From the NCBI GenBank assembly GCA_965246885.1, contig OZ251992.1, forward strand, positions 1,920,001-1,984,000: a stretch of 64,000 nt of DNA, written 5' to 3'. The translations under genes and the position numbers were made by a program. The DNA comes from Abditibacterium sp. GTDB taxonomy: Bacteria > Armatimonadota > Abditibacteriia > Abditibacteriales > Abditibacteriaceae. The notes beneath the pieces were generated by a model. The model worked only from the letters and a program-made list of their open reading frames with translations, searched no databases and had not been told where the DNA came from. Within the stretch, counting starts at the first letter, position 1, and every line of letters starts with the position of its first letter. Positions 1 through 64,000 of the stretch are shown here, piece by piece.

Positions 1-314
1 ACATCGGGCGCAATCTCCCCCATGCCCAGCGTCGAAAGCGGCGTTCCTTCGATGAACTGCAAGGCGAACGCGAGTCTGTCCACGCGCCCGACCAAGTGCG
101 GGATGCCGTGCGTGCCCCTCAGGTGCCGGAGCGCGCGCACTTCGCGCGCCACTAAAAACGGCGCCACAAAACGCCGGAAGTTCCCCGGCGCGGTTGCGAA
201 GTCCTTCACCGCGACTTGCTCGCCTTGCCACTCGACCAAGTACACGCTCGACTGATACCCCTTGCCGACGTGAATGGGCCGGATGATGCGCGACTGATAT
301 TGCTGACGGTTCAT
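1..314 (-). CDS. Kdo/RIO1-like (LPS kinase superfamily) protein kinase-fold protein, 3' part outside window
   Basis: Manual translation from ATG at 314: MNRQQYQSRIIRPIHVGKGYQSSVYLVEWQGEQVAVKDF...AREVRALRHLRG..IPHLVG; Gly-rich loop, VAVK lysine and alphaC Glu of kinase fold; directly downstream of lpxL. Confidence 0.65.
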   Translation of the reverse strand, partial: MNRQQYQSRIIRPIHVGKGYQSSVYLVEWQGEQVAVKDFATAPGNFRRFVAPFLVAREVRALRHLRGTHGIPHLVGRVDRLAFALQFIEGTPLSTLGMGEIAPD

Positions 315-321
315 GGGAGGC

Positions 322-1245
322 TCAACTCGGAAAGACCGCTCCATCGGCTTCGCGCCAGCGCCGATGCATCCACAGCCATTGATCTGGTTCGTGGCGAATG
401 ACCTTCTCTAATTCCCAAATTACCCGCCGGGTGCCGTCCAGAATGGCCGTTTCGCGGTCGGCGGATTTTGGCACGCACCAAGGCGGCGACACGCGCGCTT
501 CGATGCGGCCATCGGCCAGAAAGGGACGCCGTCGCACGCCGAACGCGGGCACGACTGCGGCGCCGGACAGCATCGCCAAGCGCGCCAACGCCGTCCAAAC
601 CCGCGTTGGTTGCCCAAAAAACGGCAGCAGCGCCCCCTCGATGCCCGCGTGCTGGTCGGGCAAAATGCCCACCGTCTCGTTGCGGCGCAAGACGGACAAA
701 CTGGCGCGGCCCGTGTCGTATTTGGAAATGACGTGGATACCCGCCGCTCGGCGCGACTCATCTATCTTGCCTTGCACCCCCGCATTGCTCGTGGGGCGCG
801 CGACCACCGACAACGGGAAATCCATCGCCGCCCGCGCGCCCATCAGTTCCCAGTTGCCCACGTGCGCCGTCAGCAAAACGGCGCCGCGCCCGCCATCGAG
901 CGCCGCCCACACGTTCTCCAAGCCGTTGATATACGCCCGTTCGCGGATTTCCGCTTCGGTTGCGCTGGGAAAACGCAAGAACTCGGCGAAGGTCATGCCG
1001 AAGTTGATGCACGCGCGCCGCGCCAACTGATGCGCCCGCGCGTGCGAGACACCCAAAGCGAGGCGGATGTTGCGCTCTGCGACGCCTTGGCGCTTGCCAA
1101 CAGCGGCGAACATCAGCATCCCCAGCCAACTGCCGACATAGCGGCAACCGTCGAAACTCATCGTTTGGCACGCGCGCCCCACGCCGCTCATAGCGAGCGA
1201 TTCCAGCAGCGACCGCGCGCCGATTTCCCGTTGTTCTTCTCTCAT
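322..1245 (-). CDS. lpxL: Lipid A late acyltransferase (LpxL/HtrB family)
   Basis: TAHVGNWE acyltransferase motif, ILPDQH, PDQWLWMHRRW C-terminus; start re-picked at ATG 1245. Confidence 0.85.
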   Translation of the reverse strand: MREEQREIGARSLLESLAMSGVGRACQTMSFDGCRYVGSWLGMLMFAAVGKRQGVAERNIRLALGVSHARAHQLARRACINFGMTFAEFLRFPSATEAEIRERAYINGLENVWAALDGGRGAVLLTAHVGNWELMGARAAMDFPLSVVARPTSNAGVQGKIDESRRAAGIHVISKYDTGRASLSVLRRNETVGILPDQHAGIEGALLPFFGQPTRVWTALARLAMLSGAAVVPAFGVRRRPFLADGRIEARVSPPWCVPKSADRETAILDGTRRVIWELEKVIRHEPDQWLWMHRRWREADGAVFPS

Positions 1246-1339
1246 AAATGATGCGCAATCCATCAGTTTGACGAACCCGGCCCCTTTGTTGGGTTTTTGC
1301 GCCGTGTCCCGTCTCCCCAAACACAGCCAGAGCGAAGCG

Positions 1340-1475
1340 AAGAATTAGGCGCGCGCGTGGAAGAATTAGGCGCGCCGTCCGTCCGCCCATGCACGCCACT
1401 GAAAAACAAAGTCGCGCCAAGCGACCGCCCCTGCGCGCCGCCCCGATAATTAATTAACTAACGCGCGAATTAACT
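1340..1475. repeat. Degenerate 21-bp-period repeat (AAGAATTAGGCGCGC twice, then AATTAACTAAC), same family as 52831-52976 on the opposite strand
   Basis: AAGAATTAGGCGCGC at 1340-1354 and 1361-1375; its reverse complement GCGCGCCTAATTCTT is at 52845-52859. Confidence 0.7.
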
Positions 1476-1527
1476 GCGCCGCCGCTTCGCCGGGGCGGGC
1501 ACTTCCTTCCCCCACACGATTTTTCGG

Positions 1528-2541
1528 TTAAACGAGCGACTTCAACATCAGCCGCAGCAGTTCGTCTTCTCCCGCGCGCAAGCGCAACCCGATGCGCAGG
1601 CTCAGGAGCGGCCCAGTAAACCAGTTCGGGTCGCACTTGACGGCATCTTTTTCCGTCGTGACGAAGGTCTGCCCGCCCCCGTGCCCACTCGTCCACCCCC
1701 AGAAGTCGCACTCTTTCCAACGGTGGTGGTCGCCGCGCTCGCGCATGGGCGTGTCCACATCGCCCCCCGTGAGCTCGCGCACCATCCGGTGAAACTGCGC
1801 GTTGTCGGCTAACCCCGCAAACGCACGGACGGACTGCCCTTGGAAAGCCGTGAGGGGCAAAAGGGCGCCGCTTCGTTCGTCGCGCCAATCGAGGGGCGCG
1901 TGAAACGCCTCGAAGAGTGGCGCTCCCGTCCAATTGCCGACCTCGCGCCGCGCGGCTTCCAACTCGGTGGAAGAAGCGCGGTCGGCGCGGGTCAATAAAA
2001 TGGCATCGGCGCGCGACAGGGCGGCGCGCTCCTCGCGCAAACGTCCCATCGGCAGCAAGCGCCCGTTGCCAAAGGGCCGTTTGGCGTCGAGCAGAACCAA
2101 GTCGAAGGCGCGCGGCAAGCTCCAGAACTGGAAGCCGTCATCCAAGACGACCACCTGCGCGCCGGAGCGCGCGCACAACTCGACGGCCCGGTGCCGGTCT
2201 TTGGCGATGGCAACGGCGCACCCCGGCAAGTTGCGCGCGTGCAAAGCGGCCTCGTCGCCCGCGCTTCGGGCATCCAATAACACGCTCTTTCCATCGGCCA
2301 CAAGCGCGCCTTCCATACACCTGCCCCCGCCGACGCCGCGCCCCGCGACGCCGACCTTATAACCGCGACTTTGCAGGGCGCGCGCGAGCCACTGGACTGT
2401 CGGCGTTTTGCCCGTCCCGCCCGTCGTGAGGTTGCCGATGCTAACGACCGGGTAGGGCACCTCGGTGACGCGGGCGCGTTCGAGGTTGCGGGCGCGGCGG
2501 CGGTTCATCGCGCGGAAGTAGCACCATTCGAGGGGGAGCAT
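1528..2541 (-). CDS. lpxK: Tetraacyldisaccharide 4'-kinase
   Basis: VVSIGNLTTGGTGKTP, GDEA, LDDGFQ, LLPMGRLRE, TTEKDAVK motifs; start uncertain (ORF runs to 2622 but that lies inside a palindrome). Confidence 0.92.
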   Translation of the reverse strand: MLPLEWCYFRAMNRRRARNLERARVTEVPYPVVSIGNLTTGGTGKTPTVQWLARALQSRGYKVGVAGRGVGGGRCMEGALVADGKSVLLDARSAGDEAALHARNLPGCAVAIAKDRHRAVELCARSGAQVVVLDDGFQFWSLPRAFDLVLLDAKRPFGNGRLLPMGRLREERAALSRADAILLTRADRASSTELEAARREVGNWTGAPLFEAFHAPLDWRDERSGALLPLTAFQGQSVRAFAGLADNAQFHRMVRELTGGDVDTPMRERGDHHRWKECDFWGWTSGHGGGQTFVTTEKDAVKCDPNWFTGPLLSLRIGLRLRAGEDELLRLMLKSLV

Positions 2542-2612
2542 AAGGAAAACTTTGGGACGGGGACTGGCATCCAACCACCAAAGTGGCCGGGCGCTACAGA
2601 GGATGTCAAAAG

Positions 2613-2748
2613 AGCCGCGCATTGTGATTCCGAGGGGAGCCGAAGCGACCAGAGGAATTTACTCGCGCCTCTCGTCAGCACCAAACGGGCGACTGGAACA
2701 AGATTTCTCTGGTCGCTTCGGCTCCCCTCGGAATGACAATGCGCGGCT
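2613..2748. repeat. Long inverted repeat / MITE-like palindrome, 48-bp arms, 40-nt loop
   Basis: 2613-2660 AGCCGCGCATTGTGATTCCGAGGGGAGCCGAAGCGACCAGAGGAATTT pairs with 2701-2748 with 3 mismatches; GTCATTCCGAG...AGATTTCTC style ends. Confidence 0.85.
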
Positions 2749-2768
2749 AATGTGGCCTATTTCCAACT

Positions 2769-4058
2769 CTATATACGCTTTACAAACTCCACTGCCCCCG
2801 CCACCTCCCGCGCCATGCGCGTCGCCGCGCCTTGATGGGGCGCCAGCACCCCCGCAACGCGCGCGACATACCCCGCTTTGGGCCGCGCCAGCCACGCGGC
2901 CAAGGTGTCCGCCAATGCGTCGGGCGTGGTTTGGGCGCCGAGGCCATTTGCCAAGATTAACTCCGCCGCCGCGCGGAAGTTGGCCACGCTTGGGCCGAAC
3001 ACGACGGGGGCGCCGCGCAGGACGGGTTCGAGCAGATTGTGCCCGCCGCGTTCGATGAGGGTGCCGCCCACAACCGCAACGTCGGCGGCGGCGTAGAAGT
3101 CGGCCAGTTCGCCGGTGGAATCAAGCAAATAAACGCTCGTAGCGTCGGGTGCGTCGTTCAAAGAACGACGCACCACGCGCCACCCGGCGCCCTGTATTTG
3201 GTCGGCGATGGCTGGGGCGCGGTCGAGGTGGCGCGGCACAAGGGCCAAACGGAGGGCCGGGTTCGTCTCGCGCAAGGACGTAAATGCGCGCAGAAGCATC
3301 TGTTCCTCGCCCTCGTGCGTGGAACCGGCCACGAGAAGCGGTTCAGTGGTGAGACCCAAGCGGTCGCGCCACAAGGCCCGTAACTCGGCGGACTGGACGG
3401 GGGGGGCTTCCAGCTTGATATCGCCCACGACGACGATCTTTTCGGGGGCGACGCCCAAGGCCCGTAAGCGCGCCGCGTCTGCTTCGCCGCGCATCAAGAA
3501 GCGCGCGACGTTGCCGCTCATCCAGCGCCACAACGGGCCAAGTTTGGGCGCGGTTTTCAAGAGGTTGTCGGACACGCGCCCATTGAGCAAGAAGGTGGGG
3601 ATGCCGCGCCGCGCCGCCATGTGGAGCAGGTTGGGCCAAAGCTCGGTTTCCACGAAGCCGATGGCGTCGGGCCGGATGGCGTTAAGGACGGGCGCGAGGA
3701 CGAACGGCACGTCCAAGGGGAAGCCGAACGCCAAATCTACCTCGCCGCTTCGTTCAAGCATTAGTCCCAACTCCCGCCCGGCGTCGGTGGTGTTGGAAAG
3801 CGCCAATCTTACGCCGGGGATTTCGTCGCGCAGCGCCCGCAAGATGGGCTTGGCCGCCATCGTTTCGCCGACCGACACAGCGTGTATCCATACCCTCGGC
3901 CCCGATGCGCGCCCGAACGCGCGCATTGCCGGAGTGACGCGCCCCCACTGTGCGGCAAAGGATGCCGCCGATTTCTTTTGCCCGTAGCGCCGGAACGCCG
4001 TCCACGCCCACAGTCCGGGCAGGAGTGGCGCGAGCAAGGCGTTGAAAAGCGGGAACAC
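2769..4058 (-). CDS. waaA: 3-deoxy-D-manno-octulosonic acid (Kdo) transferase
   Basis: WIHAVSVGE, ETELWPN, AGSTHEGEE, VPRH, GGHNLLEP motifs. Confidence 0.95.
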   Translation of the reverse strand: MFPLFNALLAPLLPGLWAWTAFRRYGQKKSAASFAAQWGRVTPAMRAFGRASGPRVWIHAVSVGETMAAKPILRALRDEIPGVRLALSNTTDAGRELGLMLERSGEVDLAFGFPLDVPFVLAPVLNAIRPDAIGFVETELWPNLLHMAARRGIPTFLLNGRVSDNLLKTAPKLGPLWRWMSGNVARFLMRGEADAARLRALGVAPEKIVVVGDIKLEAPPVQSAELRALWRDRLGLTTEPLLVAGSTHEGEEQMLLRAFTSLRETNPALRLALVPRHLDRAPAIADQIQGAGWRVVRRSLNDAPDATSVYLLDSTGELADFYAAADVAVVGGTLIERGGHNLLEPVLRGAPVVFGPSVANFRAAAELILANGLGAQTTPDALADTLAAWLARPKAGYVARVAGVLAPHQGAATRMAREVAGAVEFVKRI

Positions 4059-4077
4059 GGCGGGGAGTAGCTCCTCT

Positions 4078-5892
4078 TTACGCTTCGAGCGCGCGAGGCG
4101 GTTGGGCGTCCTCGCTGTCCGCGTCGTCCACCTCGGCGCGCTTGTTTTGGAAGGCTTGCATTTGGAACAAGCGCCAGTACTGGCCTTGGCGGGCCAGAAG
4201 TTGCGCGTGGGTGCCGGACTCGATGATGCGGCCTTGATCCATCACGAGGATGAGGTCGGCGTTCACGATGGTCGAGAAGCGGTGGGCGATGATAAGGGTG
4301 GTGCGGCCTCGCATCAGTTCGGCGAGGGCGTCCTGCACGAGGCCCTCGCTTTCGGCGTCGAGGGCGCTGGTGGCTTCATCGAGGATAAGCAGTTTCGGGT
4401 CGCGGAGCAGGGCGCGGGCGATGGCGAGGCGCTGCTTTTGGCCGCCGGAAAAGCCGTGCCCACGCTCGCCGACGGGGGAATCGTAGGAGCCGGGCAGAGT
4501 GCGGATGAACTCGTCGGCATGGGCGCGGCGCGCGGCCTCGACGACTTGCTCCAAGCTGGCCTTGTCGCTCCCATAGGCGATGTTGTCGCGCAGCGTCCCG
4601 TGAAAGAGGGTTGTCTCTTGCGGCACGGCGCCGATGAGGTCGCGCAGCGATTGGAGCGACACGTCGCGCAAATCGAGTCCGTCAAGGGTGATGCGCCCGC
4701 CGGTCGGGTCATACAAGCGGGGAAGCAAGGAAGCGATGGTGGTTTTGCCCGACCCCGATAACCCCGCGAGCGCGACGACTTGACCGGGCTTGATCTCGAA
4801 GGAGACGCCTTGCAGCACCTCGCGGTCGTCGCCGGGATAGGTGAAGCGCACGTCCTCGAAGCGCAGGTGTCCAGCGACGGGGCGCGCGGCGAGGTCAATA
4901 GCGCCGGGGGCGTCCACGACTTGCGGGCGCTCGTCGAAGAACTCGAAGATGCGCGCGGCGGCGGCATCGGCGGAACTCACCAGCAGGTTGAGCGAGGCGA
5001 CAGCCTTGGCGTTCATGGCGGTGCGGTGAATGGCGACCAGAAAGGTGATAAGCGCTGACGCCGCCATGCGGCCCGCAATGATGTCGCGCCCGCCGAACCA
5101 AAGCGCAATCACAATAGCGCTGACGCCGATCATCTCGATGAGCGGGGCAAGGGTGGACTGGATGCGGATTGGGTGCATCGTGGCGCGGTAGGTTTGCGTG
5201 TTGACCCGCTCGAACTGCGCGACCTCGTGGCGACCCGTGCCAAAGGTCTGGATGAGGCGCATGGCGGCGATTTTCTCTTGCAGGTAGTCGGTTAGGTCGG
5301 CGTTTTTGTTGGTGAGGTCGCGGACGGCGTCTTTAATCCGCCGCCCAGCGCGGGTAATGGCAAAGGAGATGGGCGGCAAAAGCACGACGACGAAGAGGGT
5401 GAGCCGCCAGTTGAAATACAGCATCAGCCCGACGGAAAACAGCAGGTCAATGGGCGCCGACACGAACGAGATGACGGCGGTGGTGAGAACAGTTTGGAGG
5501 GCGGCGATGTCGTTGGTGAGGCGGCTCATCACCTCGCCGGTGCGCTTGCGCTCGAAGAAGTTGATGGACAGACCCGACAAGTGGCCGAACAGCCCTTCGC
5601 GCAGCCGCGCGAGGATGCGTTGCCCGGTGCGCTGAAGGATGTAGATTTTGCCCGCGTCGGCGAGCAGGCGCGCAACGGCGACGAGCAAGATGACGCCGAC
5701 CATGAGATTCAACTGATGCAGCCGCGCGTCGGCGGGGAGGGTGCTGGCATTAAGAACGGGGCGCAAGACGCGGTCAATGAGATACAGCAGCAACCCGTTG
5801 AACAGCCCCGACAGCGCGGCGCACACGATGCCAAGCGTCAGGGCGGCGCGTTGCGCGGCGACAAAGGGCCACAAGCGTTTGAGGTTGTCCAT
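4078..5892 (-). CDS. msbA: Lipid A export ABC transporter permease/ATPase (MsbA-like)
   Basis: ABC TMD plus NBD (GLSGSGKTT, FSGGQKQR, LDEATSALD); first gene of lipid A operon; start re-picked at MDNLKRLW. Confidence 0.8.
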   Translation of the reverse strand: MDNLKRLWPFVAAQRAALTLGIVCAALSGLFNGLLLYLIDRVLRPVLNASTLPADARLHQLNLMVGVILLVAVARLLADAGKIYILQRTGQRILARLREGLFGHLSGLSINFFERKRTGEVMSRLTNDIAALQTVLTTAVISFVSAPIDLLFSVGLMLYFNWRLTLFVVVLLPPISFAITRAGRRIKDAVRDLTNKNADLTDYLQEKIAAMRLIQTFGTGRHEVAQFERVNTQTYRATMHPIRIQSTLAPLIEMIGVSAIVIALWFGGRDIIAGRMAASALITFLVAIHRTAMNAKAVASLNLLVSSADAAAARIFEFFDERPQVVDAPGAIDLAARPVAGHLRFEDVRFTYPGDDREVLQGVSFEIKPGQVVALAGLSGSGKTTIASLLPRLYDPTGGRITLDGLDLRDVSLQSLRDLIGAVPQETTLFHGTLRDNIAYGSDKASLEQVVEAARRAHADEFIRTLPGSYDSPVGERGHGFSGGQKQRLAIARALLRDPKLLILDEATSALDAESEGLVQDALAELMRGRTTLIIAHRFSTIVNADLILVMDQGRIIESGTHAQLLARQGQYWRLFQMQAFQNKRAEVDDADSEDAQPPRALEA

Positions 5893-5925
5893 GAAGTAGG
5901 GCACAGTTTGCCGCACACTGGGGCC

Positions 5926-6480
5926 GTGCCGATTTCTGTCCAGCCTGCGACGCCCGCCGACTTTCCCGACATCCTCGCCTTGCAAGACCGCAACCTCGTG
6001 TCCCGACTTGCGCCCGACGAGCGCGCCGATGGTTTTGTCACCACGCCCTTTACGCTTGAACTGATGGGCGAACTGCGCGGGAACGACCGCTTCTTCACCG
6101 CGCGCGACGACGCGAGCGGCGCCTTGGCGGGTTACGTCTTTATGGGAAGCTGGGCTTTTTGCGCGCGCTGGCCCGCGTTTCGCGTCGCCATCGCGCGCTT
6201 TCCCGTCGTGTTTGAAGGGCAAAGCGTCGGAGTTGAGGAGACGTTCCAATACGGCCCCGTGTGCGTGGCGAGCGAGTACCGGGGGATGGGCGTGTTGCCC
6301 CTCCTGTTCGGGGCGGTGTGCGCGCAAATGCGCCCGCGCTTTGCCGTCGGCACGACGTGGATTAATAAAGCCAACGGGCGCTCGATGCGCGCGCACACGG
6401 AAAAATTAGGATTGGTGCCGCTCGATGAGTTCACGCTCGGTGACGACCGCTTCGTGCTACTTGGCTTTGCGACGGGTTAA
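5926..6480 (+). CDS. GNAT family N-acetyltransferase
   Basis: QYGPVCVASEYRGMG acetyl-CoA motif, N..SMRAH..KLG; GTG start re-picked at 5926. Confidence 0.75.
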   Translation: MPISVQPATPADFPDILALQDRNLVSRLAPDERADGFVTTPFTLELMGELRGNDRFFTARDDASGALAGYVFMGSWAFCARWPAFRVAIARFPVVFEGQSVGVEETFQYGPVCVASEYRGMGVLPLLFGAVCAQMRPRFAVGTTWINKANGRSMRAHTEKLGLVPLDEFTLGDDRFVLLGFATG

Positions 6481-6489
6481 ACCAAGAGG

Positions 6490-7518
6490 ATGAACCTCTC
6501 GCAGCTTTTTATTCTCGGCCTGCCCGCCGACAACGACCTCGCCTTTGTCCGCGACTTCCGACCGGGCGGCGTCATTCTGATGGGCCGCAACGCGCGGCCC
6601 TTCGGGGAAGTGCAGGAGCTAACGGCGCAACTCCGCGCCGAACTGGAGCGCCCCATTGTCTCCACTGATCACGAGGGTGGGCGCGTGCAGCGATTGCGCG
6701 AGGGGTTCGAGGCGCTTCCACCCGCGCGCGAACTTGGCTCGTTTGGCAAAGGCTCCGTTTGGGAAACAGCCGCGCGTGTCGGGCGGCAACTGCGAAGGTC
6801 GGGCGTCAATCTCAACTTCGCGCCGGTGTGCGACGTGCCAATTCATCCGAACGACACAGTGATTGGGAGTCGCGCGTTTTCGGTAGGTTTTGAAGGCGCG
6901 GGCGTATGCGAGGCAGCATATATTGAAGGGTTGCAAGGTGCGGGAGTTGGCGCGTGCGCGAAGCATTTTCCCGGTCACGGCGGGGTGGGGGTGGATTCGC
7001 ACTTCGGGTTGCCCGCGTTCGCGGGCACGCGCGCCGAGTTGGAGCCGCACCTTGGCCCGTTCCGCGCGGCGATTGGAGTGGGGGTAAGCGCGGTTATGGT
7101 GGCGCATATCGAGGTGCCCACGCTCGACCCAAGCGGTAATCCGTCCAGTTTGTCGGCGCCGATAACAACGGATTTGCTGCGGGGAGAGTTGGGCTTTGCG
7201 GGCTTGGTGGTTTCGGACGACTTGGAAATGGGAGCGCTTGCGACGATTAGCGCGGGCGCGCTCGCGGTGCGCGCTTTGACGGCGGGGTGCGACGCGCTGC
7301 TGTTTTGCCACTCAAACGACAAGGCGACCGAGGCACGCGCGGCAATCGAGCGGGCCGTGACGCGCGGCGAATTGGACGCGGCGCGCATCGAGGAGGCCTT
7401 GGGGCATGTCCAAAGGTGGAAAGACCGCTTTGCCGCGTCTCCCTCTTTTCCTTCGCTTCCCGGCGACTTCAGTCGCCGGGAGACAGGGGAAGCATCCCCT
7501 CAACCCAATCTGCGTTAA
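6490..7518 (+). CDS. nagZ: Beta-N-acetylhexosaminidase (GH3)
   Basis: DHEGGRVQR, NFAPVCD, KHFPGHG...DSH, SDDLEM motifs. Confidence 0.9.
   Translation: MNLSQLFILGLPADNDLAFVRDFRPGGVILMGRNARPFGEVQELTAQLRAELERPIVSTDHEGGRVQRLREGFEALPPARELGSFGKGSVWETAARVGRQLRRSGVNLNFAPVCDVPIHPNDTVIGSRAFSVGFEGAGVCEAAYIEGLQGAGVGACAKHFPGHGGVGVDSHFGLPAFAGTRAELEPHLGPFRAAIGVGVSAVMVAHIEVPTLDPSGNPSSLSAPITTDLLRGELGFAGLVVSDDLEMGALATISAGALAVRALTAGCDALLFCHSNDKATEARAAIERAVTRGELDAARIEEALGHVQRWKDRFAASPSFPSLPGDFSRRETGEASPQPNLR
7458..7481. repeat. REP-like hairpin inside nagZ 3' end
   Basis: TCCCGGCGACT-TC-AGTCGCCGGGA; shares GCGACTTCAGTCGCCGGG with the transposase flanks. Confidence 0.7.
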
Positions 7519-7538
7519 ATTCTTACGCACCTTTTCTC

Positions 7539-8981
7539 ATGGACGAATCAGCAACTCTGCCACCCCTGCCGCTCAACCCGCAAGTCCGCTCGCCGCACAA
7601 CCCGCGCGTGCAAATGGCCAAACATCCGCTTCCCTTGCCGCCCCTCCCGATGGGTTGGGACGAAATCACCAAGATACTCCCGCACCGCTATCCGATGCTG
7701 CTTGTGGACAAGATTCTCGAAATCGAGGCCGGGCACCGCATCGTCGGCGCCAAGAACGTCACGGCGACCGAAGAGTTCTTTCTGGGCCACTTCCCCGGCT
7801 ATCCCATTATGCCCGGTGTCTTGATTCTTGAATCAATGGCGCAAATCGCGGGGGTTTTGATTCTCGTGACGCGCAACACTCCCGGCGCGCTGTCTTTCTT
7901 TGCAACCGTCGAGAAGGCGCGCTTTAAAAAGCCCGTCCGCCCCGGCGATACCATCGTCACCGAAGCGATTCTCGACGTGCTACGCGGCCCCGTCGCCAAA
8001 GCGACCGTGACGGGGCGCGTGGACGGCGAGGTCGTCGTCGAAGCGGAGTTCACCTTTTTCACGACCAGCGACTCCAACTCGCAAACCATCATCCGCACGG
8101 CGGGCGCGACTGCGCTCGCGGCGCCGTCCAACGGAACGGCTCCCGCGCCGCCCGTCGCCGCGCCCGCGCCTACCGAAACGGGCGTCAAGGCGCGCGTTCA
8201 TCCGACAGCCATCGTGCATCCCAAAGCGACGCTCGCGGCAGGCGTCGAGGTCGGCCCCTATTGCATCATCGAAGAAGACGTGATCCTCGGCGAGAACACG
8301 ACCCTCGAATCGCACATCGTCCTCAAACGCGGGGTGCAAATTGGGCGCAACTGCCGCGTGTTCCCGCACTGCGTCATCGGCCACGACCCGCAAGACGCCA
8401 AATATAAAGGCGAGCAGACGCGCGTCGTGATTGGCGACAACAACATTTTCCGCGAGATGGTGACGATCCACCGCGCGACGGGCGAGGGCGAAGCGACGGT
8501 GATTGGAAACAACAATATGTTCATGGCCTACGTTCACCTCGGCCATAACTGCATCGTCGGCGACAACAACATGATTTCCAACTCGACGGGCATTTCCGGC
8601 CACGTCACCATCGAAGACCGCGTCGTGATTGGCGGCTTCGTCGGGATTCACCAGTTCGTCCACATCGGCAAAATGGCGATGGTCGGCGGTTTGTCGAAAG
8701 TCGTCCAAGACGTGCCGCCCTTTTGCATGGCCGATGGGCGCCCCGCCGGGATTCGCGGCCTCAACACGCGCGGCTTGCGGCGCAACGGCATCACGAGCGA
8801 CGAGCGCAACCAAATCGGCACCGCCTTCAAACTTCTCTACCGCTCCGACCTCAACACCAGTCAAGCGATGGAGCGCATCCACGCCGAAATCCCGCCCAGC
8901 GTCCCGCTCGATTACATGACCAGCTTCATTGACCGCGTGCGCGAGGGACGCTTGGGAAGGCAGGACGAAAACCCGCTCTAA
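7539..8981 (+). CDS. fabZ-lpxA: Fused 3-hydroxyacyl-ACP dehydratase FabZ / UDP-GlcNAc acyltransferase LpxA
   Basis: N-half LPHRYPMLLVD...GHFPGYPIMPGVLILESMAQ (FabZ); Ala/Pro linker; C-half hexapeptide repeats, PQDAKYKGE, MAYVHLGHNC, HQFVHIG, DVPPF (LpxA); one uninterrupted frame. Confidence 0.92.
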   Translation: MDESATLPPLPLNPQVRSPHNPRVQMAKHPLPLPPLPMGWDEITKILPHRYPMLLVDKILEIEAGHRIVGAKNVTATEEFFLGHFPGYPIMPGVLILESMAQIAGVLILVTRNTPGALSFFATVEKARFKKPVRPGDTIVTEAILDVLRGPVAKATVTGRVDGEVVVEAEFTFFTTSDSNSQTIIRTAGATALAAPSNGTAPAPPVAAPAPTETGVKARVHPTAIVHPKATLAAGVEVGPYCIIEEDVILGENTTLESHIVLKRGVQIGRNCRVFPHCVIGHDPQDAKYKGEQTRVVIGDNNIFREMVTIHRATGEGEATVIGNNNMFMAYVHLGHNCIVGDNNMISNSTGISGHVTIEDRVVIGGFVGIHQFVHIGKMAMVGGLSKVVQDVPPFCMADGRPAGIRGLNTRGLRRNGITSDERNQIGTAFKLLYRSDLNTSQAMERIHAEIPPSVPLDYMTSFIDRVREGRLGRQDENPL

Positions 8982-8995
8982 AGGGCGTCAAGCTG

Positions 8996-9247
8996 CCGTC
9001 TCTTGGCTTCCAGAAACCGTTTCTGGAAGCCAAGAAAGAGTTCCGCGAGTTCCCGATGGAGTTCCGCGGCTTCCCGATGGAGTTCCGCGAGTTCGCGCCA
9101 GAGTTTCGGGAAGCCGCGCCAGAGTTTCTTGAGTTCGCGCCAGAGCCGCGCGAGTTCGCGCCAGAGCCGCGCGAGTTCGCGCCAGAGCCGCGCGAGTTCG
9201 CGCCAGAGCCGCGCGAGTTCGCGCCAGAGTCGCGCGAACGCCATTTC
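8996..9247. repeat. 21-bp tandem repeat array (~12 units; four identical GAGCCGCGCGAGTTCGCGCCA)
   Basis: Units in register at 9038, 9059, 9080, 9101, 9122, 9143, 9164, 9185, 9206, 9227, plus two degenerate units from 8996. Confidence 0.9.
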
Positions 9248-9262
9248 ACGCTCAACCGCCCC

Positions 9263-10375
9263 ATGAAAACCCTCTTTTTGTCCGTTGGCGACGCTTCGGG
9301 CGACGAGCATTGCGCGTTGCTCGTGCGCGAATTGCTACGCCGCCACCCGGATTGGAAAATCGTCGCGCTCGCGGGGCCGCGCTGTATGGAAGCGGGGGCG
9401 GAGCTACTCGGCTCGACGCAGGGTTTGGGCGTGATTGGCTTCGCGTCGGCCTTGGCGATGGTGCCGCGCTCGTGGAAATTGAAGGAAGCCGCCTTCGCTT
9501 GGCTGCGCGCTAACAAGCCAGACGCCGCCATTTTGTGCGATTGGGGCGGCTTCAACACGCGCATCCTGCCCGAACTGCGCGCGCGCGACATTCCCGTCCT
9601 CTATTATTTCCCGCCGCGCTCGTGGCAAAAGGGCGGCGACGGCGGGACGCAAATCGCGCCCTTGGTTCAGTCCGTCGCCACGCCGTTCGAGTGGAGCGCC
9701 GCCAAACTGCGCGCGAGCGGAGCCAACGCCACTTGGGTCGGCCACCCGATTCTGAAGAAAATCGCCGCGCTACCGAGCCGGGAAGAGTTGCGCGCGCGGT
9801 TTGGCTTTGCGGAAGGCGAAACCGTCGTCGCGCTTCTCGCTGGCTCGCGCGCAATGGAGCTAAAGTGGATCGGCCCGCACTTGGTTCGAGCCACCGATTT
9901 GCTGCGCGGCGCCCAAACGGGCCGCAAGTTCCGCTTCGTCTTCGCCGCTCCCGTTAAGGATGCCGAGGAAGTCGTCGAGAATCAAACGCTCGAACTGCTG
10001 CGCGCCGCCGACATCGGGATAGTCAAATCCGGCACGTCCACACTGGAAGCCGCCGCGCTCGATTTGCCGCAAATTGTCGTTTACGACGCGCCGCCCGTCG
10101 TGCATTGGCAGGTCAACCTGACGGGGCTACGCCGCAAAATCCCCTTTGTGGCGATGCCCAACATCATCCTCGACCGGATGGCGTGCCCGGAGTTTCTGGG
10201 CAAACGGTGCCGCGCGCCGCTCTTCGCCGGGGCCGTGCTGGAGTTGCTCGATTCGCCGGAGAAAATGGCGCAGATGCGCGCGGATTACACCCTCGTCAGG
10301 CGCGCGCTGGGCGCCGATTTGGGTTTCGGCGCAACGGGGCGAACGGCGGAGTTGGTGGAAGAGTTGGTTACTTGA
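9263..10375 (+). CDS. lpxB: Lipid-A-disaccharide synthase
   Basis: GDASGD, D.GGFN, YYFPPRSW, VGHP, LLAGSR, KSGTSTLEAA, MPNII motifs. Confidence 0.92.
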   Translation: MKTLFLSVGDASGDEHCALLVRELLRRHPDWKIVALAGPRCMEAGAELLGSTQGLGVIGFASALAMVPRSWKLKEAAFAWLRANKPDAAILCDWGGFNTRILPELRARDIPVLYYFPPRSWQKGGDGGTQIAPLVQSVATPFEWSAAKLRASGANATWVGHPILKKIAALPSREELRARFGFAEGETVVALLAGSRAMELKWIGPHLVRATDLLRGAQTGRKFRFVFAAPVKDAEEVVENQTLELLRAADIGIVKSGTSTLEAAALDLPQIVVYDAPPVVHWQVNLTGLRRKIPFVAMPNIILDRMACPEFLGKRCRAPLFAGAVLELLDSPEKMAQMRADYTLVRRALGADLGFGATGRTAELVEELVT

Positions 10376-10402
10376 CCCTCAGCCTCCGCCGTGAACTCTA
10401 AC

Positions 10403-11033
10403 TGTGCCCGGCGACTGAAGTCGCGGCAACCCACAGCAAAGCCTCCCTGCGGAGGCTGGAAAGTTAGAACTCTTCGGTCTCGTCTATGAAACACTGCTCC
10501 CACTCATCGTGCAAAGTGCCCGCGCGGTGGTGTTCCTTTTGAGAACGGACGTAGCGTTTGACGGCAGGGACGGCGCGGGGACTGACGGTGAACGCGCCGT
10601 AAGCGCCTTGCCAACGGAACTTGTCCGCGCGCTCGATTTCGGCGTTCATCAGGTGCGACGAGGCGCCTTTGATTTCTTGCACCAACCCCGCGACTGCGAC
10701 AACTGGACGGACGCGAACGAGCAGATGCACGTGGTCTTCGACCCCGCCGAACGCGACAACCTTGCACCTCAATTCCTCCGTCTTGCTCACCATCGCGCCA
10801 AATAATCGGGCCTCATCCGACGGTCTGATGAGCGGCTCCCGGTCGTAAGTGGCCCACACCAAGTGGAAATACAACTGATGAAAAGGTTCGCGCATGGTTT
10901 GAACTCCTATGTCTACAGGCCCGGCGACTGAAGTCGCGGCAACCCACAGCGAAGTCGGCCTACGCCGACTGGAAGTGCAGCCTCCGCAGGGAGGCTTTGC
11001 CGTGTGTTGCCGCGACTTCAGTCGCCGGGCACA
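10403..11033. mobile_element. IS200/IS605-type Y1 transposase element with REP-type flanks (RAYT/REPtron-like)
   Basis: 56-bp inverted repeats 10403-10458 and 10978-11033 (2 mismatches) and a third copy at 10919-10970 around tnpA. Confidence 0.8.
10464..10895 (-). CDS. tnpA: IS200/IS605 family HUH Y1 transposase
   Basis: LYFHLVWAT, EDHVHLL (HUH), IKGASS, WQGAYGAFTVS, YVRSQKEHH (catalytic Tyr). Confidence 0.92.
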   Translation of the reverse strand: MREPFHQLYFHLVWATYDREPLIRPSDEARLFGAMVSKTEELRCKVVAFGGVEDHVHLLVRVRPVVAVAGLVQEIKGASSHLMNAEIERADKFRWQGAYGAFTVSPRAVPAVKRYVRSQKEHHRAGTLHDEWEQCFIDETEEF

Positions 11034-11088
11034 AGCAGGCCGGGCACAGGCTGGGCACAAGAAATGGGCACAATAGAAGAAAAGAAGA

Positions 11089-12144
11089 TCAACTCAAATG
11101 CCGCAGAACTGCCGCGCCCATTTCGTCCGTTGAGCAGCTTACTTCGCCCGCGCAGATGTCCTTGGTGTGATAGCCCTCGTCCAGCGCCTTTTGAACTGCC
11201 GCCTCGATTCTAAGTGCCAAGTCCTCGCGCTCGAAGGTGTAGCGCATCATCATGGCGCACGCGAGGATGGTGGCGAGCGGGTTAGCGATGCCTTGTCCGG
11301 CGATGTCGGGGGCGCTGCCGTGAACGGGTTCATACATCGAAACGCCGCCGGGAGCGAAGTTGGCGCTGGGACTCATGCCCAAACTGCCGACGATGGCGGC
11401 GGCTTCGTCGGAAATGATGTCGCCGAACATGTTGTCCGTCACGACCACGTCCCACCGTTTGGGCGAGGGGTCTTGCAAGACGAGGATGCAAAAGGAGTCC
11501 ACTAACTGCGAGGAGCATTGAAAATCGGGGTGATTCTTCCCCATCGCCTCAAACATGCGCCGCCAATACAAGGAGGCGCTGAGGACGTTGGCCTTGTCTA
11601 CCGAGATAATCCGCTTGTCGCGCTTGCGCGCCACGTCAAAGGCGAACTCCAAGATGCGCCGCACGCCGCGCTCGGTGAAAAGGTTGATGTCGGTCGCGGT
11701 GGTGGCGCCAATGCCGCCCATGCGCGCATAAAGCCCCTCGGAGTTCTCGCGGATAATCACGAAATCTACCCCACGCTCCAACAGCTTGTCCTTGAGCGGC
11801 GAAGCGGCTTCGAGTCCGCGAAACAGTTTCACGGGGCGGATGTTGACGTATTGCTCGAAGATTTGGCGAAGCGCCAGAATCCCGTCGCGCTCGACGACGC
11901 CCGCTTCGATGTCGGGCCGCCCCATCGGGCCTTTCAAGACGGCATCGCAACCGCGCAGGGTGGCGAGGGATTCGGCGGGCAGAACGTGCCCGGTTTCTAA
12001 AAAGGTCGCGCCGCCAACGGGGGCTTTGACGAACTCAAACGACAGCCCCGACCCACGCGAGACGGCTTCGAGCGTTGAAACGCCCCACGACACAACTTCC
12101 GGCCCCACGCCGTCGCCCTCGATTACGCCAATTTTATGGTTCAT
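11089..12144 (-). CDS. leuB: 3-isopropylmalate dehydrogenase
   Basis: GDGVGPEV, RENSEGLY, VDKANVL, NMFGDIISDE, EPVHGSAPDIAG, ANP. Confidence 0.85.
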   Translation of the reverse strand: MNHKIGVIEGDGVGPEVVSWGVSTLEAVSRGSGLSFEFVKAPVGGATFLETGHVLPAESLATLRGCDAVLKGPMGRPDIEAGVVERDGILALRQIFEQYVNIRPVKLFRGLEAASPLKDKLLERGVDFVIIRENSEGLYARMGGIGATTATDINLFTERGVRRILEFAFDVARKRDKRIISVDKANVLSASLYWRRMFEAMGKNHPDFQCSSQLVDSFCILVLQDPSPKRWDVVVTDNMFGDIISDEAAAIVGSLGMSPSANFAPGGVSMYEPVHGSAPDIAGQGIANPLATILACAMMMRYTFEREDLALRIEAAVQKALDEGYHTKDICAGEVSCSTDEMGAAVLRHLS

Positions 12145-12156
12145 AGAGCGCCGAAG

Positions 12157-12516
12157 TTAACCAACTGCCGCGCGGTAGTGCGCCCATACGCGGCTTACCA
12201 ATCCGTCGCCGTCGAAAAGCACGGTTTCCGCCGCGTCCAAGTCGTTCACGCTCCGGTAAACGAGGACAATGCTCTGCGCTCCGGCAAAAGCGCGGGCGCC
12301 CGGAAAGTGCAAATCGGGGAAGCGTTCTAAGGCGAGCGCGAAATAGGCGGCAAGCGCCGCGCGCCCGACAACCAGCGAATCGCCAGTTAGCGCCTTGGCG
12401 AAAGGCGAGGAGAACTCGACATCGGGCGCGTAGTGCGCGAGGATGGCGGGCAGGTCGTGGGCGTTCCAGTCACGGAGCCACGCGGCGGCGAAGCGGTCAG
12501 CGTCGGTTTGATGCAT
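12157..12516 (-). CDS. SnoaL-like / NTF2 family protein
   Basis: FAAAWLRDWNAHDLPAILAHYAPDVEFSSP pattern. Confidence 0.75.
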   Translation of the reverse strand: MHQTDADRFAAAWLRDWNAHDLPAILAHYAPDVEFSSPFAKALTGDSLVVGRAALAAYFALALERFPDLHFPGARAFAGAQSIVLVYRSVNDLDAAETVLFDGDGLVSRVWAHYRAAVG

Positions 12517-12538
12517 TTGCGGGGAACACCTATCAGTA

Positions 12539-12555
12539 TTGGCATCGAAAGTGCT
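12539..12555 (+). promoter_or_regulatory. Putative sigma-54 (-24/-12) promoter
   Basis: TTGGCATCGAAAGTGCT, GG-N10-GC spacing, ~60 nt upstream of a gene with an AAGGAG RBS. Confidence 0.5.
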
Positions 12556-12612
12556 TGAGTGGAATACGAAGAAGCTCAAGGGAGCAATTTTCAAAAGGAG
12601 AAACAAAACACT

Positions 12613-12858
12613 ATGGGTTTGATTATCACCATCTTGATGGGCGCGTTCATTGGCTGGATTGCGTCCATGATCATGAAGACCGACGCGAGCATGGGCGCGT
12701 TGGCCAACATCATCGCCGGTATCGTCGGCTCCGCCATCGGCGGTTTTCTATTCGGCAAAGGCGGCAACATGATCATTCAGATCATCGTGGGCGTCATCGG
12801 GGCTTGCATCCTCATCGGAATTGTCAAGCTTCTCACTGGAAGAAAGACCACCGTCTAA
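12613..12858 (+). CDS. GlsB/YeaQ/YmgE family (transglycosylase-associated) stress membrane protein
   Basis: 81 aa, GAFIGWIAS...NIIAGIVGSAIGG...VIGACILI; AAGGAG RBS. Confidence 0.9.
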   Translation: MGLIITILMGAFIGWIASMIMKTDASMGALANIIAGIVGSAIGGFLFGKGGNMIIQIIVGVIGACILIGIVKLLTGRKTTV

Positions 12859-12872
12859 CGGCAATTAACTCG

Positions 12873-12900
12873 AACGCCCCGCTCAAAAGAGCGGGGCGTT
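12873..12900. terminator. Hairpin terminator between convergent genes
   Basis: AACGCCCCGCTC-AAAA-GAGCGGGGCGTT. Confidence 0.7.
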
Positions 12901-12907
12901 TGGCGTT

Positions 12908-13783
12908 TCAGTGGTTGCCCTGCGCGATGAGACGATGCAAATACTGCCCGTATTCCGTCTTCTCGAACCGCTTGGCGGCGCGTAGCACTTCTTCCTCGCC
13001 GATGAAGCCCATCTGATACGCGACTTCTTCGAGGCAAGCAATCTTTAACCCCTGCCGCTTTTCGATGGTGGCGATGAAGCTCCCAGCTTCGAGGAGCGAG
13101 TCGTGCGTGCCGGTGTCGAGCCACGCGGCACCTCTGGTGAGCTTTTGGGCGCGCAAATCGCCGCGCTGCAAGTAGGCGTTGTTGACTTCGGTGATTTCCA
13201 GTTCTCCGCGCGGACTGGGGCGGACGGCTTTGGCAATCTCGACCACATCGCGGTCGTAGAAATAGAGGCCGACAACGGCGAAGTTCGACTTGGGGTGGGC
13301 GGGTTTTTCTTCGATGGACAACACGCGCCCCTCGCGGCTCCACTCGATGACGCCATAGCGGTTGGGGTCGGCGACTTGATACCCGAAAACTTGTGCGCCC
13401 GTTTCGATGGTCGCGGCGCTTTGGAGAGCCTCGGACAAGCCTTGGGCATAAAAGATGTTATCGCCCAAGATAAGGCAGGCGCCCTCGCCCGCCAGAAACT
13501 GTTCACCGATAAGAAACGCTTGCGCGAGGCCGTCGGGCGAGGGCTGTTCGGCATATTCAAGGGAAATCCCCCACTGCGAGCCGTCGCCGAGCAGTTCGCG
13601 GAAGTGCGGCAGGTCGTGCGGCGTGGAAATGAGCAGAATCTCGCGCAAACCCGCCAACATGAGCGTGGACAAGGGATAATAAATCATCGGCTTGTCATAG
13701 ACGGGCAGCAATTGCTTGGAGATAGCGAGCGTGAGCGGGTGGAGCCGCGTGCCGGAACCCCCGGCGAGGACGATGCCTTTCAT
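12908..13783 (-). CDS. rfbA: Glucose-1-phosphate thymidylyltransferase
   Basis: [50 protein letters not shown]. Confidence 0.97.
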
Positions 13784-13797
13784 AACGGCGCGTAGTG

Positions 13798-13812
13798 TGG
13801 CATTGATTCTGC
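13798..13812 (+). promoter_or_regulatory. Putative sigma-54 (-24/-12) promoter
   Basis: TGGCATTGATTCTGC, GG-N10-GC spacing, ~90 nt upstream of gene at 13904. Confidence 0.5.
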
Positions 13813-13903
13813 CGTAAAGACACCCGACTTCCCGACCCCGCGCCCAGATTCTTTTGAACACTTGTCCGCGCGCGGGGTCAAGTTATCCGAGGAAACAACT
13901 TTT

Positions 13904-14443
13904 ATGGCTTATGATCCAGAAGCCCGGCGTCAGGGCAATTCGGCGCTTATTATTGGTTTGGTCGCCCTGCTTATCGCGGGCGGCGCAGCGCTCGCTTACT
14001 TTGCGACGCGCGGCAACAATACCGAGACCCCCCCCGTCGCCGTTGTGCAGGGGCACGACAAAACGGTTATCGTTCAGCAAACGGCGGCCCCCGGCCCGGC
14101 TGTTGTCGTGACTTCGGCCCCGCAAATCGTTGGCGTTCCCGTTGTGGGCGCCACCAGTAAGCCGAACACCATAATCGTGAACCGGAACACTACCACCACG
14201 CGCAACACCCACACCACGACGCACGACACCCGCATCATCGTGGCGCCCACCGCTTCCGCTCAAAGCGGCTCCGCGAGCGGCGGAAACTCCAGCCGCCCTT
14301 CCACCGATACCGCTTCGCCCACCGAAGCTCCCGCCGCGTCCAGCGACTCCAACACCGCGACCAACGACGCCAACACTTCGGCCAGCGACACGAACACTGC
14401 TACTGGTGGCGGCGCAAGCAATACCGGCAACTCCGGTTATTAA
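13904..14443 (+). CDS. Hypothetical single-TM protein with Thr/Ser/Asn-rich low-complexity tail
   Basis: One hydrophobic helix then disordered tail; GAGG RBS; downstream terminator. Confidence 0.7.
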   Translation: MAYDPEARRQGNSALIIGLVALLIAGGAALAYFATRGNNTETPPVAVVQGHDKTVIVQQTAAPGPAVVVTSAPQIVGVPVVGATSKPNTIIVNRNTTTTRNTHTTTHDTRIIVAPTASAQSGSASGGNSSRPSTDTASPTEAPAASSDSNTATNDANTSASDTNTATGGGASNTGNSGY

Positions 14444-14468
14444 GGCGTTTGCCACCGCTTCGCATCGC

Positions 14469-14499
14469 AAAAGGGCACCCACAGGGGGTGCCCTTTTTT
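14469..14499 (+). terminator. Rho-independent terminator
   Basis: AAAAGGGCACCC-loop-GGGTGCCCTTTTTT. Confidence 0.8.
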
Positions 14500-14518
14500 G
14501 CGCCTTCTCCTGTGCCAC

Positions 14519-14544
14519 AGGGCACCTACGTGGGTTGCCCCTAC
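14519..14544 (-). repeat. GTAG-type REP unit
   Basis: Reverse complement reads GTAGGGGCAACCCACGTAGGTGCCCT (GTAG foot plus imperfect palindrome). Confidence 0.6.
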
Positions 14545-14614
14545 GCTCCATTAGGCATGCCTCCAATCTCGCGGGGGCGCGGGCGGGCTAATGGGCGTCT
14601 GTCTTTCACCCCCA

Positions 14615-15784
14615 ATGAGATTCCTGCACACCGCCGACTGGCACCTCGGTTTGCGTTTGGGCGCACACGACCTCTGCGACGCGCAGTTCGCCCAAGTCGA
14701 GCGACTCGCGCAAGCGTGCGACGACCTCCAAGTAGATGTGCTCCTCGTAGCCGGTGATGTCTTCGAGAAGCGCACCGGCCTCGCGGCTCTGACCAAGCGC
14801 CTCGCCGCCATCCTCAAGCCGCGCATGGAGCGCGGGTTGCACGTCGTCCTCGCGTATGGCAACCACGACGACCGCGAGCATTTCCGCATGATGCGCGCGC
14901 TTTTGGACATCGAGAGCGACGCGGGCCGCTTGCGCGTGGTCGAAGCGCCCGCTAACTTCGAGCTTGGCGGCGTGCAGTGGGGCGTCGTGCCGTATCCCGA
15001 CCGCGACACCCTCGCCCAATTCGCCGCCGACCGGAGCGACACCCCGGACGGCGCGGGCCGCAACGAGACGCTCAGCCAAAGCTACGCTGCCATCGTGCGC
15101 GGCGTCGCGGAAGGCTTCCGGCCCGACGTCCCTGCCGTCTTCGTCGCGCATATTTCCGTTGCGGGTGTCCAAACCGCCTCCTCGTTGGAGCTATCCTACA
15201 ACCAAGACATTGTGCTCGGCCAAAGCGACTTGCCCGCCAACTGCTCGTATATCGCGCTCGGCCACATCCACCAAGCGCAGCGCGTGGGCGGTGCGGCGGC
15301 GGTGCCCTGTTATTACGCGGGCAACCTCGACCGCTTCAATCGCGGCGAGCGGCACGACCGGCAAAAGGGCGCGTGGCTGGTGGATATTCCCGCACACGGC
15401 CCCGCCCGCTCCGGCGTCGAGGTGCAGTGGCTCGATTTGCCCGTCACGCCGTTTCTCGACATCGCAATCGCCGCCGACGAGGTGGAGGAGTTGCCCGCGC
15501 GCTACCCCGACTTGGCGCGTGGCTTTGTGCACGTGACGCTCGATTGCACGGACACCCCCGACCCCATCAAAGCGCGGCGACGCGTGTATGAACTGTGCCC
15601 GCGCGTGTTGGACGTGGTGCTGACGGGCGACACACCGGCGCTTGCCGAAGAGACATGGGCGCCGCGCGACTGGCGCCAGACGGCGCTGGCGTTCGTTGAG
15701 GAGCGCTTCGCGGGGCGCGCGGACTTGGCCGACTTGCAAGAGAAGACGCGCGACCTGTTGGCGGAGGTGGAAGCATGCTCTTGA
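14615..15784 (+). CDS. sbcD: Exonuclease SbcCD subunit D (Mre11-like metallophosphoesterase)
   Basis: HTADWHLG, AGDVF, GNHD, AH, YIALGHIH motifs. Confidence 0.9.
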   Translation: MRFLHTADWHLGLRLGAHDLCDAQFAQVERLAQACDDLQVDVLLVAGDVFEKRTGLAALTKRLAAILKPRMERGLHVVLAYGNHDDREHFRMMRALLDIESDAGRLRVVEAPANFELGGVQWGVVPYPDRDTLAQFAADRSDTPDGAGRNETLSQSYAAIVRGVAEGFRPDVPAVFVAHISVAGVQTASSLELSYNQDIVLGQSDLPANCSYIALGHIHQAQRVGGAAAVPCYYAGNLDRFNRGERHDRQKGAWLVDIPAHGPARSGVEVQWLDLPVTPFLDIAIAADEVEELPARYPDLARGFVHVTLDCTDTPDPIKARRRVYELCPRVLDVVLTGDTPALAEETWAPRDWRQTALAFVEERFAGRADLADLQEKTRDLLAEVEACS

Positions 15785-18700
15785 ACCGCGTGAGTTTGCA
15801 AGGCTTCCTCGCCCACCGGGGAAGCGAAAGCGGCGGTAAGATGGCGCCCATTGAGGTGGACTTGCGCGCCTCCAACCTGTGGCTGATGCACGGCCCCAAC
15901 GGAAGCGGCAAAAGCGCGGTCTTCGACGCCATCACCTTCGCCCTGTTCGATGAGGCGCGCGGGAGCCGCTTTGGGCAACTGGTCAACGATCAATCCCAAT
16001 CCGCCCACGTCGAAGTCGAACTGGAAGTGGGCGGCGCCCGCTTTCTCGTGAAGCGCCACCTCAAGCTCAACCGCGCCCGTGACGCGCACACCCTGACAGG
16101 CGAGGTGTGGCGCTGGAACGAGGCCGCCGGAAGGTGGGAAGTCGAGGCGGGCGTTGGGAACAAGGTCAAAGAGTGGGCCGCGCGCACCTTGCAAATCTCC
16201 TACGCCAACTTCGTCTCCGCCGTCGTCTTGCGCCAAGGCGAGGCCGACCGCTTTCTGCTCGCCAAACCCCCGGAGCGCAAAGACCGGCTCATGGAACTGC
16301 TCGACCTCGACATCTACAAGCGGCTGGGAAGTGCCGCCAACGCGCGCCGCACCGCCTACGCCAACCTCGCCAAGGACAAGCAAAAGCGCCTCGACGCCTG
16401 TCCTGCCGTGAGCGAGGAAGAACTCGCGTTTGCCCGCACCGCCGCCGAAGATGCCGCGCGCGTCGCCGAGGAAACCCGCGTTGCCCACGAGCGCGCCCAA
16501 AGATTGCACGAGGCCGCCACTCTCGCGGCGTCATTGCGCGCACAAATTGCCGAGAAGGAGCGTTTGCGCGAGGAAGACGACGCCATCTTGCGTGACGAGA
16601 GCGCCATTGAGGAGGCCGCGCGCGAATCGCAAACCCTCGCCGCCGCGCTCCCCCTTTTGCGCGCCGTCGCCGGGGCACGGGGGCAACTCGCCGCCGCGCA
16701 GCAGAACCATGCCTGCGCCGAACGCACCTTGCACGCCGCCCAAGCGGACGCCGAGCGCTTGACGGCGCCCGTCGCCGCCGCGCAGGAAGAATACGCCGCA
16801 TCGCAAGCTGCATCTGAAGCGGCTCGGCAAGCCCTCGCTGCTGCGCGCGCCACCGCCGAGGGTGCCGCGCGCGACGCCGCCACGCTCGCTACCCTCGAAG
16901 TCTTGGAGCGGCAAATCACCGCCGCGCGCGAGCAACTCGTCCCTCACGAAACTATCCTGCGCGCCGCGCCAGTCATCGAAGCGCGCCGTGTCCGTTTGGC
17001 CGAGTTACGCGCGGCGGAAGCCAAAGTCCGCGCCGTCTGGGATGCCCGCGCCAAGGCTTATGCTTCCAACGATGCGTACATGAAGGCCGAGCGGCAACAC
17101 TTGGACGCTATCGGAGACGCGGACGCCAAAGCGCGCGCCGCCTTCGCCGCTCAAGCCGCATTGGAGCAAGCCGCCGCTCACGCTGAAGAGTTGGAGCGCC
17201 AGAAAATCGAAGTCGCAGCCGAACTGCGCTTTCAAAGCGACCTGTCGGCGCGGCGCCAAACGCTGGACAAGGCCGCCTTGTGCCCGACGTGCGGCACCCC
17301 GTTGGACGAAGCTGCCGTTGCCCCGCGCTTAGCCGAAGAGCGCGCACGGTTGGCAAGCGCCATTGGAGCCTTGCAAGAGCGCGCGGCGACTTTGGCCAGC
17401 GACTACAAGCGGGCGCTTGCCGCCAAAAAGCAGTGCGAAACCGCCTTCCAAAAGGCGAACCGTGCCGCTCAAACTGCCAACGAAGCCCTCGCGGGCGCGC
17501 TCGCCTCGTTGGGTGCCGCGCAGCAACTCGCCGCCGTCCGGCGCGCCGAGTTAGAAGAGCGTCGGCGGGAAGCCGGAGCGTTCGCCGACACCTCAGAGGA
17601 TGCCTTGGCCGCGCAAATGCAGGCGCTGAACGCTGAGGGTCTTGACGCTGACTTAGCGCGCTTGGCTGACGCGCGGCGCGTGCAACTGGAAAGCGAAGCC
17701 ACGACTCGCGCGTGCGGCGTGCAACTCCAAGGCTTGCCCGCTTGGGATGCCGCGCGCCGCGCGCACATCCGAGAAAGCGCCCAAGCGGGCGCTGCCTCCG
17801 TCGCGCGGGCCGAGGACGCAGTCGAAACGGCGCGCGTCGCCGAGGTTGCGGCGGGGGAGGCGGCAGTCGCGGCTTGGCGGGCGTCCGAAGCGGCCCAGTC
17901 CGCCGCGCAAGTTGCTGCCGGACTTTTAGAAGGCGCCATTCAATCCGAATGCGCCGCGCTCGAGGCGTTCGAGCGCGAAAGCGCGCGCTTGCCACCCGTT
18001 TGGGCCGCGCATCCCGCCGCGCGGGAGGATGGGGCGCTGCATGAGTTGGAAGCCCGCGCGCAATCGCTGCGCGACATGGGGGAACGACTCGCCCACTTAA
18101 ACCAAGCGCGCACGCGCATGGCGGAACTGACGGGCACGTTAAGTGCTTTGCTGGCGCAACTCCGCGAGTTGCCCGCCGACACGCCGGAGTCGGTCGCCGA
18201 TGCCGGTGAAGCGTTGGCGGGGGCCGTTCACCGTTCCGCCCATGCACGTGAAGCCGCAAACGAGGCCGCGTGGCGCCTGAGCGACTTGGAAACTGCGCGC
18301 CGTGCCTTCGAGACGGCGCGCGCGCAACGCGATGACGCGGCCACTCAAGCCGCGCGCTATGGCGACTTGGCGGGCGCCTTCGGACGCGACGGCTTGCAAG
18401 CCAAAATCGTCCAAGACGCACAGCACTCCCTCACCCGCCTCGCCAACGGCATCTTGGGCCGCTTGTCCAACGGCGAGTGGCAAATAGATTTGCGCGGCGA
18501 AACCGAGAACGAGTTGGAAATCATCGCCCGCGACGAAGCGCGCGGCGGGGTCGAGCGCACCTTTGACTGCTTAAGCGGCGGCGAGCGGTTTCGCGTCGCC
18601 ATCAGCGTCGCCATTGCCATCGGCCAAATGGCGTGCGGCGGCGCCCCGATGAATACCCTCGTCATAGACGAAGGCTTTGGCGCCCTCGACGAAACCAACC

Positions 18701-18867
18701 GCGCCCTCATGGTGGACAACCTGCGCCACCTGAGCGAGCACGAACTACGCGGCGGGCGCATCATCGTCGTTTCGCATCAAGACGACGTGTGCGACGCTTT
18801 CGGCCACCGCCTCCGCCTGTCGCGCGACGCGGGCGGCTACGCGCGCGTTGAAACCGTGCGCGAGTGA
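15775..18867 (+). CDS. sbcC: Exonuclease SbcCD subunit C (Rad50-like SMC ATPase)
   Basis: GPNGSGKS Walker A, coiled coil with CPTC zinc hook, LSGGE, IDEGFGALD, VSH. Confidence 0.92.
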   Translation: MLLNRVSLQGFLAHRGSESGGKMAPIEVDLRASNLWLMHGPNGSGKSAVFDAITFALFDEARGSRFGQLVNDQSQSAHVEVELEVGGARFLVKRHLKLNRARDAHTLTGEVWRWNEAAGRWEVEAGVGNKVKEWAARTLQISYANFVSAVVLRQGEADRFLLAKPPERKDRLMELLDLDIYKRLGSAANARRTAYANLAKDKQKRLDACPAVSEEELAFARTAAEDAARVAEETRVAHERAQRLHEAATLAASLRAQIAEKERLREEDDAILRDESAIEEAARESQTLAAALPLLRAVAGARGQLAAAQQNHACAERTLHAAQADAERLTAPVAAAQEEYAASQAASEAARQALAAARATAEGAARDAATLATLEVLERQITAAREQLVPHETILRAAPVIEARRVRLAELRAAEAKVRAVWDARAKAYASNDAYMKAERQHLDAIGDADAKARAAFAAQAALEQAAAHAEELERQKIEVAAELRFQSDLSARRQTLDKAALCPTCGTPLDEAAVAPRLAEERARLASAIGALQERAATLASDYKRALAAKKQCETAFQKANRAAQTANEALAGALASLGAAQQLAAVRRAELEERRREAGAFADTSEDALAAQMQALNAEGLDADLARLADARRVQLESEATTRACGVQLQGLPAWDAARRAHIRESAQAGAASVARAEDAVETARVAEVAAGEAAVAAWRASEAAQSAAQVAAGLLEGAIQSECAALEAFERESARLPPVWAAHPAAREDGALHELEARAQSLRDMGERLAHLNQARTRMAELTGTLSALLAQLRELPADTPESVADAGEALAGAVHRSAHAREAANEAAWRLSDLETARRAFETARAQRDDAATQAARYGDLAGAFGRDGLQAKIVQDAQHSLTRLANGILGRLSNGEWQIDLRGETENELEIIARDEARGGVERTFDCLSGGERFRVAISVAIAIGQMACGGAPMNTLVIDEGFGALDETNRALMVDNLRHLSEHELRGGRIIVVSHQDDVCDAFGHRLRLSRDAGGYARVETVRE

Positions 18868-18936
18868 AGCGCATCCTTACATAAGATCAGGAAAAACGGC
18901 GCACCTTCACTTGCACGCGCCCGTCCAAGGTGCCCT

Positions 18937-19437
18937 ATGGCCGAATCAACCACTTCCCCCGCGAAGAAAAGCAGCGCCGCCCAAACGATGCGCCGCGTGC
19001 AGCAACTGCACCTGATATTGGGCACCCTCTTCGCGCCGCTCATTCTCTTCTTCTCGCTGTCGGGCGCGCTGCAAACGCTCGGCTTGCACGAGCAAGAGAA
19101 AGCGGGTGGACACACGCCCGCGTGGATGGCGCAACTGGCGTCTGTTCACAAAAATCAGCAGTTATCGCGCGGCGAGGGACGCCCGCCCAAATCCGAAGGC
19201 GCGAGCGATGCGGCACCGAAGAAGAGTCCGTCCGCCGCCCTCAAGGATGAGGGGAATGGAGCGCGCGGCCCGTCGCCTTGGCCGCTCAAGTGGTTCGTGG
19301 TGCTGATGTCGATGGGCCTTGCCTTCACGACCGAATTGGGCGTATGGATGGCGTTCAAATACTCGAAGAACAAAGCGATGGTGTGGGCACTGTTGGCAGT
19401 CGGAACGCTATTGCCCCTCGTGCTCTTGTGGTTGTAG
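18937..19437 (+). CDS. PepSY-associated TM helix-like membrane protein
   Basis: LHLILGTLFAPLILFFSLSG helix, second conserved His (SVHK), two C-terminal TM helices. Confidence 0.55.
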   Translation: MAESTTSPAKKSSAAQTMRRVQQLHLILGTLFAPLILFFSLSGALQTLGLHEQEKAGGHTPAWMAQLASVHKNQQLSRGEGRPPKSEGASDAAPKKSPSAALKDEGNGARGPSPWPLKWFVVLMSMGLAFTTELGVWMAFKYSKNKAMVWALLAVGTLLPLVLLWL

Positions 19438-20751
19438 CGGGAAGGTGACCATCGCGCGCACGCTGTTCTCTATGGGAGTAAGCGCGACCGTCCACCCGTT
19501 CGTCGCGCAAATGGAGCGGCAGATCGCCAAGCCCAAGCCGTTGCCGCCAGTCGAGGAAACGCGCGCGAAGTCGGGTCGAAAGAATGGCTCGAACCACTCG
19601 TGCGGCACGGCGCCCTCTGGCAAATCGCAGTCGTTGTCTATCTGTAAAAGGGCTTCGGTGCGCGTCGAACCCAGTTCGACGCGCACGAGGGTGCCGGGTG
19701 TCGCGTATTTAGCGGCGTTCTCGATGAGGTTGCGCAGTAGCATTTCCACGTGCGCAGGCGGCGCATCGAGAGGGGTGTCGGACAGGGAACATTGAAGCGC
19801 AAGGCCCCGCGCCACAAAGGTGCCGCGCGCCCCATCGAGGGCGCGCTCGACCCAATGGGCAAGGTCGAGCGATTCATTGAGGGGCCGACTTTGGCGCATT
19901 TCCAAGGCGTTGAGTTGCAAGAGGTCGCGCACCAGCCCCGCGAGCCGCTCCGTTCCGACTTGGATGTGGGCGAGGGCTTGCTCGTGCTCCGCGATGGTTC
20001 GGGCGCGCGAGCGCGCCACGTCTATTTCGCCGAGCAGTATCTGAATGGGCGTGCGCAGTTCGTGCGAAGCCGCCGCATAAAAGCGCCCGCGCGCCGCCGC
20101 TTCGCGCTCCAAGCGGCCCAACAGGTCGTTGAGCGTGCCGGTCAAATGGCACATTTCGGCATCGCTCGAAGGCGATTGTAAACGCACTGGCGCGGTGTCG
20201 GTCGAGGCGTTCTGCGCTTGGGCTTGCGCCGCCAGTTTGTGAAGCGGGGAGAGCGTTTGGCCGACGACGAACCACGCGAGGAGCGCCGTCGCACCCACCA
20301 CGAGCGCGCCCAATTCCCACAACGCCCGCGCCCGCTCCCGCAGTTCGGCTTCAATGGGCGCCCATTCTCGCGCCACTACGAGCGTTTGCCTTCCGCTGGA
20401 AAGCGTGGCGGTGCTCCATTCGTCATCGCGGTCGGGCCAATCGGGAGCGTCGCGGCTCGATTGCCACAAGACACGGTTCTTCGCGTCCACGACCAACAGC
20501 GCTACACCCCCAACGGCCAGTTCCCCTTGGACAGCGCGGATGACGGCAACGAGCGGGCGGTGGAAGTGCGCTTCTTCGGCCACCTCGTCACGGGCGCGAC
20601 CGAGGGAGGTTTGCAGCGACTCCGCTACCCGCGCGAGGGCGCGTTGTCGCTCCTTTTGTTGAATGGCGCCTTCGCCCACGAGCAGGAGGAGCGCCACCAA
20701 CCCCGCGAAGAGAAGAGTCATGCGCGCGCGCATCGAGCGAAGGCCAGTCAC
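19408..20751 (-). CDS. Sensor histidine kinase (HAMP-HisKA-HATPase)
   Basis: ASHELRTP, NLIENAAKY, FEPFFR, GGNGLGLAI; start GTG 20751 or ATG 20733. Confidence 0.9.
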   Translation of the reverse strand: MTGLRSMRARMTLLFAGLVALLLLVGEGAIQQKERQRALARVAESLQTSLGRARDEVAEEAHFHRPLVAVIRAVQGELAVGGVALLVVDAKNRVLWQSSRDAPDWPDRDDEWSTATLSSGRQTLVVAREWAPIEAELRERARALWELGALVVGATALLAWFVVGQTLSPLHKLAAQAQAQNASTDTAPVRLQSPSSDAEMCHLTGTLNDLLGRLEREAAARGRFYAAASHELRTPIQILLGEIDVARSRARTIAEHEQALAHIQVGTERLAGLVRDLLQLNALEMRQSRPLNESLDLAHWVERALDGARGTFVARGLALQCSLSDTPLDAPPAHVEMLLRNLIENAAKYATPGTLVRVELGSTRTEALLQIDNDCDLPEGAVPHEWFEPFFRPDFARVSSTGGNGLGLAICRSICATNGWTVALTPIENSVRAMVTFPLQPQEHEGQ

Positions 20752-21416
20752 TAATCCAGCCCCAAACGGTAGCCGACGCCGCGCGCGGTGTGAATAAGCG
20801 GCGAACGGCCCCGGTCTATTTTGGCGCGCAGATAGCCGATGTAGCAGTCGAGGACGTTGTCGTGCCCCGCGAAGTCGTACTGCCACACATGGTCTAAAAT
20901 GACGGCGCGCGCCATCGTTTGCCCCGCGTGCCGCATCAGATATTCGAGCAAGGAGTATTCTGTCGCCGACAGTTCGATGTTCTTCTCGCCGCGCCGCGCG
21001 CGCCGCGTGCCGGGATCGAGCGTGAGGTCGCCGACGGACAAGCACGTCGAGCCGGAGTGCCCGCGCCGCAGGAGCGCCCGCATCCGCGCCAGAATTTCGG
21101 CGACGCGAAATGGCTTGCACACGAAATCATCGGCGCCCGCGTCCAGCCCCTCGATCTTATCTTCAAGGGTGTCGCGCGCCGTGATAAGCAGAACGAGCGA
21201 GCGCACGCTCGCTTCGCGCAAGCGGCGGCAGACCTCGAAGCCGTTCATGCCGGGGAGCATCACGTCGAGCAGAATAAGGTCGAAGGGAGTTGCGCGCGCC
21301 AAGTGCAACGCGCGCAAGCCATCCGCCTCGACGCGCGGCGCATAGCCCGCCTCGCGGCATGCTTGTTCCAGAAAGCGCGACACGCCCGCTTCGTCTTCGA
21401 CGATCAAAACATTCAT
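20751..21416 (-). CDS. OmpR family response regulator
   Basis: LIVEDE, LLDVMLP, GADDFVCKPF, winged helix ending HTARGVGY. Confidence 0.93.
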   Translation of the reverse strand: MNVLIVEDEAGVSRFLEQACREAGYAPRVEADGLRALHLARATPFDLILLDVMLPGMNGFEVCRRLREASVRSLVLLITARDTLEDKIEGLDAGADDFVCKPFRVAEILARMRALLRRGHSGSTCLSVGDLTLDPGTRRARRGEKNIELSATEYSLLEYLMRHAGQTMARAVILDHVWQYDFAGHDNVLDCYIGYLRAKIDRGRSPLIHTARGVGYRLGLD

Positions 21417-21447
21417 GCCCAAAGTTTCCCCTCTTGCGCGCGGCGGG

Positions 21448-21810
21448 TCAGTTCTTTTTAGTGGTTGCGCGGTGGGTGTTCTTGGCACCAGCGGCGGCTT
21501 CCTGCTTTTTCTCGATGCCCTCTTTGGCAGCGCTGGTAGCTTCGATGTCCGCGATTTTGCCGGTGTAAGCGTCCACCATGACTTCGCGTAGCGTGCGGCC
21601 CGAACGCACCATCACGCCGTATTGCCATTTGCCTTCCTCGTTTTCCAAGGTAGTGCGGGCGACGAGTTTGCCGGGAAAGCGCTGAAGAACGACCGCGTTG
21701 GCGCGGGCAACGCCCACTTTAGCATGCGGCGCGGCGTGCGCGGCGGACAAAGCGACTCCTGCAACAGTTATAGCCGCCAATAGGCGGGCGAGTGTGGTTG
21801 ATGTTTTCAT
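21448..21810 (-). CDS. Secreted PepSY domain protein
   Basis: Signal peptide, LENEEGKWQYGV...EVMVDAYTGKI. Confidence 0.8.
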   Translation of the reverse strand: MKTSTTLARLLAAITVAGVALSAAHAAPHAKVGVARANAVVLQRFPGKLVARTTLENEEGKWQYGVMVRSGRTLREVMVDAYTGKIADIEATSAAKEGIEKKQEAAAGAKNTHRATTKKN

Positions 21811-21867
21811 GGTTATGTCGGTAAGGGCAAGTGTGCCCTTTCCCGCACCCCAGTTAACGCCGCGCCC

Positions 21868-21885
21868 TTGTGAGTACCCTGAGAG
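21868..21885 (-). promoter_or_regulatory. Possible OmpR-type tandem direct-repeat box for the PepSY-RR-HK operon
   Basis: Minus strand CTCTCAG-GGTA-CTCACAA (11-bp period) upstream of a TTAACT hexamer. Confidence 0.3.
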
Positions 21886-21921
21886 TCGTGATAGAAGTTT
21901 CTCAGAGAGATTGTTGCCCAC

Positions 21922-22881
21922 TCAATGTCCATGCCCGCAATTGTTCCCAGCGTGCGAGTGGGTGGTGAGGGCGCAAAAGAGGGCGACTTCTTCTCCCGAT
22001 GGGCACAAACCCTCGACGTCGGTTTGGATGGTGGCGTGGCCGATGCCGTGCTCGTTGTGGAGCAGGGTGGCAAGGGCGCTCACGATGGCGGCGCACTGTT
22101 CGAGCGTGAAGTCGGGGGGCAAGGCGACGTGGCACGACAGGAAGTTGAGGCCATCGCCTACCGTCCAGATATGCAGGTCGTGGACGCCGCGCACGCAGGG
22201 AATAGCTTGCATCGCGGCGACGAGGACGGGCACGTCCACGTTCTTGGGCGTGCTTTCCATGAGGATGTCCGTCGCGTCGCAGACAATTCCCCACGCCGTG
22301 TAGAGGATGAACGCTGCTATAAGCAGCGACACGAGCGGGTCGGCATACACCCAGCCGGTGAAATGCACGACGAGGCCCGCGACGACGACGGCAGCACTGG
22401 AAAGGGCGTCGCCCAGCATATGCACGAACGCCGCGCGCGAGTTGAGACTGTTTTTGGCGTCGCCGGACAGAGCGGCGGCAATGACGGTGTTCATCACGAC
22501 GGCAACGAGCGCTACCCCAATCATCAGGCTTCCGCTTACCGCTTCGGGATGAAGCCAGTGGGCGATGGCTTCGATGCCAATCCACGCGGACAGCGCAACT
22601 AAAGAGACTGCGTTAAACAGCGCCGTCAAGATGGCGACGCGGTGATAGCCGAAGGTGCGCGACCCCGTCGCCGGGCGCGCCGCGACCCCAATGGCGTAGG
22701 CCGCCAAGCCGAGCGCAAGGGCATCGGAGAGATTGTGTCCGGCGTCCGACAAGAGGGCGAGGGAGTGGGACACAACACCTGCAACCGCTTCGACGACGAC
22801 AAAAGCGAGGGTGACGCCGAGCGAAACCCACATCTTGCGCCCGCTCGTCGGGCCGTGAACGTGTCCTGCGTGACTTGACAT
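21922..22881 (-). CDS. czcD: Cation diffusion facilitator (Zn/Co/Cd efflux, CzcD/ZitB-like)
   Basis: SLALLSDAGHNLSD, TFGYHR, HMLGD, HDLHIW, HATIQ; His-rich termini. Confidence 0.9.
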   Translation of the reverse strand: MSSHAGHVHGPTSGRKMWVSLGVTLAFVVVEAVAGVVSHSLALLSDAGHNLSDALALGLAAYAIGVAARPATGSRTFGYHRVAILTALFNAVSLVALSAWIGIEAIAHWLHPEAVSGSLMIGVALVAVVMNTVIAAALSGDAKNSLNSRAAFVHMLGDALSSAAVVVAGLVVHFTGWVYADPLVSLLIAAFILYTAWGIVCDATDILMESTPKNVDVPVLVAAMQAIPCVRGVHDLHIWTVGDGLNFLSCHVALPPDFTLEQCAAIVSALATLLHNEHGIGHATIQTDVEGLCPSGEEVALFCALTTHSHAGNNCGHGH

Positions 22882-23169
22882 TTTAAATTATTCCGATTTA
22901 ATGCCTGCGCGCGTCGCAACACCCGCGCGAGCCGGTTGTCTCTTTTCCCGTCAAGAGAAAAAGCATACAGACGAACCGCCCTTTGCTGTGCCACCGAAAA
23001 GTGTGCAGGGTATCTTCTGCGTGGAAGCGGTTCTCATCAACGGGCCGTAGAGGGGCGCAAGAGATTTGGCACAATCGGGAGGTTTCGCACAGGTTTTGCT
23101 CTACTCCTTGACGAGCGCGGCGGGGCAATGACAAGCTCCCCGTGCAGCAGGATATTTATCGCCAACGTT

Positions 23170-23928
23170 ATGTCTTTCTTCAACAAGCGCAGCAAAACGC
23201 TGCTCGGTGCCGGAGCGCTCGCTGTACTCGCGCTTTCCGTGGGCACCGCGCGCTACGCCAAAGGCTCCGACCATGCCGGAACCGTCGTCACCGCGCAAAC
23301 CCGCCCCGGAACGGACTTGTCCGATCTCCACATCTTCCCCAGCCCCACCAATCCCAACAACGTCGTTTTGGCGATGAGCGTCCACCCGCTCATTCCCGCC
23401 GGAACCGCTTCGGGCGCCGTGAGCTTCGACCCCGGCGTTTTGTATCAATTTAAGATAGACAACACCGGTGACAACATCGAAGACCTCGTCATCCAAGCGC
23501 GCTTCACGGGTTCGGGTGCGAGCCAACGGGTCTACATCGCTGGGCCAGTCAAGCCAACACGCACAGGAGTTATTACCCAAGCCGAGACGCCTTACGGGAC
23601 GACTGGCACCTTCGGCCAAGTGTTCTCACCAACCGCGAACGTTAAAGTTTTCGCCGGTATGCGCTCCGACCCGTTCTTCATTGACCTGTCGCAACTCTTC
23701 GCCATCTTGCCCGACCGCGCCGACCCGCTCAACGCGACTCCCAAGACCGACCCGGCCAAAGCGAATACCCCCCAAGTTCTGTCCTTTCGCCCACCGGGTC
23801 AAGCGCAGGACTTCCTCGCCAACTATAACGTCCTCGCAATCGTCGTCGAACTGCCCAAGTCGCAGCTAATCAGCGCTGGCACCGGCAAAATTCGCGTTTG
23901 GGAGACGACCAGCATCGCCAACAGCTAA
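23170..23928 (+). CDS. DUF4331 family secreted protein (N-terminal half of domain)
   Basis: Signal peptide then SDH; DLSDLHIFPSP, YQFKIDN, FAGMRSDPFFIDL, NVLAIVVELP. Confidence 0.75.
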   Translation: MSFFNKRSKTLLGAGALAVLALSVGTARYAKGSDHAGTVVTAQTRPGTDLSDLHIFPSPTNPNNVVLAMSVHPLIPAGTASGAVSFDPGVLYQFKIDNTGDNIEDLVIQARFTGSGASQRVYIAGPVKPTRTGVITQAETPYGTTGTFGQVFSPTANVKVFAGMRSDPFFIDLSQLFAILPDRADPLNATPKTDPAKANTPQVLSFRPPGQAQDFLANYNVLAIVVELPKSQLISAGTGKIRVWETTSIANS

Positions 23929-23948
23929 AAGCGACGCCAACACACATT

Positions 23949-24524
23949 ATGAAAAACCTTCTTGTTTTAAGCGCCGCTTGCGGAGCCTTGGCCGTTGCCC
24001 TCGCTGGTTGCGGTGGAGGTGGCAACAGCCCGATCATCAGTAGCCAAACATTTACCCAAACCGACCGCTTGGCGCGGCCCGTCGTCAACGAGGTCTTCGC
24101 CACGTTTGCTAATGGGCGTCATGACGTCAACGACAAAGACAACCCCACCGACGACTCTGGGCAACTCGCCAACGACATTCAAGGCTTCATGACCAGTCCG
24201 GCGGGCCGCTCGCCAGAAACGACCGCTGCGGTTAAATCTGTCCTTGTCCCCGACGTGATGATCGCCGATCTGTCGGTCAATAGTACCACTGCGGCTTATC
24301 TTGGCTCGGAGACTGGTGGTGTGACGGGTAGCAAATTTGGGGGCCGCGCGCTCACCGATGACGTGGTGGACACCTCTCTCGGCGTCATCTTCGGCCCGAC
24401 TATTTCCAAGTTGGGCTTGGCTCCCGACGACAAAAAAGAAATTCCCAACCTCACCACCGACAACGTCGGCCCCGGCGCCAAGAACTTCCAAACCAGCTTC
24501 CCCTACTTGGGCACGCCCAAATAA
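23949..24524 (+). CDS. DUF4331 family lipoprotein (C-terminal half of domain)
   Basis: Lipobox LAGC; QTDRLARPVVNE, GRALTDDVVD, DNV, FPYLGTP. Confidence 0.75.
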   Translation: MKNLLVLSAACGALAVALAGCGGGGNSPIISSQTFTQTDRLARPVVNEVFATFANGRHDVNDKDNPTDDSGQLANDIQGFMTSPAGRSPETTAAVKSVLVPDVMIADLSVNSTTAAYLGSETGGVTGSKFGGRALTDDVVDTSLGVIFGPTISKLGLAPDDKKEIPNLTTDNVGPGAKNFQTSFPYLGTPK

Positions 24525-24556
24525 ACTCCTGCGACTTGAGGTCAAGTCGCAGGAGT
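24525..24556. repeat. Perfect 15-bp-arm hairpin, REP-like
   Basis: ACTCCTGCGACTTGA-GG-TCAAGTCGCAGGAGT. Confidence 0.7.
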
Positions 24557-24558
24557 AC

Positions 24559-24601
24559 AACGGGCGCGGGTGGAGTTTTTCCACCACCCGCGCCCGTTTT
24601 T
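24559..24601 (+). terminator. Intra-operon terminator-like hairpin
   Basis: AACGGGCGCGGGTGG...CCACCCGCGCCCGTT followed by TTT. Confidence 0.65.
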
Positions 24602-24608
24602 CGTTGTC

Positions 24609-25997
24609 ATGAACTCGCGCCGTTTCTTTCCCATTCTCGCCGCCGCCTGCACCCTTGGGGGCGCGCTTGTGTGGGCCAAAGTTTCCGGTTCGTCGCTTCT
24701 GCTTCCGCCGCCACCCGCGCTCTCGACGGCCCGCGTCCGCGCCCCTTATGACCCCAGCGCCGTTCACAAGCTCCTCGAATTCGACGCGAAACAAGCCCGC
24801 TCCGACCCCGGCAACGCCATCTTTGGGGCGAATCTGGCCGCCCAATACCTCGAAAGCTACCGCGAAACGGGCGATGCCGCCGACGCTACTCGCGCCGAAG
24901 CCGCCGCGCGCGCCTCGCTCAAAATCCGCACGCACGGCAACAGCGCCGCCTTCTTCGTGCTCGCCCGCGCCCTCTTGACGCAGCACCGCTTCGCCGAAGC
25001 CCTCGTTGCCGCGCGCCGCGCGTCGTTGGGCGATCCGGTTGGACTGCGCCAGTGCGCCGACATCGAAATCGAACTGGGCGACTACGCCGCCGCCGCGCGC
25101 GACATCAACGCCTCGCAAAAGCTGGTCGAAGCCAGCGCGCACGAAGTCGCCCTCGCGCGTGGCGACGCGCGCTCCGCCAAGCCCGACGAAGACCCCGCCG
25201 TTCTGACGCTCGTCGCGCGACTCCGGGAGTTGCACGGCGACACTAAGGGGCAACTTACGCTTCTAACCCGCGCCGCCCAACTCGCGGACGCCGATGCCGA
25301 CTTGCCCGCCGCGACCGTCGCGTGGTTTCATGAGCGATTGGGGCGTTGCCTGTTCATGACGGGCCGCTTGGACGAAGCCCGCGTCCAGTATCGCGCCGGT
25401 CTCTCCGTCTTCCCGCGCGACTACCGCACGCTCGCCGCCCTCGCCCATCTTTGCGCCGCGCGCGGCGATTGGAAGGGCGCGCTCGATTGGGGACAAAAAG
25501 CCGCCAACATCGTGCCCGCTCCCGAAACCCTCGCCCTACTTGGCGATGCTCATGCCGCGCTTGGCCAAAGCGCGCAAGCGGCGGCGCAGTACAAACTCGT
25601 TGAGCAAATCGGTGCCCTCGGCCAAGCGCAGGGCATTCTCTACGACCGCCAGCGCGCGCTCTACTACGCCGATCACGACCGCAACCCCGCTCAGGCCGTC
25701 GCCTTGGCACGCGGCGAGTTGCGAGTGCGGCACGATATCTATGCCGATGACGCGCTCGCGTGGACGCTTTGCAAAGCCGGGCGCGCTGGGGAAGCCGCAC
25801 CTTTCGCTGCACGCGCCTTGAGGTTTGGAACGCGCGATGCTTCCCTGTTCTTCCACGCCGGAATGATTGCCGCCGCTCTGGGCGACAAGGCGCACGCCCG
25901 TCTAAACTTGACCTGCGCCCTCCAAGTCAACCCCTTTTTCCACCCGACGCAACCCGCGACGGCGCGCGCCGCGTTAGCGCATTTGGCGGCGTCTTGA
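24609..25997 (+). CDS. Exported tetratricopeptide repeat protein
   Basis: N-terminal hydrophobic segment, Ala-rich TPR helices, DIYADDALAW, FFHAGMI. Confidence 0.75.
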   Translation: MNSRRFFPILAAACTLGGALVWAKVSGSSLLLPPPPALSTARVRAPYDPSAVHKLLEFDAKQARSDPGNAIFGANLAAQYLESYRETGDAADATRAEAAARASLKIRTHGNSAAFFVLARALLTQHRFAEALVAARRASLGDPVGLRQCADIEIELGDYAAAARDINASQKLVEASAHEVALARGDARSAKPDEDPAVLTLVARLRELHGDTKGQLTLLTRAAQLADADADLPAATVAWFHERLGRCLFMTGRLDEARVQYRAGLSVFPRDYRTLAALAHLCAARGDWKGALDWGQKAANIVPAPETLALLGDAHAALGQSAQAAAQYKLVEQIGALGQAQGILYDRQRALYYADHDRNPAQAVALARGELRVRHDIYADDALAWTLCKAGRAGEAAPFAARALRFGTRDASLFFHAGMIAAALGDKAHARLNLTCALQVNPFFHPTQPATARAALAHLAAS

Positions 25998-26000
25998 CCC

Positions 26001-27470
26001 ATGAATTCGCTTCGCTTCTGGTGCTTTGTTTGGTTCGCAGGGGTGTGGGGAACGCTTGCCCGACCTGCGAGCGCGCACCCGATGGGCAACTTTTCCATCA
26101 ACCACTACGCGCGCTTTGGCGTCGGCGTCAGGGAAATCAAGCTCCGCTATATCCTCGATTTCGCCGAAATTCCCGCCGCCGAGCGCATGACCCGCCTCGA
26201 TGCCAACGGCGATGGGCGGGCGAGCGACGCGGAAAAAGCGGCGTTTTTAAAAACCGAAGCGCCCACCTTCTTGGGTGGGCTGAGCCTAAAAGTAAACGGG
26301 CAGGCCCTCGCCCTCGCGCTGCTCTCGTCCGATCTCGAAGTGCGTCCGGGCGCCGGTGGTTTGCCGACGTTGCGGGTTTGGATGGATGCGCGGGCGCCGC
26401 TTCCCTCTGCCTCAACGCTTCGCGTTGAGTATAATGACGCCAATTTCGAGGGGCGCACTGGCTGGATGGAGATTCTCGCCCTGCCCGAAAAGGGTTGTGC
26501 CGTGCGCGACTCGGACGCCGGCAGCGTTGACCGCAGTCGCGGCCTGACTGTCTTCCCGCTCGATGCGGGAACTGTTGCGCCCCGCCAAAGCAGTGCAGCT
26601 TTCACCGTTGTTCCTTCGGACGCGGCATCCGCTTCGGCGAGCGCCGCTCCTCCGCCGAGCGCCCCCACGAGCAACGATAACACCCCGCAAAACCGCTTCA
26701 CGCAAAGCATCGCTGAAGGTGAACTCACCCCGGCTTTGGTGGCGTGGGGCGTTCTGTTTGCGCTTGGGTTCGGCGCTGTCCATGCTCTCTCGCCGGGACA
26801 CGGCAAAACGATGGTTGCGGCGTATCTTGTCGGCACGCGCGGCACGCCGCGCCATGCGGTTTTGCTCGGTTTGGTCGTAACCATCACCCATACCCTCGGC
26901 GTCTTCGCGCTTGGGTTCGCGCTGTTGTTCGCGTCGCGCTCCATTCTGCCCGAAAAGCTCTTCCCCGCCTTGAGCGCCCTCAGTGGCATGCTGATTTTCG
27001 GCGTCGGTCTGTGGCTGTTCCTGTCGCGCTGGCAAGCGCTCACCGCGCCGGGGCACACCCACTCCCACGACGATCATACCCACGAAAATGGCGGACATAC
27101 CCACTCGCACGGCGGGCACATCCACTCCCACGCTGTCCCCGAAGGGCCACTGACGATGCGCAGCCTCGTGGCGTTGGGGATTTCAGGCGGCATCGTGCCG
27201 TGCCCCGAAGCCTTGGTCGTCCTGCTGGCCGCCGTGAAGCTGCACCGCATCGGCTATGGCATGGTGCTTATCTCCGCTTTTAGTTTGGGACTCGCGGCGG
27301 CGCTGGTGGCCATTGGACTACTTGTGGTGTCAGCGCGCGGGCGGTTGAGTCGCGTACGCGGCTTGGACGAGAACTCCGCCCTCGTGCGCTGGTTGCCCGT
27401 TGGGAGCGCCGCCATCATCACCCTCATTGGCGCCATCCTCACTCTCCGCGCTTCGATGGGCGCCTTTTAG
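26001..27470 (+). CDS. RcnA/NicO-like nickel/cobalt permease with N-terminal exported domain
   Basis: AHPMGNFSINHY, EF-hand-like DANGDG, HALSPGHGK, THT, His-rich loop, GGIVPCP. Confidence 0.85.
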   Translation: MNSLRFWCFVWFAGVWGTLARPASAHPMGNFSINHYARFGVGVREIKLRYILDFAEIPAAERMTRLDANGDGRASDAEKAAFLKTEAPTFLGGLSLKVNGQALALALLSSDLEVRPGAGGLPTLRVWMDARAPLPSASTLRVEYNDANFEGRTGWMEILALPEKGCAVRDSDAGSVDRSRGLTVFPLDAGTVAPRQSSAAFTVVPSDAASASASAAPPPSAPTSNDNTPQNRFTQSIAEGELTPALVAWGVLFALGFGAVHALSPGHGKTMVAAYLVGTRGTPRHAVLLGLVVTITHTLGVFALGFALLFASRSILPEKLFPALSALSGMLIFGVGLWLFLSRWQALTAPGHTHSHDDHTHENGGHTHSHGGHIHSHAVPEGPLTMRSLVALGISGGIVPCPEALVVLLAAVKLHRIGYGMVLISAFSLGLAAALVAIGLLVVSARGRLSRVRGLDENSALVRWLPVGSAAIITLIGAILTLRASMGAF

Positions 27471-27533
27471 AACAACAGCGTTGAGAAGAGGCTTAGTGGC
27501 CTCTCCCTTTCTCGCGCGTCCTTGGAGTCGCTC

Positions 27534-28274
27534 ATGAACCCCACCTTTCTCCTGCTGCTGCTCGGCGCGCTTGGTTTCGGCGTTGCCCACGCTTTTGAAC
27601 CCGACCATATGGCGGCGGTTTCCACCTTTGTCGCGGGGCGTCCCAAGCCGCGCGAAGCCGCGCTGTTTGGCGTGCGCTGGGCAATTGGACACGGGTTTTC
27701 GTTGTTCCTTATCGGATCACTCCTCTTTTTGTTCCGGCGCGCGGCGGAAAAAGCGCAACCCGCGCTGTTCGCGTCGGGCGTCTTAGACCGCTTCGTCGGA
27801 TTGGTGTTGGTGGGGTTGGGAGTGTGGACGCTGTGGCAAGTCGCTTCGAGCCGCGCCACTAAAGCGCACGCACACGGCCACTTTCATGATGGGCGCTTGC
27901 ACGCGCACGGCGACCACTCGCACGGCCCTGATGGGCACACCCACTCGCATCAGGGCGGCTTGGCTTCGCTGGGCATGGGCATCTTGCACGGCGCGGCAGG
28001 AACGGGCGCTTTCGTGGGTCAGTCCGTTGTTTCCCTATCGAGTTCTTACGCTTTCGTGTTCTTCTACACGCTGCTGTTTTCGGTCGGTGTGCTCTTGTCT
28101 ATGGCGGTGTATGCGGGCGCGCTCGGCGGCCTCATCACGACGTTTGAAAAGCGCGGTCAGCAGGCGCTCACCGCCGCGCGTGTGGTAACGGCGGTGCTGA
28201 CCTGCGCCATCGGCGCGTGCCTTGTGTCGGGCGTCGAACTTCCCGGCTTGCTCGATCACTTCGTTCATCAGTAA
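27534..28274 (+). CDS. NicO/UreH-like His-rich nickel permease
   Basis: HAFEPDH, WAIGH, HAHGHFH..HAHGDHSH..HTHSH, GILHGAAG. Confidence 0.8.
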   Translation: MNPTFLLLLLGALGFGVAHAFEPDHMAAVSTFVAGRPKPREAALFGVRWAIGHGFSLFLIGSLLFLFRRAAEKAQPALFASGVLDRFVGLVLVGLGVWTLWQVASSRATKAHAHGHFHDGRLHAHGDHSHGPDGHTHSHQGGLASLGMGILHGAAGTGAFVGQSVVSLSSSYAFVFFYTLLFSVGVLLSMAVYAGALGGLITTFEKRGQQALTAARVVTAVLTCAIGACLVSGVELPGLLDHFVHQ

Positions 28275-28325
28275 ACTATGCCCATACCGAACAACAGCCC
28301 CCTACTTCGTAGGGGGCTGTTGGTG

Positions 28326-29240
28326 TTACTGCGGCGAATCGGGCAGTGGGCCGCGCACAACGTGGTCGGGGTATTGGTCGGCGCGTGCCGCGCTCCACCG
28401 AAGCCACTTGACGTGTCCGTCGAAATACAGGTAGTTCGAGCCGCCCATGTGCCTATCCCACTTAATCCAGCCCGTTTGGTGCGCCGCGTCGGTTCCCACA
28501 AGCGAGCCTTCACCCGGCCATGTGTCGTAGTCATCTTGAGCGACGGAGTCATTGGGCGGTGCATTGAAGGGCGTGGCCGGGTTGCTGAATGCTTCCGAGT
28601 TGCGTTCGGAGAACATAATGATGCGCGCGTCGGGGAAGCCCGCGACGGCAGCATCGGTGGCGAAGCCATGCAAAGGCGTGTTCTCCATCGCGTAGCGGCA
28701 TGACTTGTGGGTGAAAATCGAGTTCAGCAGGTAAGATTCGATGGTCAGCCTGTTGGTTTTTGCGAGCGCCTGTTCGCTGTTGGGCGGCAACGTGTCTGTT
28801 GTGGATTGAATGGCGCCGTTGTAGTCGAGGATATTGGTCGCCGCGTTTGCCGAACGCGGTGTTGGATCGGACGGACAGTACCCGATTTGGCGGCTTTTGA
28901 GATACGGCTGGAAAAAGATAATCCAAGGCTTCTCGGCCTGACTATTTCCCGCGCCCCCCCCCGTGCACGTATCATCGGCAGTGGCGGGCGGAGGAGGCAA
29001 AGTGGGAATTTGGGTGCCATCGTCGAGAACCCAGCCCTCGTGGTGGTGGAACAGTTGGCCATCGTTGTCTTGCAAATACTGGGCGGCGGCCAAGCCCAGT
29101 TGTTTCATGTTGCTCATGCAGGAAGCTTTGCGCGCATTTTCGCGCGCGCGGGCAAAAGCGGGGAACAAAATCGCGGCAAGAATGGCGATGATGGCGATAA
29201 CTACCAATAATTCCAGCAAAGTGAAAGCGTGTTTGCGCAT
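28326..29240 (-). CDS. Prepilin-type N-terminal cleavage/methylation protein, DUF1559 with H-X9-DG motif
   Basis: [50 protein letters not shown]; internal HHH. Confidence 0.92.
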
Positions 29241-29246
29241 GGTGTC

Positions 29247-29274
29247 GGATTACGAACCAAAGTAATCGTAACAC
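29247..29274. promoter_or_regulatory. Putative NikR operator
   Basis: 28-bp pseudo-palindrome GGATTACGA-N10-TCGTAACAC (minus strand GTGTTA-N16-TAATCC), same span as the E. coli NikR site GTATGA-N16-TCATAC; between nikR and the DUF1559 start. Confidence 0.65.
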
Positions 29275-29303
29275 ATCTCATGCCATGCGGGGGCGAACGT
29301 TTC

Positions 29304-29768
29304 TTATTCCTGAGCGGAGTTTGCATCGCTCTCTCCAATGACGGTAACTGTTAATCGCCCATGCTCTACACCCTTGGTTCCAATCAGCGCGTCGGACAGA
29401 AAGCGGATGCGGTGGGCGTCGCCGCGCACCACCAAGACTTCGAGGCAGTTGCCGCCGTCCAAGTGAACGTGCAATGTGGACACGATAAGGTCGGCGCAGT
29501 CGTGCTGCACGTCGGTAAGGGTGCGCTGTAGCTGCGGCTTGTGGTGGTCAAAGAGGAGGGTGATGGTTCCGGCGATGACCCCGCCGCTTTCCTTGTGATG
29601 CTCGACCAAGTGCGCGCGGATCATGTCCGCCAAGGCGAGCGAGCGGTTCGAGTAGCCCTTTTGCAGCACCATCGTATCGAGTTCGCGGGCCAAGGCCGCC
29701 GGAAGCGACACACTAAAACGCACTGCGCCTTCGTTGGGGATGCGGGAGTTGTGGTGGTGAGAAGCCAT
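29304..29768 (-). CDS. nikR: Nickel-responsive transcriptional regulator
   Basis: RHH strand RFSVSL, GYSNRS, Ni ligands in DHH, HVHL, NCLEV; KGVEHG. Confidence 0.93.
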   Translation of the reverse strand: MASHHHNSRIPNEGAVRFSVSLPAALARELDTMVLQKGYSNRSLALADMIRAHLVEHHKESGGVIAGTITLLFDHHKPQLQRTLTDVQHDCADLIVSTLHVHLDGGNCLEVLVVRGDAHRIRFLSDALIGTKGVEHGRLTVTVIGESDANSAQE

Positions 29769-29817
29769 ATTGCTCCAAGTAAAGCGTTCCCGGCCCCGGC
29801 GGACGAAAAAATAACCT

Positions 29818-29990
29818 GCGCCATTCATCGGCGCGGCCCGGTGAACGGTTGGCGCGACCGCGCCATTCGTTGGCGTGACCGCGCCATTCGTTGGCGCGGC
29901 CCGGTAAACGGTTGGCGTGACCGCGCCATTCGTTGGCGCGGCCCGGTAAACGGTTGGCGTGACCGCGCCATTGACTGGCGCGGCCCGGTG
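29818..29990. repeat. 21-bp tandem array with 42-bp higher-order alternation (8 units)
   Basis: GCGCCATTCGTTGGCGCGGCC alternating with CGGTAAACGGTTGGCGTGACC. Confidence 0.9.
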
Positions 29991-30038
29991 AGTGAGTCGC
30001 CGACGCCTCTCGGCGTGTGCGCGGCCAAACTGAAAGGC

Positions 30039-31862
30039 GTGCCGCCTTCCCAACTTCCGCCCGCGAAGAAACCGCCCTCACCCGCGACACTGCGCCGCGT
30101 CGTCGCGCTGTTTGGCGCTTACAAACCGTATCTCGTCGGAATTTGCCTGCTTGTGCTCAGTTCAGCGTTAGTGGGGCTACTCGCGCCGTTTTATCTGCGC
30201 TCGCTCATCAACGACGGGTTGCAACAGAAGAACTTGGCGGTCGTGTCGCACTACACGCTGCTGACGCTCGTCGTGACCATCGGCTCGACCGGATTGGCAT
30301 TGGGCTACGGCTACTTGTCGTTGCTTGTCGGGCAACAGCTAATGCGCGACCTACGCAATCAATTGAACAGCCACTTGCAGGGGATGTCGCTCCGTTTCTG
30401 GACGGGAACGCGCACGGGCGAGGTGCAATCGCGCCTGGTATCGGACGTCGGCGGCGTGCAAAACGTGCTGTCCGACACCGCCGCGAGCGTGCTTTCCAAC
30501 GTTGCGACGGTGCTCTCGACGCTTGTAGCGATGATCTACATGGACTGGCGGCTCACCCTCCTGTCCGTTGGCATCCTGCCGTTCTTCGCGTTTGTGGCGT
30601 TCAAGGTCGGGGACATGTCGCGCGGCTTACGCACGCAAAACCAGAAGCTACTGGCTGATTTGAACTCGACGATGAGCGAAACCCTCTCGGTATCGGGGGT
30701 GCTCTTGTCGAAAACGAATGGGCGCCGCGCGCTGACGGCACAAAAGTTCGCGCGCGAGAACGAGGCGCTTACGCAAGTCGGGCTAAAGTTGGCGATGCTG
30801 ATGCGCGTCTTCTTCAACCTGATAGGACTGAGTTTCTCCCTCACCCCGGCCCTTGTGTATTGGCTGGCGGGCTGGTTGTCCACGCAAGGAAGCGCTGCTC
30901 TTTCTATTGGCACCATCGTCGCGTTTTCGTCGCTGCAAGCGCGGCTCTTTTTCCCGCTCACCTCGCTCTTGAACGTGCAAGTCGAAGTGAACTCGGCGCT
31001 CGCGCTGTTTGACCGTATCTTCGAGTACCTCGATTTGCCCCAAGAAATCACCGACGCGCCCGACGCGGTCGAGCTTTTCCCGGAGCAAGTGCGCGGGCAG
31101 GTCGAGTTCCGCGACGTGTCGTTCTCCTACGATGCAGGGCAGGAGCGCCCGACGCTGCATGAAGTCAGCTTAGTCGCGCGACCGGGCGAACAGATAGCGC
31201 TGGTCGGCCCGTCGGGTTCGGGGAAAACGACGATGACGTATCTGCTGTCGCGCTTATACGATGTGACGGGCGGCGCCATTGAGATAGATGGGCGCGACCT
31301 GCGGCACATAAAACTCGACTCGCTCGGTCAAATCATCGGGGTCGTGACGCAGGAGAGCTTTCTTCTGCACGACACCATCCGGGAGAATCTGCGCTACGCC
31401 CGCCCCGATGCGACGGACGCGCAGTTAGAAGAGGCAGCCCGCGCCGCCGCGATTCACGACTTCATCGCCGCTTTGCCGGACGGCTATGACACGGTGGTGG
31501 GCGAGCGGGGCACGAAGCTGTCCGGCGGCCAAAAGCAGCGCGTCGCCATCGCCCGCGCCATCCTGAAGAACCCGCCGATTTTGGTGTTGGACGAAGCGAC
31601 GTCGGCGCTCGACACCCAAAGTGAGCGCCTGATTCAAGAGGCTCTGGCGCGGCTGTCCAGTGGGCGAACGACCTTTGCCATCGCGCACCGCTTGTCAACG
31701 GTGCTGAACGCCGATCAGATTTTAGTGTTGGAAGCCGGGGAAGTGGTGGAGCGCGGCACGCACGCGGAGCTATTGGCGCTGGGCGGGGCCTATGCGCGCT
31801 TGTACGCGGCGCAATTTGAGGGTGAAGCCGAGGAAGTCGAGGTCTCGACTTCCTCGACGTAG
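30039..31862 (+). CDS. ABC exporter permease/ATP-binding protein
   Basis: TMD with RTGEVQSRL, NBD GPSGSGKTT, LSGGQKQR, LDEATSALD; GTG start re-picked. Confidence 0.9.
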   Translation: MPPSQLPPAKKPPSPATLRRVVALFGAYKPYLVGICLLVLSSALVGLLAPFYLRSLINDGLQQKNLAVVSHYTLLTLVVTIGSTGLALGYGYLSLLVGQQLMRDLRNQLNSHLQGMSLRFWTGTRTGEVQSRLVSDVGGVQNVLSDTAASVLSNVATVLSTLVAMIYMDWRLTLLSVGILPFFAFVAFKVGDMSRGLRTQNQKLLADLNSTMSETLSVSGVLLSKTNGRRALTAQKFARENEALTQVGLKLAMLMRVFFNLIGLSFSLTPALVYWLAGWLSTQGSAALSIGTIVAFSSLQARLFFPLTSLLNVQVEVNSALALFDRIFEYLDLPQEITDAPDAVELFPEQVRGQVEFRDVSFSYDAGQERPTLHEVSLVARPGEQIALVGPSGSGKTTMTYLLSRLYDVTGGAIEIDGRDLRHIKLDSLGQIIGVVTQESFLLHDTIRENLRYARPDATDAQLEEAARAAAIHDFIAALPDGYDTVVGERGTKLSGGQKQRVAIARAILKNPPILVLDEATSALDTQSERLIQEALARLSSGRTTFAIAHRLSTVLNADQILVLEAGEVVERGTHAELLALGGAYARLYAAQFEGEAEEVEVSTSST

Positions 31863-31882
31863 GGGAGGGGTGGAAGGTTGCC

Positions 31883-32983
31883 TCATGTTGCTGGCGCCGG
31901 GGCACCTGCCGTTGCGTCGGTGCGGCGCAGCATTTGGCGCAATTCCGAGCGGTTTCCAGCGTATTCGAGGGCTTTTTCCTCGCTGATTTTGCCCGCCGCG
32001 TAGTGCTTTTCGAGAGCCATGTTCATGGTTTGCATCTTCCATTGCGGCCCGCCTTCCTTGATGGCTTGGTAGATTTGCCCGGTGCGGCCCTCCTCGATGT
32101 ATTGCGCGACTGTCGGACTAACGTTGAGGATTTCCAAGGCGCAGGCGCGGCCTTTGCCGTCTACGGTGGGAACCAGCTTTTGCGACATGATGGCGCGCAG
32201 GGCCTTGGCCATGCGTTGCTGGACGAGTTCCTTTTCGTGCGGCTGAAACATGGACAGGATGCGCTCCATTGATTCCGCCGCGCTGGGAGTGTGGAGCGTC
32301 GAAAAGACCAAGTGACCGGTTTCGGCGGCTTGGAGGCAGATGCCCATCGTTTCGGCGTCGCGTAGTTCCCCCACGAGGATAACGTCCGGCGCTTCGCGTA
32401 GCGCGGCGCGCAGAGCGGCGGCGAAGGACTTGGTGTCGAGGCCGACCTCGCGTTGCGAGACAAAGCAACCCCGGTCTTGGTAGACGTATTCGACGGGGTC
32501 TTCGATGGTAACGATGTGCCCTTTGCGCTCGGCGTTGATGAGGTCGAGCATCGCCGCAAGCGTGGTGGACTTGCCCGAACCTGTTGCGCCCGTCACGATG
32601 ACGAGGCCATCTTTATAGCGGGTAAAATCGGCCAGCACTTCGGGCAAGCCCAACTCGTCGAACTGGCGTATCTTCAGGTTCACGACGCGCAGCACAAGGC
32701 CATAGCCGCCCTTGACTTTGTAGATGTTAACGCGAAAGCGCGCGACATCGGGGATGTTGTACGACACGTCGTGGTCGGGGTTGTCTTGGAACGCCTCGAA
32801 CTTGGCGGGGGTCATGAAGCTCTTCACGACCGGCTCCAAGTCTTCGTGCGAAAGGGCGGGGTGGTCGAGTTTGCGCAGCGAGGAGTTGATCTTGACGGCG
32901 GGCGAGGCGCCCTCTTTCAGGAAAATATCGGACGCGCCCGCTTGCGAGGCGAAGCGGCATAAGCCCTCGAAATCAAAAGCCAT
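31883..32983 (-). CDS. pilT: Type IV pilus retraction ATPase PilT/PilU family
   Basis: ASDI, RFRVN, GATGSGKSTT, TIEDPVE, QREVG, PDVILVGELRD, AETGHLVFSTLH, MQTMN. Confidence 0.88.
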   Translation of the reverse strand: MAFDFEGLCRFASQAGASDIFLKEGASPAVKINSSLRKLDHPALSHEDLEPVVKSFMTPAKFEAFQDNPDHDVSYNIPDVARFRVNIYKVKGGYGLVLRVVNLKIRQFDELGLPEVLADFTRYKDGLVIVTGATGSGKSTTLAAMLDLINAERKGHIVTIEDPVEYVYQDRGCFVSQREVGLDTKSFAAALRAALREAPDVILVGELRDAETMGICLQAAETGHLVFSTLHTPSAAESMERILSMFQPHEKELVQQRMAKALRAIMSQKLVPTVDGKGRACALEILNVSPTVAQYIEEGRTGQIYQAIKEGGPQWKMQTMNMALEKHYAAGKISEEKALEYAGNRSELRQMLRRTDATAGAPAPAT

Positions 32984-33012
32984 AATGAAGGTAGCAGTGT
33001 CCCAAACCGCGC

Positions 33013-33489
33013 TTACGAAGTGCCAGAAATGCGCCCGCGTTGCCAAGACAACCACGCACCCGCGCCGATAAGGGCGACCGAGAGTAGTGCCAATATCCAC
33101 GTGAGCGGGGAGTCAGGCGCATCGGCCAAGCGGACACCCGCCGCGAGCGCGCTTTGAAGGGTGAAGTGTTTAGCCAAAAGCGTCAAAAACGCGCAAAACC
33201 AGCCCGCGCCCGACAGGATAAGCCCCAAGTCAAACAAGGGCCGCACCCGAAGCGCGCCAAAGCCAAACCACAGCGCGAGGGCAAGCGGGATGGGCGTCAT
33301 TAAGACGTAAGCGCGTTCGGCGGGAACGCTTCCGCTCGCCAAGCCAAGGCCAGTCACGATGGAAAAGGTGAACAGGCCAGTCGCCAGAGCGATGAGGGCG
33401 TAGTTGAAGTTCGCTTCTTCGCGGACAGTGGGGCGCGGCGCGGGCGGGCGGGCGGGCGCACCGTTGGGATCGTTTGGCGCAAGCAACAC
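33013..33489 (-). CDS. Hypothetical 4-TM membrane protein
   Basis: Four hydrophobic helices, fills the gap upstream of pilT. Confidence 0.6.
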   Translation of the reverse strand: MLLAPNDPNGAPARPPAPRPTVREEANFNYALIALATGLFTFSIVTGLGLASGSVPAERAYVLMTPIPLALALWFGFGALRVRPLFDLGLILSGAGWFCAFLTLLAKHFTLQSALAAGVRLADAPDSPLTWILALLSVALIGAGAWLSWQRGRISGTS

Positions 33490-33516
33490 GCTTTAATCTT
33501 AATCCAACTGGCGGAC

Positions 33517-33643
33517 GACTGCTTGCGAGCGAATCAATTCGCAGCCAGCGAGGTCGTCGGCCTTCGCCGACAAGGTGGCAACTACTGCGTCGGCGAAGGC
33601 CGACGACCTCGCTGGCTGCGAATTGATTCGCTCGCAAGCAGTC
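33517..33643. repeat. REPIN-like perfect inverted repeat, 55-bp arms, 17-nt loop
   Basis: 33517-33571 is the exact reverse complement of 33589-33643; arms contain GCGAATCAATTCGC and GTCGGCCTTCGCCGAC hairpins. Confidence 0.9.
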
Positions 33644-33655
33644 AGACTTCCCCTG

Positions 33656-34951
33656 ATGTTTCCCCGCGTCCTCCCCGCGTTTGTCCTGCTCCTTGCAGGG
33701 GTGCTACCGTCAGCCGCTCAGCCGCTCCCTGACCGTGCCCCGGTGCGCGGCGCGGTCGTGGACGAGGCGGGGCACCCTGTTGCGGCGGCGGTGCTCACCA
33801 TTCGGCGCCAAGACGACTCCGGTGTGGCGGCGTTCTGGGGCGGGGAAGCGCTCACGGGCGCAGATGGGCAGTTCGGCTTCCCGCGCGCCGAGGTCGGGCA
33901 CTATTTTGTGAACGTCGAAGCGCCGGGGTTCGCGCCGCTTTACAACTTTCCCCTCGACTGGGATGCCGCTTCACCGTCGCCGCGCCTCGAACTGCATCAC
34001 TTGACGCGGCTCACGTTGCGCGTCTTGGCGCCCGATGGAAACCCGCTCGTCGGGGCGCCGCTTTACATCCGCGCGCGGAGCGGAGAGGGCGCGCTCACGT
34101 CGGTGCGGCCCGTCACCGATGCGGCGGGGCAAGTGGCTTTGGCGGATTTGGCGCCCTCGACGTATTCCTTGGTCGTCGTGGCGCAAAGCGGGCTGGCGGT
34201 GAATAACGCGCTTGTCGTCGGGGCGGGAACGGCGCCCGCGCCCGTTGAAGTCAAACTCCGCGCGGGTGCATCGCTGCGGGTCACGGCTAAGGATGCCGAA
34301 GACATTCCGTTGGGCGGCGCGGCACTCATTCTATTCGCGCAAACCCCCGAAGAAGCGGCGCGCTTGGGCGGGCAGGGCGCTGACGCAAGCGACAACTGGG
34401 CCTCGGTCGCGGCGGGCGCGGCGCCGCAAGCGATTATAACCAGCGAGCACGAAGGCACCTTGACGCTGCCTCATCTGCCACCGGGCCACTACACGGCGCG
34501 GCTAACCCTCCCCGATTACGGCACGCAGTCGCGCGATGTGACGCTTTCGGAAGGCGCGCCGACGGTGTGGGAAGCGCACTTCGACGCCAAGTCGAGAACC
34601 CCTGTGACCTGCTTGATCGTGGATGGCGCGGGGAAGCCCGTTGCGAACACTTTTGTAGCGTTGCGGATGTTAGCGCTTTTGCCGGATGGGACGTTTGGCA
34701 CCCCTGCCCCCGACCCGAACACCCCGGCGGATGTCCCGCTCGACTCGGCCTCGAACGGCGCGCGCGTGGGGCGAACGGATGCGAAAGGGGTGTTGTCGCT
34801 GTACCCGGTGCACGCGGGCAAATACCGCGTGTGGGCGTCGCGTCCGACGCCAGACGCTTGGCTGCGCGCCCCGGTTGCACCCGAAGGCCCCCCGATTGAT
34901 GTGGTTATAGGCCCGAAGGGAACATACTACGCGCGTCTGCAAGTGCCATGA
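33656..34951 (+). CDS. Secreted carboxypeptidase-regulatory-like repeat (beta-sandwich) protein
   Basis: Signal peptide; repeated G.VVD..G.PV.GA and TD..G.F motifs. Confidence 0.75.
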   Translation: MFPRVLPAFVLLLAGVLPSAAQPLPDRAPVRGAVVDEAGHPVAAAVLTIRRQDDSGVAAFWGGEALTGADGQFGFPRAEVGHYFVNVEAPGFAPLYNFPLDWDAASPSPRLELHHLTRLTLRVLAPDGNPLVGAPLYIRARSGEGALTSVRPVTDAAGQVALADLAPSTYSLVVVAQSGLAVNNALVVGAGTAPAPVEVKLRAGASLRVTAKDAEDIPLGGAALILFAQTPEEAARLGGQGADASDNWASVAAGAAPQAIITSEHEGTLTLPHLPPGHYTARLTLPDYGTQSRDVTLSEGAPTVWEAHFDAKSRTPVTCLIVDGAGKPVANTFVALRMLALLPDGTFGTPAPDPNTPADVPLDSASNGARVGRTDAKGVLSLYPVHAGKYRVWASRPTPDAWLRAPVAPEGPPIDVVIGPKGTYYARLQVP

Positions 34952-35316
34952 AAACTCTCGCCATTCACAATCCCGCGCGCGGCAACACCCTCTGCCCCCG
35001 CGCCGCTCTCGCGGATAACTTCTGGACGCGCGGCAGGGGCTTATTGGGCCGCGCTTCGCTCGACCCCAATGAGGGCATTTTGCTCGTGCCGGGAAGTTCC
35101 ATCCACATGTTCGGCATGAAGTTCTCGCTCGATGTCGTGTTCCTCACCCAAGACCACATCGTGACCGACTTCGTCGAGAACATCGCCCCCGGCAAAGCCC
35201 ACATCGCCCGCTCTAACGCCGGAAAGCCGCATTCGGCTCTCGAACTGCCCGTTGGAAGTGTCGCACGGTGCGGCGTGCAACTGGGAGATCAGTTGGTGTT
35301 GGAGGAAGTCGCGTAG
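34948..35316 (+). CDS. DUF192 family protein
   Basis: ADNFWTRGRGLLGR, SIHMFGMKFSLDVVFL, ALELP. Confidence 0.85.
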   Translation: MKTLAIHNPARGNTLCPRAALADNFWTRGRGLLGRASLDPNEGILLVPGSSIHMFGMKFSLDVVFLTQDHIVTDFVENIAPGKAHIARSNAGKPHSALELPVGSVARCGVQLGDQLVLEEVA

Positions 35317-35337
35317 CGGGTTGGCGCGCTTTCCCTT

Positions 35338-36522
35338 ATGAAAATCGCCTTTTTCTGCGACGCTTACTTGCCCACGAAGAACGGCGTGGCGGCTTCGGCG
35401 CGCACGACCGCGCAGGAACTTCGCGCGCGCGGGCACCGCGTCGTCATCTACGCGCCGCGCTACCTCGACTACGAGGACGACGACCCCGATGTCGTGCGCT
35501 TCGCGTCCGGTCATTGGGCCAAAGCGCGCGATTACCCCGTCGCGTTTCCCTTTTTGTCGCGCGTCTCGCCCCGCACCGCTCTCCGGTTCGCCCGCGAAAA
35601 ATTCGACTTGGTGCATGTCCATTCCCCTTTCGTGTTGGGCAATCTGGGCGCGCACTGGGCGCAGTTCCACTACCTGCCGCTCGTGTGGACGTTCCACACC
35701 CTCTATCACCACTACGCCCACTACTCGGTCGCGCCGCCCGAAACCTCGCGGGCGTATATTTTGTGGCGCATCCAACGGATGCTCCACAAGTGCGACCGCG
35801 TCATTGCTCCGTCCAACGCCGTCGAGCGCGTGATCTTGCGCTTGTGGCCCGGAGCGCCCACGCGCGTGGTGCCAACGGGCGTGGACGTGCACCGCTTCGC
35901 GGACGGCGACCGCGCGCGCACGCGGCGCAAAGTCGGCATTAACGAGGGCGAAGTCGCGCTCTTGTATGTCGGGCGCTTGGCGTTGGAAAAGAACCTCGGC
36001 TTCCTTTTACGCAGCGTCGCGCCAGTCTTGAAGAACCATCCGGCGAAGTTGGTGTTGGTTGGGGGCGGCCCCACACTTGAAATTTTGCAGCGCCAAGCCG
36101 TCGCGCTGGGCATCGCGGAGCGCGTGGCATTTGTGGGCTTCATCGAGCCGGAGCAGATGAAGGACTACTACGCGATGGCAGATGTGTTTACCTTCGCCTC
36201 GCGCACCGAAACGCAGGGGCTGTCCATCGCGGAAGCGCTGTGCGCGGGGTTGCCGTGCGTGGTGGTGAACGCGATGGGCGCCGCCGAAGCCATCGAGCCG
36301 GGCGAGGATGGCTTTCTGGTGCCGCACCAAGAGCACCGCTTTCGCGCCGCCGTCGAGCAACTGGTGACGCAGCCCGAACTGCGCGCCCGCATGAGCGAGT
36401 GCGCCCGCGCCCGCGCGCCCCGCTTCTCGAAGGAGCGCCGGGTGGGGGAGTTGCTGGCGCTCTACGAGGAAGCCCAGTCCGAAGCGCGCGCCAAGAGCGT
36501 CGAAGATTTCGAGTTGGTGTGA
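35338..36522 (+). CDS. Glycosyltransferase family 4 (glycolipid synthase-like)
   Basis: DAYLPTKNGV, HSPF, TFHT.Y, YVGRLALEKN, ETQGLSIAEA. Confidence 0.88.
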   Translation: MKIAFFCDAYLPTKNGVAASARTTAQELRARGHRVVIYAPRYLDYEDDDPDVVRFASGHWAKARDYPVAFPFLSRVSPRTALRFAREKFDLVHVHSPFVLGNLGAHWAQFHYLPLVWTFHTLYHHYAHYSVAPPETSRAYILWRIQRMLHKCDRVIAPSNAVERVILRLWPGAPTRVVPTGVDVHRFADGDRARTRRKVGINEGEVALLYVGRLALEKNLGFLLRSVAPVLKNHPAKLVLVGGGPTLEILQRQAVALGIAERVAFVGFIEPEQMKDYYAMADVFTFASRTETQGLSIAEALCAGLPCVVVNAMGAAEAIEPGEDGFLVPHQEHRFRAAVEQLVTQPELRARMSECARARAPRFSKERRVGELLALYEEAQSEARAKSVEDFELV

Positions 36523-36530
36523 GTGGGCCG

Positions 36531-38438
36531 TTACCCCGTCTTGCGGCGCGTCCCAACCCACAGCGCGTTCCATGCGCCCAGCGCCAGAAGCGACACGAAC
36601 ACGCCCAGCCGGAACGATTCGGGCGCGTAGCCGCCGTCGCGGAAACCGGGCGCGAACGCTTCGCCGCCCACGCTTCCGATGGTGGTAGGCAGGGCGCGCT
36701 CATACACGGTGCAGCCATCGGCGCTCAGGACGGCGCGCGCGTCGGGCGGAGCGGGTGCGCCTGCGAGAGTGACGATGTAGCGCACGGCGAGCGAGTCGAG
36801 CAGGGTGGGCGAGGGCGTTTGAAGCAAAATCATGTTGCCGTTATATTGGGGCGAAGGGTCGCCGCTCCCATCGCCGGACGCGACGAATTTGCGGTAGTAG
36901 AGCAGCGAGAGGGAGTCGTAGCCGTTGATGTCGTGGATGCCATACACGCTCGCGCCGTTGGGCGGGAGGATGCCGGGTGGGTGCGTGCGCCCGCTTTCTC
37001 CCCGGAATCCCTCGGTGGGCAACCAGCCGCGCTTGTCGGTTTGGAACCAGACGCGGGCTTGGCGGTTGGAGTTGCGGGCGAGGAAGTCGGTCACTTGCGT
37101 GGCGGGATAAATGAGCGCGCGCGGAGCCGTCGGTTGCGAGGCGAAGGCGTTGGCGAAAAGTTCTAAGGCGACGACGGCCAAGGCGAGCGGCGCCACGAGT
37201 GGGGTCTGCAAGCGCGCACGGAGCCAGTCGAGGCCAAAGCCCGCGCACAGCGCGGCGCCCATGCTCCACAACACCAGCGCGCGCCCCGTGCCGCCCATCG
37301 CCGCCACGCCCGGAACGGCGAAGAAGAACAGTTTGGCGACGGGAGTAGCGAGCGCGTACAACAGGCCGAACACCATGAGCGTGAGGGCGTAATAACGCGG
37401 GCGCCGGTGCGACTTCGCGGCGCGCAGAGCGGGTATGGTTAAGAGCGCGAGCAAGCAGACGCCGACGCCGACATAACCGAAGTTCTCGCTGAGTGTGCCC
37501 CAGTTGAGCGGGTTTGGGACGGCGAGGGAGACGAGTTCATTGGGCGCTAAGGCGCGCTGCGCCACGAAGTCCCAGCCCCCCAGTGTTGCCGCGCCCGCCG
37601 CGACACGCGGGGAGTTCTTCGCCAACTCAAGTGTCGGCAGCAGTTGCAACGCGCCCAAGCACAGCGCGAAAAGGAGGGTGCCGATGCCCACCGCCAAGCC
37701 GCGCCAGGTGCGGCGCCCAAACGGTTGGCGCACCGCGAGCGCGAGCAGAATATAGAAGAACACTTGCGCGTGCCCCGCGAGCAGGGCGCATGCGAGACAC
37801 GCCGCAAGGCCAAGCGTCGAGCGCGTGGGCCGCGCGTCCTCGACGGCGCCCTCGTAAAAGAACAAACAAAGCGGCAGCCAGCACGCGGTTTGAAAGAGCG
37901 TCGGGAGCAGCGCCCACGAACTGAGGAACCCGCAAAAGGCGAACGCAGTCGCGCTCACAATAGCCGCCGCGCGCGACATGCCCCACCTGCGCGCGAGTAG
38001 GTAAGTGCCGCCCAAGGCCACGAGAGTCCCCAGCAGGGCCGAGACGCCGAATGCATAGGCGGTGTCGAACACCCAGAAAGGCCAGTTGAGCGGGTAAAAG
38101 ACCGCGCTTTGCGCGTTGGCGAGAAACGGGGTGCCGCCGAACTGGTAGGGGTTCCAGAGGGGAATGATGCCTTTGTGCAACTGCGTCGCGGCGAAGTGGC
38201 GCCAAGGGAAATACTGCGCGAGCGCGTCCCACTGCAAAATCGTCCAAGGCGCGCGCGCGTTGCCGCCGAACGGCGCAAAGCCGCCCAGCATCTCGCCCGG
38301 CAGCAACACGCGCCCGGTAAACAGCACCCGGCTCCAAAACGCGAGGGCGAGACAGAGGAAAATCGCGGCGACGCGCGCGCGGGGTTGGGCGGTGAAAGGT
38401 GAAGCGGCAGAATCGCGCGCGCGCGGGGAGATGGCCAT
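36531..38438 (-). CDS. YfhO-like GT-C membrane protein
   Basis: PLWNPYQFGGTPFLAN.QSAVFYP, LLAGHAQ, QLLPTLE, YVG, GYDS; many TM helices. Confidence 0.75.
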   Translation of the reverse strand: MAISPRARDSAASPFTAQPRARVAAIFLCLALAFWSRVLFTGRVLLPGEMLGGFAPFGGNARAPWTILQWDALAQYFPWRHFAATQLHKGIIPLWNPYQFGGTPFLANAQSAVFYPLNWPFWVFDTAYAFGVSALLGTLVALGGTYLLARRWGMSRAAAIVSATAFAFCGFLSSWALLPTLFQTACWLPLCLFFYEGAVEDARPTRSTLGLAACLACALLAGHAQVFFYILLALAVRQPFGRRTWRGLAVGIGTLLFALCLGALQLLPTLELAKNSPRVAAGAATLGGWDFVAQRALAPNELVSLAVPNPLNWGTLSENFGYVGVGVCLLALLTIPALRAAKSHRRPRYYALTLMVFGLLYALATPVAKLFFFAVPGVAAMGGTGRALVLWSMGAALCAGFGLDWLRARLQTPLVAPLALAVVALELFANAFASQPTAPRALIYPATQVTDFLARNSNRQARVWFQTDKRGWLPTEGFRGESGRTHPPGILPPNGASVYGIHDINGYDSLSLLYYRKFVASGDGSGDPSPQYNGNMILLQTPSPTLLDSLAVRYIVTLAGAPAPPDARAVLSADGCTVYERALPTTIGSVGGEAFAPGFRDGGYAPESFRLGVFVSLLALGAWNALWVGTRRKTG

Positions 38439-38460
38439 ACTTTTGAAAGTTTGCATTTTT

Positions 38461-38928
38461 ATGAACCCGTCACCTCTACAACGGCTGCTTTCGGGCAGCT
38501 TTTTGAAGTTCTGCGTCGTCGGCGCGTCGTCCACCGTCATTGACAAAGCGATCTTCTACGCCCTCATGACGTTCGTGCCCGCTCTGCCTTGGTTCGTGTC
38601 GCAGTCCATCGCGTTCCTGTTTGGCGTCACTAACGGCTTCTTTTGGAATCGCTACTGGACGTTCAAATCGAATCAGCACGCTTCGATGGGCACCCAATAC
38701 CCGATATTCGTCGCCACCAACGTCGTCGGCCTCGCCCTCAACTTGCTGATTACCAAAGGGTTCCTCATCGCGTTCACCGGGCACGCCAAACACAACGCCC
38801 TCGCGGACAAGAACATTATCCTCTGCGCGTCCCTGTGCGCCATTCCCATTGTCGTCGTTTGGAACTTTTCCGCGTCGCGGCTGTGGACGTTCAGGGCCAG
38901 TGCGCCGACGAGCGAATCTTCCCGTTAA
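38461..38928 (+). CDS. GtrA family flippase-like protein
   Basis: KFCVVG...D, N.FWNRYWTF, WNF...RLWTF. Confidence 0.88.
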   Translation: MNPSPLQRLLSGSFLKFCVVGASSTVIDKAIFYALMTFVPALPWFVSQSIAFLFGVTNGFFWNRYWTFKSNQHASMGTQYPIFVATNVVGLALNLLITKGFLIAFTGHAKHNALADKNIILCASLCAIPIVVVWNFSASRLWTFRASAPTSESSR

Positions 38929-39587
38929 TTGTCCGTCGCCAATGGGCCGTAGTTGGTGGCGGGAAGGGCGCCCATGTGCTTGGGCGGCCAGTATTTGAAC
39001 ACGACGCGTCCGATGATGTATTTTTCCGGGACGGGGCCGTTGTTGCGCGAGTCGTCGGAGTGGTTGCGGTTGTCGCCCATCACCCAATATTCGTCGTCGC
39101 CGAGTCGCTTCGGGAGCATCCCTTCGGAATCGGGCGCTTCAGGAAGGTAGTTCTGGTCTAAAACCTTGCCGTTGATGGACACCACGCCGCCGCGCATGGA
39201 GATGGTTTCGCCCGGTAATCCGATAATGCGCTTGACGAGCGTTTGGCCCTTGAAGCCGCTCACCACGCCGCTATCGCCCTCGGCTTCGCCCCCGCCTTCC
39301 CAATCGGGGGGCGTGTGAAACAGCACGACATCGCCGCGATTCCAATGGCGGCGCAACGCGAGGCGGTGGTTGACCACCATGAAATCGCCTTTGAAAAGCG
39401 TCTTTTCCATCGAACCCGACGTGACGACGGAGAACTCGAAGGCATAAAGCCGCAGGACGAGCACGAACGCCAATATAGTCAGGACGGTGGCGGCTGTGAC
39501 CCAAAAGCGGCGGGTGCGCTTGCGCTCCGCGTGTTGTGCGGGGGTGATCTTCTGTTGTTTCTTACCAAGTTCGAGTTCGATGGGCAC
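38925..39587 (-). CDS. lepB: Signal peptidase I
   Basis: SGSMEKTL, RGDVV, LVKRIIGLPGE, MGDNRNHSDDSR. Confidence 0.93.
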   Translation of the reverse strand: MPIELELGKKQQKITPAQHAERKRTRRFWVTAATVLTILAFVLVLRLYAFEFSVVTSGSMEKTLFKGDFMVVNHRLALRRHWNRGDVVLFHTPPDWEGGGEAEGDSGVVSGFKGQTLVKRIIGLPGETISMRGGVVSINGKVLDQNYLPEAPDSEGMLPKRLGDDEYWVMGDNRNHSDDSRNNGPVPEKYIIGRVVFKYWPPKHMGALPATNYGPLATDN

Positions 39588-39610
39588 GGTGTTCCTCGCT
39601 TTTTAACGCT

Positions 39611-40921
39611 TCACCCCAAACGGCGCCACTGCGCGCAAAACGCGCCGTCACAGCCAGAGGGATAAGGCGCAGTTTGCAAAAACCCCTCTCTCTCGTTGCC
39701 GAGAAGTTGTGGCAAGTGGAGGGGAAGGCGCTCCCAACCGGGGTGATGCGCCTCGAACCACCCCGCCTGCTCCGCGTTTTCTTCGGGTTCGAGCGAGCAG
39801 GTCGAGTAAAGCAGCACGCCGCCGACTTTCACCGTTTCTGCCGCCGCGTCCAGAAGCTCGCGCCCCAGCGTTACCAGTTGCGCCAACTGCGCGGGCGTTT
39901 TGCGCCACTTGGCGTCGGGGCGGCGGCGGAAGGTGCCTGTTCCCAAGCACGGCGCATCGAGCAATACCAAATCGGCGGCCACCGCGAGCGTCGGCGCTAA
40001 CTCTTGCCAATCGCCCGCGCGCGTCTCGATGTTGGGAAGGCGCAGGCGCCGCGCGTTTTGCGCCACTAATTCGAGCCGCTTCGCCGACGCATCGCACGCC
40101 AGCACCCGTGCCCCCGGCGCGCGCGCCGCCATGTGCGTCGCTTTGCCGCCCGGCGCGCTTGCGCAGTCTATGATTAACCCCCCGCCCGGAACCGCCGCGC
40201 TTGCCACCACCAATTGCGCCGCCTCGTCTTGCACCAGAAACAGCCCGTCGTCCCAACCCGGCAACCCTTCGGGCGACGAGACGCCACTCCCGAAACGCAC
40301 CCCGATGGGCGACAATGGCGTCGCGCGGGCGTCCAACCCCGCCTGTTGCAAGCGCGCCAGTAGTTCGTCGCGCGATACGCGCGTCTCGTTCGCCCGCACG
40401 TCGAAGGGCGCCCGCGCTTGATTAGCCTCAAGCAGCGCGCGCGTTTTTGCTTCGCCCCATCGCTCCAGATACCGCTCCACCAGCCACAACGGGTGCGCCC
40501 ACTCCGTCGCCAAGCGGAACGCGGCTTGTTTGGGAAGCGCACGCCAGTCGGGGGGCAGATGGCGAGCGAGCGCGTTGACAAACCCCGCCGCCGACGCGAC
40601 CTTGAAAGTGCGCATTAGCTCCGCGTAGTCGGTGCCGATAGCGTGTGGGGCGGTTCGCAATTCGAGGTGCTCCCACAACATCGCCCGCAAAGCCGCGCGC
40701 ACGGGCGCATCCAACTTGTCAAGCGGCTTTTGGCAGATAGGCGCGAGCGTCCAGTCAATTTTCGCTCGCCAGCGCCACACGCCCGCCGTCACTTCGCGCG
40801 CGAAGGGTCGCGCCGCGTCGTCCAACTCGCGCCAAGGCGGGGGCGCGAAATCGGGCTTTTCGGACGCCACGAGCGCGCGTATAATTTCGCGCCGCGCTTG
40901 GGTGCGGGGGTTGGAAAGCAT
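39611..40921 (-). CDS. rsmB: 16S rRNA m5C967 methyltransferase
   Basis: NusB-like N-domain, QDEAAQ, DCASAPGGKA, DAPCLGTG, YSTCS; follows def-fmt. Confidence 0.9.
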   Translation of the reverse strand: MLSNPRTQARREIIRALVASEKPDFAPPPWRELDDAARPFAREVTAGVWRWRAKIDWTLAPICQKPLDKLDAPVRAALRAMLWEHLELRTAPHAIGTDYAELMRTFKVASAAGFVNALARHLPPDWRALPKQAAFRLATEWAHPLWLVERYLERWGEAKTRALLEANQARAPFDVRANETRVSRDELLARLQQAGLDARATPLSPIGVRFGSGVSSPEGLPGWDDGLFLVQDEAAQLVVASAAVPGGGLIIDCASAPGGKATHMAARAPGARVLACDASAKRLELVAQNARRLRLPNIETRAGDWQELAPTLAVAADLVLLDAPCLGTGTFRRRPDAKWRKTPAQLAQLVTLGRELLDAAAETVKVGGVLLYSTCSLEPEENAEQAGWFEAHHPGWERLPLHLPQLLGNEREGFLQTAPYPSGCDGAFCAQWRRLG

Positions 40922-40930
40922 GAGGGGCAC

Positions 40931-41851
40931 TTACAATCTTTCCCCGACTTCCAACCGCGCGCCGCGTGCCCAATCGCCCGCGCTCATCTTGGCTTTGCCG
41001 GGCGCTTGGACTTCCAATAAGCGCAGCGAATCGGCCCCCGCGCCGACCACGAGCGAGTCGCGTTCGATTTGAAGCAAGGCTCCCGGTGCGCCGCCTTGTT
41101 GCTCCACTTGCGCGCGGTAAACTTTGAGCGGCTCGCCCCGGAACTCGCACCACGCGACGGGCCAAGGGTTCATGGCGCGCACGGTATTATTCGCTTGGAC
41201 TGCGCCGCGCGCCCAATGAATCTGAGCGTCTTCGCGCTTGATTTGCGGGCAGAACGTAACAAGCGACTCATCCTGCGGCGTGCGCGGCGCGGTTCCGGCT
41301 TCGAGCAGGGCGAAGGTGTCGCCGAGCACGTCGGCGCCAAGCGTCGTGAGGCGCTCCAACAGTTCGCCGGAGGTTTCGCCGTCTTGGATGGGCACTTCGA
41401 GTTGTTGAATCACATCGCCCGCGTCGAGTTTGGCCGCCATCCACTGCGTCGTCACGCCGGTCATGGGGTCGCCGTGCCACAGCGCGTATTGCACCGGCGC
41501 CGCGCCGCGCCAACGCGGAAGCAGCGAGAAGTGCAGGTTGACGCACCCTTTGGGCGCCATTTCGAGAACTGCGTCGGGCAGGATTTGCCCATACGCGACG
41601 ACCGCCATCGCTTCGACGCCGAAGCCGCGCAGTTCTTCAATGAACTCCGCGCTCCGCGCGCGTTCGGGCTGCAAGACCACGATGCCCCGCGCCAGCGCCC
41701 ACTTCTTGATGGGCGAGCTTAAAACTTCCCTGCCGCCGCGTCCACCCATTTTATCGGGTTGCGTAACAACGACCGCGACTTCGTGGCGCAACGCTAAAGA
41801 TTCCAAGCATACGAGCGCAAGCGCGGGCGTGCCCATAAAAGCGATTTTCAT
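40931..41851 (-). CDS. fmt: Methionyl-tRNA formyltransferase
   Basis: FMGTP, VVTQPD, VVAYGQIL, NLHFSLLPRWRGAAP. Confidence 0.96.
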   Translation of the reverse strand: MKIAFMGTPALALVCLESLALRHEVAVVVTQPDKMGGRGGREVLSSPIKKWALARGIVVLQPERARSAEFIEELRGFGVEAMAVVAYGQILPDAVLEMAPKGCVNLHFSLLPRWRGAAPVQYALWHGDPMTGVTTQWMAAKLDAGDVIQQLEVPIQDGETSGELLERLTTLGADVLGDTFALLEAGTAPRTPQDESLVTFCPQIKREDAQIHWARGAVQANNTVRAMNPWPVAWCEFRGEPLKVYRAQVEQQGGAPGALLQIERDSLVVGAGADSLRLLEVQAPGKAKMSAGDWARGARLEVGERL

Positions 41852-41881
41852 AACGGAAGCTGAAAGTGTGGCGGCTGCCCT

Positions 41882-42499
41882 CTAGCGCCGCTCCACCCGC
41901 TCGCGCAGCATCTCCAACACATGGGCGTCGGGCGGGAACTTGCGGGCTTTGTAGTGCGCCAGTATCTCGTCGCGCGTGGCGCGGCGCAGGATGATGTCGT
42001 CTTTGCCGTCGTCGTCCACGCCGTCAATGAGCCACGAAATCGTTTTCGGCTCGGCGCGTTCGAGATACAGCACGCCGTCGAGGTGGTCTATCTCGTGCTG
42101 CACGCACGTCGCGGCTCGGCCCATCGCTTCGCCGTCTTCCAACTCGTAGGAGACGGGCTTGTTGTTCTGGTCGCGCCCCGACACGATGACACGCTTGGCG
42201 CGTTTGACGCGCGCTTGCACGCCGGGAATGGACAGACAACCTTCTTCTCCTTCGGCCTCGCCGGAGCGCAGTGTTATCTTGGGGTTGATAAGGGCGTGCC
42301 GCTCGTCGCCGATGCGGAACACGAAGATGCGCTTGGAAACGCCCACTTGCGGCGCCGCCAAGCCCGCGCCTTCGGCGGCGTCCATCGTGTCAAACATGTC
42401 CTGAATCAGTTTCTTGTCGGCGGGGGTGAGGCGGTCAACGGCCCCGGCGGTTTTTTTGAGAATCGGGTCGCCCCAGATGCGAATCGGTAGTAATGCCAT
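41882..42499 (-). CDS. def: Peptide deformylase
   Basis: GAGLAAPQVG, EGCLS, QHEIDHLDG. Confidence 0.96.
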   Translation of the reverse strand: MALLPIRIWGDPILKKTAGAVDRLTPADKKLIQDMFDTMDAAEGAGLAAPQVGVSKRIFVFRIGDERHALINPKITLRSGEAEGEEGCLSIPGVQARVKRAKRVIVSGRDQNNKPVSYELEDGEAMGRAATCVQHEIDHLDGVLYLERAEPKTISWLIDGVDDDGKDDIILRRATRDEILAHYKARKFPPDAHVLEMLRERVERR

Positions 42500-42511
42500 T
42501 GCTGCGTGAAT

Positions 42512-44446
42512 TTAGTTAATGCCCGCGCGCTCCCATTGGTTCCACAGTTCGGCTTGGCCAATGCCCAAGACGTTGCGAAAGGCGTCTTCGGGCGGCACGT
42601 CGCGCCCGATTTGACGGAGGATTTCTAAGACGGCTTCCTTTTTCCACTTGGACACGATGAAGTCGAGTATCGAATTGGCCTGCGAGTAGGCCAGGAACGC
42701 TCGCTCGCCGTCCACGTGCCACTCTTCGAGTTCGTCCATCGAAAGCAGCGTTCCGGCGTTGGCGGCGCGCTTGACGCGCGACAGATAGCCCTCGTAGCCG
42801 CCCTCGCAACTGGTCGCGATTCCTTCATTGAACCAAACGGGCACCAAGCGCCCTTTGGAGAGTTGGCGCACGGCGACATGGCCGTACTCGTGGGCGAGGG
42901 TGCCAAAGAGAGGCTGCGTGTCCGTCGTGTCCGAAAAAGTGTTGACTTCTTCGCCCAACACGAGCGGGCCGGTGCGGGTAGTAACCAACTTGGTAAGCGT
43001 GAGAGCGGCCACGAACTCGTTGCCGCCCTGCTCAGAAAACTGCGTGGTGTAGCGCGCAAATTCGGCTTGGCTATGCCACAGCAAGACTTCGGTATTGCCC
43101 ATCGGGATGCCAAAGTCGGCGTAGACGGTGTGTTGCGCTTCTTCGAGGGAAGCGAGCAGAGTCACGATGCCGGGGTCGTCGGGCCATGCGCGCACGGTGA
43201 ACAGTTGCGAGCGCAAGATGGCGGACGGCTTTTCTTTGGATAGCTTCGCGCGCTCTTGGAGATGGTCAAACAGAAGCTGCATCCATGCGCGGTCGGAAGG
43301 GCGAAAGGCGCCGCGCGTTTGGAGGTCGCTCGCTTGATTCACCCAGTTTTGGGCGCGGCCATCTTGGGCGAGGCGCGAGTATTCGAGGGCGATGCGCAAG
43401 GCGCCAAGGGCGTTGGGTTGGTCGCGTTGCTGGCGTTGCAAGGCGTTGATGAGGTAGGCGGGGTGGTCGGCGCCAAGCCCCACGCTTTGCTCGTCTTCCA
43501 ATTGGCGGGCGACGGCGTTTTGCGGGTCACGCGCGCGGCCCGCTTCGGCGCGTTGCAAGTCCTCGTACTGAACGGACGACGGATCGAGCAGGACGGCTTT
43601 TTTGAGTTCGTCGGCGCCCTCGTTCCACAAACCGACGCCAAAAAGCGCGCGCGCCCATTCGCGGTGACTGGAGGCAAAGGTGTAGTCGCGTCCCGCCATG
43701 CGGTCGCGCCAACTGGCGGCGAGGTTATCCAGTTGCGCATCGGCCCGTTTCAAGGGGCGAAAGGCGCTGCCCAAGCCCAGCCACAACGAGCCGGGTGTGC
43801 CTGCGTTGTGAAAGAGGAAATGCGCGGTCACGGCGCCAAAGCGGGGCGCGCGGGCAAAAGCGCGCGGCAGAAAGTCGCTTGGTCTGCGGCCCGCGTTGGG
43901 TTGCTCGTCCACGTCGCCGTTCCAGCTTTGGCGGCGTAGCGCGATCCAGCGCCCGCCCACGCGCGAGGCGACGACATCTAAAATTTCCGGCCCGTTTTCG
44001 GCGCGCTCATTGTCAACGGACGTCTGCAACTGCGCGAGGGCATCCGGCGGAGCCGCGAAGCGCGTCGTGGACGCCGAAAAACTCCCATTGGCGCCGCGCG
44101 GCAGCCACAATTCCTGCGTCCCCACCGCAAGGGAAACGGGGAAAGCGCGCTGAATGGCGATGCCGTAGGTCTGTCGCACAAGCGCCCCCGTCGGCGCCAC
44201 CGCCACGCCCGTCACTCGCGTCGAGACGGACAGCGGTGACCTGTCGGCGGGAGGAGAAGCTCCAAAGAATGACAGCGCGTTCGCGTCACCCTTGCGCGCT
44301 CCGACCTCGAGGCCGTTCAAAATCGCATAAATTGCTTGCAACTCGCGCGGCGAGGCGTTCGAGGCGGGTAGGACATCCTGCGCGCGCGCGGCGCTTGCCC
44401 CCGCGAAGAGAAGGAAGAGGAAGAGAAGTCGGAAGCGGGGAAGCAT
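42512..44446 (-). CDS. Secreted protein with TPR-like region and C-terminal peptidase MA (gluzincin) domain
   Basis: Signal peptide; HEYGH plus PVWFNEGIA and LAYSQA. Confidence 0.7.
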   Translation of the reverse strand: MLPRFRLLFLFLLFAGASAARAQDVLPASNASPRELQAIYAILNGLEVGARKGDANALSFFGASPPADRSPLSVSTRVTGVAVAPTGALVRQTYGIAIQRAFPVSLAVGTQELWLPRGANGSFSASTTRFAAPPDALAQLQTSVDNERAENGPEILDVVASRVGGRWIALRRQSWNGDVDEQPNAGRRPSDFLPRAFARAPRFGAVTAHFLFHNAGTPGSLWLGLGSAFRPLKRADAQLDNLAASWRDRMAGRDYTFASSHREWARALFGVGLWNEGADELKKAVLLDPSSVQYEDLQRAEAGRARDPQNAVARQLEDEQSVGLGADHPAYLINALQRQQRDQPNALGALRIALEYSRLAQDGRAQNWVNQASDLQTRGAFRPSDRAWMQLLFDHLQERAKLSKEKPSAILRSQLFTVRAWPDDPGIVTLLASLEEAQHTVYADFGIPMGNTEVLLWHSQAEFARYTTQFSEQGGNEFVAALTLTKLVTTRTGPLVLGEEVNTFSDTTDTQPLFGTLAHEYGHVAVRQLSKGRLVPVWFNEGIATSCEGGYEGYLSRVKRAANAGTLLSMDELEEWHVDGERAFLAYSQANSILDFIVSKWKKEAVLEILRQIGRDVPPEDAFRNVLGIGQAELWNQWERAGIN

Positions 44447-44530
44447 GGAAACGATGACGGCGAATACGGACGTATTCGAGCGCCGGGAGTTTGGGGAGTT
44501 TTGGGCTTCGCCCATAATAGCCAAGGCTGC

Positions 44531-45880
44531 TCACGCCTTCGCCGCCACCGCTTCCCCTTCGGGTTTCTTGCGCCGTTTGTTGCGGCGCAACCTTTTGCCG
44601 CGATGGTAGGCGACGGTGCGGCGGGCGATGTTGCAGTCGTACTCGTCGCGCAGTTTGGCCACGACTTCTTGGTCGGTCAGTTGCGGGTGTTGAGCGATGA
44701 TGCCCGCGACGACCTCAGTCTTGCTTTGGCAAAGGTAGATGAGTTCGATCTTCTTCCAAGCCGTCTCGATGTATTTGCCCCGGATCAGACGCGACACCAT
44801 CGAGGGATGTTCGCCCAAATCGCGCGCGAGGGCGGCTTGCGCGAGCGGCTTGAGTTGGCGCGGGTCGCCCGTCGTGAGGTAGTCCAACTGCAAGTTGCAC
44901 AGCGTGGTGATGAGGCGCGACAGGGCGGACAGACGCTGGTTGATGTAGCGAGCGCGCATGAGCAGGTCGCGGGCGTCTTCGGGCGCTTCTTTTTTCAGTT
45001 CCTTGAGCGCTCCCGGTTTGATGCGGTAGCGCTGGGTGTAGATGGAGTCGTTGTGGAATTGGATGGCGAGGTCGCCGTCTTTGATGGCGACGAACGCGAC
45101 GGGTTCGTCGTTAGCGGCGACCATGCGGGCGGGCGCGGCCTTTTTGTCGGGGGTTTGGCCGCTCGCTTCGTAGCCCTGCGCCATATACACGCGGTCGGCG
45201 GCTTCCAACACGCGCTCGGCTTCCAGAAGCGAGCAGCCGAAGCGCTCGGAGATTTCGTTCGCGTCGTATTCGCCGCCGAGCACGAAGTCGAGGAACTCTT
45301 GCTCGGAAACCTCGTAGCGTTCGACGAACTCGCGCGTGGTTTCGATGACCTCGCCCAAATCTACCAAAGCGCCGCCCGCGACGGTGTCTTCCATCGTCGG
45401 CGAGCGTTCGTCATCGCCGCCGCCACTTGAGCGCCCGCCCGTCCCGCGCGACAAGACGCCCGACAGCCCGCCCGACCCCGTCGAAACGAGGTAGCGCAAA
45501 AAGCGCAACGTGTCGCCGACCGGAGCGCCATATTTCTTGGCGATTTCCGGCGCGCGTTCGAGGGCGTTGGGCGAGAGAAAATCTTTTTCCCATCCGTTGT
45601 GACTCGTGATGTTGAAGACGGACAGGTAGTCCATCATCTGCTCGTCCATGAACTCTTCGTACTTTTCGCGCGGGATTTTGCCGCGCAAGCGCACGCGCGA
45701 CACAAGGCCGTCGCTGACGAGTTTCTCGAAGGACGGATTAGTTTCGAGCGAGTCCACGTAGGTGCGGAATTCGCGCTCGGTTTGGGAAAGAAGGGAGACG
45801 TACTCCGTTGGCGGGCGCCGCATGCGCATTGCCAAGTCTTCGCTTTGCCGTCCCTGCATCCGGCCAGAAGGAGTTGCCAT
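44531..45880 (-). CDS. rpoN: Divergent sigma-54 (RpoN)-like factor
   Basis: Region I-like LLSQ...LETNPSFE; LKPL...LGEHPSMVSR..GKYIET HTH; LTDQEV; RpoN box variant ARRTVAYHRG. Confidence 0.72.
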   Translation of the reverse strand: MATPSGRMQGRQSEDLAMRMRRPPTEYVSLLSQTEREFRTYVDSLETNPSFEKLVSDGLVSRVRLRGKIPREKYEEFMDEQMMDYLSVFNITSHNGWEKDFLSPNALERAPEIAKKYGAPVGDTLRFLRYLVSTGSGGLSGVLSRGTGGRSSGGGDDERSPTMEDTVAGGALVDLGEVIETTREFVERYEVSEQEFLDFVLGGEYDANEISERFGCSLLEAERVLEAADRVYMAQGYEASGQTPDKKAAPARMVAANDEPVAFVAIKDGDLAIQFHNDSIYTQRYRIKPGALKELKKEAPEDARDLLMRARYINQRLSALSRLITTLCNLQLDYLTTGDPRQLKPLAQAALARDLGEHPSMVSRLIRGKYIETAWKKIELIYLCQSKTEVVAGIIAQHPQLTDQEVVAKLRDEYDCNIARRTVAYHRGKRLRRNKRRKKPEGEAVAAKA

Positions 45881-46006
45881 GAGAGAATAATAGATGCGCC
45901 CGTCGGGTTTGCGGGGCGCGTTGAACTTTAACCCCCAAACATTATAAAACAAAAAGGCCACCCCATTGCATAGCCACGCGCCCCCAAACCGCTTAAAATC
46001 CCCGCA

Positions 46007-47026
46007 GTGCTTCGGTTTATTTTGCCTGTTAGCTTGGCGGGGGGTTTCTTCGCGCGGGCCGCGCACGCCCAAGACAAGTGGAGCGGCCCGCTCCCCGTCC
46101 AAAACGAGCGCCCCTTCCAAAGCGCCTTCGGCCATTTCGAGCCGCTTTCCCCCGACGTGTTGGGCGCGGGTCATGCACGCACCGGCGTCGCGCTCCATGT
46201 CGGCAACGACTTGCTCATCCCCAACCCCGCGAACGGCAGCCGCGTCGTCGAAGACTTCGAGACGCAGCGATTGGAACTGCGTTACTCACGCGGCTTGGGA
46301 AGCCGGTGGGAAATCGGCGCGCGCACCAGCCTCATCGCGCGCAACGGCGGCTTTTTGGACGGCCCGATTTCCTTCTACCACCGCCTCTTCGGACTCGCGG
46401 GCAACGGGCGCGACAACCCAGTGGGCCGCGACAACATCCCGCGCGGGCGCGGCATCCTGTTCTTCCAAGACGCGCAGGGCAACGGCGTCAACCAAGGCGG
46501 TGCGTTCGGTCTCGGCGACACCCAACTCGAAGCCCGCCGCCAACTCCTGTCGGGCGCGAGCGCCGCCACCATCCGCGTCGCCCTCAAAATCCCGACGGGC
46601 GACACCCGCAAAATCCTCGGCTCCGGCGGTTTCGACGCGGGCGCGGGTTTCGACGTGCGCCACAACTTCACGCCCCGCCTCGCCCTGTTCGGGAGCGCCA
46701 ATGCCTTCCTCTACGGCGCCTCGAACGTCCCAAACGCCAAACGCACCGGCATCAGCGGCGGCTTGGGCTTGGAGTTCCGAGCGGGACGCCGCGACTCCTT
46801 CCTCGCCCAAGTGGACGCCCAAAGCCGCACCGTTTCGACGGGCAACCCCTTTGCCGACAAAACCCCCGTCATCGCTTCGCTCGGCTACAAACACCGCTTC
46901 GGCGACGGCAAAACCGCCTTCGTTTCCCTCTCCGAAAACGGCGACTTCACCAATTATCACACCTCCTACCTCGCCAACATCGCCCCGGATGTCTCCCTGA
47001 GTGTCGGCGTGGAATGGCGGCGTTAA
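46007..47026 (+). CDS. DUF3187-like outer-membrane beta-barrel protein
   Basis: GPL.VQN..P, GGFLD..I..YH.LFGL, GLGD, KIPTG...LGSGGFD, ENG, APDVS; amphipathic terminal strand. Confidence 0.65.
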   Translation: MLRFILPVSLAGGFFARAAHAQDKWSGPLPVQNERPFQSAFGHFEPLSPDVLGAGHARTGVALHVGNDLLIPNPANGSRVVEDFETQRLELRYSRGLGSRWEIGARTSLIARNGGFLDGPISFYHRLFGLAGNGRDNPVGRDNIPRGRGILFFQDAQGNGVNQGGAFGLGDTQLEARRQLLSGASAATIRVALKIPTGDTRKILGSGGFDAGAGFDVRHNFTPRLALFGSANAFLYGASNVPNAKRTGISGGLGLEFRAGRRDSFLAQVDAQSRTVSTGNPFADKTPVIASLGYKHRFGDGKTAFVSLSENGDFTNYHTSYLANIAPDVSLSVGVEWRR

Positions 47027-47583
47027 TCCGGCGCTTCGGTTATCATCATCGTGTTCCTCGCTGACAAAGTGTGTTTTTCTGAACACACAAGGCGGTCGCC
47101 ACCGGAACCCCACGTCCGCCAATCTTCCGTCGCGCATTGTTCGGGCAGAAACCACGTTCGGCAGATTGGGCAAAGGGCTTGGATGAAGCGGCCCTTGTAA
47201 ATCAGCTTCTCCAAATAAAATCCGAGATAGATGTCTTGCGTTGCGTCAGGCAGGAAAGACCCATCGTATTTGGTCTCACTTTGAAGTCTGTTTTGGCGTT
47301 GCCTCTCCTCAATTGGCAGGGCGCGGGAAGGGTGCGTCCATCCGATGACCCCTGCCGAAAACATTTGCTTGATCTCCTCAATGGTTTTCTCAAGCAATTT
47401 GAACGAGGCGCGTCGGCTGGCGCTGATGTACAGCAGCTTTTCATCCTCGACGCGCGTATTTTCCACATGCGCCAGAACTTCCGCTCCCTCAAAATCGAAA
47501 GTCCCCAGTTGCGAGATATGCTCTTTGCCATCGAACTGCGACGGCCAACCCGAAAAGTGATAACGAAAGATATGGTCGTTCAT
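47023..47583 (-). CDS. Hypothetical protein, lower GC, C-terminal CxxC...Cx3H putative zinc ribbon
   Basis: Open frame from ATG 47583; CPIC and CSEKH. Confidence 0.55.
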   Translation of the reverse strand: MNDHIFRYHFSGWPSQFDGKEHISQLGTFDFEGAEVLAHVENTRVEDEKLLYISASRRASFKLLEKTIEEIKQMFSAGVIGWTHPSRALPIEERQRQNRLQSETKYDGSFLPDATQDIYLGFYLEKLIYKGRFIQALCPICRTWFLPEQCATEDWRTWGSGGDRLVCSEKHTLSARNTMMITEAPD

Positions 47584-47618
47584 GTAGCTAATAAAAACTC
47601 CGGCTGATAGCTCAGCCG

Positions 47619-47708
47619 GTAAAGCGCGTCTCACCTCCATTGCATCTTCGTAGGGACGCGGCAAGCAGCGTCCCTACGAAGATGCAATGGAGGTGAGACG
47701 CGCTTTAC
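47619..47708. repeat. Perfect inverted repeat, 41-bp arms, with GTAG-type REP core
   Basis: 47619-47659 pairs with 47668-47708; core GTAGGGACGC-N8-GCGTCCCTAC; overlaps ruvB stop codon. Confidence 0.88.
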
Positions 47709-48805
47709 TTCCCGTCGTGCCGCCGCGCGCGTTTGATTTCGCGGAGGCGCACGTCCGCTTCGTCGGCTTCTTCGAGGAGCGACAGTTGCGGCGACAGGGC
47801 GCTGGGCGGGGCGGGTTCGCCCAGAAACTCGTAGCCGCGCCGCGTGATGCGGCGTCCGGCGGGGGTGCGGGCGAGCATGCCGATTTTGAGCAGATACGGC
47901 TCGACGACATCCACGAGGGTATCGGATTCTTCGTTGAGGGTGGCGGCGAGGGCTTCGATGCCGACCGGCCCGCCGTCGTAAATGTCCTTGATGACGCGCA
48001 AAACGGCGTGGTCGAGGCGGTCGAGGCCCAGTTCGTCTATGCCCTCCAAGCGCAAGGCGTCGCGCGCCACATCGAGCGAAATATCGCCGTCGGCGCGTAC
48101 GAGGGCGAAGTCGCGCACGCGGCGCATCAGGCGGTTCGCCACGCGGGGCGTGCCGCGAGAGCGACGGGCGATTTCGTGGGCGGCGTGTTCGTCTATGGGC
48201 GTGCCCAGAATGTGCGCGCTCCGCCGCACGATCATGTTCAGTTCGTCCTCGTTGTAAAAGTCGAAGTGTTGCTGCAAGCCGAAGCGGTCGCGCAGGGGGC
48301 GCGTCAGCATGGCGGGGCGGGTGGTGGCGCCGACGATGGTGAACTTTTCCAAGCGAATCGGGAGCGGCTTAGAGTACATTCCCTTATCGAGGGTGAAGTT
48401 GACGAGAAAGTCCTCCATCGCGGAGTAAAGGAACTCCTCGACAATGCGCGGCAAGCGGTGAATCTCGTCTATGAAGATGATGTCGCCCTCGCGCGCATTG
48501 ACCAAGAAGCCCATCACGTCGCCGGGCCGCTCCAACGACGGGCCACTCGTGAGCGCGATGTCGCGGTTTAACTCCTCGGCGATGATATACGCCAAACTCG
48601 TCTTGCCCAAGCCCGGCGGCCCGTGCAACAGCAAGTGGTCGAGCGGCTCGCCGCGCTTGAGCGAGGCTTGGATGGCGATTTTCAAGCGCTCGACAGTTTC
48701 TTTCTGGCCGATGTATTCGTCCAGATTCTTGGGGCGCAATCCCCAGTTGAAATCCTTCTCTTCCCCTCCGCCACCTTCGGCGGAAACAAGGCGATCTCGT
48801 GACAT
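47705..48805 (-). CDS. ruvB: Holliday junction branch migration helicase
   Basis: LRP..LDEYIGQ, GPPGLGKT, FIDEIHRL, YSAMEDF, GATTR, PLRDRFG, RGTPRVANR. Confidence 0.97.
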   Translation of the reverse strand: MSRDRLVSAEGGGGEEKDFNWGLRPKNLDEYIGQKETVERLKIAIQASLKRGEPLDHLLLHGPPGLGKTSLAYIIAEELNRDIALTSGPSLERPGDVMGFLVNAREGDIIFIDEIHRLPRIVEEFLYSAMEDFLVNFTLDKGMYSKPLPIRLEKFTIVGATTRPAMLTRPLRDRFGLQQHFDFYNEDELNMIVRRSAHILGTPIDEHAAHEIARRSRGTPRVANRLMRRVRDFALVRADGDISLDVARDALRLEGIDELGLDRLDHAVLRVIKDIYDGGPVGIEALAATLNEESDTLVDVVEPYLLKIGMLARTPAGRRITRRGYEFLGEPAPPSALSPQLSLLEEADEADVRLREIKRARRHDGK

Positions 48806-48968
48806 AGGCCAATAGTTTAACCCAACTCACTGAAAGCGTCTCGGCTCGCCTGCCCTGTGAACAGGATGCGCTGGGCGCGCTGAATAGGGCACTCGCTGAC
48901 GCTTCGCGTTCGCAGGGCAGGTGCGCGGCCTTTGCGCCTCGGCGAGAACTGGCGCTCACACTATGAGC

Positions 48969-49943
48969 ATGAGCGAAATCGTCCCATTCTCCCCCGTTGT
49001 CGAGGGCATCGTTGTTTCCGCGCCGAAGATGGATGCGCTCGACGCTTTCGAGTGGTTCTTGCAAATAGATGTTGCCAACGGCGACGCCACGCGCGACACT
49101 GTGCTGGCGTATCGCCGGGAAGTGGGGCTGTGGGTCGCATGGTGCGCGACGCGCGAGTTGAATCCGCTCGATGCGCGGCGCGACGACGTGGAGCGTTACC
49201 GCGAGGAACTCAAGGCCAAGGGTATCTCCGTTTCGACGCGCGCCCACAAGCTCTCCATCGTGCGCCGCTTCTATGACGCCGCCATCCGCCACGAACTCAT
49301 CGCCAAAAACCCCGCCGAAGGCGTGCGCGGCGGCAAGGACAACACCGCGCCCGAAGACAAAATGAAAGCGCTTTCGCACACCGGGCTTTCGGTCTTGGTG
49401 GCGATGATGCCCACCGAAACCCTCGCCGATTCGCGCGACCGCGCGGTTGTCGGTCTCATGGCTTTGCACGGCTTGCGGCGCATCGAAGTCCACCGCCTCA
49501 ACCACGAATCGCTTCGCTTGGATGGCGACGAACCCTATCTCACCGTCGAAGGCAAAGGCTCCAAAACGCGCCGCGCTTACCTACGGGCCGACACGCTTGC
49601 CGCCTTGGAAAACTACGCGCGCGGCAAAATGGCGGCGGGCTTCCCCTTGTCGGGCGCGTTCTTCGTGTCGCACTCGAACAACGCGACCGGCCAGCGTTTG
49701 TCGCGCCAAGCCCTCAACGAAATCGTGTCCAAGCACCTGAGCGCCGCCAAGCTCAAGAAAGTCGGCGTCAGTTGCCACGCCCTGCGCCACACCTACGGCA
49801 CCCTCGCCGTCGCCGGGGGCGCCAAAATCGAGCACCTGCGCGACGCGATGGGACACGCCCACATCGAAACCACCTCCATCTACGTCCGCGCCGTGAGCAA
49901 AGCCAAAAACAACCCCGCCAACTTTATCGAGGTGGAAATTTAG
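48969..49943 (+). CDS. Tyrosine recombinase/integrase (SAM-like N-domain plus catalytic domain)
   Basis: GLRRIE (R), GKGSK (K), HALRH, GH, TTSIY (Y); alternative ATG at 48963. Confidence 0.9.
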   Translation: MSEIVPFSPVVEGIVVSAPKMDALDAFEWFLQIDVANGDATRDTVLAYRREVGLWVAWCATRELNPLDARRDDVERYREELKAKGISVSTRAHKLSIVRRFYDAAIRHELIAKNPAEGVRGGKDNTAPEDKMKALSHTGLSVLVAMMPTETLADSRDRAVVGLMALHGLRRIEVHRLNHESLRLDGDEPYLTVEGKGSKTRRAYLRADTLAALENYARGKMAAGFPLSGAFFVSHSNNATGQRLSRQALNEIVSKHLSAAKLKKVGVSCHALRHTYGTLAVAGGAKIEHLRDAMGHAHIETTSIYVRAVSKAKNNPANFIEVEI

Positions 49944-49953
49944 GCCCCACGCC

Positions 49954-50193
49954 ATGCGCGACCTCTTCGCCCTTCTCAACCCCCTGCTCCCGTCGTTGCG
50001 CTCCGTGGGATTAGAAGAGGCCGCCGCACGGCTCGAACGAGCGATGGAAAACATCTACCAACCCTCTGACCTCTTGGGCGATGTGCGACGGGAGTTATGG
50101 TCGCTTCTCCACTCAAACACGCTGCCTCCGGCACAAAAGTGGGAAGTCGAGGCGGCGAGTGCCCTCGCCGATGCACTCGAAGACAGACGATGA
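49954..50193 (+). CDS. Small hypothetical helical protein
   Basis: 79-aa ORF filling gap after recombinase. Confidence 0.4.
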   Translation: MRDLFALLNPLLPSLRSVGLEEAAARLERAMENIYQPSDLLGDVRRELWSLLHSNTLPPAQKWEVEAASALADALEDRR

Positions 50194-50230
50194 GCGCGGC
50201 CTCACTTCTCAGTTGATCAAACTAACTCCT

Positions 50231-50518
50231 ATGCCAGAGCCACTTCTTTTTATGAGGACGCCAAAAGCCCCTGAACCGCCCACACGCGCGGCTTACGCAG
50301 CGTATCGCGCGCGCTGGAAAGCCGTCGCAGAGAAGGAAGCCGCGCTCTTGCAAGCGACCCCGCCCGAAGTGCGGACACGCCAACTGCAAGCGTTGTGGAG
50401 CGCCGCCCAAAGCGCCGATTTGCCCATCGCTACTCCTGAAGATGTGGCTTTGGTGCGCGCGCGCTGGAACTCCTTGCGCCAAAAATTCCATGAACATTCC
50501 CAAGCCGATTCAAGATGA
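50231..50518 (+). CDS. Small protein, putative antitoxin/partner of nucleotidyltransferase
   Basis: Helical, VRARWNSLR tail, overlaps the next gene start. Confidence 0.55.
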   Translation: MPEPLLFMRTPKAPEPPTRAAYAAYRARWKAVAEKEAALLQATPPEVRTRQLQALWSAAQSADLPIATPEDVALVRARWNSLRQKFHEHSQADSR

Positions 50519-51065
50519 TCTATGGACGGCGCTGCGCGACTTCGCGCGCTGGCTGGAGCCTTATGCGGGGCGCGTTTCGCTCATCGGTGGCATCGCGGTG
50601 GTTTATCTGGGGCGGCCCCGCATGACGCGCGACATAGACGCCCTGTTTTGGATTGAGGATGACGAAGTGAAAACCTTACTTCAAAGCGGCGCAGGATTTG
50701 GCTGGAAGCCGCGTTTGCCAGATGCCCTTGAGTTCGCTTTGGAGAATCGCGTGCTACTTGTATGGCACGAGGCCACGCAAATTGAAGCCGACCTGTCGCT
50801 GGGGATGCTCCCTTTTGAAGAACTCGCCACGCAGAACGCGAGGCCGCGCGACATCGGCGGCTTTTGGGTTCCGCTTCCGCGTCCAGAAGATTTGGTGATT
50901 ATGAAAATCATCGCCGGACGCCCGCGCGACATCGCCGATGTCGAAGGCGTTCTCGCCAATACTCCCAACTTCGACCGCGTGGGCGTGAGGGTCATTATCC
51001 GCGAATTTGCCGACTTGCTCGATGCTCCCGAAATCCTCGCTAACCTCAATCGGCTTTTGCCTTAA
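50490..51065 (+). CDS. Nucleotidyltransferase (DUF6036/AbiEii-like), putative toxin
   Basis: LIGGIAV..LGRPRMTRDID, PEDLVIMK..AGRPRDIAD. Confidence 0.8.
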   Translation: MNIPKPIQDDLWTALRDFARWLEPYAGRVSLIGGIAVVYLGRPRMTRDIDALFWIEDDEVKTLLQSGAGFGWKPRLPDALEFALENRVLLVWHEATQIEADLSLGMLPFEELATQNARPRDIGGFWVPLPRPEDLVIMKIIAGRPRDIADVEGVLANTPNFDRVGVRVIIREFADLLDAPEILANLNRLLP

Positions 51066-51074
51066 AATCTTTCC

Positions 51075-51983
51075 ATGCCAGAACCACTGCTTTCCGTGCG
51101 CGATTTGCAAACGCGCTTTTTTACCGACGACGGCGCCATAGATGCCGTAGACCACGTGTCGTTCGACCTCGCCCCGCGCGAGATTTTGGGGGTCGTCGGG
51201 GAGTCGGGGTCGGGCAAGTCGGTGACTTCCTTGTCCATCCTACGCCTCGTGAGTGCTCCGGGGAAGATTGTCGGGGGACAAATCTTGTGGAAGGGGGTAG
51301 ACTTGCTGCGCAAGTCCGAAGCGGAGATGCGCAAGATACGCGGTGACGACATCGCCATGATCTTTCAGGAGCCGATGACGAGCCTTAATCCGCTTTACAC
51401 GGTCGGCAACCACATCGAAGAAGCGCTTGCCTTGCACCAAGGGCTACACGGACAGGCGGCCCGCGCGCGCGCCATCGCCGCTTTGGAAGAAGTCGGCATC
51501 CGCGAAGCCCCGCAACGCTACAGTTCGTATCCGCACCAACTGTCCGGCGGTATGCGCCAGCGCGTGATGATCGCTGTCGCCCTCTCGTGCAACCCCGACT
51601 TGCTCATCGCGGACGAGCCGACGACCGCCTTGGACGTGACCGTGCAGGCCCGCATCCTCGACCTTATGCTCCAATTGCGCGACGAAAAGCGCATGGCCAT
51701 TCTGCTCATCACCCACAACATGGGCTTGGTCGCTCGAATGTGCGACCGCGTCGTCGTGATGCACCGGGGCAAAATCGTCGAATCCGCGAGTGTGCAAGAC
51801 ATCTTCGCCTCTCCCAAGCACCCCTACACCCGCGACCTGTTGCTTTCTATCCCGACGCTCGATTCCGCGCCCAAAACCCGCTTGGCCACCGTCCAATGGC
51901 ACCCCACTCCCGAACAAGACGCGCACGCAAACTTAGTCGAGATCGCCCCCGGTCACACCGTCAGCGCGTGGGCTGCCGCTTAG
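51075..51983 (+). CDS. oppD: Oligopeptide/dipeptide ABC transporter ATPase
   Basis: VGESGSGKS, MIFQEPMTSLNP, YPHQLSGGMRQR, ADEPTTALD, HPYT. Confidence 0.88.
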   Translation: MPEPLLSVRDLQTRFFTDDGAIDAVDHVSFDLAPREILGVVGESGSGKSVTSLSILRLVSAPGKIVGGQILWKGVDLLRKSEAEMRKIRGDDIAMIFQEPMTSLNPLYTVGNHIEEALALHQGLHGQAARARAIAALEEVGIREAPQRYSSYPHQLSGGMRQRVMIAVALSCNPDLLIADEPTTALDVTVQARILDLMLQLRDEKRMAILLITHNMGLVARMCDRVVVMHRGKIVESASVQDIFASPKHPYTRDLLLSIPTLDSAPKTRLATVQWHPTPEQDAHANLVEIAPGHTVSAWAAA

Positions 51984-52001
51984 GATTGCGCTCTTCCTTC
52001 C

Positions 52002-52811
52002 ATGCAACCTCTCATTCAAGTTTCAAATCTCGTCAAGCACTTTCCCACCAAAAGCGGCATGGGCCAAAGCGCGGGCGTTGTCAAGGCCGTTGACGACGTG
52101 TCGTTCGACATCCAACCCGGTGAGGTGCTGGGATTAGTCGGCGAATCGGGGAGCGGCAAATCCACGACGGGGCGGCTCATCTTGCGACTTCTGGACGCGA
52201 CATCGGGGCGCGTGACCTATGACGGGCGCGCGGTGTTTGGCTTATCTAAGCCCGACATGCGCGAACTGCGCAAGCAGATGCAAATCGTGTTTCAAGACCC
52301 CTACGGCGCGTTCAACCCGCGCATGACCGTCGGCGCCATCATCGGCGAAGCGCTCGAACTGCGCGGCGTCGCGGGTGGCGAAAGCCGCCGCGCGGTGGTG
52401 GGGCGCTTCTTGGAAATGGTGCAAATGCCCGCATCGGTCGCCTCGCGCTACCCGCACGAGTTTTCGGGAGGGCAACGTCAGCGCATTGGCATCGCGCGCG
52501 CCTTGGCCGTTGAGCCAAAATTCATCGTCGCCGATGAACCCGTATCGGCGCTTGATGTCTCAACCCAAGCGGAAATTGTCAACCTGCTCCTCGATTTACA
52601 AGCGCGGTTGAACCTTACCATGCTGTTCATCTCGCACGACCTCAGTGTCGTCAAGGTTTTGTGCGACCGCGTGGCGGTCATGCAACACGGGAAATTAGTC
52701 GAAGTCGGCGACGCAAAGCAAATCTTCGGCGCCCCGCAGATGGACTACACCCGCGAATTGCTCGCCGCCGTGCCGATTCCCGACCCCGCCCGCGCCCGCC
52801 GCGCCGCCTGA
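52002..52811 (+). CDS. oppF: Oligopeptide/dipeptide ABC transporter ATPase
   Basis: KAVDDVSF, VGESGSGKST, FQDPY, YPHEFSGGQRQRI, DEPVSALD. Confidence 0.88.
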   Translation: MQPLIQVSNLVKHFPTKSGMGQSAGVVKAVDDVSFDIQPGEVLGLVGESGSGKSTTGRLILRLLDATSGRVTYDGRAVFGLSKPDMRELRKQMQIVFQDPYGAFNPRMTVGAIIGEALELRGVAGGESRRAVVGRFLEMVQMPASVASRYPHEFSGGQRQRIGIARALAVEPKFIVADEPVSALDVSTQAEIVNLLLDLQARLNLTMLFISHDLSVVKVLCDRVAVMQHGKLVEVGDAKQIFGAPQMDYTRELLAAVPIPDPARARRAA

Positions 52812-52830
52812 CGGAATCGGTTCGCCGGGT

Positions 52831-52976
52831 TAACTCTGTCATCCGCGCGCCTAATTCTTTCGTCGGCGCGCTTAATTCTTCCGCCCGCGCGCCTAATTCT
52901 TTAATCCGCGCGCTTAATTCTTGGGCCAGTTAGTTAATTCTTCCATCGGCGCGCTTAATTTCTTCGTCGCTGTGCC
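52831..52976. repeat. 21-bp-period tandem array (7 units, TAATTCTT-N-GCGCGC[C/T])
   Basis: TAA(T/C)T motif at 52831, 52852, 52873, 52894, 52915, 52935, 52956 (one 20-bp unit). Confidence 0.85.
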
Positions 52977-53091
52977 TGCGGGAGCCGTTCATCTGACTGC
53001 GCCAACTAAAGCCGCACGCCGCAATTTTTTCTGGTTGATGAACTCAATCTGTGACGGGCTATACTGCGTGAGTGACAGGGAGAAAACAACC

Positions 53092-53658
53092 ATGAGCATT
53101 TCAAATTGGATGAGTTGGGAAGGTGGCGTGGATTTGGCGGCGATGACGACCGGAGAGGCGACACCTAATATCATCGTTCACCTCGCCCGCACCGTTTACA
53201 CCCCGTTCGGGCATTGCGCGGCGGGGCTTTTGCTGATTCCCGATTTCGCTGACCCCACCAAGCCCCCGAAGTTTATGGGCTTCGTCGCAGAAAATACGTC
53301 CATTGGCGACTATTTCGGCCCGCACATTTTCGCCGGGACGGCCTTCGAGCAAGCTCCCGTCACCCAAGCCACGCCCTATTTCTCGTTCAACGACGCGAGC
53401 ACAACGGCTTCCATCGAAATTCCCGGCTTAAACCTGTCCATTCAAGTGATCATGTCGCGCCTGTCGGCGCCGTACAAAGTAGACCGCGACGCGGGCGAGA
53501 ACAACACGCTGCCTTTTTTCCAACAGGGCATCGAACAAAGCGCCGCGCAAGTCGAACTGCGCATCAACGGCACGGTGCAACCCATTACCCTCCCGCGCAT
53601 CGGCATCACGGGCGGCCCTCCTGCCGTTGTTGCGCCGTGCGGAATTTACGGGCGCTAA
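53092..53658 (+). CDS. Hypothetical protein
   Basis: GGGAG RBS and TATACT hexamer upstream of ATG; globular composition. Confidence 0.65.
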   Translation: MSISNWMSWEGGVDLAAMTTGEATPNIIVHLARTVYTPFGHCAAGLLLIPDFADPTKPPKFMGFVAENTSIGDYFGPHIFAGTAFEQAPVTQATPYFSFNDASTTASIEIPGLNLSIQVIMSRLSAPYKVDRDAGENNTLPFFQQGIEQSAAQVELRINGTVQPITLPRIGITGGPPAVVAPCGIYGR

Positions 53659-53692
53659 CTTGGGCGCGGTGTGTTGAACTGGGCTGTCACAC

Positions 53693-54580
53693 ATGAAATC
53701 CGGTTTTTGCACGCTCTGGGGGCGCCCCAATACGGGGAAGTCCACGCTCCTCAACGCCTTGCTGGGGCGCAAGCACGTTATCACCAGCCCCCGTCCGCAA
53801 ACGACGCGGCACCGCATCGCGGGCGTTTTGCACGGGCCAGACGAGGCGTTTCAGATCGTTTTCCTCGATACCCCCGGCATCCACGAGCCGGGCAACAAGC
53901 TGGGCGAAACGCTCGTGCAAAACGCCCGCTCCGCCTTGGCCGATGTCGAGTGCGTCGTGGTGGTGGTGGACGCGACCGAAGTGCCGCATCCCGACGACCG
54001 CTTGGCCGTCGAAGGGTTAAAGCGCGTCAAGGCTCCGGTCATCCTCGCGCTCAACAAGCGCGACGCGGCCAAGGATATGGAAGGCGTGCGCGGCGCCTTC
54101 AAAAAGCTGCGCGCTTTCGATGCCGTCGTCGAAATCTCGGCCTTGACAGGCGCGGGGTTGGACGACCTCAAGCGCGAAATCGTCGCCGTGTTCCCGGAAG
54201 GCGAGCCGTATTTCCCGCCCGAAATGAACGGCGACCGCTCGCCGGAGTTCCACGTCGAAGAACTCATCCGCGAACAGGCGCTCTTGCAACTGCGCGCCGA
54301 AATCCCGCACGCCGTCGCGGTTGCCGTCGAGCAAATGGCGCCGCGCCCGAACGACCGCCTCTTTATTGAGGCAGTTATCTACGTGGAGCGCGAATCGCAA
54401 AAGAAAATCGTGGTCGGCGAAGGCGGCGCGCGCGTCAAAGAAATCGGCCTCAAAGCGCGCGCGGAAATCGAGAGTTGGCTGGGTAAGGGCGTTTATCTCG
54501 AAGTGCGCGTCAAAGTGCGCGACAAATGGCGCGACGACGACCTGTGGCTCGCGCGCTTCGGCATCGCCGAGCGGGGCTGA
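53693..54580 (+). CDS. era: GTPase Era
   Basis: GRPNTGKSTL, PQTTR, DTPG, NKRD, KH domain SQKKIVVG. Confidence 0.96.
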   Translation: MKSGFCTLWGRPNTGKSTLLNALLGRKHVITSPRPQTTRHRIAGVLHGPDEAFQIVFLDTPGIHEPGNKLGETLVQNARSALADVECVVVVVDATEVPHPDDRLAVEGLKRVKAPVILALNKRDAAKDMEGVRGAFKKLRAFDAVVEISALTGAGLDDLKREIVAVFPEGEPYFPPEMNGDRSPEFHVEELIREQALLQLRAEIPHAVAVAVEQMAPRPNDRLFIEAVIYVERESQKKIVVGEGGARVKEIGLKARAEIESWLGKGVYLEVRVKVRDKWRDDDLWLARFGIAERG

Positions 54581-54589
54581 TGCTCTCTT

Positions 54590-55351
54590 ATGAAAACCAA
54601 AATCGCGCTCATCACTGGCGCTTCGTCCGGTATCGGCTTGGAGTTGGCGCGCTTGTTCGCGGGCGGCGGCTGGGAGTTACACTTGGTCGCGCGTCGGCGC
54701 GACCTGCTCGAAGAGTTGGCCGCCGAACTGAAGACGCCCACCACCATTCACGCCGTTGACCTGACCGATGCCGCCGCGCGGGAGGAGTTAATCGCATCGC
54801 TGCAAGGCGTCGAAGTTTCGGCTCTGGTCAACAACGCCGGGTTTGGCGATTACGCGCCGTTCGCGCAAACCGAATGGCCCAAGATGCAGGCGCTGTTGCG
54901 GCTGAACATCGAAGCTCTGACCCACCTGACGCACGCCTTTTTGCCGGGGATGATTGAGCGGCGACGCGGCAAAATCCTCAACCTCGGCTCGACCGCCGCC
55001 TTCTTTCCCGGCCCGACGATGGCGACTTACTACGCGAGCAAAGCGTTCGTCTTGTCGTTCTCGGAAGCGTTGGCGACGGAGTTGGAAGGGACTGGCGTGA
55101 CTGTAACCTGCCTTTGCCCCGGCGCGACCAAGTCGGAGTTTCAAGCGCGCTCCGGTTTGGGCGCCTCCAAACTCATGGATTCGGCGCTGATGAGTTCTCC
55201 TGACGTGGCTCGCGCCGGATACCAAGCGACCCTGCGGGGCCAGCGCCTCGTCATTCCCGGTCGGATGAACGCCTTTTTGACGCTGCTCCCGCGCATCCTG
55301 CCGCGTCAAACTACGGCCCGCATCGTGCGCAATATCCAAGCACCCAAATAA
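54590..55351 (+). CDS. Short-chain dehydrogenase/reductase
   Basis: TGASSGIG, NNAG, YYASK. Confidence 0.92.
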   Translation: MKTKIALITGASSGIGLELARLFAGGGWELHLVARRRDLLEELAAELKTPTTIHAVDLTDAAAREELIASLQGVEVSALVNNAGFGDYAPFAQTEWPKMQALLRLNIEALTHLTHAFLPGMIERRRGKILNLGSTAAFFPGPTMATYYASKAFVLSFSEALATELEGTGVTVTCLCPGATKSEFQARSGLGASKLMDSALMSSPDVARAGYQATLRGQRLVIPGRMNAFLTLLPRILPRQTTARIVRNIQAPK

Positions 55352-55888
55352 ATGAACACCCTTCCTTTGCGCCTCGCCGCTCTGTCTTTGATTCTGCTCC
55401 CGGTCGCGTTTATCGCCCAAGCCAAAACGCGCACGCCCGCGCCGGGGCCAACGCGCGCCCCAATTCGCACGCCCAAACCCACCCGCGCGCCCCGTCCAAC
55501 CCGCACCCCGCGCCCGACATCCACCCCCCGCCCGACACCCACCCCGACGCGACTCCCCATTCCCGTGTCGGCGACGGATGGCGACAACGGCAAAACCCTC
55601 TTCGTCGCGCGCGGCGGAGTGATCGAACTCCGACTAGAGTCCAACCCCTCGACGGGCTATGCATGGCACGTCGTTTCCCATACCAACCTCCAACCGGAAG
55701 GCGAGCCAACTTATGAAGCCACGCCCGTTGCGGCGGGGACAGTCGGGAGCGGCGGTTTCGCGGTCTACCACTTCCGTGCGGTACGGGCCGGGCGCGGCAG
55801 CCTCGCGCTTGACCTCCGCTCTCCCGCTTTTAAAGCGGGGGACAAACCCGCGCAAACCTTCCGCGCAACGGTGCAGGTCTTGAAGTAA
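55352..55888 (+). CDS. Protease inhibitor I42 (chagasin) family protein with Pro/Thr/Arg linker
   Basis: Signal peptide, PT repeats, LESNPSTGYAW, VGSGG. Confidence 0.85.
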   Translation: MNTLPLRLAALSLILLPVAFIAQAKTRTPAPGPTRAPIRTPKPTRAPRPTRTPRPTSTPRPTPTPTRLPIPVSATDGDNGKTLFVARGGVIELRLESNPSTGYAWHVVSHTNLQPEGEPTYEATPVAAGTVGSGGFAVYHFRAVRAGRGSLALDLRSPAFKAGDKPAQTFRATVQVLK

Positions 55889-55896
55889 CTGTCGCC

Positions 55897-57120
55897 TTAA
55901 CCCGGTTGCAGGGGTGAGTTTATGGTGGTCGCGGCCTGTTGCGCGGCCCGCCAGAACTGCCGGTAGCGCGGCACGACTACCAGTTGCACGACGGCCCACA
56001 GCGCCGCGATGTCCGCCGCGAAGAAGGCGACGTTGTGTGTGGCAGTCGAGGCGTAGAGTAGGGGCGCCCACGAAAGGTGCGCGAGGGTAATGACGTTGTT
56101 AGCGCCCAGCCGCGACCAATGCAAGGAGCGAAAGGGCGGCTTCACATGGATGGTGTCAACCGCGCACTTGACCGCGAAGCCCAAGACGCCAACGCCCAGC
56201 GCGACGGCGCCGCCAACGAGAGTCCAGTTGGGCGGCGCCGGGGGAGTCGGGACGGCGAAGTGCGGCGGGTGCAGGGCTTGGGAGTAGGTGACGGCGCCCA
56301 ACCACACCGTCATCGTTTGCAAGATGAGGAAGTAGCCCTGCATTGACCAAACCGCCTTGCGCGCGGTGGCCGCCAGCAGTGTGGCGTCCGAGGGGAGCGG
56401 CGCTTCTTGCAGTGTTTTGGTCGCTCTGTCCTTCGCCGACAAGCCCTTTTCTTGAGTGTCTATCTTATTCTGCGCCACCATGAAGCCAATAAGCGCCCCC
56501 ATCAATCCGAGAGCAGTGACGCCCCAACCTAACGTGACCACCAGCATGTTGAGGTCGAAGCTGTGTCCCGCAGTGGAGGGATTGGACACCGTCTGTATGC
56601 GCTTCTCGTAGCCGTATTTGCGCGAGGAGATGCTCATTAGTACACCGTGCCAAAACAGGGCGTCAACGGGGACTGGGATGTCGTTGTTCCAATTCATGTT
56701 GTCCGTTGCGTAGCCAACAGCTTCTGGATTCCCTGAAGCCTCGTGCTTACTTTCGTATCCGAGAGTTTGGTTTCCAATGTCCAGCCGATACCGCCAATAC
56801 GCGCCATCGTGATAGGGGTTGGAGTGAGTGATCCGCACGACACCGGGGTATACCTTGCACACATCTTGTCCGACCTTGGCGTGGGCGAAGAAGGCCGAAT
56901 TGCCCTGCACTGGATGCGCGCAGTCCCGCTCGAACTGCGCCAATCGCGGGGCGTCACGCCGCATTTGAAGATATTCGGGAGCGGAGGTGGAAGCGAACAA
57001 GAACACGTTCAACAAGCAACCAATCGCGAAGCCGATGAACGTTCCTCTGAGAAGCCGCCACCGTTTCTCCCCGTCGGGAACGCTGCGCAGAAGTGGGGCG
57101 GAAGTGGGCGCGGGCTTCAT
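55897..57120 (-). CDS. Hypothetical multi-TM protein with an extracytoplasmic domain
   Basis: TM, ~140-aa soluble domain, then several TM helices; CATACT hexamer 7 nt before ATG. Confidence 0.6.
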   Translation of the reverse strand: MKPAPTSAPLLRSVPDGEKRWRLLRGTFIGFAIGCLLNVFLFASTSAPEYLQMRRDAPRLAQFERDCAHPVQGNSAFFAHAKVGQDVCKVYPGVVRITHSNPYHDGAYWRYRLDIGNQTLGYESKHEASGNPEAVGYATDNMNWNNDIPVPVDALFWHGVLMSISSRKYGYEKRIQTVSNPSTAGHSFDLNMLVVTLGWGVTALGLMGALIGFMVAQNKIDTQEKGLSAKDRATKTLQEAPLPSDATLLAATARKAVWSMQGYFLILQTMTVWLGAVTYSQALHPPHFAVPTPPAPPNWTLVGGAVALGVGVLGFAVKCAVDTIHVKPPFRSLHWSRLGANNVITLAHLSWAPLLYASTATHNVAFFAADIAALWAVVQLVVVPRYRQFWRAAQQAATTINSPLQPG

Positions 57121-57140
57121 GGTCGCCAGTATGACGCCCT

Positions 57141-57755
57141 TTAAGGAAGCAAGGCCGCGACGGGGATGACGACGTGCGGCAGTTCGAGCGGCCCCGCGCT
57201 CAAGGCGCGATTGAGGATTTCAAGCGAAGCGTAGCCCGCGCCGTGTCGTTGCGAAGTCATCGGTTGCGGGTTGCGGCGCACTTCAAGGCACTCGTCGCGC
57301 AGGTTCAACACCCAATACTCGCGCACGCCGAGCTTGGCATAAAACGAGGCTTTGTCGCCCCGGTTGTAAGCGAGGGTTTCGAGAGACACCTCGACCACCA
57401 GAATCGGGCACATCGGCCCCTCGGCCAAAATGTCGTTCCAATCGCCGCGAAAAACGGCGATGTCGGGTTCGGGGCGCGAACGCTCGTTGGAATAAAGCGT
57501 GCCCTGATTGGTTATGACGTAGGCGTTTTTGGGGAAGCATTCCCGAAGCAAGTCATACGTCTTCCCAACGCCAACCATGTGTTTGCCGGTGTGTGCGTTC
57601 AATTCGTTGATTTCTCCTTCGACTAACTCCACTCGATGCCCTTCAAATAAGCCCATTTCGCAAGCGCGCATATAGGTTTCGGCATCCCACAGGAATCGGT
57701 GAGCCGAAGAATCGCCGTTGTTCGCGGGCGGCGCGAGTTGTTCGGTTGTCTGCAT
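57141..57755 (-). CDS. Uma2 family (PD-(D/E)XK) endonuclease-like protein
   Basis: VELVEGEI, PEPDIAV, LVVEVS, K..YA..GVREYWVLNL; AGGAG RBS. Confidence 0.9.
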   Translation of the reverse strand: MQTTEQLAPPANNGDSSAHRFLWDAETYMRACEMGLFEGHRVELVEGEINELNAHTGKHMVGVGKTYDLLRECFPKNAYVITNQGTLYSNERSRPEPDIAVFRGDWNDILAEGPMCPILVVEVSLETLAYNRGDKASFYAKLGVREYWVLNLRDECLEVRRNPQPMTSQRHGAGYASLEILNRALSAGPLELPHVVIPVAALLP

Positions 57756-57776
57756 TGCGTCTCCTTTCCTCGAAGT

Positions 57777-58379
57777 TTAGGCTTTCTCCGGTGCGAAGTT
57801 GTTCAACCGTTGTATAACCTGTTCGAACTCAGCAATTGCGTAATCCCAAGGCGAAGCGGAAGAAAGCGGCGGGACTTCTTTTCTTTGGTGGTGCGCCTCT
57901 ATTTTGGCCGCGTGTTGCGCCAACGGCACGAGATAATCGGCGGCGTGTTGAGTGCCAAGTTTCGCGTCAAGGTGACAGAGCGCGCCTACTGTCCACTCTT
58001 CGCCGATGCTCCACTGGCTTCGGAGTGTCGCGTTGAGGTAGCCGCGCAAACACGCCGCGCCGTAGTGCGTGCCAAAACGCGCCATAGATAAACCCTGCAA
58101 ACGGCAAATGTTGGCGCGCTTTACGAGCGTTCGCCCGATTTGAATATCGAACTCGCTCCAATTCTTAAGCGCCGCGAACCAGCCGCCGCACTCGAAGACG
58201 CGCCAGTTGTCGTCATAGAGCAACTCTTCCACTACTTCTGGCGTAATCTCATCCAGCGCCTCGCACAATTGGGCCTTAAAGCCCGGCTGGATTTTCTCGT
58301 AGTCTGGCCCCAGAAAGTTGCCGTGCAAAAAGCTCAGGTAAAACGGAGCCGCCCATCGGCGCAAATCGACTTCTTGCAT
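57777..58379 (-). CDS. DUF6000-like protein
   Basis: RRWAAPFY, LL..NWR...GGWF, GAACLRGYL, GALCHLD...T; family recognised from memory. Confidence 0.55.
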   Translation of the reverse strand: MQEVDLRRWAAPFYLSFLHGNFLGPDYEKIQPGFKAQLCEALDEITPEVVEELLYDDNWRVFECGGWFAALKNWSEFDIQIGRTLVKRANICRLQGLSMARFGTHYGAACLRGYLNATLRSQWSIGEEWTVGALCHLDAKLGTQHAADYLVPLAQHAAKIEAHHQRKEVPPLSSASPWDYAIAEFEQVIQRLNNFAPEKA

Positions 58380-58418
58380 CTCGAAGAGAGGGCAAAGCAA
58401 CTCGCTTCGCCGATGGTT

Positions 58419-59765
58419 CTACGCCTCCAACCGATCCAACAAATACCGCTCCACGCCGTCGAGCGAGACGCGCTCTTGGGCCATCGTGTCGCGGTCGCGC
58501 ACGGTGACGGCTTGGTCGGCTTCGATGGTCTCGAAGTCCACCGTGACGCAGAACGGGGTGCCGATTTCGTCTTGGCGGCGGTAGAGCTTGCCAATGGCGC
58601 CGGTGTCGTCATACACGGCGTCGGTCTTTTTTAAGAGGGACTTTTGCAGCCGCTTGGCGACTTCGACGATGCGCGGCTCGTTCTTTTTGAGCGGCAACAC
58701 GGCGACTTTGACGGGCGCCAGCTTCGGCGAGAACTTGAGCACCACGCGCGTGTCGCCGGGTTTGACTTCTTCGAGGTTGTAAGCGTCCACCAGAAACGCG
58801 AGCGTGGCGCGGTCGGCTCCGGCGCTCGGCTCGATGACGTGCGGCACGATATGTTCCTTGGTTTCGGGGTCAAAGTAGGTCAGCTTTTGCCCCGAATACT
58901 TCGCGTGCTGCGAGAGGTCGTAGTCGCTCCGGTTGGCGATGCCTTCCAACTCCGCCGGTTCGTCCATGAAGGGAAAGGTGTATTCGATGTCCGTCGTGCC
59001 CTTGGAATAGTGCGCGAGTCCCTCGACGGGGTGAACGTGAAGCGACAACTTTTCGCGCGTCATGCCCATGTCCAGATACCACTGAAAGCGCGTGGCGATC
59101 CACTCGTGATAGAGCCGCTCGGCGTCTTCGGGGCGGCAGAAATACTCGATCTCCATTTGCTCGAACTCGCGCGTGCGAAAGGTGAAGTTGCCGGGCGTGA
59201 TCTCGTTGCGAAACGCCTTGCCGATTTGCGCGATGCCAAAGGGCAGCTTCTTGGCCGTCGCGGTTTGCACGTTTTTGAAGTTGACGAAGATGCCCTGCGC
59301 CGTTTCGGGCCGCAGGAACGCCATGTTCGAGCCGTCCTCCTTCTCGACCGGCCCCACCGCCGTCTTAAACATCATGTTGAACTGCCGCGCCTCGGTGAGT
59401 TCGCACGCCGAAAACTGCCCCGCCATCATCGAAGGCTTGTTCGGGCACGGCGACGACGCGAGGTGATCTTCCCGAAAGCGCCCCTTGCACGTTTTGCAAT
59501 CCACGAGCGGATCGTTAAACGTCGCCACGTGCCCCGACGCTTCCCACACCTTCGGGTGCATCAAAATCGCGGCGTCCAGCCCGACCATATCATCGCGCTG
59601 CCGCACGACCGCATCCCACCACGCCTGCTTGACGTTGCGCTTGAGTTCCACGCCGAGCGGCCCATAATCCCACGTCGAAGCGAAGCCGCCGTAAATCTCA
59701 CTCGATTGAAAAATAAACCCCCGCCGCTTGCACAGCGACACGATCTCATCCATTGAAACGCTCAT
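58419..59765 (-). CDS. glyQS: Glycine--tRNA ligase (homodimeric type)
   Basis: KRRGF, DYGPLG, LRPETAQGIF, FRNEI, FRTREFEQME, ELEGIANR, IEPSAG, YRRQDEIGTP. Confidence 0.97.
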   Translation of the reverse strand: MSVSMDEIVSLCKRRGFIFQSSEIYGGFASTWDYGPLGVELKRNVKQAWWDAVVRQRDDMVGLDAAILMHPKVWEASGHVATFNDPLVDCKTCKGRFREDHLASSPCPNKPSMMAGQFSACELTEARQFNMMFKTAVGPVEKEDGSNMAFLRPETAQGIFVNFKNVQTATAKKLPFGIAQIGKAFRNEITPGNFTFRTREFEQMEIEYFCRPEDAERLYHEWIATRFQWYLDMGMTREKLSLHVHPVEGLAHYSKGTTDIEYTFPFMDEPAELEGIANRSDYDLSQHAKYSGQKLTYFDPETKEHIVPHVIEPSAGADRATLAFLVDAYNLEEVKPGDTRVVLKFSPKLAPVKVAVLPLKKNEPRIVEVAKRLQKSLLKKTDAVYDDTGAIGKLYRRQDEIGTPFCVTVDFETIEADQAVTVRDRDTMAQERVSLDGVERYLLDRLEA

Positions 59766-59823
59766 TGCGGGTAAAGGTTAGCGCAAGGCGGGGCCAGCTT
59801 GATGCCCTTTTTGGCCCGAGTCG

Positions 59824-60816
59824 TCAGCGCGGGGGCAACTTAACCGAAAAGGGAATGGGCCAACCGCCGTTGATGAAGGCTTTGCCGTGCAAAGTGAGCG
59901 GTTGGCGCAGCGCGAGGGTGCGGTCTATTTCAACCATCATTACGCGCGCGGACTGAGTGGGGGTGTTCGGGAATTTGTCGTCGTCCCCACGCCAAGCGAG
60001 AGTAACTTTGGTTTGGTCGAATTTAACGACGTTCCTTGTGGCGTCGAGCAGTTCCACATAGGAATCGCTGAGCGAGAGGTCAGTCGGTTTGCCATCGGCG
60101 CGGGCCGGATGCGAAAAGCGAACCGTCACGACGCATTGGTCTACTGGTGGCTTGGTGTAAAATAGCGCCTCGAACGGCGCCGCGCGCGCGAAGATGAGAC
60201 TCCCGTTTGTGTTGCGGCTATGGTTGAAGACAAGATGCTCGCCCGCCGCCCGAACCACGCGCGTGATCCGCACTGGCCCTTGGCCGTTGACGAAATAAAT
60301 GCCGTGAAACGTGAGCGCGCCATAGCTCATCGGCACCTTTTCCAGATCGAGCGAGTGAGTGAAAACACAATCCCCATTCCCCCACTGACCATAGCCGGAA
60401 TAGTGGGTCTTTTGTGCGAGCGCGATGCGCTTTCGCTGGCCGTTTGATTGGTAAGTGAGCGCGCCGCCCGACGCGAGAAAGGCAAATTGGTCTCGTCTCA
60501 TCAACGGGTATGGATTGTTCTGCGATGGTTGTGGATGAGGGGCCAACGGGTTCAAGACGCTGTTGCTTTCATAGCCGCGCCCCCACCATTTCGGGCGCGG
60601 CCAAGGATGGGTAATGGAAACGGTGAGGGTGTGGCTCCTGCCTTCAAAGACCGAGTAGGCGCTGTTGGGCGTGACTGCAACCGACGACACGAACAGTTCG
60701 TTCGACTGCGGCGACGACACTTGCTCGACCCGCCATTGATACCACGCAAAGCCGCCCAACCCCAACGCGGGCAACAGGACGAAGGCGATTTCGCGGGCCT
60801 TGAGCGGGCGTTTCAT
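59824..60816 (-). CDS. Hypothetical membrane-anchored protein
   Basis: N-terminal anchor then beta-rich domain; ATGA overlap with upstream gene. Confidence 0.6.
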   Translation of the reverse strand: MKRPLKAREIAFVLLPALGLGGFAWYQWRVEQVSSPQSNELFVSSVAVTPNSAYSVFEGRSHTLTVSITHPWPRPKWWGRGYESNSVLNPLAPHPQPSQNNPYPLMRRDQFAFLASGGALTYQSNGQRKRIALAQKTHYSGYGQWGNGDCVFTHSLDLEKVPMSYGALTFHGIYFVNGQGPVRITRVVRAAGEHLVFNHSRNTNGSLIFARAAPFEALFYTKPPVDQCVVTVRFSHPARADGKPTDLSLSDSYVELLDATRNVVKFDQTKVTLAWRGDDDKFPNTPTQSARVMMVEIDRTLALRQPLTLHGKAFINGGWPIPFSVKLPPR

Positions 60817-61562
60817 GAGTTGGCCACCCCCGGCCATTCGCGCCAGAGGTTGGTGAGGCAGTCGAGGCGGTTTTGGTCGTGCTGCGGGTGTTTGACGCGG
60901 AAGAAGACGGCGAAGCGGGGGTTGGGGGCGAGGTTCATCGTGATGCCGTGCAGGAGTTGGTAGTGGGCGAGGACGACATCGCCGGGTTCGGCTTCGATTT
61001 GAACGGCGTCGCCGTAATCGAGGCGCGGGGCGAAGCCGCCTTGCAGCAAGTCTTGGAAGCCGTGTTCTTGGAAGTAGGCTTCCATCAGGCGGTGCGAGCC
61101 GGGCCAGACCGAGAAGTTGCCCGCATACGGCCCGCGAACGGGTGTCAGGAATACCGCCGCCAGAAGCGTGAACGAGTGCAGTTCGCCCTGTGGCACGCCG
61201 TTGGTGGGCGAGTGGATGCCGTCGAGATGCGAGATGGGCGGCTTGGATTCCGTTCCCAATGGACGCGGAAAGCGGAGCGCGATTTGGCCGTAACCTGTCC
61301 CGCGCGGCTCGCCGCCCAGCAGCGCCGCAACTGTTGGCGCGACGGTGGAGGCGTTATACAAGTCAGTGATGGGCGGCGAAACGGCGACTTCGGGAAACCA
61401 CGTTTGGGCCGCGAACTGCGTGAGTTTGTCTTCGGGGATGCCCCCGCCGATGCGGGCGTTGATGGCATGGACGGCGGTATCAATCAGTTCGGGCGCGACG
61501 GCGCCTTGGAGGAGCACATAACCATCGCGGCGCAAGGCTTCACGTTGTTGGGTGGAGAGCAT
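60813..61562 (-). CDS. Phytanoyl-CoA dioxygenase (PhyH) family Fe/2OG enzyme
   Basis: DGYVLL, HLD, VWPGSH, GDVVL.H..LLH. Confidence 0.8.
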   Translation of the reverse strand: MLSTQQREALRRDGYVLLQGAVAPELIDTAVHAINARIGGGIPEDKLTQFAAQTWFPEVAVSPPITDLYNASTVAPTVAALLGGEPRGTGYGQIALRFPRPLGTESKPPISHLDGIHSPTNGVPQGELHSFTLLAAVFLTPVRGPYAGNFSVWPGSHRLMEAYFQEHGFQDLLQGGFAPRLDYGDAVQIEAEPGDVVLAHYQLLHGITMNLAPNPRFAVFFRVKHPQHDQNRLDCLTNLWREWPGVANS

Positions 61563-61571
61563 GGAGAGAGT

Positions 61572-62672
61572 TTAGGAGGCAGACTGGGCGAGCAACTCGG
61601 ACAAAACCCGGTCGTAATCGGCGACCATCCGCTCGCGCGAGAAGTAGGTCAGCGCCTCATGTCGTCCCCGGTCGGCGCGGGGTTGAGAGGTGTTCGAGGC
61701 AAGGGCGTCCGTGATGACGCGCGCGGCGCCTTGGGCGTCGCCAAGGGGGAAAAGCCAGCCGTTCTCGCCGTCGCGCACTACGTCGCCGATGCCCGGCGCG
61801 ACGCTGGCGACGGCGGCACAACCGCACGCCATCGCTTCGATGAGCGCGAGGGGCAAACCCTCGTAACGCGTTGACAACACCGCGACGCGGCAAGCGCGCA
61901 GGAGGGCGGGCACGTCGCCGACGTTACCCAGAAACGCGACGCGCGCGCTCAAGCCCAATCGCGCCACGAGGCGCTCGCACTTTCGCCGGTGCCCGTTGTC
62001 GCCCCCGCCCGCGAGCAACAGGCGACCCGTCCAGCCGCCCGCGATGAGGTGCGGAACGGCGCGGATAAGCGTCGCGTGGTCTTTTTGGCGGGCGAAACGC
62101 GCGGCCATCACGATGTCGGGCGCACGCTCGGCAAGGGGCGGGGGCGCCATGCCAAAGCGCGCGGTGTCGAGGCCATTGTGGATGACAATTACCCGCCGTC
62201 CGCCGATGCCCAAGGCGCGCACGCGGTCGGCCACGCCACTGGACACACCTATAGTCAGTGGCGTTTGCCCCGCCAACCCGCGCACCCTTCCTAAGCCCCA
62301 AGGCAGATAACGCTCGAAGTTGTGCTCGACGTGAACGACGGCGCGCACCCCGGCGCGAACCGCCGCCACGCGGCCCCAGACGTGTTCGGTGTAGCCGTGC
62401 GCCACAAACACCCGCACTCCGTAGTTGCGGCACAGCGCTTCCAATTGCGCGAGCGTGCGGCCCTTGGGGAAGGAATCATCCACCCATTCCGTCCGCAACC
62501 CCGACGCGCCGATCTGCTCCTGCATCACGACGGGAAGCGGCCCCGGTTTGCGGCGCAACACCAGCATCGGCTCGAAGGCGTCCCCGGCGTGTTGCGCGAG
62601 CGCGACATCGAGCGCCACCCTTGTTGCGCCCGACCCGCCCCCCGAAACGAAATGAATAACGCGCTGCTTCAT
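61572..62672 (-). CDS. Glycosyltransferase family 4
   Basis: IHNG, ARFARQKDH, EGLPLALIEAMACG. Confidence 0.88.
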   Translation of the reverse strand: MKQRVIHFVSGGGSGATRVALDVALAQHAGDAFEPMLVLRRKPGPLPVVMQEQIGASGLRTEWVDDSFPKGRTLAQLEALCRNYGVRVFVAHGYTEHVWGRVAAVRAGVRAVVHVEHNFERYLPWGLGRVRGLAGQTPLTIGVSSGVADRVRALGIGGRRVIVIHNGLDTARFGMAPPPLAERAPDIVMAARFARQKDHATLIRAVPHLIAGGWTGRLLLAGGGDNGHRRKCERLVARLGLSARVAFLGNVGDVPALLRACRVAVLSTRYEGLPLALIEAMACGCAAVASVAPGIGDVVRDGENGWLFPLGDAQGAARVITDALASNTSQPRADRGRHEALTYFSRERMVADYDRVLSELLAQSAS

Positions 62673-62820
62673 CGGATGGAAGGGAGCAAAGCATAAACTG
62701 AAACGCGGACGAACGCCACAAAGAGGCGACCGAGAGTAGCCAACGCATTCCGCCCGACTTCCTGTCGCCTACCCAACGCGCCAATCCGCCTGACCGGGCA
62801 AGACAATCCCCCGGCTAAGC

Positions 62821-62960
62821 GAACATTTCGCCTACCTATCCAATCCGTTCCCCTGACTGGGTAACTGCTCTGCCCGACCAAACGAATCGTTCGCCGGGGC
62901 GGGTGAGCGTTCCGCCGGAGCGGGTGAGCGTTCCGCCGGAGCGGGGGACTGTTCTGCCCG
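62821..62960. repeat. 21-bp-period tandem array, decaying leftwards
   Basis: GAGCGTTCCGCCGGAGCGGG(T/G) at 62905 and 62926, related units at 62884, 62947 and weaker ones upstream. Confidence 0.7.
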
Positions 62961-62961
62961 C

Positions 62962-64000
62962 TTATCCCGTCGTTCGCAGCCCCGACGCGATGGCGTTGAT
63001 GGATAGCAATAGTTCGGGCAACAGTTCGTTCGCCCGCGCTTCGTCGCCGGATTTGTGGGCGGTGCGCCACTGTTGGAGCAGGCCCAACTGTTGGTCGTGG
63101 AGGATGCCCAAGGCGCGGGCGCGGACTTCAAGAGTTTTAATCATGCGTGGGCGGCGCGCTTCGAGGGTGCCGCCGAAGATGGCTTCCATGCCCGCATTGA
63201 TGCAGTGCCATTCGGCGGCGATGACGGCGAAGACGCGCTCGCGGATGGCGGGGTCTTCGACCAAAGCGGCGTAGCGTTGCATGAGGGCGAAGTCGGTCGA
63301 AGCGAGGTTGGTTTCGACGTTGGTGAGAACGTAGCGCAGGAACTTGGAGCCGCCGACCGACGCGCGCAGGAACTCCCACTCGTCGGGCGCGCCGGTCTGC
63401 AAGTCGGCGAGCGCGCTGCCCAAGCCGAACCATCCGGGCAAGTAGAAGCGGCTTTGATTCCACGAGAAAACCCACGGAATGGCGCGCAAATCGGCGAGAG
63501 TGGCTTGCCCGGTGCGGCGCGCGGGACGGCTACCGATGCGCGCGTTTTCGAGGGCGTCAATGGGCGTGGCCTCGCGGAAAAACGGGATGAAGCCGTCGAG
63601 GTTAAGGAGCGCGCGGTAAGCGTCGCCGCTTGTCTGGGATAAACGTTCGCACAGGGCGTTCAAGCGTTCGTCCGTTTGCTTGGGCCGCGTGCCGCGCAAG
63701 GTGTTGGCGGCGACGCCCGCAAGGAGCAGTTCGAGGTTGTAGGTCGCCGTCGCGCGGTTGCCGTATTTCTGGGCGATGGTCTCGCCCTGTTCCGTCACGC
63801 GCACATCGCCCGACAAACTCCCGTGCGGCAGGGCTTCCAAGAAGCGGTGCGTCGGCCCCGCGCCGCGCGAAATGGTGCCGCCGCGCCCGTGAAAGAAGCG
63901 CAGGCGCACGCCTGTCGCTTCGCCGACGCGGGCCATCGCCGACTGCCCTTTTTGTAGCGCCCACTGCGACGCGAAGATGCCTTTATCCTTGTTGGAATCG
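62962..64000 (-). CDS. ppc: Phosphoenolpyruvate carboxylase, 5' part outside window
   Basis: FHGRGGTISRG, TEQGE, IGSRPARR, LRAIPWVFSW, GLRTTG C-terminus. Confidence 0.96.
   Translation of the reverse strand, partial: DSNKDKGIFASQWALQKGQSAMARVGEATGVRLRFFHGRGGTISRGAGPTHRFLEALPHGSLSGDVRVTEQGETIAQKYGNRATATYNLELLLAGVAANTLRGTRPKQTDERLNALCERLSQTSGDAYRALLNLDGFIPFFREATPIDALENARIGSRPARRTGQATLADLRAIPWVFSWNQSRFYLPGWFGLGSALADLQTGAPDEWEFLRASVGGSKFLRYVLTNVETNLASTDFALMQRYAALVEDPAIRERVFAVIAAEWHCINAGMEAIFGGTLEARRPRMIKTLEVRARALGILHDQQLGLLQQWRTAHKSGDEARANELLPELLLSINAIASGLRTTG

Follow-up and report, generated by a model that had tools for sequence, protein, structure and literature searches.

What does a nickel-responsive repressor control when the gene beside it encodes a pilin-like protein? 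The question is raised by a 64,000-nt stretch of an Abditibacterium sp. genome (the window; source genome G000), in which nikR lies directly upstream of a gene for a prepilin-type DUF1559/H-X9-DG protein, hereafter the HHE protein. The initial annotation had described this pair, a 63-bp gap holding a 28-bp site (29247-29274) that ends 6 nt before the ATG, and the motifs LFHHHEG and FTHKSC in the prepilin-type protein. These observations hold: both families score above their profile cut-offs, the gap and the site are confirmed from the sequence, and both motifs are present.

Organization of the nikR locus

The regulator gene (29304..29768, minus strand) encodes a 154-aa NikR that is recognized above cut-off by NikR_C and by NCBIfam PRK04460 (151.7 bits; cut-off 105). 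Its RHH strand reads VRFSVSL, and its Ni-site motifs QHD...LHVH...NC align with the solved NikR chains 2bj1 and 2ca9; we take the aligned residues to have the His/His/His/Cys nickel-ligand roles. The HHE gene (28326..29240, minus strand; 304 aa) follows. Upstream of nikR, a 21/42-bp tandem repeat array (29818-29989) separates it from a divergent ABC-transporter gene, and 2 kb from nikR lies an ORF (31883-33100, minus strand) that, judging by its motifs, we presume to be a PilT-type retraction ATPase.

Facing the nikR/prepilin pair is a plus-strand cassette. It begins with DUF4331, identified by profile and present as two ORFs of uncertain start (22936..24524) in a split that is identical in three related loci or genomes (L002, L011 and G053), and continues with a TPR protein assigned by family profile (24570..25997) and two NicO-like His-rich membrane proteins. 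Family profiles identify the first of these as a NicO/RcnA-like Ni/Co transporter with an extra N-terminal domain (26001..27470); its gene contains a His-rich tandem repeat (27057-27132). The second, which carries the motif HAFEPDH and convergently approaches the HHE gene (27534..28274), matches NicO below cut-off and is a candidate inner-membrane nickel permease. The two convergent genes are separated by a perfect 12-bp hairpin (28293..28321), a likely terminator. Just past the DUF4331 end of the cassette, positions 19408-22881 encode a ZitB-like CDF exporter, a PepSY protein and a two-component pair.

The HHE protein belongs to a conserved pilin-type subfamily

Scans of the window protein against Pfam and NCBIfam returned pilin-type families only: N_methyl PF07963 (31.5 bits; cut-off 21.2), together with TIGR02532; SBP_bac_10/DUF1559 PF07596 (31.6 bits; cut-off 23.3), over residues 31-55 only; and, at the C terminus, H-X9-DG TIGR04294 (26.8 bits; cut-off 19), whose motif (28416..28451, minus strand) is family-wide and not specific to HHE proteins. 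The His triplet is far rarer, being found in 1 of the 58 prepilin-motif ORFs of G000, the window gene itself. A search with the variable domain yielded 1130 relatives among 1469 candidates, and the 80 matches listed included 67 close loci from Abditibacteriota, Armatimonadota, Verrucomicrobiota and Phycisphaerae. Median identity is 59% to 57 orthologues, as against 27% to the 57 paralogues in G000; among paralogues it is 27-29%. An index-free search also recovered a compact HHE family, which beyond one full-length representative consists mostly of fragments, followed by a drop to weak matches. The HHE protein thus defines a discrete subfamily that crosses phyla.

Nine residues are invariant in 150 of 150 aligned sequences: H66, H67, E68, E103, E156, D236, D237, D239 and E244. 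The first three, with H65, form the cluster H65-H66-H67-E68 (29037..29048, minus strand), a set of candidate metal ligands, and the three aspartates belong to a QDDYD motif (28524..28538, minus strand). H65 is present in 147 of the 150 and is Arg in the other three, all from nikR-bearing genomes; H178 of FTHKSC (28707..28709, minus strand) is present in 149. Because the first locus search had been seeded with FHHHEGWV, the search was repeated in metagenomes with seeds elsewhere in the protein. The 80 loci so obtained comprised 76 with HHHE, 2 with RHHE, 1 with HHHD and 1 with QHHA.

The pilin helix and its Glu5 are conserved, and the sequence matches pilin helices. The residue before the prepilin cleavage site is Ala, not Gly, as is common among the G000 paralogues. 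A structural model from 150 sequences is confident (pLDDT 93.9, pTM 0.92); an earlier one, built on 52 sequences, could not be trusted at the His cluster (pLDDT <50 at residues 65-67). Each of the top 15 fold matches of the 150-sequence model is a type IV pilin or pseudopilin, at weak scores (best Z 4.6, rmsd 3.5, 94 aligned), with ComP in second place (Z 4.4, rmsd 3.5, 96 aligned), and neither model gave a match above Z 5. Foldseek with the 52-sequence model found nothing with E ≤0.001, and matches in the ESM Atlas led only to unnamed or DUF1559 clusters. The predicted structure is consistent with a pilin core bearing a large insertion that starts with the His cluster.

A predicted NikR operator overlaps the likely -10 element

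The annotation had read the 28-bp site as an operator by reference to the E. coli-type box (GTATGA-N16-TCATAC). At the window site this box has mismatches at 4 of 12 positions, while the box GTGTTAC-N13/14-GTAACAC has only two (12 of 14 positions agree), and the E. coli-type reading was dropped in its favour. The latter is the predicted NikR box of delta-proteobacteria, located upstream of nik(MN)QO and nikKMLQO; the consensus given in its source is itself a prediction (PMC545781). By box comparison and matrix scan, the site is thus a predicted NikR operator that reads GTGTTAC-N14-GTAATCC on the minus strand. It is one of three sites with two or fewer mismatches to the delta-proteobacterial box in the 3.55-Mb genome. 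For the scan, we built a matrix from 12 training sites that adjoin nikM, a TonB receptor gene or nikR, chosen to avoid circularity: 11 came from genomes without an HHE prepilin gene and one from the nikM promoter of G049. The window site tops the scan of G000 at 29.5 bits (runner-up 17.9), and within its set of 58 prepilin genes the next upstream score, that of a paralogue, is 6.0 bits. No autoregulatory box was found upstream of nikR in the window.

The promoter element also had to be reassigned. TACTTT, originally proposed as the -10 hexamer, matches TATAAT at 3 of 6 positions, compared with 4 of 6 for TACGAT, which is also preceded by TG. The resulting candidate extended -10, TGtTACGAT (29265..29273, minus strand), lies within the upstream half-site, and this half-site is GTGTTACGAT in 10 of 10 boxes picked for display. 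Three of these ten have a TTGAC hexamer 16-18 bp upstream of TACGAT; the window copy has no canonical -35, and no complete sigma-70 promoter was recovered there by a generic promoter scan. TACGAT is the likely -10, and its coverage by the predicted operator would fit what a repressor requires.

The box tends to accompany nikR

If the box is a NikR operator, how closely does it follow the regulator? A nikR gene is directly adjacent in 2 of the 67 genome loci. In the genome search for nikR, which took in 50 of these loci, the gene was found in 8 carrier genomes and none was seen in the other 42. A box of at least 15 bits precedes the HHE gene in 5 of the 8 nikR-bearing genomes and in 1 of 41 others, making 6 of the 64 genome-set orthologues scored once L024, L057 and L062, matches without a gene start, had been omitted. 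The three nikR-bearing genomes without a strong 28-bp box have a weak one (L003), a 27-bp variant (L005) or none, with an ECF promoter instead (L064). Among the metagenome loci, nikR lies within the stored flank of 14 of 80, and by a hand tally in which kin are not independent, a 27- or 28-bp box is present, among loci with sufficient upstream DNA, at 11 of 13 with nikR in the flank versus 7 of 59 without. Because of this kinship, p-values for such contrasts would be overstated. A further Armatimonadota set of 30 loci with short flanks, reduced to 24 by removal of 6 duplicates, contains nikR in 2, a 28-bp box at 1 of 22 and a 27-bp box at 3 of 22.

The box is also found where nikR is encoded elsewhere. 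In G027, G047 and G049, the site before the HHE gene is the best genome-wide match to a pattern partly derived from these same sites; the same motif precedes nikM in G049 and nikR in G047. All three genomes have tandem NikR-type boxes at FmdE-domain genes and at an operon that also encodes a second prepilin, a short one from a different family. Tandem boxes are seen at an unnamed secreted protein there as well (L106:5482-7916, L107 and L108). In a quick protein tree that left out L062, L065 and L066, boxed HHE genes are found in two or more distinct regions. Co-conservation of the His triplet, nikR and the operator, as envisaged in the initial annotation, is borne out by the HH-E core, which is invariant, and by the co-occurrence of box and nikR; direct adjacency is infrequent, and the first His can be Arg.

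A TonB receptor occupies the prepilin position in a relative

The annotation had further suggested that the pilin-like protein acts in place of a TonB-dependent receptor, and both a same-locus swap and a complementary distribution agree with it. In G053, of the same genus, DUF4331, TPR and the two NicO genes are arranged with nikR in a matching layout, and the prepilin slot behind the same box is occupied by a TonB receptor gene together with genes that, judging by their sequence, resemble exbB and exbD. Across the 31 genomes surveyed in the class, nikR is present in 15, a TonB receptor follows nikR or a box in 10, and NikM is found in 7. The HHE gene is present in at least 3, each time beside nikR (two of these are L001 and L002); this is a lower bound, as scoring in five of the genomes covered only 89 candidates. 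All 12 nikR genomes in which no HHE gene was found have a receptor, NikM or both, whereas the three carriers found have neither. These three belong to one genus and one clade, so that the swap pattern amounts to about one event. One other receptor above cut-off is retained in G059 and G061.

In G000 (92.7% complete), neither a TonB plug match nor NikM was found; secretin gave 6 matches and T2SSF gave 9. No urease or NiFe hydrogenase turned up either, and the only nickel users found are nickel-pincer enzymes, namely LarC and two LarA-family genes. One LarA-family gene is convergent with another DUF1559 paralogue (G000:C1:1189776-1191746). LarC is present in 39 of the 50 carrier genomes, a count without a baseline, and Ni-SOD, considered as a bridge from ECF control to nickel, matched in 0 of 50, with a control that matched nowhere either. 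The sole cobalamin riboswitch found in G000 (C1:3011030-3011139, plus strand) lies ~180 bp upstream of a prepilin paralogue at 3011322, and the sole TPP riboswitch (C1:852282-852399, minus strand) lies ~90 bp upstream of another at 852191.

Neighbouring cassettes and ECF-type control

Recurrent neighbours connect the family to metal transport and to a second mode of control. Around the 67 loci, we found DUF4331 in 21, HupE/UreJ in 14, a cupin anti-sigma in 10 and DUF4198, which we take to be NikK-like, in 6, and none at 13 control loci. No recurrent cluster links a pilus assembly gene to the HHE gene. In 4 of 104 further loci (L164, L169, L186 and L262), the HHE gene is immediately upstream of nikM/cbiM, three times after the TPR gene of a DUF4331 cassette; we assume that MHIPD marks NikM rather than CbiM. 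HupE/UreJ, NikM and NicO seem interchangeable within the DUF4331 cassette. An unnamed membrane protein of ~215 aa (L035:5803-6447, L012, L026, L150:17031-17687 and L203) stands beside the HHE gene at some loci, and by eye it has a look-alike after the boxed TonB receptor in L150; it is a possible further nickel-regulon member.

An ECF-type promoter, GCATCC-N15-17-CGT, lies ahead of 12 of 64 genome orthologues (background 0.9%) and 10 of 72 metagenome ones, as well as DUF4331 operon heads and the sigma gene itself. The cassettes often include a SigK-like sigma and a ChrR-like cupin anti-sigma. In L004, L008, L041, L052, L056, L059 and other Verrucomicrobiota loci, the sigma gene is autoregulated and the promoter is GCATCC-N16-CGTA; a 456-aa protein without a Pfam match accompanies this cassette. 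The motif resembles that of ECF18, and ECF19s19 has a soluble ChrR-like anti-sigma, according to PMC7826278. That source describes ECF18/19 members as responding to redox, light and solvents, and ties one ECF18 member, RpoP, to Ni/Co resistance. The promoter and the sigma/anti-sigma cassettes thus point to redox or general stress control, and this ECF-controlled half of the family weighs most against a role confined to nickel, although ECF cassettes themselves carry HupE/UreJ, DUF4198 or NikM.

Discussion

We consider it reasonably probable that the HHE protein is repressed by NikR, captures nickel by means of a pilin scaffold and fills the role of a TonB-dependent receptor. The most serious competitor, which we hold to be unlikely, accepts nickel binding but keeps the protein out of any pilus. 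Its pilin helix would anchor it in the inner membrane, where it would supply NicO, HupE/UreJ or NikMNQO as a periplasmic helper in the manner of NikK/NikL, and nickel would cross the outer membrane via porins. Such an accessory would account for the HHE genes co-oriented with HupE/UreJ and DUF4198 operons, for those directly before nikM and those coexisting with it in G027 and G049, for the lack of assembly genes in recurrent clusters, and for the Ala before the cleavage site, common as that is among paralogues. It is harder to reconcile with G053, which has an outer-membrane receptor cassette in the slot and still retains both NicO genes, with the conserved Glu5 and pilin helix, and with the B12 and TPP riboswitches of receptor-less G000, which also precede prepilin paralogues.

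Could nickel instead not be the family's specific cargo? The HHE protein might belong to an ECF18/19-type regulon (redox, light, Co/Zn/Cu) as a stress-induced surface protein that binds metals broadly and came under NikR in some lineages only. The ECF motifs at orthologues, operon heads and the sigma gene, the stress responses of ECF18/19 members in PMC7826278, and the 42 carrier genomes showing no nikR all speak for this; the nickel-type genes inside ECF cassettes, the Ni/Co link of RpoP in that same source, and the presence of NikR boxes in two or more regions of the tree speak against it, and we regard it as improbable. Least probable is a box that controls nickel export, or that is the hitch-hiking remnant of a lost receptor operon, next to a structural or catalytic His cluster. 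An RcnA-like gene and a CDF exporter are indeed nearby, and the many invariant acids could make a structural metal site or a catalytic one. The box, however, is kept right before the HHE gene in three phyla-level groups, even where nikR is elsewhere, and its overlap with the candidate -10 is what repression by abundant nickel would call for.

Under the nickel-capture reading, Ni-loaded NikR would bind the box over the -10 when nickel is ample and repress the HHE gene, which is very probably a nickel-starvation gene. H66, H67 and E68, with H65, H178 and conserved acids, would then probably bind nickel or a nickel chelate outside the cytoplasm. After prepilin processing, the protein may be built into a type IV pilus or pseudopilus that brings its cargo via a secretin to the periplasm, a step to which we give slightly less than an even chance. 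The neighbouring NicO-like permease, or HupE/UreJ or NikMNQO in other hosts, would carry nickel across the inner membrane and supply LarC/LarA. Since G027 and G049 hold both the HHE gene and nikM, the HHE protein is no replacement for this inner-membrane step.

How does this arrangement compare with known systems? It shares box type, length and regulator family with the delta-proteobacterial NikR regulon, and relatives have this box ahead of nikM and of TonB receptors. The targets there are nik(MN)QO and nikKMLQO (PMC545781), while here the target is a prepilin-type protein. The NikR-controlled TonB receptor cassettes of the same genus (G053, G054, G055, G058, G060 and G062) have the same box and the same nikR, and in G053 also the same locus and slot; they comprise a beta-barrel receptor with ExbBD-like energisers, presumably for nickel as judged from the box alone, as opposed to one pilin-like protein. 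With other proteins of DUF1559/SBP_bac_10 (PF07596) and H-X9-DG (TIGR04294), the HHE protein shares the prepilin helix, the DUF1559 start and H-X9-DG, and it is set apart from them by cross-phylum conservation, a metal-type motif and a named regulator. A pilin head that binds a cargo would also link the HHE protein to minor pilins with a ligand, ComP among them, to the 'fishing rod' pilus proposed for planctomycetes (PMC12078418) and to Akkermansia MUL2 (PMC13174399), all of which concern DNA or glycans. Our literature search found no NikR-controlled or metal-capturing pilin or DUF1559 protein, of which subscription journals, RegPrecise and supplements may hold one, and no ligand for DUF1559 proteins in the literature searched; the available part of one study reports their expansion in Planctomycetes and a membrane fractionation and gives no ligand (PMC8567305). 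Regulator and box are of a known kind, and a pilin serving as a metal receptor would lie outside known systems.

DUF1559 proteins are encoded by dozens of genes per genome, as the 58 prepilin-motif ORFs of G000 illustrate, and the HHE member would give them a testable cargo: it offers a named regulator, a small and cheap ligand, candidate ligand residues that can be mutated singly, a model of high confidence and a relative in which a TonB receptor has naturally changed places with it. More tentatively, DUF1559/H-X9-DG proteins may serve as exchangeable receptor subunits, each specific for its cargo, on a retractile type IV filament, and this filament would take over the role of TonB-dependent transport in Abditibacteriota/Armatimonadota and PVC bacteria. 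Nickel would be received by the HHE protein, and vitamins by the G000 paralogues behind the B12 and TPP riboswitches. The HHE protein itself opens 'fishing rod' nutrient uptake by pili to direct experiment and would represent a new route of metal entry across the outer membrane.
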